A stretch of DNA of 6,501 nucleotides from the IMG/VR virus record IMGVR_UViG_2648501400_000015, one strand, 5' to 3'. Positions 1 to 6,501 of this stretch are shown here, one piece after another. How positions within the stretch are numbered: position 1 is the first letter of the stretch; each line of letters starts with the position of its first letter. The position numbers and the translations under genes are program-made. The notes below the pieces were generated by a model. The model did not search any database and was not told the DNA's origin. It saw only the letters and a list, made by a program, of their open reading frames with translations. Source of the stretch: a virus (lineage: Duplodnaviria; Heunggongvirae; Uroviricota; Caudoviricetes).

Positions 1-4
1 AAGA

Positions 5-238
5 ATGCTGCATCTGTTCAGCGGCAAACCGATCCCCGACAACCGGGAAAACATCACTATTCGTCTGGATGATCACATTCAGTCTGTTCAGGGTAAAGAG
101 AGCTATGAAGATGAGATGTTCAGCATCAGATACTTTAAGAAGGGCTCCGCGCACATCACGTTCAGAAAACCGGAACTGGTTGATCGGCTAAATGACATCA
201 TTGCGAAGCATTATCCGGGGCAACTATCAGCCATCTGA
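5..238 (+). CDS. hypothetical protein, possibly only the C-terminal part (ORF may continue upstream of the window)
   Basis: Open frame 5..238 with stop TGA at 236-238; the ATG at 5-7 is only one codon from the window edge, so the true start is unknown. No motif recognised. A rho-independent terminator hairpin lies 60 nt downstream. Confidence 0.4.
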   Translation: MLHLFSGKPIPDNRENITIRLDDHIQSVQGKESYEDEMFSIRYFKKGSAHITFRKPELVDRLNDIIAKHYPGQLSAI

Positions 239-247
239 GTCAGATGG
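231..247. repeat. 17-bp palindrome CCATCTGA-g-TCAGATGG overlapping the stop codon of the 5..238 ORF
   Basis: Read directly from the sequence (8-bp arms, 1-bp centre). Function unknown; could be a protein-binding site or a small hairpin. Confidence 0.5.
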
Positions 248-256
248 AGAAAAAGC

Positions 257-280
257 TTACCTGACCCATTACCTGACCCA
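257..280. repeat. perfect tandem direct repeat, 2 x 12 bp (TTACCTGACCCA)
   Basis: TTACCTGACCCA at 257-268 and again at 269-280, read directly. Lies between the left ORF and the terminator downstream of the tRNA. Function unknown. Confidence 0.6.
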
Positions 281-297
281 ATTCAAAGGCAAAAGAA

Positions 298-329
298 AAA
301 GGGTTAGCTGGTTTATTAGCTAACCCTTT
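298..329. terminator. bidirectional rho-independent terminator
   Basis: Stem AAAGGGTTAGCT (298-309), loop GGTTTATT, stem AGCTAACCCTTT (318-329). T-rich tract follows on the plus strand (TTGTTGT) and on the minus strand (TTTTTCTTTTG). It sits just 3' of the minus-strand tRNA and 3' of the plus-strand ORF 5..238. Confidence 0.6.
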
Positions 330-337
330 GTTGTATA

Positions 338-413
338 TGGTGGCCCCTGCTGGACTTGAACCAGCGACCAAGCGATTATGAGTCGCTCGCTCTCACCACT
401 GAGCTAAAGGGCC
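338..413 (-). tRNA. tRNA-Ile (anticodon CAU, lysidine type, AUA decoder); nearly identical to E. coli ileX/ileY as I recall them, positioned like phage-borne ileZ
   Basis: Minus-strand sequence GGCCCTTTAGCTCAGTGGTGAGAGCGAGCGACTCATAATCGCTTGGTCGCTGGTTCAAGTCCAGCAGGGGCCACCA folds as a cloverleaf: 7-bp acceptor stem, D-arm, anticodon loop CUCAUAA (anticodon CAU), T-arm GGTTCAAGTCC, encoded CCA. A tRNA-Met identity cannot be excluded from the anticodon alone. Confidence 0.85.
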
Positions 414-518
414 GGGCGCAGGATAATAACGTTACGAAATCAATGTTGCAAGCATACAAAAATCACCCTTATCTCCTCCACCAGCGCATTCACCATGTCT
501 ATCCGAGATAAGTGGCAC

Positions 519-550
519 AAAAAAACCCGCTTGTGGGCGGGTTTTGTTTG
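519..550. terminator. rho-independent terminator (strongest on the minus strand); candidate tR'-like terminator of the short late transcript
   Basis: Stem AACCCGC (524-530), loop TTGTGG, stem GCGGGTT (537-543). On the minus strand the hairpin is followed by seven T; on the plus strand by TTTTGTTTGCTTTTG. Lies about 45-70 nt downstream of the predicted PR'-like start. Confidence 0.55.
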
Positions 551-576
551 CTTTTGCCATCACGTACAAAATCGGC

Positions 577-626
577 AAAATATCAGATTTGCATGAAATA
601 TATGCCTTTCAATCTACTTTTGCAAC
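577..626 (-). promoter_or_regulatory. PR'-like late promoter with promoter-proximal pause-like element (candidate qut region)
   Basis: Minus strand: -35 TTGCAA (625..620), 17-bp spacer, -10 TATATT (602..597), immediately after the Q-like stop codon (609-611). The initial transcribed region contains an extended -10-like TGaTATTTT (586..577), the kind of element that causes the sigma-dependent pause used for Q loading in lambdoid phages. Motif reading only. Confidence 0.4.
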
Positions 627-1298
627 ACTTTGCTTTGAAAATGCCGCCTTTTGTTTTGAACGTGTTCTCATTACAAATAATAAAGCCTCACTATCCAGTC
701 GGTGAAAAATGTGTTTCATTGCAACCCAGTGACGAGTAAATGTTTTGGACCAGTTTTTAGTTGTCACTCCCGCCAGTAATGCCAGCTCCTGATATTCATA
801 ACCTTCCCCACCAAAAAGTTCTGCTTTTACTGCCTGCGCCGCCAGCCAGATTAATTTTTTCAGGCGTTCCTGCGTTTTCCCAGCAATTTTTCTGGTACCG
901 GATTGAGTATTAAATTCATTCCACGCCCACTGTGTTATCGCGATCTGATATTCCCAACAAATACTCCCGCTGTAACACCACAACAACCAGGCTTTATGAT
1001 GTTCTTCAAGAGACAGAACAGCCCGCCGCCACGATGATGTCAAAAACTCAACCGGACTGACGAGAGGAATTGACGCCCCCTTCGCCAGCGATTGCTTTCC
1101 CGGGATTGGTGGATTATCCCGCGTTATCATTTTTCCAGTCACTTCATCGCGGTACCGGATTTTTTTACGCCTGTAACGCCCTGTATCAAACATGGCATTC
1201 TCCTGCCAGGCCTCAAGCTGCCCTTTTGTTGATCCACTCAAATCGGCGGTGGCAATCATGAGTTGCTCACGAACAAACTGTAAATACTGGTTATTCAT
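609..1298 (-). CDS. late-gene antitermination protein Q-like (229 aa)
   Basis: Complete ORF whose ATG overlaps the rusA stop (ATGA). Assignment rests on context: directly downstream of rusA, followed by a promoter overlapping its 3' end, a short-transcript terminator and a tRNA, as in lambdoid Q-PR'-tR'-tRNA modules. Not confirmed by alignment. Confidence 0.6.
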   Translation of the reverse strand: MNNQYLQFVREQLMIATADLSGSTKGQLEAWQENAMFDTGRYRRKKIRYRDEVTGKMITRDNPPIPGKQSLAKGASIPLVSPVEFLTSSWRRAVLSLEEHHKAWLLWCYSGSICWEYQIAITQWAWNEFNTQSGTRKIAGKTQERLKKLIWLAAQAVKAELFGGEGYEYQELALLAGVTTKNWSKTFTRHWVAMKHIFHRLDSEALLFVMRTRSKQKAAFSKQSVAKVD

Positions 1299-1654
1299 GC
1301 ATACTCCAGTTCTGTGATTTTTATCCCCAACCGCCCACCAGGAACAAGCTGACCGCGCACAATATTAATTTCATCAAACTGCTCGTCGTCTATGAGCAGC
1401 CCCGCATGCGTCAGTACATCCAGTGGTGCCTTCAGGATATTGTCCAGGTCACGACGGCGCTTATCCGGTGGCTCTGCAATAATTTCTATTGCCGGCCTTC
1501 CGGACAGGTTTAATTTCAGTTGCTGCTGGCGAACAATAAGCGCCACATCACGGCGATAACGCTCACCGACTTTTGATACAAAATATGTGCTGCCACGGCG
1601 TCGCCAGTAAGTGTTCACCGTCGGCGGGTAAGGTAAAACCAAATCTATGAGCAT
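1295..1654 (-). CDS. rusA: RusA-family Holliday junction resolvase (119 aa)
   Basis: Protein contains PDKRRRDLDNILKAPLDVLTHAGLLIDDEQ, matching the RusA acidic catalytic signature (RRRDLDN ... DD) and length of about 120 aa. SD AGAGGTGA lies 5 nt upstream of the ATG; stop overlaps the Q start. Confidence 0.85.
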   Translation of the reverse strand: MLIDLVLPYPPTVNTYWRRRGSTYFVSKVGERYRRDVALIVRQQQLKLNLSGRPAIEIIAEPPDKRRRDLDNILKAPLDVLTHAGLLIDDEQFDEINIVRGQLVPGGRLGIKITELEYA

Positions 1655-1666
1655 CAGTCACCTCTT

Positions 1667-2716
1667 TTACCCAAGCACGCCAGTTGCAAAGGCGTGATCA
1701 AGAAAACGAAAAATTAAATCAACCTGAGAACCATGCTTTTCTTCGAACGCCAGCGGATCCGCATGAAGCTCGTTGTGATGCTCCCGACACAGCGGTAGCG
1801 TGAAAATATCGTGAGATTTTGTCCCCATTCCGCCCTGACCATGACCAATCAGGTGATGGGGATCGTCGGCTGGCTTACCACAACACGCACACGGCTGTGT
1901 CTTCACCCAGCGTGTGTATTTCTCGTTAACCCAGCGGCGACGTTTAGGTCGTTTCATGAAAGATTCCGGAGACTCAGGATCAACGGCAATGCTGACCACC
2001 GTCTTTTCCTGTGGTGGGTTCTGTTGCTGGTGGGCGTGAGGCAGCGGCGCAAGATTTTTTGTGCGCTGTTTCAGTATGCTGGTGGCGGTCTGCTCTCCCG
2101 GTACGATGTCGCTTTCACGGTACATTGAGCGAATTTTTTCCGCACGCAACCCCAGCGAACGACGTAATACCGCTTCCGGTAGCGCGTCCGCCACCTGATT
2201 GCGGACCGCCCACCAGGATAATTCAGCCAGCGATAATTCCCGTTCCTGCGAGCCATTCATTGCATGGCGTATGACGTCAATCATCCATGCAGACAGGTTT
2301 TGGTGAGCAAGTTGCCCGAGTGATTCGGAGGTCTGGTCGCGCAGCTGGTTGTCGCAGTGCCAGCACAACACCATTGCGCCGGTACCATAACGGTGAATGA
2401 CGGTTTCACTGTGGTGATAATCACCGTGTGGCCACTGGCAGGATTTAACATGGCGCAGTAACCAGTCAGACAATGCGCCAGCGCCACCAGCAGCACGAAT
2501 CACTCGTTCGTCGCTGAAAAATGGCAGTAATGATTTATCCTCCGCCAGCGGCTGGCGAACGGCAGGAACGACCCCGGACGGCAGATTACGCATGCTTTTC
2601 GGTTCCGGCTCCACCAGTACCCGGGTATTGTGGAATACCGGCATGGATTCACGGCCCGGCTTAACGATCACCAGCCCGAGTTCCGGTACCAGAACAGGTC
2701 GAAGTAATACCCGCAC
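1667..2716 (-). CDS. DUF968/YdfU-like prophage protein with C-terminal HNH-type Cys/His motif (349 aa)
   Basis: Long ORF starting at GTG 2716, preceded by strong SD GGAGG with 4-nt spacing. C-terminal region PCACCGKPADDPHHLIGHG...LPLCREHHNELH has HNH/zinc-finger-like spacing of Cys and His. Position between the small protein and rusA matches ydfU in Qin-type prophages as I recall them. Confidence 0.6.
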   Translation of the reverse strand: MRVLLRPVLVPELGLVIVKPGRESMPVFHNTRVLVEPEPKSMRNLPSGVVPAVRQPLAEDKSLLPFFSDERVIRAAGGAGALSDWLLRHVKSCQWPHGDYHHSETVIHRYGTGAMVLCWHCDNQLRDQTSESLGQLAHQNLSAWMIDVIRHAMNGSQERELSLAELSWWAVRNQVADALPEAVLRRSLGLRAEKIRSMYRESDIVPGEQTATSILKQRTKNLAPLPHAHQQQNPPQEKTVVSIAVDPESPESFMKRPKRRRWVNEKYTRWVKTQPCACCGKPADDPHHLIGHGQGGMGTKSHDIFTLPLCREHHNELHADPLAFEEKHGSQVDLIFRFLDHAFATGVLG

Positions 2717-2717
2717 G

Positions 2718-2996
2718 TTACCTCCAGATGCGTTGCTGGAATGTGCGGGACGGACGCGGTGGTCGTTCGGAGTAAGGAAGCCTGACGGAGATTATCCAGT
2801 GACGATAATCGAGGCTGAGGGCTTTCTTAATCTCGTATCCGTGTCTGCGGTAGCACTGAATTAGCCACTCGGCCTGTTCTTCAGTGCATGGGGGATGCTG
2901 GAACCAGTCAGATTTGAAAGTGCGGGAACGCCGCCCGTGCCTGCTGGCAAAGACGGCAGAATCATCAGAATTGTGTAATTTGGTATCGTGCGCCAT
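2718..2996 (-). CDS. small prophage protein of unknown function (92 aa; positional equivalent of rem in Qin-like prophages)
   Basis: ORF ending 1 nt before the DUF968 GTG start; its stop TAA lies between the SD and start of the downstream gene. Start set at the first ATG (2996) downstream of the hok terminator; the RBS is weak, so the start is uncertain. Confidence 0.45.
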   Translation of the reverse strand: MAHDTKLHNSDDSAVFASRHGRRSRTFKSDWFQHPPCTEEQAEWLIQCYRRHGYEIKKALSLDYRHWIISVRLPYSERPPRPSRTFQQRIWR

Positions 2997-3065
2997 CGGT
3001 TGTCTCTGCTGGCGCAGCAGGTGCCAGTTGTTCAGGCTGGCGTGCGAATTGTAAACCAGAATGCC

Positions 3066-3095
3066 AGGAAAAAACAAAACCCGCCGAAGCGGGTT
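3066..3095 (-). terminator. rho-independent terminator at the 3' end of the hok mRNA
   Basis: Minus-strand stem AACCCGC, loop TTCG, stem GCGGGTT (3095..3078), followed by TTTGTTTTTTCC. Lies about 70 nt downstream of the hok stop. Confidence 0.6.
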
Positions 3096-3163
3096 AAGTG
3101 CGGGTGCGTTGAGGATGCCTGACACATCAGAGGTGGCGAGGGATTTCTCCCCCGCCTGGTCTC

Positions 3164-3319
3164 TTACTCCTCAGGTTCGTAAGCTGTGAAGACAGCGACC
3201 TCCGTCTGGCCGGTTCGGATTCGTACCTCGCAGAGGTCTTTCCTCGTTACCAGTGCCGTCACTATGACGGTTAAACAGATGACGATCAGGGCGATTAACA
3301 TCGCCTTTTGCTGCTTCAT
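3164..3319 (-). CDS. hokD: Hok/Gef-family type I toxin (51 aa), sequence as I recall HokD/RelF
   Basis: Translation MKQQKAMLIALIVICLTVIVTALVTRKDLCEVRIRTGQTEVAVFTAYEPEE: single transmembrane helix plus conserved RKDLCEV motif typical of Hok/Gef. SD AAGGAGAAG precedes the ATG at 3319. An in-frame upstream ATG at 3376 would give a 70-codon ORF. Confidence 0.9.
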   Translation of the reverse strand: MKQQKAMLIALIVICLTVIVTALVTRKDLCEVRIRTGQTEVAVFTAYEPEE

Positions 3320-3367
3320 AGCCTGCTTCTCCTTGCCTTTCGGCACGTAAGAGGCTAACCTACGTGT

Positions 3368-3440
3368 GTAGAGCATAGATATGGCCTCAGATTAATGTTA
3401 AGCGTCTTGCCGGACGCGTAATGTTAACTGGGGCTTTTCT
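3368..3440 (+). ncRNA. candidate Sok-like antisense RNA (approximate coordinates)
   Basis: Plus-strand promoter-like element inside the hok leader: TTGCCT (3333-3338), 17-bp spacer, TAACCT (3356-3361). A transcript from about 3368 would be antisense to the upstream ATG/SD region of the hok leader, as Sok is in plasmid R1 hok/sok. The 3' end is not defined. Confidence 0.3.
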
Positions 3441-3495
3441 CTATCTGCCTTTTGGTGTTCATGCCTGAGACAGATAGCCTCAAGCACCCGCAGTC

Positions 3496-3524
3496 ATTCT
3501 ACCCGTTTTAGATTTCTCAGCCAA
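3496..3524 (-). promoter_or_regulatory. predicted hok mRNA promoter
   Basis: Minus strand: -35 TTGGCT (3524..3519), 17-bp spacer, -10 TAGAAT (3501..3496). Predicted start near 3489 gives a 5' end GGGTGCTTGAGGCT..., resembling the hok mRNA 5' end of plasmid R1 as I recall it. Confidence 0.45.
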
Positions 3525-3665
3525 CTTTATGCTCACAACATATACAAATTTCCCGGTTAAAGCTCATCATGTTAGATAGTTTTTGCGTACGCACTATTTT
3601 TTTATGTAAACTGCGCAAAAAAGTTTAGCACCCTAAATTGTTAAGGGAAAATTAAGGAAGTGTTA

Positions 3666-4757
3666 ATGCTTGAGCAAACAGTAAAAAACATCAATTCACG
3701 CTTTGGCTGGCGCAACACCCGTAAGCTTCTTGGTTCATCACTGGGTGTAACGGCCCAAGGATTACCCCTTTTTATTGAACGTGTAAATAGTGTAGTTCAG
3801 CATAATCCCGACCTAAAAGACAGAATCGACGATTTCTGGAAAGGTTTAATTTTTAGCGGGAATCGATTACTTTCTATTTATAGAATCACCGATGAAGACG
3901 TAGCAAAATTACAAACAATTTTCACAAATCAGAAAAAGGACAATAGCCCCTTCTCAGAAAAATACCCAACTCCTTTATCCAGAGAGGAGCTGTTAGTTGC
4001 TGATACTGAGCTGCATTTTGCTGAACTACGTCAAGATATCATTCGTGATAAACAAATTGACACTGCTGTTTTTTTATCCAAAGCGTATTACACTGAAGTG
4101 ATAGAGCTTGACCCAACACATCTTAGCGATGCGGGTATGGAATTACGTGCTAATGGTGGAGAAATAAAATGCAAAACACGCCAAGTCACGCAATGCTTTA
4201 ATACCATCATGCTAATGCCTGCAGAAAAAATATTAATTCTTACGATTGATTTATCTATCCTTCCAAGAAGTGAATCACAGCCTCAACAATACCTTGTGGC
4301 TAAATTTATAAAAAAAGAAGCTGGCGTTATTTTAAACAATCCTCTTGAATTATTTGGTTCAATACAAGATCTTTACGAAAAAGTAGATGGCAGAATTTCT
4401 CATGTATCTTTTATCACCTCAGATGGCAATACAAGTTCTTTAAAACTCAAACCAAGTCAAAAGTGTTTGCGTCAAGATGTTTACCATCATAGTGGAGAGT
4501 CCGCAAGCCCAATATTGACAAAGTTTAAGTTGGGAAAAATTTGGGATTTACCACAAAGTTCTTCACATATTTTATCAGTAGAGTTAATATTACCAGGAAA
4601 AAGGACAATGCTTGATAATCCTAGAATTAGGTTGCATGAAGCAATTGCGAAGAACTGTAACAACATTGATTCGATTATATTTATTGTTGAAAAAATATTG
4701 GATTCTGTTAAGTCCTGTGAAGAGAAAAGAAGAGCGAGATCATCAGGCCATAAATGA
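3666..4757 (+). CDS. hypothetical protein, gene 1 of AT-rich three-gene operon (363 aa)
   Basis: ATG at 3666 preceded by SD AAGGAAG (3654-3660); the ORF track start at 3660 is a GTG placed too close to the SD. No Walker or other motif recognised. Stop TGA overlaps the next start (ATGA). Confidence 0.75.
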   Translation: MLEQTVKNINSRFGWRNTRKLLGSSLGVTAQGLPLFIERVNSVVQHNPDLKDRIDDFWKGLIFSGNRLLSIYRITDEDVAKLQTIFTNQKKDNSPFSEKYPTPLSREELLVADTELHFAELRQDIIRDKQIDTAVFLSKAYYTEVIELDPTHLSDAGMELRANGGEIKCKTRQVTQCFNTIMLMPAEKILILTIDLSILPRSESQPQQYLVAKFIKKEAGVILNNPLELFGSIQDLYEKVDGRISHVSFITSDGNTSSLKLKPSQKCLRQDVYHHSGESASPILTKFKLGKIWDLPQSSSHILSVELILPGKRTMLDNPRIRLHEAIAKNCNNIDSIIFIVEKILDSVKSCEEKRRARSSGHK

Positions 4758-5182
4758 AAAAGAGTATATATCACGACATTATCACGCAAATAGAGCAGGA
4801 TTTTAATGATCCTGTTCGCAGTGTGTGTCGTGATCTTTTTCTTTTTCTGGTTAGTAAAGATGCTAAAAATATCAATCACTTTACATACAAAACCCTTATC
4901 AATGGTTTAACCTATCTAACTGATACGAAAGATGACTATATCCTGCTAATAAAAGCAACTGATTATTTATCTAGCTATAAAGCACATCTATTGGATATGC
5001 ATTTTCAATACATTGATAATTTAACGGAAGAACCAATACCAGTTGAAGATGATCTTATTTCCTATGCTTTAGACACAGGAAGTTTTTACCATCCAGAAAC
5101 TGGCGAATTGGTTGATAATTTTAGCCAGTATCTTTATCCATACTTTACTCCTTCGAGTCTTTTGGAGAGTCTGCATGAGTGA
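4754..5182 (+). CDS. hypothetical protein, gene 2 of operon (142 aa, acidic C-terminal half)
   Basis: ATG 4754-4756 overlaps the gene 1 stop (4755-4757) with no independent strong SD, suggesting translational coupling. No motif recognised. Confidence 0.7.
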   Translation: MKKSIYHDIITQIEQDFNDPVRSVCRDLFLFLVSKDAKNINHFTYKTLINGLTYLTDTKDDYILLIKATDYLSSYKAHLLDMHFQYIDNLTEEPIPVEDDLISYALDTGSFYHPETGELVDNFSQYLYPYFTPSSLLESLHE

Positions 5183-5816
5183 TGTAAACATCTGTACTGC
5201 AGACCTTCAATCATTAATTAGAATGGATCCTGAATTTAGGGGAATGGTTCAAAGAAAATTAGCTGCAGACAAAAATATTTTTGTAAAGCAACTCTATGAA
5301 GATTTAGACGACGCTATTCAGAATTTAGAAAATGACAAACACTTCTATCAAGATGCTAAGTGGGGAGAGGACGAGCTAACAGCGTCGATCAAAAATTTCC
5401 TGAAAGGTAGGTTTTATGATGTTGAACATGATACTCAACATGGCGGTCACGTTGATTTATTAGTTAAACATCAATTCGGAAAATTCGAATGGATCGGTGA
5501 AGCAAAATTATGGAGAGGCCCCAAATCTATTCATAATGGCTGGATTCAGCTAACCGAACGTTACGGCACGGGTACGTCACGTGACGATCATGGAGGAATT
5601 CTAATTTATATAAAGTCTGACAAATCAGCAGTAAAATTCAATGAATGGAAAGAATTTTTCTCTACGACCGTTTCGGACGCAGAAATTGAAGCGGAAGGCT
5701 CTCCCCTCCGCTTTAAGAGTATCACAAAGCATCCAGCAACAGCGCTTCCATATCATGTAAGACACATGGGAGTATCCTTATACCATTACACTGGTAAAAA
5801 AACCGCTGACTCTTAA
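5175..5816 (+). CDS. hypothetical protein with PD-(D/E)xK-like motif, putative nuclease; gene 3 of operon (213 aa)
   Basis: Start chosen at ATG 5175 (MSDVNICTADL...), preceded by SD GGAGAG 5 nt upstream and overlapping the gene 2 stop by 8 nt. Motif GHVDLLV-x14-EWIGEAK (D94 ... E109-A-K111) fits the restriction-endonuclease-like core D...(D/E)xK after hydrophobic strands. Confidence 0.7.
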   Translation: MSDVNICTADLQSLIRMDPEFRGMVQRKLAADKNIFVKQLYEDLDDAIQNLENDKHFYQDAKWGEDELTASIKNFLKGRFYDVEHDTQHGGHVDLLVKHQFGKFEWIGEAKLWRGPKSIHNGWIQLTERYGTGTSRDDHGGILIYIKSDKSAVKFNEWKEFFSTTVSDAEIEAEGSPLRFKSITKHPATALPYHVRHMGVSLYHYTGKKTADS

Positions 5817-6334
5817 CTGGTAATTGCTATATATCCAGTCAAAAAACCTAAGGCTTTTTGCAATCTTTTACGAATTGTTCCATCTGAACATCCTTGTTGC
5901 TTTGCAATAGCACGAAGAGATAAACCAATCACGAAATGAGCAACAATTAACTCATATTCTTGTTGCTTATATCTTTCTAACCTAAGGATACTAATGTCAA
6001 TAATTCGCCCTTCATCATTGCTGCACTGACGACGTGATTTTTTACCATGAGGAACAACATTTTTATATTTATCAGCTATTTCCTGCCAATCAATAGAACT
6101 ATTACCAGCCACAACCCAAGCCCCCCAATCGTCTAAAATCTCACATATATCAACATTACTATCCATCTGTTTTTTATTTTCTATTTTGAAATAACCAAGC
6201 AGCATTCTAGCCATTGTTGTTATTTCTATACTTGTAACTGACTCATAAGCATGAGGAGAAACAATTCTCTCATCACTTAATGCCCAATCACTAAGGTTTG
6301 CTATTTCCAACAATCGTTCTTTAGTTATTCCCAT
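5813..6334 (-). CDS. hypothetical regulator with C-terminal sigma-70 region-4-like HTH (173 aa)
   Basis: ATG at 6334 preceded by SD GGAG with 6-nt spacing; the ORF track start at 6346 is GTG. C-terminal ELIVAHFVIGLSLRAIAKQQGCSDGTIRKRLQKAL matches the region-4/LuxR-type HTH pattern. AT-rich like the operon; convergent with gene 3 and overlapping it at the stop codons. Confidence 0.65.
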   Translation of the reverse strand: MGITKERLLEIANLSDWALSDERIVSPHAYESVTSIEITTMARMLLGYFKIENKKQMDSNVDICEILDDWGAWVVAGNSSIDWQEIADKYKNVVPHGKKSRRQCSNDEGRIIDISILRLERYKQQEYELIVAHFVIGLSLRAIAKQQGCSDGTIRKRLQKALGFLTGYIAITS

Positions 6335-6346
6335 TATTATCTCCAC

Positions 6347-6362
6347 CGCCCTTTCGGGCGGC
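6347..6362. other. GC-rich hairpin immediately upstream of the regulator gene RBS
   Basis: CCGCCC-TTTC-GGGCGG (perfect 6-bp GC stem, 4-nt loop) in an otherwise AT-rich stretch. No clear U-tract on either strand, so role is unclear (attenuator, processing site or island boundary). Confidence 0.3.
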
Positions 6363-6501
6363 CTCCTGATGATTTGAGGGTGCAGGAATCCCTCCGGTTA
6401 AGGATTTAATAAAAATCGTTTCTGATTTAAATCTTCAGTATTTAGTTGTTAGTCGGTTTATAGCCTTTATGCTTCGGCCTTATTTCTCAGCCATACACAA
6501 A

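Follow-up and report, generated by a model that had tools for sequence, protein, structure and literature searches.

The window, the whole 6,501-nt stretch of DNA analyzed here, carries on its minus strand (3524..3066) what its sequence identifies as a complete hok/mok/sok type I toxin-antitoxin module. It is an ordinary, textbook hok/sok RNA-controlled toxin-antitoxin of the hokD/hokW lineage, resident in a lambdoid prophage. A sequence-only reading of the window had called the region a complete hok/sok-type locus, and this is borne out. Every element that it listed was found where it had been placed on the minus strand, based on a promoter and terminator scan, the open reading frame (ORF) list, and Rfam, and the limits given (3066 and 3524) are exactly the terminator and promoter bounds of the scan. 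The leader, moreover, is full length; in the alignment that had been named as the decisive check, it is untruncated relative to hokW of phage 933W, hokC, and the R1-type plasmid hok. The implied novelty, however, fails: the complete form is common in E. coli, and the locus is already known through a near-identical homologue, hokW/sokW, that is annotated and experimentally characterized. The window module is free of IS elements, frameshifts, and truncations, unlike K-12 hokC, K-12 hokD, and the pEc1077 copy.

The elements are listed below from the promoter to the terminator of the hok transcript. Positions in the mRNA (nt) are counted on the minus strand as 3489 minus the window coordinate, plus 1.

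3496..3524, minus strand: hok/mok promoter, with -35 TTGGCT (3524-3519), a 17-nt spacer, and -10 TAGAAT (3501-3496); from the promoter scan
3478..3489, minus strand: +1 (G at 3489) and tac, GGGUGCUUGAGG; the Rfam RF01794 match starts at +1
3320..3489, minus strand: hok/mok leader, 170 nt; from the Rfam RF01794 match, nascent-transcript folds, and compensatory changes
3430..3436, minus strand: ucb, or anti-Shine-Dalgarno box, AAGCCCC; from minimum-energy and constrained folds
3385..3388, minus strand: mok Shine-Dalgarno GAGG, 8 nt upstream of the mok AUG; read from the sequence
3164..3376, minus strand: mok ORF, 70 codons, in frame with hok, AUG at 3376; from the ORF list
3368..3438, plus strand: predicted Sok-like antisense RNA, ~71 nt; ends transferred from annotated sokW (933W) and sokC (K-12)
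3333..3361, plus strand: Sok promoter, with -35 TTGCCT (3333-3338), a 17-nt spacer, and -10 TAACCT (3356-3361)
3329..3334, minus strand: hok Shine-Dalgarno AAGGAG; read from the sequence
3164..3319, minus strand: hok toxin gene, 51 aa (MKQQKAML...YEPEE), stop codon 3166-3164; Pfam PF01848
3135..3156, minus strand: 3' UTR hairpin, GGCGGGGGAGAAAUCCCUCGCC, presumably the protective terminus once the mRNA is processed; from folds
3126..3133, minus strand: dcb, CCUCUGAU; from the trimmed-mRNA minimum-energy fold and tac/ucb-constrained folds
3102..3114, minus strand: fbi fold-back element, CCUCAACGCACCC, complementary to tac; from folds
3066..3095, minus strand: intrinsic terminator of the hok mRNA, a stem-loop (3095-3078) and a T run to ~3066; from the terminator scan

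The toxin comprises the last 51 codons of the 70-codon ORF (ATG at 3319), MKQQKAMLIALIVICLTVIVTALVTRKDLCEVRIRTGQTEVAVFTAYEPEE. Its product matches Pfam PF01848 (HOK_GEF) with E=2.9e-23 and 81.6 bits against a cut-off of 22, while the match to the NCBIfam Hok subfamily falls under the cut-off (48.5 vs 73). The longer frame belongs to PHROG 251, 'MokW-like host killing' (E=7.8e-33), and its start aligns exactly with the annotated starts of mokW and mokC. The upstream in-frame ATG that had been reported to open a 70-codon ORF was found, with the ORF at 3376..3164 and the Hok ATG at 3319 in the same frame. An in-frame mok is not unusual; the mokW/hokW and mokC/hokC annotations likewise share stop coordinates, whereas the stops of mokB and hokB are not shared and mokB is out of frame.

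Upstream of the toxin, the leader had been put at about 170 nt, which is the distance from 3489 to the hok AUG at 3319. It is matched end to end by Rfam family RF01794 ('sok'), whose hit at 3489..3314 (minus strand) scores 117.1 bits against a gathering score of 59 (E=5.5e-27) and covers model positions 1-157 of 157. The printed consensus of the family begins GGGUGCUUGAG and finishes at the hok AUG. Because this match lies on the hok strand, it identifies the leader, i.e., the Sok target, and not an antisense transcript as such. The leader contains a metastable 5' hairpin (nt 1-13 with 19-36) and a stable hairpin (nt 13-49). The promoter and terminator that the locus had been said to own were both recovered by the scan (3524..3496, and 3095..3078 with its T run). 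In all 13 of the homologues inspected, a -10 hexamer (TAGAAT, TACAAT, TATAAT, or TATGAT) sits 6 nt from the conserved +1; the -35 region of hok is only loosely conserved among them.

On the opposite strand, a promoter-like element for a Sok-like RNA had also been predicted, and it is present as sequence (TTGCCT-17-TAACCT). Its hexamers are base-for-base those of the sokW promoter of phages 933W and Sp5, and the R1-type locus has a Sok promoter at the equivalent position (TTGCGC/TATCCT). A generic promoter and terminator scan of the window returned no plus-strand Sok promoter or terminator, the promoter being missed because its -10 fits the consensus at only 3 of 6 positions; since the hexamers are identical to a validated promoter, we do not take this negative as absence. 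The Sok-like RNA is predicted to consist of a 15-nt single-stranded 5' tail, a long hairpin (3383-3435), and then UUUUCUCU with the U run, and it is complementary to ucb, the mok Shine-Dalgarno, and the mok AUG. Its fold has a dG of -28.6 kcal/mol (z = -5.4), and 0 of 200 shuffles were equally stable. These features describe a putative cis-encoded Sok whose promoter lies in the leader and whose RNA has a single-stranded 5' tail and a terminator hairpin.

Both promoters nonetheless fit the consensus weakly, and hok is codirectional with the nin-region genes (DUF968, rusA, Q), so that early phage transcripts would cross it. The locus could, on these grounds, be a read-through passenger like K-12 hokD, with hok and Sok 'promoters' that are non-functional sequence matches. 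We consider this very improbable. The -10 hexamers of both promoters hold their position across prophage, plasmid, hokC, and R1-type loci; Takada et al. mutated the same TAACCT hexamer in sokW (primer YO-421) and thereby abolished antitoxin activity (PMC8621323); and both hokW and sokW RNAs were detected by northern blot in the uninduced lysogen, with sokW vanishing on induction (PMC8621323). A narrower version, in which hok is the passenger of an upstream operon, was rejected on gene orientation. A three-gene cassette adjoins the module immediately upstream on the opposite strand to hok, and there is thus no relBE-like operon on which to ride. When the three cassette proteins were compared with Pfam, PADLOC, and NCBIfam, only PHROG families of unknown function and one weak PADLOC match were obtained, and a search of PDB sequences with two of them found nothing.

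The contrast with K-12 lies in exactly these regulatory elements. It had been stated that K-12 hokD (relF, Qin prophage) rides on relBE without regulatory elements of its own, and this is accurate: relB-relE stand directly upstream in both MG1655 and a K-12-type strain, and hokD is co-transcribed with relBE (PMC3598666). The accompanying statement that relBE is absent here was also correct, as neither relB nor relE was found in the window by ORF list or Pfam; instead of the relBE-hokD (relBEF) arrangement, a full hok leader lies upstream. Homology to K-12 is confined to window 3333..3070, where identity to MG1655 is 98.9%, and the breakpoint at 3333 falls 14 nt before the hok AUG, within the hok Shine-Dalgarno and the Sok -35 hexamer. 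On the near side of this breakpoint, the two loci have the same toxin gene (CDS identical at 156 of 156 nt to the K-12-type strain), the same 3' UTR, and the same downstream synteny of a 92-aa ORF, DUF968/ydfU, and Q, except that K-12 has rem between hokD and the 92-aa ORF. On the far side, K-12 hokD is without the hok promoter, tac, ucb, Sok target, mok start, and Sok -10, and relB-relE in their place supply transcription; dcb and fbi are still kept as orphans. In the literature, a genomic rearrangement is considered to have inactivated K-12 hokD (PMC12214031). The window is the unrearranged form of the locus that K-12 has as a leaderless relBE-hokD fusion.

The closest characterized relative is mokW/hokW/sokW of the Stx2 phage 933W (GenBank AF125520), with a counterpart in Sp5 (VT2-Sakai). 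The two loci are colinear, with leaders that are 93.5% and coding sequences that are 94.9% identical. In addition to the Sok promoter, they share the hok -10, tac, ucb, an in-frame 70-codon mok, a 71-nt Sok, a 51-aa Hok, fbi, and a lambdoid (pro)phage carrier. They differ at both edges, as homology stops just past fbi to leave a different terminator and downstream DNA (3' region 74.5% identical) and the region upstream of the -10 is only 56% identical; the patch that encodes the Sok tail and mok codons 2-5 is also a different allele. HokW, which is 44% identical to R1 Hok (PMC8621323), is toxic, and sokW expressed from its own promoter neutralizes it, aided by RNase III and Hfq (Takada et al. 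2021, PMC8621323). The position within the phage differs as well. HokW is encoded toward the right end of its phage and antisense to the late genes, whereas the window copy occupies the nin region, codirectional with DUF968-rusA-Q. An induction-linked role may therefore not transfer from hokW to the window copy.

Relative to hok/sok (parB) of plasmid R1 and other IncF loci, the regulatory logic, element order, Sok promoter position, and 5'-3' fold-back of the R1-type control are all shared, and the window leader matches an Rfam family that was built on R1/IncF-type loci. Nucleotide identity, however, is only ~50%; the Sok hairpin region has a 16-nt insertion relative to the Rfam consensus; the tac/fbi pairing is longer (12 bp vs 7 contiguous + 2 pairs in the R1-type control); and the host replicon is a prophage rather than a low-copy plasmid. 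Similarly, hokC/mokC/sokC (gef) is colinear with the window module, with an in-frame mok at the same start position, an identical tac, and a CDS that is 84.6% identical, but its leader is only 63.5% identical and it occupies a core-chromosome site instead of a prophage. In K-12 hokC, IS186 interrupts the 3' hairpin, and fbi is gone. This hairpin is the site of IS186/IS421 insertion in both K-12 hokC and the pEc1077 copy, and it is intact in the window.

The leader and 3' end were then considered together as a folding RNA. In the minimum-energy fold of the 418-nt full-length mRNA, nt 1-12 pair with nt 376-388 at probabilities of 0.96-1.0; this is the tac/fbi pairing, a 12-bp duplex with one bulge and -21.5 kcal/mol, and in the same fold ucb covers the mok Shine-Dalgarno. 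In the first 40 nt of the nascent mRNA, the metastable hairpin is the minimum-energy fold and hides tac. When the mRNA stops at nt 350-353 or 365, tac/ucb becomes the minimum-energy fold, and in such trimmed-mRNA folds the predicted partner of the mok Shine-Dalgarno changes from ucb to dcb. At other 3' ends up to nt 375, tac/ucb lies 0.6-3.3 kcal/mol above the minimum-energy fold. That tac/ucb is not the minimum-energy fold at every plausible 3' end is an observation that counts against the switch.

Folding in silico, as modeled here, reproduces the plasmid R1 pathway of tac/fbi closure, tac/ucb opening after trimming, and a metastable 5' hairpin, and the same succession of states has been described for R1 hok mRNA (PMC9841398). 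When the same script was run on the R1-type control, an IncFII plasmid locus that stood in for R1 and encodes a 100%-identical Hok, it recovered that locus's own tac/fbi pairing with different sequences. For K-12 hokB, the tac motif searched for was not found, and this locus was left out as a control.

Support for the helices also comes from covariation in an alignment of 12 homologues that includes prophage, phage, and plasmid copies, an IS-free hokC, and the R1-type hok. On this alignment, 91.9% of cells in the full-length structure are paired, a percentage that is inflated because the window sequence itself supplied the structure being tested. This bias weighs less on the number of compensatory pairs: 19 pairs changed on both sides, compared with 6.2 ± 2.0 in shuffled and 1-11 in slid controls. 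Compensatory changes fall in the leader helix nt 13-22/40-49 and in helices 17 and 18 of the 3' hairpin. The tac/fbi helix is invariant within the close clade, and covariation there consequently says nothing either way. The anatomy, homology, predicted folds, and covariation of the module are direct results of the analysis.

We think it probable that the window module works by the R1-type mechanism. The weak promoter would yield a hok mRNA of ~420 nt, the 5' end of which would be kept in the metastable hairpin during synthesis. Once finished, the mRNA would be shut by the 12-bp tac/fbi pairing of its ends, with ucb masking the mok ribosome-binding site, and in this closed state it would be neither translated nor bound by Sok. 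Slow trimming of the 3' end would then strip fbi, allowing tac to pair with ucb and freeing the mok ribosome-binding site. An abundant but unstable Sok of ~71 nt would meet the opened mRNA, with its single-stranded 5' tail pairing over the mok ribosome-binding site and start codon; the pairing would block translation of mok, and hence the coupled translation of hok, and would mark the duplex for RNase III. If Sok synthesis stopped, whether because the element was lost, transcription was shut off, or the prophage was induced, Hok would be made and the inner membrane depolarized. For R1, it is known that the 3' end is processed, that Sok is unstable, that RNase III cleaves the duplex, and that cells are killed when Sok is lost (PMC9841398), and part of this is also known for hokW/sokW (PMC8621323); for the window copy, the same processing, instability, cleavage, and killing would follow by analogy with the R1 and hokW work. 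The role in the prophage is less certain than the mechanism, and the evidence fits prophage addiction, help with lysis (as in the case of hokW), and phage exclusion alike.

The sequence-only reading had termed the locus possibly functional, and that wording is apt, as this particular copy is known from its sequence and its function is suggested by homology. The main rival is that the module is an intact-looking but physiologically inert single-copy element that persists by recent horizontal spread rather than selection for function. There is precedent for inactivity. Intact chromosomal hokA, hokB, and hokC are reported to give no post-segregational killing or rifampicin activation, in work summarized in a recent preprint (bioRxiv 10.1101/2025.08.07.668861); hok copies decay repeatedly, either through IS186/IS421 in the 3' hairpin or through relBE replacing the leader; and deletion of hokW-sokW is without effect on growth under normal conditions (PMC8621323). 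Sequence conservation argues otherwise. Among 89 unique homologues, nucleotide diversity (pi) is 0.0 in the invariant tac and 0.006 in ucb, compared with 0.089 across the module and 0.092 at hok third codon positions, and compensatory changes preserve the helices. Experiments on relatives point the same way: the 94%-identical hokW/sokW is toxic and Sok-neutralized, and its deletion halves phage release (PMC8621323), while R1 hok kills from a single chromosomal copy when Sok is lacking (PMC9841398). An inert copy is therefore unlikely in our judgment, and the R1-type mechanism remains the preferred reading.

The segment that encodes the single-stranded 5' tail of Sok is the most variable part of the module. 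In a sample of 120 IMG/VR contigs, which yield 89 unique phage-borne sequences, variability over 10-nt stretches peaks at mRNA nt 117-126 (window 3373-3364), and nt 107-113 are nearly as variable; in both stretches, pi reaches ~0.37, four times the hok third-codon value. The same peak was seen first among 9 close homologues. The 20-nt patch as a whole (~3383-3363) encodes the Sok 5' tail on one strand and, on the other, the spacer between the mok Shine-Dalgarno and AUG together with mok codons 2-5. The 120-contig search pattern forced the flanks of the patch, and the mok AUG that lies between the two variable stretches, to be invariant; the AUG does not vary in the unconstrained set of 9 either. 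Nineteen patch alleles occur over the 120 contigs, and the window allele is the commonest (25 of 120).

Both pairing partners are read from the same DNA, so each allele stays self-complementary, and different alleles would consequently shield co-resident hok/sok copies from each other's Sok. We raise tentatively, as a possibility with the odds against it, that the patch is a diversifying specificity determinant of Sok pairing; relaxed constraint is an alternative reading of the same variability. Only three pairs of copies in the sample come from the same genome; two of them differ in Sok-tail allele, and random pairing predicts that 88% would be different.

Finally, the genomic setting is the nin region of a lambdoid prophage. 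Window 338..6501 is 99.8% identical to a prophage of E. coli O127:H6 E2348/69, and the genes downstream on the hok strand encode a 92-aa ORF, a DUF968 protein, RusA, and the antiterminator Q. At least 80% of a 521-nt query was found in 3798 of 5426 complete E. coli genomes (~70%), with a median of 2 and up to 10 copies per genome with a match, and 102 phage records also match. In the E2348/69 prophage, RefSeq annotates only the Hok CDS, under the name hokD; with mok and the Sok RNA missing there, the regulatory genes are absent from the annotation of most E. coli genomes.

Overall, K-12 is the atypical case, and the complete version of the locus is the common E. coli form. Beyond correct annotation, the significance of the window copy is slight. 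If pairing specificity is indeed set by the Sok-tail patch, this would account for how genomes with multiple prophage copies of hok/sok escape cross-neutralization.

The hok/sok module, a type I toxin-antitoxin locus on the minus strand (3524-3066) with Sok encoded on the plus strand, lies in a stretch of lambdoid phage genes with the following neighbors and overlapping features.

338-413, minus strand: tRNA with anticodon CAT (Met according to ARAGORN; tRNA-Ile in RefSeq for E. coli O127:H6 strain E2348/69)
609-1298, minus strand: Q-type antiterminator gene
2718-3125, minus strand: GTG-initiated ORF of 135 aa, overlapping the hok 3' UTR and terminator
3660-5816, plus strand: three-gene cassette (proteins of ~363, 142, and 197 aa)
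5813-6346, minus strand: Q-type antiterminator gene

Two Q-type antiterminator genes occur inside 6.5 kb; the annotation of one reads bacteriophage antitermination protein Q, and the other encodes a 177-aa protein with a PF06530 match (E=9e-32) and a sigma-70 region 4-like match. Their co-occurrence points to a nin/Q region that is mosaic or duplicated. The tRNA is of the type that Stx-type phages commonly carry downstream of Q. The match to the E2348/69 prophage ends at window position 337, where that genome instead carries a tRNA-Arg and ISEc13, so the window comes from a close relative of this strain and not from the strain itself.

The three-gene cassette is transcribed divergently from hok and is AT-rich, with a GC content of 33-39% versus 53-57% in the nin genes. 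By eye, its third protein features a D...EAK stretch, HVDLLVKHQFGKFEWIGEAKLW, that resembles the PD-(D/E)xK nuclease motif. In the Qin prophage of K-12, the same slot is held by relBE-ydfV-flxA. None of the three proteins matched Pfam or NCBIfam, and the first and third (~363 and 197 aa) had no match among PDB sequences; matches were limited to PHROGs 12777, 11490, and 9664, all of unknown function, and a single weak PADLOC match (PDC-S54, E=1.4e-3). We consider the region a candidate moron or defence cassette.

On the other side of the module, the 135-aa ORF that runs into the 3' end of hok is probably an artefactual extension. The RefSeq ORF at this locus spans 92 aa (2718-2996), and the match to PHROG 1212 is confined to residues 27-92.

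Within the module itself, hok mRNAs have a GC-rich 3' hairpin (3156-3135) that is a repeated insertion site for IS186/IS421. K-12 hokC and the hokD-like copy on the IncF-type plasmid pEc1077-100 are broken at the identical point by the same IS end, CATAAGCGCTAACTTAAGGGTTG; in the window this hairpin is uninterrupted. Also retained is a potential A-to-I site at Hok Tyr47, whose UAC codon (3181-3178, minus strand) falls within CUUACGAAC, a context that includes the TadA UACG motif; low-level editing is reported to recode the same Tyr to Cys in K-12 hokD, hokC, and hokE (PMC12214031).

Across phage-borne homologues (89 unique sequences among 120 IMG/VR contigs), variability in the module peaks at 3383-3363, where nucleotide diversity reaches ~0.37 versus 0.089 overall and 19 alleles are found across the 120 contigs. 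This patch overlaps both the single-stranded 5' tail of Sok and mok codons 2-5, and it may determine the specificity of Sok/hok pairing.

Finally, most E. coli genomes and phages share homology with the window from 3502, directly upstream of the hok -10 element (TAGAAT, 3501-3496), to a point just past the fold-back element of the mRNA 3' region (fbi, 3114-3102); this end lies at 3070, and in Stx phages at 3092. Judging from these shared limits, the hok/sok module behaves as a discrete cassette of ~410-430 bp that has been transferred among differing phage contexts.

What the first reader, a model, noticed from the sequence alone, without database searches (positions are those of the whole stretch)
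3530..6362. AT-rich cargo island with a three-gene operon plus convergent regulator: candidate undescribed defence or toxin module
G+C drops from about 52% in the flanking phage genes to about 30-35% across roughly 3530-6350 (hand counts on 60-nt lines). The island holds three tightly overlapping plus-strand genes (363, 142, 213 aa) in which I recognise no known family, and a convergent HTH gene. It sits between the divergent hok promoter and the phage backbone, where Qin-type prophages carry relBE, a typical slot for anti-phage or addiction cargo. The last gene has a nuclease-like motif, fitting a sensor/adaptor plus nuclease-effector layout.
Basis: partly seen in the sequence, partly recalled or inferred. 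Interest (0 to 1): 0.85.

Follow-up and report, generated by a model that had tools for sequence, protein, structure and literature searches.

The report
Uncharacterised three-gene nuclease cassette in prophage
A swappable cargo slot of an E. coli lambdoid prophage holds a conserved, unnamed three-gene cassette (an RdgC/RexA-fold DNA-binding protein, a small acidic protein and a restriction-enzyme-fold nuclease) that travels as a unit between many mobile elements and is most likely an undescribed anti-phage defence system, though nothing has been tested experimentally.

Summary
G+C is 36% across 3530-6362 against 51% to the left. Three translationally coupled + strand genes lie at 3666-4757 (A, 363 aa), 4754-5182 (B, 142 aa) and 5175-5816 (C, 213 aa). 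None matches Pfam, NCBIfam or a solved structure.

The convergent "HTH regulator" is a phage Q-family antiterminator that belongs to the conserved prophage backbone. The true cargo is about 3504-5831, between the hok/sok locus and the 3' end of that Q gene. Other E. coli prophages carry relBE or unrelated gene pairs in this slot.

The A-B-C trio was intact in all 12 further genomic contexts examined (one contig ends inside C): lambdoid, P2-like and Mu-like prophages, a Tn7-like element and integrase or recombinase islands. The A family has at least 501 representatives at 50% identity.

The best reading is an undescribed mobile defence or exclusion system in which a DNA-binding sensor controls a nuclease effector. 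No publication was found. Function is inferred only.

The parts
3164..3489 (-). hokD toxin gene and hok/sok regulatory RNA region. This is the conserved left flank of the cargo slot and not part of the cassette.
   Evidence: Pfam HOK_GEF E 3e-23; Rfam sok RF01794 at 3314-3489, 117 bits. Homology to other prophages with different cargo ends at 3502/3503.
3504..3665 (+). Cargo-specific upstream region. It presumably holds the cassette's own promoter, a short TTTTGCG...CGCAAAA inverted repeat (about 3582-3621) and a Shine-Dalgarno AGGA 7 nt before the ATG at 3666.
   Evidence: Sequence read; left junction. No consensus sigma-70 site on the + strand passed the scan in this stretch, so the promoter is inferred, not shown.
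3666..4757 (+). Gene A, 363 aa, basic (pI 8.8): RdgC/RexA/IML3/CHL4-fold protein, the proposed DNA-binding sensor. The most conserved motif (C267-P282, CLRxDxYHHGGExASP) lies in the only low-confidence loop of the model.
4754..5182 (+). Gene B, 142 aa, acidic (pI 4.6), conserved C25 and an HPxTG motif. No recognisable family. Proposed adaptor or inhibitor of the nuclease.
   Evidence: Alignments A4 and A6. No Pfam, PADLOC or PDB match. Always found between A and C.
5175..5816 (+). Gene C, 213 aa: PD-(D/E)xK restriction-endonuclease-fold nuclease with an N-terminal helical extension. Invariant residues are E65, H85, G91-H92-x-D94, E109-A-K111 and Q125. Proposed effector.
5813..6346 (-). Q-family antiterminator gene (PF06530) with an N-terminal extension. 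This is the conserved right flank; its stop codon overlaps that of C. It is backbone, not cargo.
   Evidence: Pfam Phage_antitermQ E 9e-32 and phrog_79. About 82% identical next to other cargo in L005 and L025, with homology resuming at 5832/5874. A PF06530 Q gene also abuts C in L002 and L020-L023.

Best explanation
Window 3504-5831 is a self-contained, horizontally mobile three-gene cassette carried as cargo in a variable slot of a lambdoid prophage. It most likely acts as an anti-phage or anti-mobile-element defence (exclusion) system. Inferred mechanism: A is a basic RdgC/RexA-fold protein that binds DNA, probably as a dimer that clamps or encircles it. It would recognise a DNA state created by an infecting phage, such as free ends or replication or recombination intermediates. 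B is a small acidic partner made in fixed ratio by translational coupling. It would link A to C or hold C inactive. C is a PD-(D/E)xK nuclease that, once licensed, cuts DNA and stops the invader or the infected cell. The cassette is transcribed from its own promoter, antisense to the prophage's lytic transcription, and its 3' end overlaps the Q gene. The prophage's own lytic transcription would therefore be expected to damp the cassette, as was hypothesised for the antisense-oriented Tai defence gene of phi80. Shown here: gene structure, conservation of the trio as a unit, its mobile contexts, the swappable slot, and the folds of A and C with the catalytic residues of C. Inferred: DNA sensing by A, the role of B, nuclease activity, the defence phenotype and the regulation.
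For: The trio has the same order and sizes (A 351-390 aa, B 112-151 aa, C 193-269 aa) in 12 further genomic contexts, usually with overlapping or near-abutting genes. This holds even where A is only about 20% identical; one contig (L016) ends inside C. The contexts are cargo positions of mobile elements. They include the lambdoid Q-to-holin slot (L002, L020-23), the hokD-to-Q slot (window), a site next to the P2 GPA gene and an HNH protein resembling a type IV restriction enzyme (L003), and a Vibrio integrase island (L006). They also include a site next to Tn7-like TniQ/AAA_22 genes (L009), a site directly upstream of a Mu-like head module (L019), a Shewanella island flanked by a resolvase and a DUF6538 protein (L026), a Photobacterium island with VspR-like and helicase genes (L027) and a Yersinia prophage (L028). 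The slot in the window carries alternative cargo elsewhere: relBE, DUF6731 plus a partner, and a 309 + 182 aa pair. The junctions are sharp, at 3503 and 5832. The trio has lower G+C than the rest of its locus in 12 of 13 loci. It is rare and patchy: 14 + 12 of 5426 complete E. coli genomes for the two variants. Fold of A. The same set of structural relatives was reported for lambda RexA, the DNA-binding component of the Rex exclusion system (PMC11077077). Fold and invariant catalytic residues of C. The nuclease core of C is related to PADLOC defence candidate PDC-S54. All three proteins are soluble, with no strong hydrophobic segment in B or C.
Against: No experiment exists. No match to any validated defence system in PADLOC 2.0.0. 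A has no sequence-level link to RdgC or RexA: hhalign probability 0.2, and no Pfam or PDB profile hit. Its DNA binding is therefore inferred from a predicted fold alone. Phage RdgC-fold proteins are annotated as recombination proteins, not defence proteins. In the Mu-like locus the trio has the same orientation as the head genes. No promoter or terminator was identified. Neighbouring genes at most loci are not known defence genes.
Confidence: 0.55

Rival explanations
1. A three-part toxin-antitoxin or addiction module. C is a nuclease toxin, acidic B is its antitoxin or immunity protein, and A is a regulator or chaperone. Its main role would be to stabilise the mobile element. Any phage defence would be secondary.
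Against: A is the largest and most widely conserved component (at least 501 representatives), which is unusual for an accessory TA partner. No antitoxin-type HTH or RHH domain was found in A or B. This rival also overlaps heavily with the defence reading, because many TA modules act as defence systems.
Confidence: 0.15
2. A DNA-metabolism module that serves the carrier element itself. An RdgC-like modulator of RecA or recombination would work with a structure-specific nuclease in replication, recombination or processing of the element's own DNA, or in degrading host DNA.
For: E. coli RdgC is a recombination-associated DNA-binding protein that inhibits RecA (PMC11077077). The closest viral structural matches are phage proteins annotated RdgC, recombination-associated or exonuclease. 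The window's nin-like region already holds recombination and repair genes (RusA, DUF968/HNH). The trio is co-oriented with phage genes in the Mu-like locus.
Against: In lambdoid and Yersinia prophages the trio is antisense to the flanking phage genes. It is replaced by unrelated cargo in near-identical prophages, so the phage does not need it. It also sits in islands that are not phages, such as next to Tn7-like genes or a resolvase. It is present in only about 0.5% of E. coli genomes.
Confidence: 0.15
3. Cargo with a different role or none in this host: an anti-defence or counter-defence factor, a virulence-linked moron, or a gene set silenced by H-NS with no phenotype.
For: The DNA is AT-rich (36% G+C), which is typical of xenogeneically silenced DNA in E. 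coli (general knowledge). The same kinds of prophage slots also carry toxins and effectors. No promoter was found.
Against: All three full-length proteins are conserved across Enterobacterales, Vibrionales, Alteromonadales and more distant metagenomic lineages, with invariant catalytic residues. This argues for a selected enzymatic function. There are no secretion signals or membrane segments.
Confidence: 0.1

Closest known systems
Lambda Rex exclusion system (RexA/RexB)
RdgC recombination-associated protein (E. coli; PF04381) and phage RdgC-like proteins
   Different: No Pfam RdgC match for A or for any of 62 family members. A has an extra N-terminal four-helix region. RdgC is a stand-alone housekeeping gene, whereas A is always coupled to B and a nuclease on mobile elements.
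Type II restriction endonucleases of the BamHI/BglII/BstYI/OkrAI group, and defence nucleases with the same fold (NucC, HamA, McrC, Cap4, Can2)
   Same: C has the same alpha/beta core and an E...D...ExK catalytic constellation.
   Different: No methyltransferase, cyclase, helicase or GTPase partner is present. C has a distinctive invariant HDTQHGGH loop and an N-terminal helical extension. There is no sequence-level match to any solved nuclease.
PADLOC phage-defence candidate PDC-S54
   Same: 20 of 28 C-family members match its model over the nuclease core (C residues 88-150 against profile positions 295-353 of 410; best E 8e-9).
   Different: PDC-S54 is a single-gene candidate with a 410-position model, and only about 60 positions match. 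A and B have no counterpart in PADLOC.

Membership tests
Rex (RexAB) exclusion system | RexA-family protein recognisable by sequence | tested here: not met
Rex (RexAB) exclusion system | RexB-type polytopic membrane partner | tested here: not met
   No strong hydrophobic segment in B or C; maximum 19-residue Kyte-Doolittle score 0.57 and 0.16. The cassette holds only A, B and C.
RdgC family (PF04381) | Match to the Pfam RdgC model | tested here: not met
   No Pfam hit for A or for any of 62 diverse family members at E <= 0.001.
RdgC family (PF04381) | RdgC-type fold (base and centre domains) | tested here: met
RdgC family (PF04381) | Ring-shaped dimer that binds DNA non-specifically | not testable with these tools
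   This needs multimer modelling or biochemistry.
PD-(D/E)xK nuclease superfamily | Restriction-endonuclease-like alpha/beta core | tested here: met
PD-(D/E)xK nuclease superfamily | Conserved acidic and lysine catalytic residues (D ... E-x-K) | tested here: met
   E65, D94, E109 and K111 are invariant in 28 homologues and in the C proteins of 10 divergent trios.
Type II restriction-modification system | Cognate DNA methyltransferase next to the nuclease | tested here: not met
   No methyltransferase domain in A or B, or adjacent to the trio, in any locus examined.
Any defence system modelled in PADLOC-DB 2.0.0 | All components match the models of one system | tested here: not met
   A family: none. 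B family: none. C: only a partial match to the single-gene candidate PDC-S54.
Anti-phage defence system (generic) | Reduces phage plating or burst when expressed in a sensitive host | not testable with these tools
   This needs the cloning and phage-challenge experiment.
Toxin-antitoxin module | Toxin is growth-inhibitory alone and is neutralised by the cognate partner | not testable with these tools
   There are only indirect hints: acidic B lies upstream of the nuclease and hok/sok is adjacent.

The most novel reading that the evidence does not exclude
RdgC-fold proteins form a general DNA-state sensor module of phage exclusion systems. In lambda Rex the sensor is coupled to a membrane channel. 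Here a much larger, unnamed family (at least 501 representatives) is coupled, through a small acidic subunit, to a restriction-fold nuclease. The trio would then be a new, widespread defence system whose trigger is a phage DNA structure rather than a sequence or a modification.
Probability: 0.3. Interest if true: 0.8.

Novelty: new variant of a known kind. Interest (0 to 1): 0.65.

Why it matters
If the cassette is a defence system, it adds a widespread three-protein system that current annotation does not recognise. Every copy seen is labelled 'hypothetical protein', and no relative has a solved structure.

It would also link the RdgC/RexA fold to a nuclease output. How RexA senses infection has been an open question since the Rex phenotype was described. 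A soluble, nuclease-coupled relative would be an easier biochemical handle on what DNA state this fold recognises.

The locus also defines a prophage cargo slot with sharp junctions, running from hok/sok to the 3' end of the Q-family gene. At least four alternative cargos occupy it, two of them uncharacterised gene pairs that could be mined in the same way.

Tried and rejected
- Sequence-profile searches of the A, B and C families against all PDB chains found nothing significant.
- hhalign of the A family against lambda RexA gave no signal.
- Pfam, NCBIfam and PADLOC on the window proteins and on 62, 28 and 14 family members gave nothing. The only exception was the partial PDC-S54 match of C.
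- The weak Pfam hits of B (Stealth_CR2, Cas8b_C; E 0.05-0.09) were rejected as noise.
- The search for related loci with the wide C alignment failed because it had no conserved stretch. A narrower alignment gave only 3 loci among species-representative genomes.
- The AlphaFold-database fold library was not available.
- tblastn of A against 50,697 phage records gave only a weak partial hit in an Acinetobacter phage record. There was no match in plasmids.
- Literature searches found no description of this trio. They covered the RefSeq accessions, DUF6731, RdgC with defence terms, and the text and supplements of the DefensePredictor paper.
- Brenes & Laub 2025 (prophage defence screen) is not held in the library and could not be checked.
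- The idea that the Q-like gene is the cassette's regulator was rejected, because it stays in place when the cargo changes.
- A restriction-modification reading was rejected because no methyltransferase is present.
Full report
**Origin and layout**

Window 338-6501 is 99.8% identical to a lambdoid prophage of E. coli O127:H6 E2348/69. The first 337 bases differ, so the window comes from a related strain.

The phage backbone reads on the minus strand. In transcription order it holds:
- a Q-family antiterminator gene (6346..5813, PF06530)
- hokD with its sok RNA region (3489..3164)
- a small gene of unknown function
- DUF968/HNH (2716..1667)
- RusA (1654..1295)
- a second, unrelated Q antiterminator (1298..609, PF06323)
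- a tRNA

This is the Qin-type arrangement ydfT-ydfU-rem-hokD of K-12, where relE and relB follow hokD.

**Check of the observation**

G+C is 0.363 over 3530-6362 against 0.507 over 1-3376.

Three + strand genes lie at 3666-4757 (A, 363 aa), 4754-5182 (B, 142 aa) and 5175-5816 (C, 213 aa). They overlap by 4 and 8 nt, and C's stop codon overlaps the stop codon of the convergent Q-family gene. Homologue alignments confirm both start codons. They show that RefSeq's shorter call for C drops 16 conserved residues.

- The low G+C continues through the Q-family gene to the end of the window.
- Comparison with prophages that carry other cargo places the real cargo junctions at 3503 and 5832/5874.

The Q-family gene is about 82% identical in those prophages. 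It is backbone, not a regulator that travels with the cassette.

**The slot**

Between hok/sok and the Q-family gene, other E. coli prophages carry different genes on the same strand as the trio here:
- a DUF6731 protein plus a 159-aa protein
- an overlapping 309 + 182 aa pair
- in K-12 Qin, relBE

None of the uncharacterised alternatives matches PADLOC. This is a cargo hotspot with conserved flanks.

**The three proteins**

None matches Pfam, NCBIfam or a PADLOC system. PHROGs places them in three families of unknown function.

*Protein A.*
- With a 25-sequence alignment, AlphaFold2 gives pLDDT 83.6 and pTM 0.81.
- This matches the relatives published for the RexA crystal structure: RdgC, IML3, CHL4, that epimerase and Cas2 (PMC11077077).
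- Foldseek against viral models independently returns phage RdgC or recombination-associated proteins (E 3e-7 to 1e-4).
- There is no sequence-level link to RexA, RdgC or any solved structure.
- A is basic, with pI 8.8.
- Its most conserved motif, CLRxDxYHHGGExASP (267-282), falls in the only low-confidence loop of the model. That pattern is what one would expect of a partner or ligand interface.
- A profile search of 1.84 billion representative proteins finds 501 relatives (289 at E <= 1e-10). Nearly all are full length, at about 350 aa. None of the 62 sampled has a Pfam or PADLOC assignment.

*Protein C.*
- The model has pLDDT 91.5.
- E65, H85, G91-H92-x-D94, E109-A-K111 and Q125 are invariant across 28 homologues and across the C proteins of ten divergent trios.
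- C is therefore a PD-(D/E)xK nuclease with an intact catalytic set.
- Twenty of 28 family members also match the nuclease core of the PADLOC single-gene defence candidate PDC-S54 (best E 8e-9).

*Protein B.*
- It is acidic (pI 4.6) and evolves fast.
- It keeps a C25 and an HPxTG motif.
- It has no detectable family.

**The trio is one unit**

The same A-B-C order and sizes recur in 12 further genomic contexts, usually with overlapping or near-abutting genes (one short contig, L016, ends inside C). Seven were reached from C homologues and five from A homologues that are only about 20% identical to A.

| Locus | Context |
|---|---|
| L002, L020-23 | Lambdoid prophages of Enterobacter and E. coli, between the PF06530 Q gene and the holin; antisense, overlapping the Q gene's 3' end |
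| L003 | Alteromonadaceae locus, beside the P2 GPA replication gene and an HNH protein resembling a type IV restriction enzyme |
| L006 | V. parahaemolyticus integrase island next to rpoD |
| L009 | Next to Tn7-like TniQ/AAA_22 genes, preceded by an HTH gene |
| L019 | Directly upstream of a Mu-like head module |
| L026 | Shewanella island flanked by a resolvase and a DUF6538 protein |
| L027 | Photobacterium island with VspR-like and helicase genes |
| L028 | Yersinia prophage, antisense between a polyvalent protein and tail genes |
| L013, L014-15, L016, L017-18 | Short metagenomic contigs |

The trio has lower G+C than the rest of its locus in 12 of 13 loci. In E. coli the two variants occur in 14 and 12 of 5426 complete genomes, always labelled hypothetical. 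Neither occurs on plasmids.

**Interpretation**

Four features are the signature of accessory conflict systems carried by prophages and satellites:
- a three-gene unit kept intact over large distances
- placement in cargo positions of many kinds of mobile element
- interchangeability with other cargo
- a patchy, rare distribution

Given a DNA-binding-fold protein and an intact restriction-fold nuclease, the most economical mechanism has three parts. A detects a DNA state produced by an invader. B couples or restrains. C cuts.

The antisense placement against lytic transcription, with 3' overlap of the Q gene, resembles the phi80 Tai arrangement. There the authors hypothesised that late transcription turns the defence gene off during the phage's own lytic cycle (PMC11364771). 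Here this is only an inference.

I put this reading at 0.55. The rivals are a three-part toxin-antitoxin or addiction module (0.15, and partly overlapping), a recombination or DNA-processing module for the element's own use (0.15), and other or silent cargo (0.1).

**Comparison with what is known**

- It works most like Rex, in having a prophage-borne RdgC-fold DNA-binding protein. It also resembles nuclease-effector systems. It is a member of neither.
- It has no RexB-like membrane protein, no sequence match to RexA or RdgC, no methyltransferase, and no helicase, cyclase or NTPase partner.
- No paper in the searchable library describes it. One relevant paper could not be read, and newer DefenseFinder models could not be run. 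A recent naming therefore cannot be excluded.

**Verdict**

This is a real and well-delimited feature. I rate it a new variant of a known kind: a mobile nuclease-effector cassette with a sensor fold not previously reported in that role. Its function is still untested.

Noticed in passing
window 609-1298 (-) and 5813-6346 (-): The prophage carries two unrelated Q-type antiterminator genes. PF06323 lies next to the tRNA and late region, and PF06530 lies upstream in the nin-like region. The PF06530 copy has an N-terminal extension of about 65 aa (phrog_3323). In other prophages (L002, L020) a shorter PF06530 Q gene sits immediately upstream of the lysis genes and also abuts the trio. This suggests that Q plus trio may once have moved together by recombination.
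   Followed up: partly
L005 3370-4779 and L025 2751-4215: Two other uncharacterised two-gene cargos occupy the same hokD-to-Q slot in other E. coli prophages: DUF6731 + 159 aa, and an overlapping 309 + 182 aa pair. Neither matches PADLOC, and no paper mentions DUF6731. Both are candidates for the same kind of study.
   Followed up: partly
window 4464-4511 (protein A residues 267-282): The most conserved sequence motif of protein A (CLRxDxYHHGGExASP) coincides with the only stretch of the AlphaFold model with pLDDT below 50. It may be an interaction or ligand-binding loop.
   Followed up: no
window 5427-5450 (protein C residues 85-92): An invariant His-rich loop, HDTQHGGH, lies immediately before the catalytic D94. 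The restriction enzymes that C resembles share only 8-14% identity with it, so this loop may be specific to the family. It could be an extra metal or ligand site.
   Followed up: no
window 338-413 (-): ARAGORN calls a tRNA with a CAU anticodon tRNA-Met. RefSeq annotates it as tRNA-Ile in E2348/69, presumably the lysidine-modified type. It lies downstream of the PF06323 Q gene, a usual place for phage tRNAs.
   Followed up: no
window 1-337: This stretch is not collinear with E2348/69, where a tRNA-Arg and an ISEc13 insertion lie at that position. The window therefore comes from a related strain. ORF 5-238 (77 aa) was not examined.
   Followed up: no
L027 11257-16808: In Photobacterium the trio sits beside a protein with VspR_N and VspR_C domains, a ResIII/DEAD helicase and an AAA_30/UvrD_C_2 helicase. 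This may be a defence-island-like neighbourhood.
   Followed up: no
L019 66-3348: In a high-G+C Mu-like prophage the trio lies directly upstream of the Mu-like protease/scaffold and major head genes, in the same orientation as them. It is 16 G+C points below its surroundings. This is an unusual position for cargo.
   Followed up: no

Follow-up and report, generated by a model that had tools for sequence, protein, structure and literature searches.

A Three-Gene Cassette of Temperate Phages and Other Mobile Elements Encodes a Predicted PD-(D/E)xK Nuclease and Is a Candidate Anti-Phage Defence Operon

The third gene of a small cassette in an E. coli prophage very probably encodes a real restriction-enzyme-type nuclease of the PD-(D/E)xK superfamily. 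We assign a probability of roughly 0.65 to the reading that genes 1 to 3 form one translationally coupled cargo operon by which temperate phages and other mobile elements defend against phages or other mobile genetic elements, with gene 3 as the effector. This defence reading rests on the position of the cassette at a moron site, its low GC content, its behaviour as mobile-element cargo, and the fusion of its nuclease domain to STAND proteins. As a candidate defence system, the cassette is well defined, widespread and amenable to experiments, and it holds no conceptual surprise.

The analysed stretch of DNA (6,501 nucleotides, referred to as the window) is part of an E. coli lambdoid (Rac-like) prophage. 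Nucleotides 3400–5900 match E. coli O145 RM9154-C1 with 100% identity and EPEC O127:H6 E2348/69 with 99.9%. The minus strand encodes the antiterminator Q (609–1298), RusA (1295–1654), a DUF968/HNH protein (1667–2716), a small hypothetical protein, and hokD with its sok RNA (3164–3489, where the Rfam sok match ends), followed by a second Q-family gene that is unrelated to the first (5813–6346). Between hok/sok and this second Q lie three overlapping genes on the plus strand, all of them annotated in RefSeq as hypothetical proteins: gene 1 (3666–4757, 363 amino acids, pI 8.8), gene 2 (4754–5182, 142 amino acids, pI 4.6) and gene 3 (5175–5816, 213 amino acids). The start codon of gene 2 is part of an ATGA overlap with the gene 1 stop codon (4 nt), and its end overlaps the start of gene 3 by 8 nt. 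The cassette has a GC content of 36.5%, compared to 52% in the phage genes to its left. The intergenic region between hok/sok and gene 1 (3490–3665, plus strand) is the presumed site of the cassette's own promoter; a scan of this strand for a sigma-70 consensus found no convincing candidate.

Gene 3 came into focus because the initial annotation had reported the core layout of a PD-(D/E)xK nuclease in its translation. The quoted peptide, HGGHVDLLVKHQFGKFEWIGEAKLW, is indeed encoded in the window (gene 3 residues 89–113; 5439–5513, plus strand). It extends over strands beta2 and beta3 and includes D94 (5454–5456), E109 (5499–5501) and K111 (5505–5507). The range 5448–5507 that had been assigned to the motif translates to HVDLLVKHQFGKFEWIGEAK (residues 92–111), and therefore includes all three named residues. 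Their numbering is correct provided that gene 3 starts at the ATG at 5175. RefSeq places the start at M17 (5223) and thereby probably omits the first 16 codons. Position 5175 is the better start since a GGAGAG Shine-Dalgarno sequence lies 5 nt upstream, and since all homologues as well as phrog_9664 align to gene 3 from residue 1. One detail of the initial description has to be corrected. The aspartate had been placed at the end of a hydrophobic strand; D94 sits near the start of the predicted strand 91–98, before the hydrophobic residues LLV. A position ahead of LLV is the canonical one.

The motif alone is a lead and not evidence, because similar patterns are common in shuffled gene 3 sequences: the loose pattern D-x(8,25)-[DE]xK occurs in 90% of them, and a stricter version with hydrophobic flanks still occurs in 21%. 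What lifts D94, E109 and K111 beyond chance is their conservation. A search of 5.8 billion proteins returned 45 relatives, and an alignment of 33 sequences with identities down to 27% contains eleven invariant positions (E65, G91, H92, D94, W106, G108, E109, A110, K111, Q125 and Y130). A profile search against 1.84 billion cluster representatives extended the family to 990 clusters (E ≤ 1e-3). We aligned 151 representatives, namely the best 150 of these 990 clusters and the window protein, each standing for one cluster at 50% identity. E65, G91, D94, E109, K111, Q125 and Y130 are invariant in 151/151 of these sequences, which otherwise diverge to below 30% identity. Ten of the 151 are fusion proteins, and the invariant residues are intact in all of them.

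The predicted structure agrees with this pattern. The AlphaFold2 model of gene 3, computed with the family alignment as input (pLDDT 91.8, pTM 0.88), consists of a helix (65–78), three strands (82–88, 91–98 and 105–112), a second helix (116–130) and a final strand (139–146). This arrangement is the canonical alpha-beta-beta-beta-alpha-beta core that defines membership in the PD-(D/E)xK superfamily, preceded by an extra three-helix region (residues 8–58). In this model the first helix carries E65 and the second strand D94; E109 and K111 are located on the third strand, and the helix behind it contains Q125 and Y130. The aspartate on beta2, the (D/E)-x-K on beta3 and the acidic residue in the first helix are all kept throughout the family. 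The first-helix pair E65-D66 (5367–5372, plus strand) is conserved in 151/151 and 139/151 representatives, respectively, and E65 occupies the position at which PD-(D/E)xK sites usually have their fourth acidic residue, comparable to E77 of BamHI. The motif Q125-L-x-x-R129-Y130 (5547–5564, plus strand), with its invariant Q125 and Y130, resembles the QxxxY motif of RecB/Cas4-type nucleases, although its spacing is one residue longer. In structural comparisons, BamHI-family type II enzymes and McrC match best, and NucS, Cas4 and Bax1 are among the weaker matches. Hence, the core layout first proposed from a short peptide is borne out by the invariant residues and by the model, whose fold is of the restriction-endonuclease type. 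We regard the PD-(D/E)xK fold as nearly certain, and an active gene 3 nuclease as likely.

Sequence searches place this protein outside the curated families. Pfam contains no gene 3 family even at E ≤ 10, including the models of the nuclease clan CL0236, NCBIfam contains none either, and sequence and profile searches of the PDB gave no genuine match. Rab GTPases from the PDB did match the gene 3 profile (E about 0.007); the alignment covers the C-terminal beta-alpha region outside the motif, and we attribute it to chance. An identical protein carries the UniRef name "Restriction endonuclease", so the general idea is already present in at least one automatic annotation. The superfamily itself is very well known; within it, gene 3 represents a new family that has not been curated.

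The role of this protein within the cassette can be judged from its relatives. Among the best 150 of the 990 representatives, about ten long fusion proteins end with the gene 3 domain. Six of them (P0079, P0093, P0097, P0102, P0104 and P0107; 915–1226 amino acids) consist of an N-terminal NACHT NTPase, HEAT repeats and the C-terminal gene 3 domain. P0105 (855 amino acids) has the same NACHT-HEAT-nuclease layout with a weak NTPase match, and in P0198 an NB-ARC/NACHT module precedes the gene 3 domain. The examples with a named source are cyanobacterial (Oscillatoria and Fischerella). We looked for gene-1-like or gene-2-like segments in these STAND fusions and found none. Bacterial NLR-like antiviral proteins typically combine a STAND NTPase with a repeat sensor and a terminal nuclease. 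A nuclease domain in this setting implies a trigger-activated, oligomerisation-dependent effector, and by analogy the fusions point to triggered rather than constitutive cleavage by gene 3. The only match in a defence database is the PADLOC candidate PDC-S54, of which positions 295–371 align with the catalytic core of gene 3, with an E-value of 0.0016 for gene 3 itself, which is marginal, and of 8e-8 for the NB-ARC fusion P0198. Within the cassette, gene 3 is the only protein with a catalytic-looking constellation of invariant residues. The earlier suggestion that gene 3 is the likely effector of the cassette is thus supported by the C-terminal STAND fusions together with this constellation.

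Gene 2 encodes a small acidic protein without recognisable family, which we propose to be an adaptor or an inhibitor. This assignment is inferred from its position, its charge and one fusion. Gene 2 immediately precedes gene 3 in all loci that we examined, and a diverse alignment of the protein contains no invariant residues. It matches no Pfam or PDB entry; its match in PHROGs is phrog_11490, a family of unknown function. In one locus (L075), a Rosetta-stone-like variant, the gene 2 domain forms the C-terminal 115 residues of a 423-residue protein, and gene 3 follows directly. The N-terminal 300 residues of this protein show no similarity to gene 1 in an hhalign comparison. The fusion indicates that the gene 2 domain and gene 3 behave like a unit that can combine with various upstream partners.

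Gene 1 is the proposed DNA-binding sensor or targeting subunit. The model predicts an N-terminal helical region followed by a DNA-binding fold of the RdgC/RexA/Iml3-Chl4 type, with the base and centre domains of RdgC. The top Foldseek match is a phage RdgC, and further structural matches include Iml3, Chl4, 3oh8 and RexA itself. At the sequence level, gene 1 matched no Pfam model at E ≤ 10, including that of RdgC, its profile matched no PDB sequence, and hhalign found no signal against lambda RexA (probability 0.2%). Given this lack of sequence relation, to call gene 1 a RexA-like sensor is a fold-level analogy. The gene 1 alignment contains many invariant charged residues, which say little because this alignment is much less diverse than that of gene 3. 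A strongly conserved loop (residues 267–284), predicted with low confidence, may be an interaction or DNA-contact element.

The three genes are conserved as a unit. Profiles of the three proteins were searched against the six-frame open reading frames of 72 loci. In every locus with enough upstream DNA, the genes occur in the order 1-2-3 on one strand, abutting or overlapping, with two exceptions: L075, the two-gene variant described above, and L081, a Vibrio element that encodes a 339-residue protein at the gene 1 position which the narrow gene 1 profile does not recognise. The conserved order reaches down to about 30% identity between gene 3 proteins and covers about 28 distinct lineages. 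Among 5,426 complete E. coli genomes, 14 contain the exact cassette; a variant with about 60% identity is frequently found in other prophages of E. coli and Salmonella. Viral contigs in IMG/VR contribute 59 loci, and a scan of the GTDB species representatives yielded only 3.

In E. coli prophages the cassette sits just past the Q antiterminator gene and is transcribed towards it, opposite to the phage operons. This site is the stx/moron position. The immediate neighbours vary: the cassette is found between Q and holin in loci L002–L005, between Q and stx1AB in seven Stx1a-converting phages, and between hok/sok and Q in the window. Outside these prophages, its neighbours in Shewanella are a serine recombinase and a DUF6538 integrase. 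In Vibrio it adjoins the integrase of a Vinavirales (PM2-like) element, on a Photobacterium island HTH, VspR-like and helicase genes, and on a metagenome contig an rve fragment. In four different hosts, the GC content of the cassette is 34–38% compared to 47–52% in the flanks. Position, composition and distribution are those of horizontally exchanged accessory cargo (a moron) and not of a core phage function.

None of the system models in PADLOC-DB v2.0, which covers systems up to 2023, matches gene 1, 2 or 3, apart from the weak match of gene 3 to the candidate PDC-S54, and the same outcome was obtained for three divergent cassettes and for the two-gene variant. The defence role therefore rests on context. 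In PHROGs the three proteins fall exclusively into families of unknown function. The architecture of an RdgC/RexA-fold protein, an adaptor and a BamHI-like nuclease matches no model in PADLOC v2, Pfam or NCBIfam. We found no description of the cassette in the literature, and it is absent from the DefensePredictor paper and its supplements, from a domain-centric discovery paper, and from a paper that used serine recombinases as markers; an earlier description, for example among E. coli prophage defence systems, is possible.

How might these three proteins work together? Gene 3 would be a Mg2+-dependent PD-(D/E)xK endonuclease with DNA as the substrate, an active site formed by E65, D94, E109 and K111, and assistance from Q125 and Y130. 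Like BamHI-type enzymes and STAND-fused nucleases, it may need a defined oligomeric state to cut. The basic, RdgC/RexA-like gene 1 protein would bind DNA or an intermediate of phage replication or recombination, as has been proposed for RexA, or a phage DNA-protein intermediate, and this binding would provide the trigger or the targeting. Gene 2 would connect gene 1 with the nuclease and would probably hold the nuclease inactive until triggered. The trigger would then release or assemble the active enzyme, which would cleave phage DNA, host DNA or both. The resulting defence phenotype is what we infer from the genomic setting. Since the cassette converges with Q, late transcription of the prophage would run antisense through it; we speculate that this transcription could silence the cassette when the carrier phage enters the lytic cycle.

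A more specific version of this scheme seems possible but doubtful to us. According to this version, the cassette would be an undescribed defence system in which a ring- or clamp-forming RdgC/RexA-fold protein detects DNA intermediates of phage replication or recombination, or free DNA ends, and releases the BamHI-like nuclease via the adaptor domain of gene 2. Adaptor and nuclease would together form a portable effector unit that could be mounted on unrelated sensors. Candidate sensors would be the gene-1-type protein and the N-terminal module of the 423-residue protein in L075; the NACHT-HEAT STAND proteins would be candidates for the nuclease without the adaptor.

Other functions for the cassette have to be weighed against defence. 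In a toxin-antitoxin or addiction module, gene 3 would be the toxin, gene 2 the antitoxin and gene 1 a DNA-binding regulator, and the cassette would mainly serve the stability of the prophage or island instead of blocking other phages. A small acidic gene product (pI 4.6) that is encoded just before a putative nuclease and coupled to it in translation fits this description, and so do the constant association of the cassette with mobile elements and its location next to hok/sok, another post-segregational killer. We consider this explanation rather unlikely, because the cyanobacterial STAND fusions carry the nuclease domain without a gene-2-like segment, and a conserved 363-residue protein with an RdgC-like fold would be an atypical toxin-antitoxin regulator. 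Many toxin-antitoxin systems are themselves defence systems, so this explanation overlaps with the defence reading and does not exclude it. More fundamentally, gene 3 could be a catalytically dead PD-(D/E)xK fold that solely binds DNA or protein, with the motif as a structural relic. Inactive members of the superfamily do exist. Nevertheless, the four acidic and lysine positions, together with Q125 and Y130, are invariant over 151 clusters that diverge to below 30% identity, which is the pattern expected of an active site under selection and makes a dead fold very improbable.

The recombination-associated function of RdgC (PMC11077077) raises the question as to whether the cassette assists replication of the phage itself. 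An RdgC-like modulator combined with a structure-specific nuclease could form a recombination or repair accessory module comparable to RusA, NinB/Orf or Rap, which are likewise functions of the nin region. PD-(D/E)xK enzymes include resolvases and phage exonucleases, and in the window the cassette is located in a nin-like region adjoining the genes for RusA and the DUF968/HNH protein. On the other hand, the cassette is transcribed opposite to the early and late phage operons, has a far lower GC content, changes its position between phages (Q/holin, Q/stx or hok/Q), occurs also in a non-tailed PM2-like element and on non-phage islands, and is rare among otherwise similar lambdoid prophages (14/5,426 E. 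coli genomes). Recruitment of the nuclease domain by immune-type STAND NTPases also speaks against a service to phage replication, which we consider improbable. We give similarly little credence to a solitary restriction enzyme, either type II-like or like the modification-dependent type IV, in which gene 3 would cut a defined sequence or modified DNA, with genes 1 and 2 as specificity or accessory subunits. The structural similarity of gene 3 to BamHI-family enzymes and McrC and the UniRef name mentioned above are in line with such a function, and the absence of a methyltransferase gene is a feature of type IV systems. But neither a cognate methyltransferase nor an McrB-like GTPase is conserved beside the cassette in any locus, the conserved partners resemble no known subunit of a restriction-modification system, and the STAND fusions suggest that cleavage is triggered rather than constitutive. 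The reading that we prefer remains that of a defence operon with gene 3 as its nuclease.

Placement of gene 3 in a superfamily has consequences beyond this prophage. The family is large (990 clusters at 50% identity) and has no coverage in Pfam, NCBIfam or the PDB. Its assignment provides a testable function for proteins that are annotated as hypothetical in Salmonella, Vibrio, pathogenic E. coli (EPEC E2348/69, O145 and carriers of Stx1 phages) and other bacteria. The location of the cassette between Q and stx in Stx1 phages bears on how such prophages compete with other phages. If the cassette does act in defence, it would reveal how a nuclease can be controlled by a DNA-clamp-like sensor to which it is coupled, and could help to explain what RexA-type proteins sense. 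To our knowledge, the trigger of the lambda Rex sensor remains unclear. Should the more specific and doubtful version of the scheme prove true, the cassette would be a soluble and biochemically tractable counterpart of this sensor.

Comparison with known systems delimits the cassette from several sides. Gene 3 shares the alpha-beta-beta-beta-alpha-beta core with the type II enzymes BamHI, OkrAI, BstYI and BglII, and also the layout of the active site, with an acidic residue on the first helix, an aspartate on beta2 and E-x-K/E on beta3. In BamHI these residues are E77, D94, E111 and E113. The sequence identity is 8–13%, with no relation at the HMM level. Unlike these enzymes, gene 3 contains the extra N-terminal three-helix region and lacks a partner methyltransferase: the cassette contains no methyltransferase domain, and none is conserved in the flanking DNA of any locus. 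Its obligatory partners also differ from those of any restriction-modification system. Several known defence systems of two or three genes also use a PD-(D/E)xK effector, namely Hachiman (HamA), Shedu (SduA), McrBC (McrC), NucC and Can2/Card1. The cassette contains no helicase (HamB), no GTPase (McrB), no cyclic-nucleotide sensor and no DUF4263 signature, and the PADLOC models of these systems match none of the three proteins. PDC-S54 is a single-gene candidate of 410 positions, of which only about 60–75 residues match the gene 3 domain.

Lambda RexAB, composed of the sensor RexA and the membrane effector RexB, resembles the cassette in being encoded by a prophage; it is expressed from the lysogen, as the cassette would be. 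The PADLOC system models, which are understood to include Rex, do not match the cassette. Gene 1 has no sequence homology to RexA, and no RexB-type membrane protein is conserved in the cassette, where the partners are a 142-residue acidic protein and a globular PD-(D/E)xK protein. Hence, the effector of the cassette would be a soluble nuclease with a small adaptor instead of a membrane protein. A further likeness to RexAB lies in the RdgC/RexA/Iml3-Chl4 fold, whose bearer in RexAB binds DNA non-specifically (PMC11077077). The link to antiviral STAND/NLR-like proteins that carry nuclease effector domains, such as Avs and bNACHT, is the gene 3 domain itself. Unlike these proteins, the cassette in the window contains no NTPase. 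Characterised Avs proteins carry their effectors at the N-terminus, and N-terminal domains of the Cap4 type have been described (PMC12803255). In the fusions reported here, which are uncharacterised, the gene 3 domain follows the repeats and thus serves as the C-terminal domain of NACHT/NB-ARC and HEAT proteins.

Two antiterminator Q genes, both on the minus strand, lie at opposite ends of the window and belong to unrelated families: a PF06323-type Q of about 50% GC (609-1298) and a PF06530-type Q of only 35% GC (5813-6346). Because these two genes bracket a set of nin-type genes, a hok/sok locus and the three-gene cassette, the arrangement suggests that two lambdoid late-control regions have been joined here into a mosaic. 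A PF06530-type Q also adjoins the cassette in four other E. coli prophage loci (L002-L005), and the low-GC Q of the window may therefore have come in along with its cassette. The cassette of an Stx1 phage (L080) is flanked by a Q gene too, counted here irrespective of its family.

The hok/sok locus between the two Q genes consists of the hokD toxin gene and the sok antisense RNA (3164-3489, minus strand; PF01848, E = 3e-23; Rfam RF01794, 117 bits). The hokD gene is complete and directly adjoins the cassette in divergent orientation. When E. coli genomes were surveyed with window positions 3400-5900, only a 103-nt segment of this query (3400-3502) proved to be conserved in 4,461 out of 5,426 genomes.

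Downstream of the PF06323-type Q, the minus strand encodes a tRNA with a CAT anticodon (338-413). ARAGORN assigns this tRNA to Met; the equivalent gene in the EPEC genome E2348/69, which carries a nearly identical cassette region, is annotated as tRNA-Ile by RefSeq. The product is presumably the lysidine-modified Ile2 species. Two ORFs listed over the tRNA (240-371 and 356-511) are artefacts of translating its sequence. The left edge of the window truncates a plus-strand DUF4942 gene, of which a C-terminal fragment remains (5-238; E = 6e-23, covering profile positions 117-189 of 190). The corresponding area of E2348/69 additionally contains a second tRNA as well as an ISEc13 insertion.

At the other end of the cassette, gene 3, which encodes the predicted PD-(D/E)xK nuclease, converges with the PF06530-type Q. 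The two genes end on the same palindromic TTAA (5813-5816), so that their stop codons overlap, with TAA read on each strand. This junction leaves no space for a terminator, and therefore transcription of either gene must continue antisense into the other. As for the start of gene 3, RefSeq places it at M17 (window position 5223; WP_001380433, 197 aa). The upstream ATG at 5175, which affords a protein of 213 aa, is backed by homologue alignments, by a PHROG profile and by a GGAGAG Shine-Dalgarno sequence. Database entries of this protein cluster include both lengths.

Gene 1, the proposed sensor gene, encodes a loop (residues 267-284, window about 4464-4517) with many invariant residues, namely C267, L268, D271, Y273, H274, G277, A280 and L284. 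In the predicted structure this loop is the only long segment with pLDDT below 50, and we consider it a candidate element for binding a partner or DNA, one that would become ordered only in a complex. Three viral contigs carry gene 1 as two ORFs broken by a frameshift or stop (4472-5580 in L019 and in L032, 4443-5506 in L068), with genes 2 and 3 intact. These splits reflect either sequencing errors or decay of the proposed sensor gene.

The cassette also occurs in other forms and on other carriers. In a two-gene variant (L075, 5743-7014), the gene-2 domain occupies residues 306-420 of a 423-aa protein, fused to an unrelated N-terminal portion of about 300 aa; gene 3 follows directly, and genes for DUF2589 and DUF4332 proteins lie immediately upstream. 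In Vibrio, the cassette (L081, PQ189315, 1351-3626) adjoins the integrase of a 14.8-kb temperate PM2-like (Vinavirales) element. Its presence on such a carrier means that the cassette crosses between the realms of tailed and non-tailed phages.

Follow-up and report, generated by a model that had tools for sequence, protein, structure and literature searches.

The window analysed here is a stretch of 6,501 nucleotides from a Caudoviricetes genome (IMG/VR record IMGVR_UViG_2648501400_000015). On its minus strand, an ORF faces an AT-rich island that is read in the opposite direction, which raises the question of what kind of regulator this ORF encodes and which DNA that regulator acts on. A sequence-only reading had proposed a sigma-70 region-4-like HTH protein that probably came with the island and may regulate it, or may act as a small phage transcription activator. 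The gene and the parts of its product are as follows.

5813-6334, minus strand: coding sequence of the long-form Q-family protein, 173 aa (WP_000513135.1; PF06530, 9.4e-32; phrog_79, 1.8e-34)
6341-6361, minus strand: Shine-Dalgarno sequence GGAG (6344-6341), preceded by the hairpin CCGCCC-GAAA-GGGCGG (6361-6346) with a GNRA loop
6149-6334, minus strand: N-terminal extension, residues 1-62, an orphan module of the long form only (phrog_3323, 9e-15)
5816-6148, minus strand: Q domain, residues 63-173 (Phage_antitermQ; phage 21 Q homologue), from profile and Q21 comparison
5840-5926, minus strand: helix-turn-helix (HTH), residues ~137-165, SLRAIAKQQG-CSDG-TIRKRLQKALGF, from sub-threshold Sigma70_r4/r4_2 and HTH matches

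The ORF runs from an ATG at 6334 to a TAA at 5815-5813, exactly where it had been placed, and corresponds to the PGAP CDS E2348C_RS07430; its 173-aa product is identical to WP_000513135.1 of EPEC E2348/69, and an alternative GTG start at 6346 would give 177 aa. Judged from its sequence it is a genuine gene and not a chance ORF, because it reaches 109.9 bits against PF06530 (Pfam cut-off 26) and because dN/dS among relatives is 0.12-0.33, at dS values of up to 1.4. Its 5' leader and Shine-Dalgarno sequence are conserved and the GNRA-loop hairpin is kept in eight long-form loci. Folding of the region upstream of the gene, and of the leader at 3490-3580, was no better than that of shuffled sequence, and Rfam returned only sok and a tRNA near the gene or near the motif described below.

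By homology, the protein belongs to the Q21-type family of antiterminators. The PF06530 (Phage_antitermQ) match covers residues 66-175 of the 177-aa form and profile positions 3-112 of 118, the phrog_79 match is to an "anti-termination protein Q-like" family, and the Q21 chains of the PDB (6JNX/6P18) are recovered with a phmmer E of 6e-4 and a profile E of 1.5e-5. Q of phage 21 (PDB 6P18-6P1C, 6JNX/6JNY) belongs to the same Pfam family and is homologous over residues 66-145, with a sigma-R4-like body and a C-terminal HTH common to both, at only ~20-25% identity. Its beta' dock (W26/V27), ring helix (V39/K42) and DNA-backbone/base contacts (S93/H95) align with W73/V74, I86/K89 and S139/R141, with conservation at the dock, ring and DNA-contact positions (W73, V74 and K89 among the RNA polymerase-contact equivalents), and the ring segments are equal in length to within one residue. 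Q21 differs in the long loop of its HT[loop]H, where long-form Q has a short canonical turn, and it is devoid of the 62 extra N-terminal residues. The top three Foldseek matches are Q21 structures (probability 0.89-0.91 for the first two), but this search is weakly informative, since the AF2 model, built on a 50-sequence alignment, is poor (mean pLDDT 56, and below 50 over the N-terminal extension). RefSeq already gives the protein its antiterminator name, and the protein itself is ordinary; long-form Q is nevertheless unusual in its extra N-terminal module and in the displacement of its candidate target.

The region-4 resemblance noticed earlier is real. The peptide GLSLRAIAKQQGCSDGTIRKRLQKAL that was then quoted corresponds to residues 137-162, the two helices modelled at 124-147 and 151-172 have pLDDT values of 72-86, and 50 homologues show no variation at S139, G152, R155 and K156. 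The fold of Q21 itself has been described by both structural groups as an ECF sigma region 4 with an anti-sigma-like helix (10.1101/651190; PMC6606751), so that long-form Q resembles ECF sigma region 4 (Sigma70_r4_2, TIGR02937) in its HTH pattern and, via Q21, in its fold, but it stays below the family cut-offs. In Pfam, Sigma70_r4_2 scores 24.8 bits (cut-off 25.7), Sigma70_r4 19.8 (24.1) and Sigma70_ECF 14.9 (21.1), and in NCBIfam, TIGR02937 scores 33.5 (42.9) over its region 4 part only. Sigma region 2 was not matched by any Pfam or NCBIfam profile, LuxR/GerE and late-activator families gave no match at E <= 0.1 in Pfam or E <= 0.01 in PHROGs and NCBIfam, and PADLOC reported a weak Mad1 HTH match (0.0065). 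A sigma factor, a LuxR-type regulator and a late activator were thus rejected, as no family reached its threshold, and long-form Q cannot act as a sigma factor because it is without region 2. The profile searches proposed with the sequence-only reading led to PF06530 instead. Of its "small phage transcription activator", the phage transcription regulator holds by family, whereas the activator part finds no late-activator or LuxR family match.

Contrary to the view that the first 130 residues are unassigned, the Q domain extends over residues ~63-173, which leaves 1-62 alone as orphan sequence. An exhaustive search found this module in only five clusters among 1.84 billion representatives, one of them a single unrelated phage protein (P0124) that has nothing but this module in common with long-form Q and matches no Pfam family. 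An origin by fusion of an upstream ORF was rejected: the ORF upstream of the Q gene of phage Stx1_499 is unalignable with it, no free-standing ORF of the module is present in short-form loci, and a tblastn search with residues 1-64, covering all fetched loci, gave nothing outside long-form genes.

The surroundings of the gene bear on what such a protein could act on.

3666-5816, plus strand: convergent three-gene AT-rich cassette (phrog_12777, 11490, 9664)
3581-3592, minus strand: 12-mer GCGTACGCAAAA, candidate Q-binding element (QBE), with the 10-bp palindrome TGCGTACGCA at 3584-3593
3583-3612, plus strand: predicted cassette promoter, with -35 TTGCGT (3583-3588), an 18-nt spacer and -10 TAAACT (3607-3612)
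3569-3574, minus strand: -10-like TAACAT, 6 nt after the 12-mer, homologous to the TAACCT/TATCGT -10 of short-form PR'
3164-3524, minus strand: hokD/sok, with the hok promoter TTGGCT-17-TAGAAT (3524-3496)
3078-3095, minus strand: intrinsic terminator AACCCGC-TTCG-GCGGGTT with a T-run, between hokD and the nin-like genes
609-1298, minus strand: second Q gene (PF06323 family) at the canonical position, upstream of tRNAs and lysis genes

Long-form Q belongs to the conserved backbone of Rac/Qin-like prophages, in which the order DUF977, long-form Q, variable convergent cassette, hok/sok, nin-like genes and second Q is fixed. It comes after the replication module, with the second Q 4.5 kb further downstream, and does not directly precede the lysis/morphogenesis operon as a late switch does; in no long-form locus examined is it at the canonical late-switch place. 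The second Q is always present in these loci, and long-form Q is therefore not needed as a late switch.

The cassette is inserted between the gene and its candidate binding site. At least 17 cassette types are swapped at this site, and at least four of them replace each other beside the long form; two of the ten cassette classes sampled match PD-Lambda-5 or PDC-M53, and the swappable cassette is probably anti-phage in function. The low G+C reported for the island is confirmed (34.5% for the gene and 34-39% for the cassette, against 43-55% for the flanking prophage genes). The idea that the gene arrived with the cassette is borne out only in part: the gene keeps its position across at least four cassettes, but its 3' part, encoding the Q domain, co-varies with cassette type, while its 5' part co-varies with the prophage backbone.

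The most likely recognition site of the HTH is the 12-mer at 3581-3592, on the far side of the cassette and 2.2 kb downstream of the gene. It is found past the cassette in each relative whose downstream sequence is long enough. It occurs once, on the Q strand and beyond the cassette, in the 11 loci first examined (L001-L004, L104-L110). A chance 14-mer was rejected when the association was re-tested on loci chosen by protein only: the 12-mer is present once, on the Q strand, in 76 of these 80 loci and on the other strand in none. The raw viral motif scan (99 loci) was close to chance expectation, and only its Q-gene-bearing subset was used. All 12 bases are invariant across 19 classes, as an island of identity between flanks that cannot be aligned from one cassette type to another. 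A recombination junction is unlikely, as the flanks differ on both sides, and a cassette-specific operator was rejected, as the 12-mer is also found with unrelated cassettes and in phages without any cassette, where it lies at the 3' end of Q. In all long-form loci, a conserved T, as (T)GCGTACGCAAAA, extends the palindrome to 10 bp.

Related phages show where such an element is normally placed. The short-form Q proteins of Shigella phage SfII, of the Stx1a phage Stx1_499 and of many enterobacterial prophages (113-120 aa) are 55-63% identical to the long form over the Q domain, with a near-identical HTH; they are without the N-terminal extension, and each is the sole Q of its phage. Their loci have the same 12-mer downstream, with a convergent variable cassette between gene and 12-mer. 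There, the 12-mer belongs to the late promoter PR', within its spacer. Downstream of it come a conserved -10, leader and terminator that are homologous to the PR'-tR' unit of 933W-type phages, and then stx1 or the lysis genes S-R-Rz, unlike in the long form. The Q of 933W-type Stx2 phages and QuuD of DLP12 are of the same Pfam family (~37% identity), without N-terminal extension and without a cassette between Q and PR'. Their PR' unit carries a palindrome and an A-tract in the same register, but the palindrome is a different, also symmetric one, TTTACGATCGTAAA (GCGTACGC here, ACGATCGT in the 933W version). The QBE of Q21 also sits in the PR' spacer (PMC6606751). It consists of two direct repeats of TGAGCA, in contrast to the palindrome and A-tract of the candidate site here, and the Q21 gene abuts its PR', whereas the long-form gene is 2.2 kb from the candidate site and is not a late switch.

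The loci of the long form have neither the canonical PR' leader nor its proximal terminator. Of the elements found next to the 12-mer in short forms, the window has only the -10-like TAACAT, a possible start of rightward, Q-modifiable transcription; hokD/sok takes the place of the short conserved leader. The first good terminator, at 3095-3078, is 486 nt downstream of the 12-mer, and the same terminator recurs 460-620 nt past the motif in five other loci (L112, L122, L131, L104, L108). On the opposite strand, the 12-mer contains the -35 TTGCGT of the predicted cassette promoter. A TAnnnT hexamer is found 17-18 bp from TTGCGT in 15 of the 19 classes (1.6 expected; P ~2e-13) and is absent at this distance in the two classes without cassette. 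The 3540-3665 promoter region singled out by the sequence-only reading thus holds the most probable binding site, although as a candidate, and as the 12-mer overlaps the cassette -35, control of the cassette by long-form Q is plausible.

The reading that we put first, while giving it somewhat less than an even chance, is that long-form Q binds the 12-mer, modifies rightward transcription and shuts the cassette off. A single protein would combine the 62-residue orphan module and the Q domain, of which the N-terminal half would engage RNA polymerase and the C-terminal half would be the sigma-R4-like HTH. The gene ends the early-right (replication) operon of a Rac/Qin-like prophage, and the protein would therefore be made after induction. 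Its HTH would recognise the T-extended 12-mer, and the bound protein would be loaded on RNA polymerase that initiates at the neighbouring minus-strand promoter. The modified polymerase could then pass the hok terminator at 3095-3078 into DUF968, rusA and the second Q; a start beyond the cassette would bypass the cassette, which would block read-through from the early promoter. The same bound protein would cover the -35 of the divergent cassette promoter, so that the cassette would be off during lytic growth. Family membership, the layout of the gene, the strict link of the 12-mer to the Q gene and the geometry of the promoter are observed, whereas binding to the 12-mer, antitermination, repression and their timing are inferred.

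Several observations weigh against this reading. The invariance of the 12-mer in long-form loci could partly reflect its role in the cassette promoter; selection is relaxed, the ring-helix equivalent altered, the PR' leader and proximal terminator missing and the late Q a separate one; the AF2 model is poor, and the Q-strand -10 is weak and variably spaced.

Many of these observations would fit a repurposed Q, for which the chances are lower, though still appreciable. Antitermination would have been lost, the protein would only regulate the cassette promoter, binding the palindrome over the -35 to repress it or, like a surrogate sigma region 4, to activate it, and the second Q, present in every long-form locus, would alone run the late switch. 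The geometry of the cassette-direction promoter is kept in the window and in L122, L002 and L132, and its -35 matches the consensus at three of six positions, typical of factor-dependent promoters. The lost PR' leader and terminator and the palindrome lengthened by the conserved T in all long-form loci point the same way, and the added N-terminal module could give dimerisation. Long-form Q is under a constraint 3-6 times more relaxed than that on the short form (dN/dS 0.18-0.22 vs 0.03-0.06, a much stronger purifying selection in the latter), and the segment equivalent to the Q21 ring helix is systematically altered, from AAGFKG to ADKYKN. However, the half that would engage RNA polymerase is as constrained as the HTH half (dN/dS 0.18 vs 0.22), and the dock and ring positions W73, V74 and K89 are those conserved. 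The window also retains a hexamer that resembles a -10 and is homologous to the one of PR' in relatives, and a conserved terminator still stands between the site and the downstream genes.

A broader proposal, which we regard as rather doubtful, extends to an entire clade of lambdoid phages of enterobacteria. In these, the interval from the Q gene to its element would be a dedicated hotspot, in which the reverse cassettes, of at least 17 types and including some known defence systems, use the Q element as their -35 and are switched off (or on) by Q at induction. The long form would then be a Q recombined onto a foreign N-terminal module and kept chiefly to switch the cassette, or to add a further level to a cascade of two Q proteins. 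A reverse-oriented defence gene inside a Q-controlled operon has been described in phi80 TaiEcA/AtiEcA (PMC11364771). Both situations associate a reverse defence-type gene with a Q-dependent unit, whose lytic programme is expected to silence or neutralise it, but the phi80 gene is downstream of the late promoter, whereas the cassettes here are placed upstream of the promoter, after the Q gene, and would have the Q site as their -35. We found no description of the 12-mer or of a Q-PR' hotspot in the literature searched, an absence that is not proof of novelty.

It is improbable that the locus is a leftover, namely a chimeric Q-PR' remnant without a role here, whose motif survives only as the cassette -35. 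The gene is indeed mosaic (dS 0.03-0.36 in its 5' part and up to 1.4 in its 3' part), truncated or frameshifted copies exist (P0121-P0123, L033, L083), dN/dS is above that of the short forms, and it is seldom encountered, 44 of 5426 complete E. coli genomes having a DNA match. Yet an intact ORF of 170-185 aa is retained in both E. coli and Salmonella (64-96% identity), with dN/dS of ~0.2 at dS > 1, its HTH residues are nearly invariant and its leader and Shine-Dalgarno sequence conserved, and a mere -35 hexamer would not keep 12 of 12 bases across 19 classes.

A small sigma region 4/LuxR-like activator that came with the cassette and acts on it or on phage genes by classical promoter activation is largely refuted by the Q-family assignment and retains only a very slight probability: the sub-threshold sigma region 4 matches, the common low G+C, the co-variation of the 3' part with the cassette and the juxtaposition of the Q gene with a distantly homologous three-gene cassette in Stx1_499 speak for it, but no sigma or HTH family reaches its cut-off, against a fourfold excess for PF06530, region 2 and a GerE/LuxR match are missing, the same gene adjoins unrelated cassettes, and the proteins most closely related to it are genuine late-gene Qs.

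Finally, GCGTACGCAAAA is a candidate Q-binding element for a large, uncharacterised clade of Q proteins that includes those of Stx1 phages and SfII, and the co-varying palindrome of 933W-type Stx2 phages bears on the control of toxin expression. As the cassette -35 coincides with the candidate Q site, an induced prophage could turn off the defence cassette that it carries, and the presence of two Q genes in these prophages raises the possibility that, in Rac/Qin-like phages, a Q cascade replaces N-type early antitermination. The interval between the regulator gene and its candidate DNA target would be a previously unremarked insertion hotspot for anti-phage cassettes, and as such a practical place to mine new defence systems.

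The window is identical to part of the lambdoid prophage adjoining ompW in enteropathogenic E. coli O127:H6 E2348/69, and the open reading frame singled out by the sequence-only reading coincides exactly with a RefSeq CDS (WP_000513135.1), named 'antiterminator Q family protein' by PGAP, with the amendment that it lies on the minus strand. As had been claimed, it shares the low G+C content of the AT-rich island (34.5%, against 34-39% in the adjacent cassette and 43-55% in the remaining prophage).

Features of the gene
5813-6334, minus strand: long-form Q coding sequence, ATG at 6334, stop codon at 5815-5813, 173 aa
6344-6341, minus strand: Shine-Dalgarno sequence GGAG, 5' of long-form Q

Just 5' of the Shine-Dalgarno sequence, a GC-rich hairpin with a GNRA loop (CCGCCC-GAAA-GGGCGG, 6346-6361, minus strand) is kept, with wobble changes, in eight long-form loci. 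As it has no T-run, it is not an obvious terminator; it had no match in Rfam, and it is preceded by TCCTTAAC, with a faint likeness to the boxA/boxB of nut sites.

Sequence and homology to the phage 21 Q protein (Q21) both place the protein in PF06530. This Pfam family (Phage_antitermQ) covers residues ~66-175 (177-aa numbering) with 109.9 bits against a cut-off of 26, and PHROGs assigns the protein to phrog_79 ('anti-termination protein Q-like', 1.8e-34), with residues 4-67 forming a separate family of unknown function, phrog_3323. The 130 N-terminal residues, first described as unassigned, are thus assigned for most of their length. The Pfam profiles Sigma70_r4_2, Sigma70_r4, Sigma70_ECF and several HTH families all scored under their cut-offs, and the sole NCBIfam match was a sub-threshold one to the region 4 part of an ECF sigma superfamily model; the family is Q rather than sigma-70 region 4. 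The label 'region-4-like HTH', given to a peptide that corresponds to residues 137-162, is correct for the fold, since both structural studies of Q21 liken it to ECF sigma region 4 with an added anti-sigma-like helix, its HTH reading the Q-binding element (QBE) (10.1101/651190; PMC6606751).

Q21 is the only solved relative with a significant match (6JNX, 6P18; E 6e-4 with the single sequence, 1.5e-5 with the family profile), and the three top PDB matches of the AlphaFold model, which is poor (mean pLDDT 56, HTH helices 72-86, shallow alignment), are all Q21. In the alignment, W73/V74 correspond to Q21 W26/V27 (beta' dock contact), I86/K89 to V39/K42 (the helix forming the ring in the RNA exit channel) and S139/R141 to S93/H95 (DNA contacts), the ring segment being one residue apart in length; W73, S139, G152, R155 and K156 are unchanged across 50 homologues. 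The gene itself is already known in kind.

Homologues split into two groups: long forms (170-185 aa, 64-96% identity, in E. coli and Salmonella), which carry an N-terminal extension, and short forms (113-120 aa, 55-63% identity over the Q domain), widespread in Enterobacteriaceae. On sequence comparison, the extension is all but an orphan: 1.84 billion representative proteins, searched exhaustively, gave five clusters, of which four consist of long-form genes or their truncated copies. The fifth, from an unrelated virulent-type phage, is a protein of 193 aa (P0124, L187 6001-6582), which has in common with long-form Q only a ~45-residue N-terminal module (58% identity), a small shuffled module to which no role is assigned; this phage also encodes a single-subunit RNA polymerase. 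No free-standing copy of the extension was found 5' of short-form genes. Long-form genes of differing cassette types show a synonymous divergence of 0.03-0.36 in the extension against 0.5-1.4 in the Q domain, and two copies with the same cassette are more alike in the Q domain than in the extension. Because divergence differs by part, the gene is a mosaic, in which the 5' part follows the prophage backbone and the 3' part the cassette module.

All long-form loci examined, E2348/69 included, have one gene order: cro-like/YdaS, YdaT, replication genes, DUF977 and long-form Q, then the opposite-strand cassette, hok/sok, nin-like genes (DUF968 with or without RusA, or DUF1367/YbcO), a second Q, and holin and lysis genes. 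The family of the second Q differs by prophage (PF06323 in the window, lambda-type PF03589 or DUF1133).

Features of the region beyond the gene
3666-5816, plus strand: cassette of three genes (365/142/197 aa; phrog_12777/11490/9664), of the same type in STEC367
3607-3612, plus strand: TAAACT of the predicted cassette promoter, 18 nt after TTGCGT (3583-3588), then a ~50-nt leader to ATG 3666
3581-3592, minus strand: 12-mer GCGTACGCAAAA
3574-3569, minus strand: -10-like TAACAT, homologous to the -10 of relatives
3164-3524, minus strand: hokD/sok, complete type I toxin-antitoxin (Rfam sok, 117 bits at 3314-3489; Hok/Gef Pfam match), with hok promoter TTGGCT-17-TAGAAT
3078-3095, minus strand: strong intrinsic terminator AACCCGC-TTCG-GCGGGTT with T-run, between hokD and a 92-aa ORF
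1667-2716, minus strand: DUF968/HNH-like protein
1295-1654, minus strand: RusA
609-1298, minus strand: second, canonical Q (PF06323, 3.5e-91)
341-413, minus strand: tRNA

The genes at 341-2716 are a Qin-like nin/late-control region. HokD/sok comes after the cassette and the 12-mer in all long-form loci, and the terminator recurs in others, 460-620 nt past the motif; in the window it falls within a mechanically called ORF (2718-3125), which is annotated in a shorter version (2719-2997). IS4-family insertions (IS421, ISEc13) occur in nin/late-control regions (L003 3049-4161, the STEC367 locus; L001 12848-14221), so that the E2348/69 prophage may be defective in late gene expression.

The three cassette proteins had no Pfam, NCBIfam or convincing PADLOC match. 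The third holds H-V-D-L-L-V ... G-E-A-K, which looks like a PD-(D/E)xK nuclease motif. A distant homologue of the cassette (23-33% identity) has the same order and the same place beside Q in Stx1a phage Stx1_499. Other long-form cassettes encode an NA37-like protein and a 400-490-aa protein (isolate 362 and Salmonella) or DUF6731 and a 159-aa protein (other E. coli), and a further class matches the PADLOC candidate PDC-M53. Long-form Q being a backbone gene beside which cassettes change, its simple arrival with this cassette, as had been supposed, is contradicted, and only the 3' part encoding the Q domain travels with the cassette module.

Comparing the intergenic DNA beyond the cassettes revealed the 12-mer, present in exactly one copy, on the Q strand and past the cassette, in all four loci first compared (one with an unrelated cassette) and in all seven chosen purely by protein identity. 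Of 80 viral contigs chosen only for protein similarity, 76 carry a single copy, 979-2649 bp past the Q stop, and none has it on the other strand; of the remaining four, three end too soon and L177 has only 1557 bp downstream. The flanks are unalignable between cassette types on both sides, which leaves the 12-mer as an isolated identical stretch, the mark of a protein-binding site and not of a recombination joint. In phages without a cassette, it lies within the final 30 nt of the Q gene.

Past the 12-mer, short-form loci have, in a register that does not vary, a -10 (TATCGT), then a leader (TTAAGAGTGGTTACTTCGCCAC...) and an intrinsic terminator; this leader and terminator are common to several hundred 933W-type Stx phage records, where they lie directly 3' of Q. 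As this unit precedes S, R and Rz in Shigella phage SfII and stx1AB in Stx1_499, where the short form is the sole Q, it is the late promoter PR' with its terminator. At the same register (16 nt 5' of AAGAGTGG), a 933W-type phage has another palindrome, TTTACGATCGTAAA, with symmetric substitutions relative to GCGTACGC; perfect over 14 bp and located in the PR' spacer of phage P13374 (Stx2a; L188, ~locus 686-699), it is, from this one record, a candidate QBE of Q933 type. The QBE of Q21 is likewise located in the PR' spacer (PMC6606751). Taken together, the association with the Q gene, the flanks, the PR' placement, the 933W palindrome and the Q21 precedent make the 12-mer the best candidate for the QBE of this Q clade. 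In the literature searched, no account was found of the 12-mer, nor of any hotspot separating Q and PR'.

On the cassette strand, the 12-mer reads TTTTGCGTACGC. Of 19 sequence classes, 15 have TAnnnT 17-18 bp past TTGCGT (binomial P 2e-13 against an expected 1.6), and neither class without a cassette has it at that spacing. By this geometry, the candidate Q site also serves as the -35 of the predicted cassette promoter.

Our preferred reading, held tentatively, is that the long-form protein would still act as a Q-type factor at the 12-mer. Its gene sits last in the early-right operon, so the protein is expected after induction; it would then bind the 12-mer. In short-form relatives, Q would give the classical outcome, loading on RNA polymerase at PR' and allowing read-through of tR', the terminator of PR'. 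The window is without the conserved leader and proximal terminator of short-form units: beyond TAACAT, the Q strand continues with a unique stretch of ~45 nt, followed by the hok promoter, hok/sok and the strong terminator 3095-3078, past which lie DUF968, rusA and the second Q. The long-form protein might thus carry transcription beyond this terminator to the second Q, from a site that bypasses the convergent cassette, and, by occupying the -35, might shut off the cassette in lytic growth.

The main alternative, which we consider less likely, is a protein without antitermination activity, this having been lost, and kept as a regulator of the cassette promoter. In its favour are the relaxed constraint on the long form, whose dN/dS (0.18 in the RNAP-engaging half, 0.22 in the HTH half) is three to six times less stringent than that of short-form Q (0.03 and 0.06), the altered ring helix (consistent substitutions AAGFKG to ADKYKN), a 10-bp palindrome specific to long-form loci, and a promoter geometry better kept in the cassette direction. 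The same ratios indicate that the long-form gene is maintained by selection, and such purifying selection at high synonymous divergence, with the HTH and site invariant, makes a functionless relic improbable. A sigma- or LuxR-type activator fails the family tests and is of very slight probability.

Long-form Q departs from a canonical Q in its context: the late operon is not adjacent to it, nor is it the only late switch. It differs from Q21 by a short HTH turn in place of a long loop, by the N-terminal extension, by the nature of the DNA site and by the displacement of the gene from its candidate site. What appears to be new is a variation on this known kind: a long-form Q, displaced from a candidate site that doubles as a -35 element, in a prophage with two Q genes. 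The reverse-oriented cassettes follow a logic analogous to that of phi80 Tai, a reverse-oriented defence gene inside a Q-controlled unit (PMC11364771).

The gaps between Q and the 12-mer fall into at least 17 classes, with a G+C of 31-40% and with the main ORFs running on the opposite strand; in relatives (L111-L185), as many different reverse-oriented cassettes, 1-2.6 kb long, occupy the same site. Among ten representative cassettes, one matches PD-Lambda-5 (PD-Lambda-5_A, 3.9e-24) and one PDC-M53 (PDC-M53A, 2.4e-21) in PADLOC, where nothing matched the other eight; other hotspot cassettes have NA37, DUF6731 or an ion-channel-like domain, or no known match. The gap is a possible place to look for new defence systems. 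There is nothing unusual in the family assignment; the candidate QBE, the hotspot for cassettes and the wiring proposed for self-silencing are specific ideas that can be tested and may prove useful.
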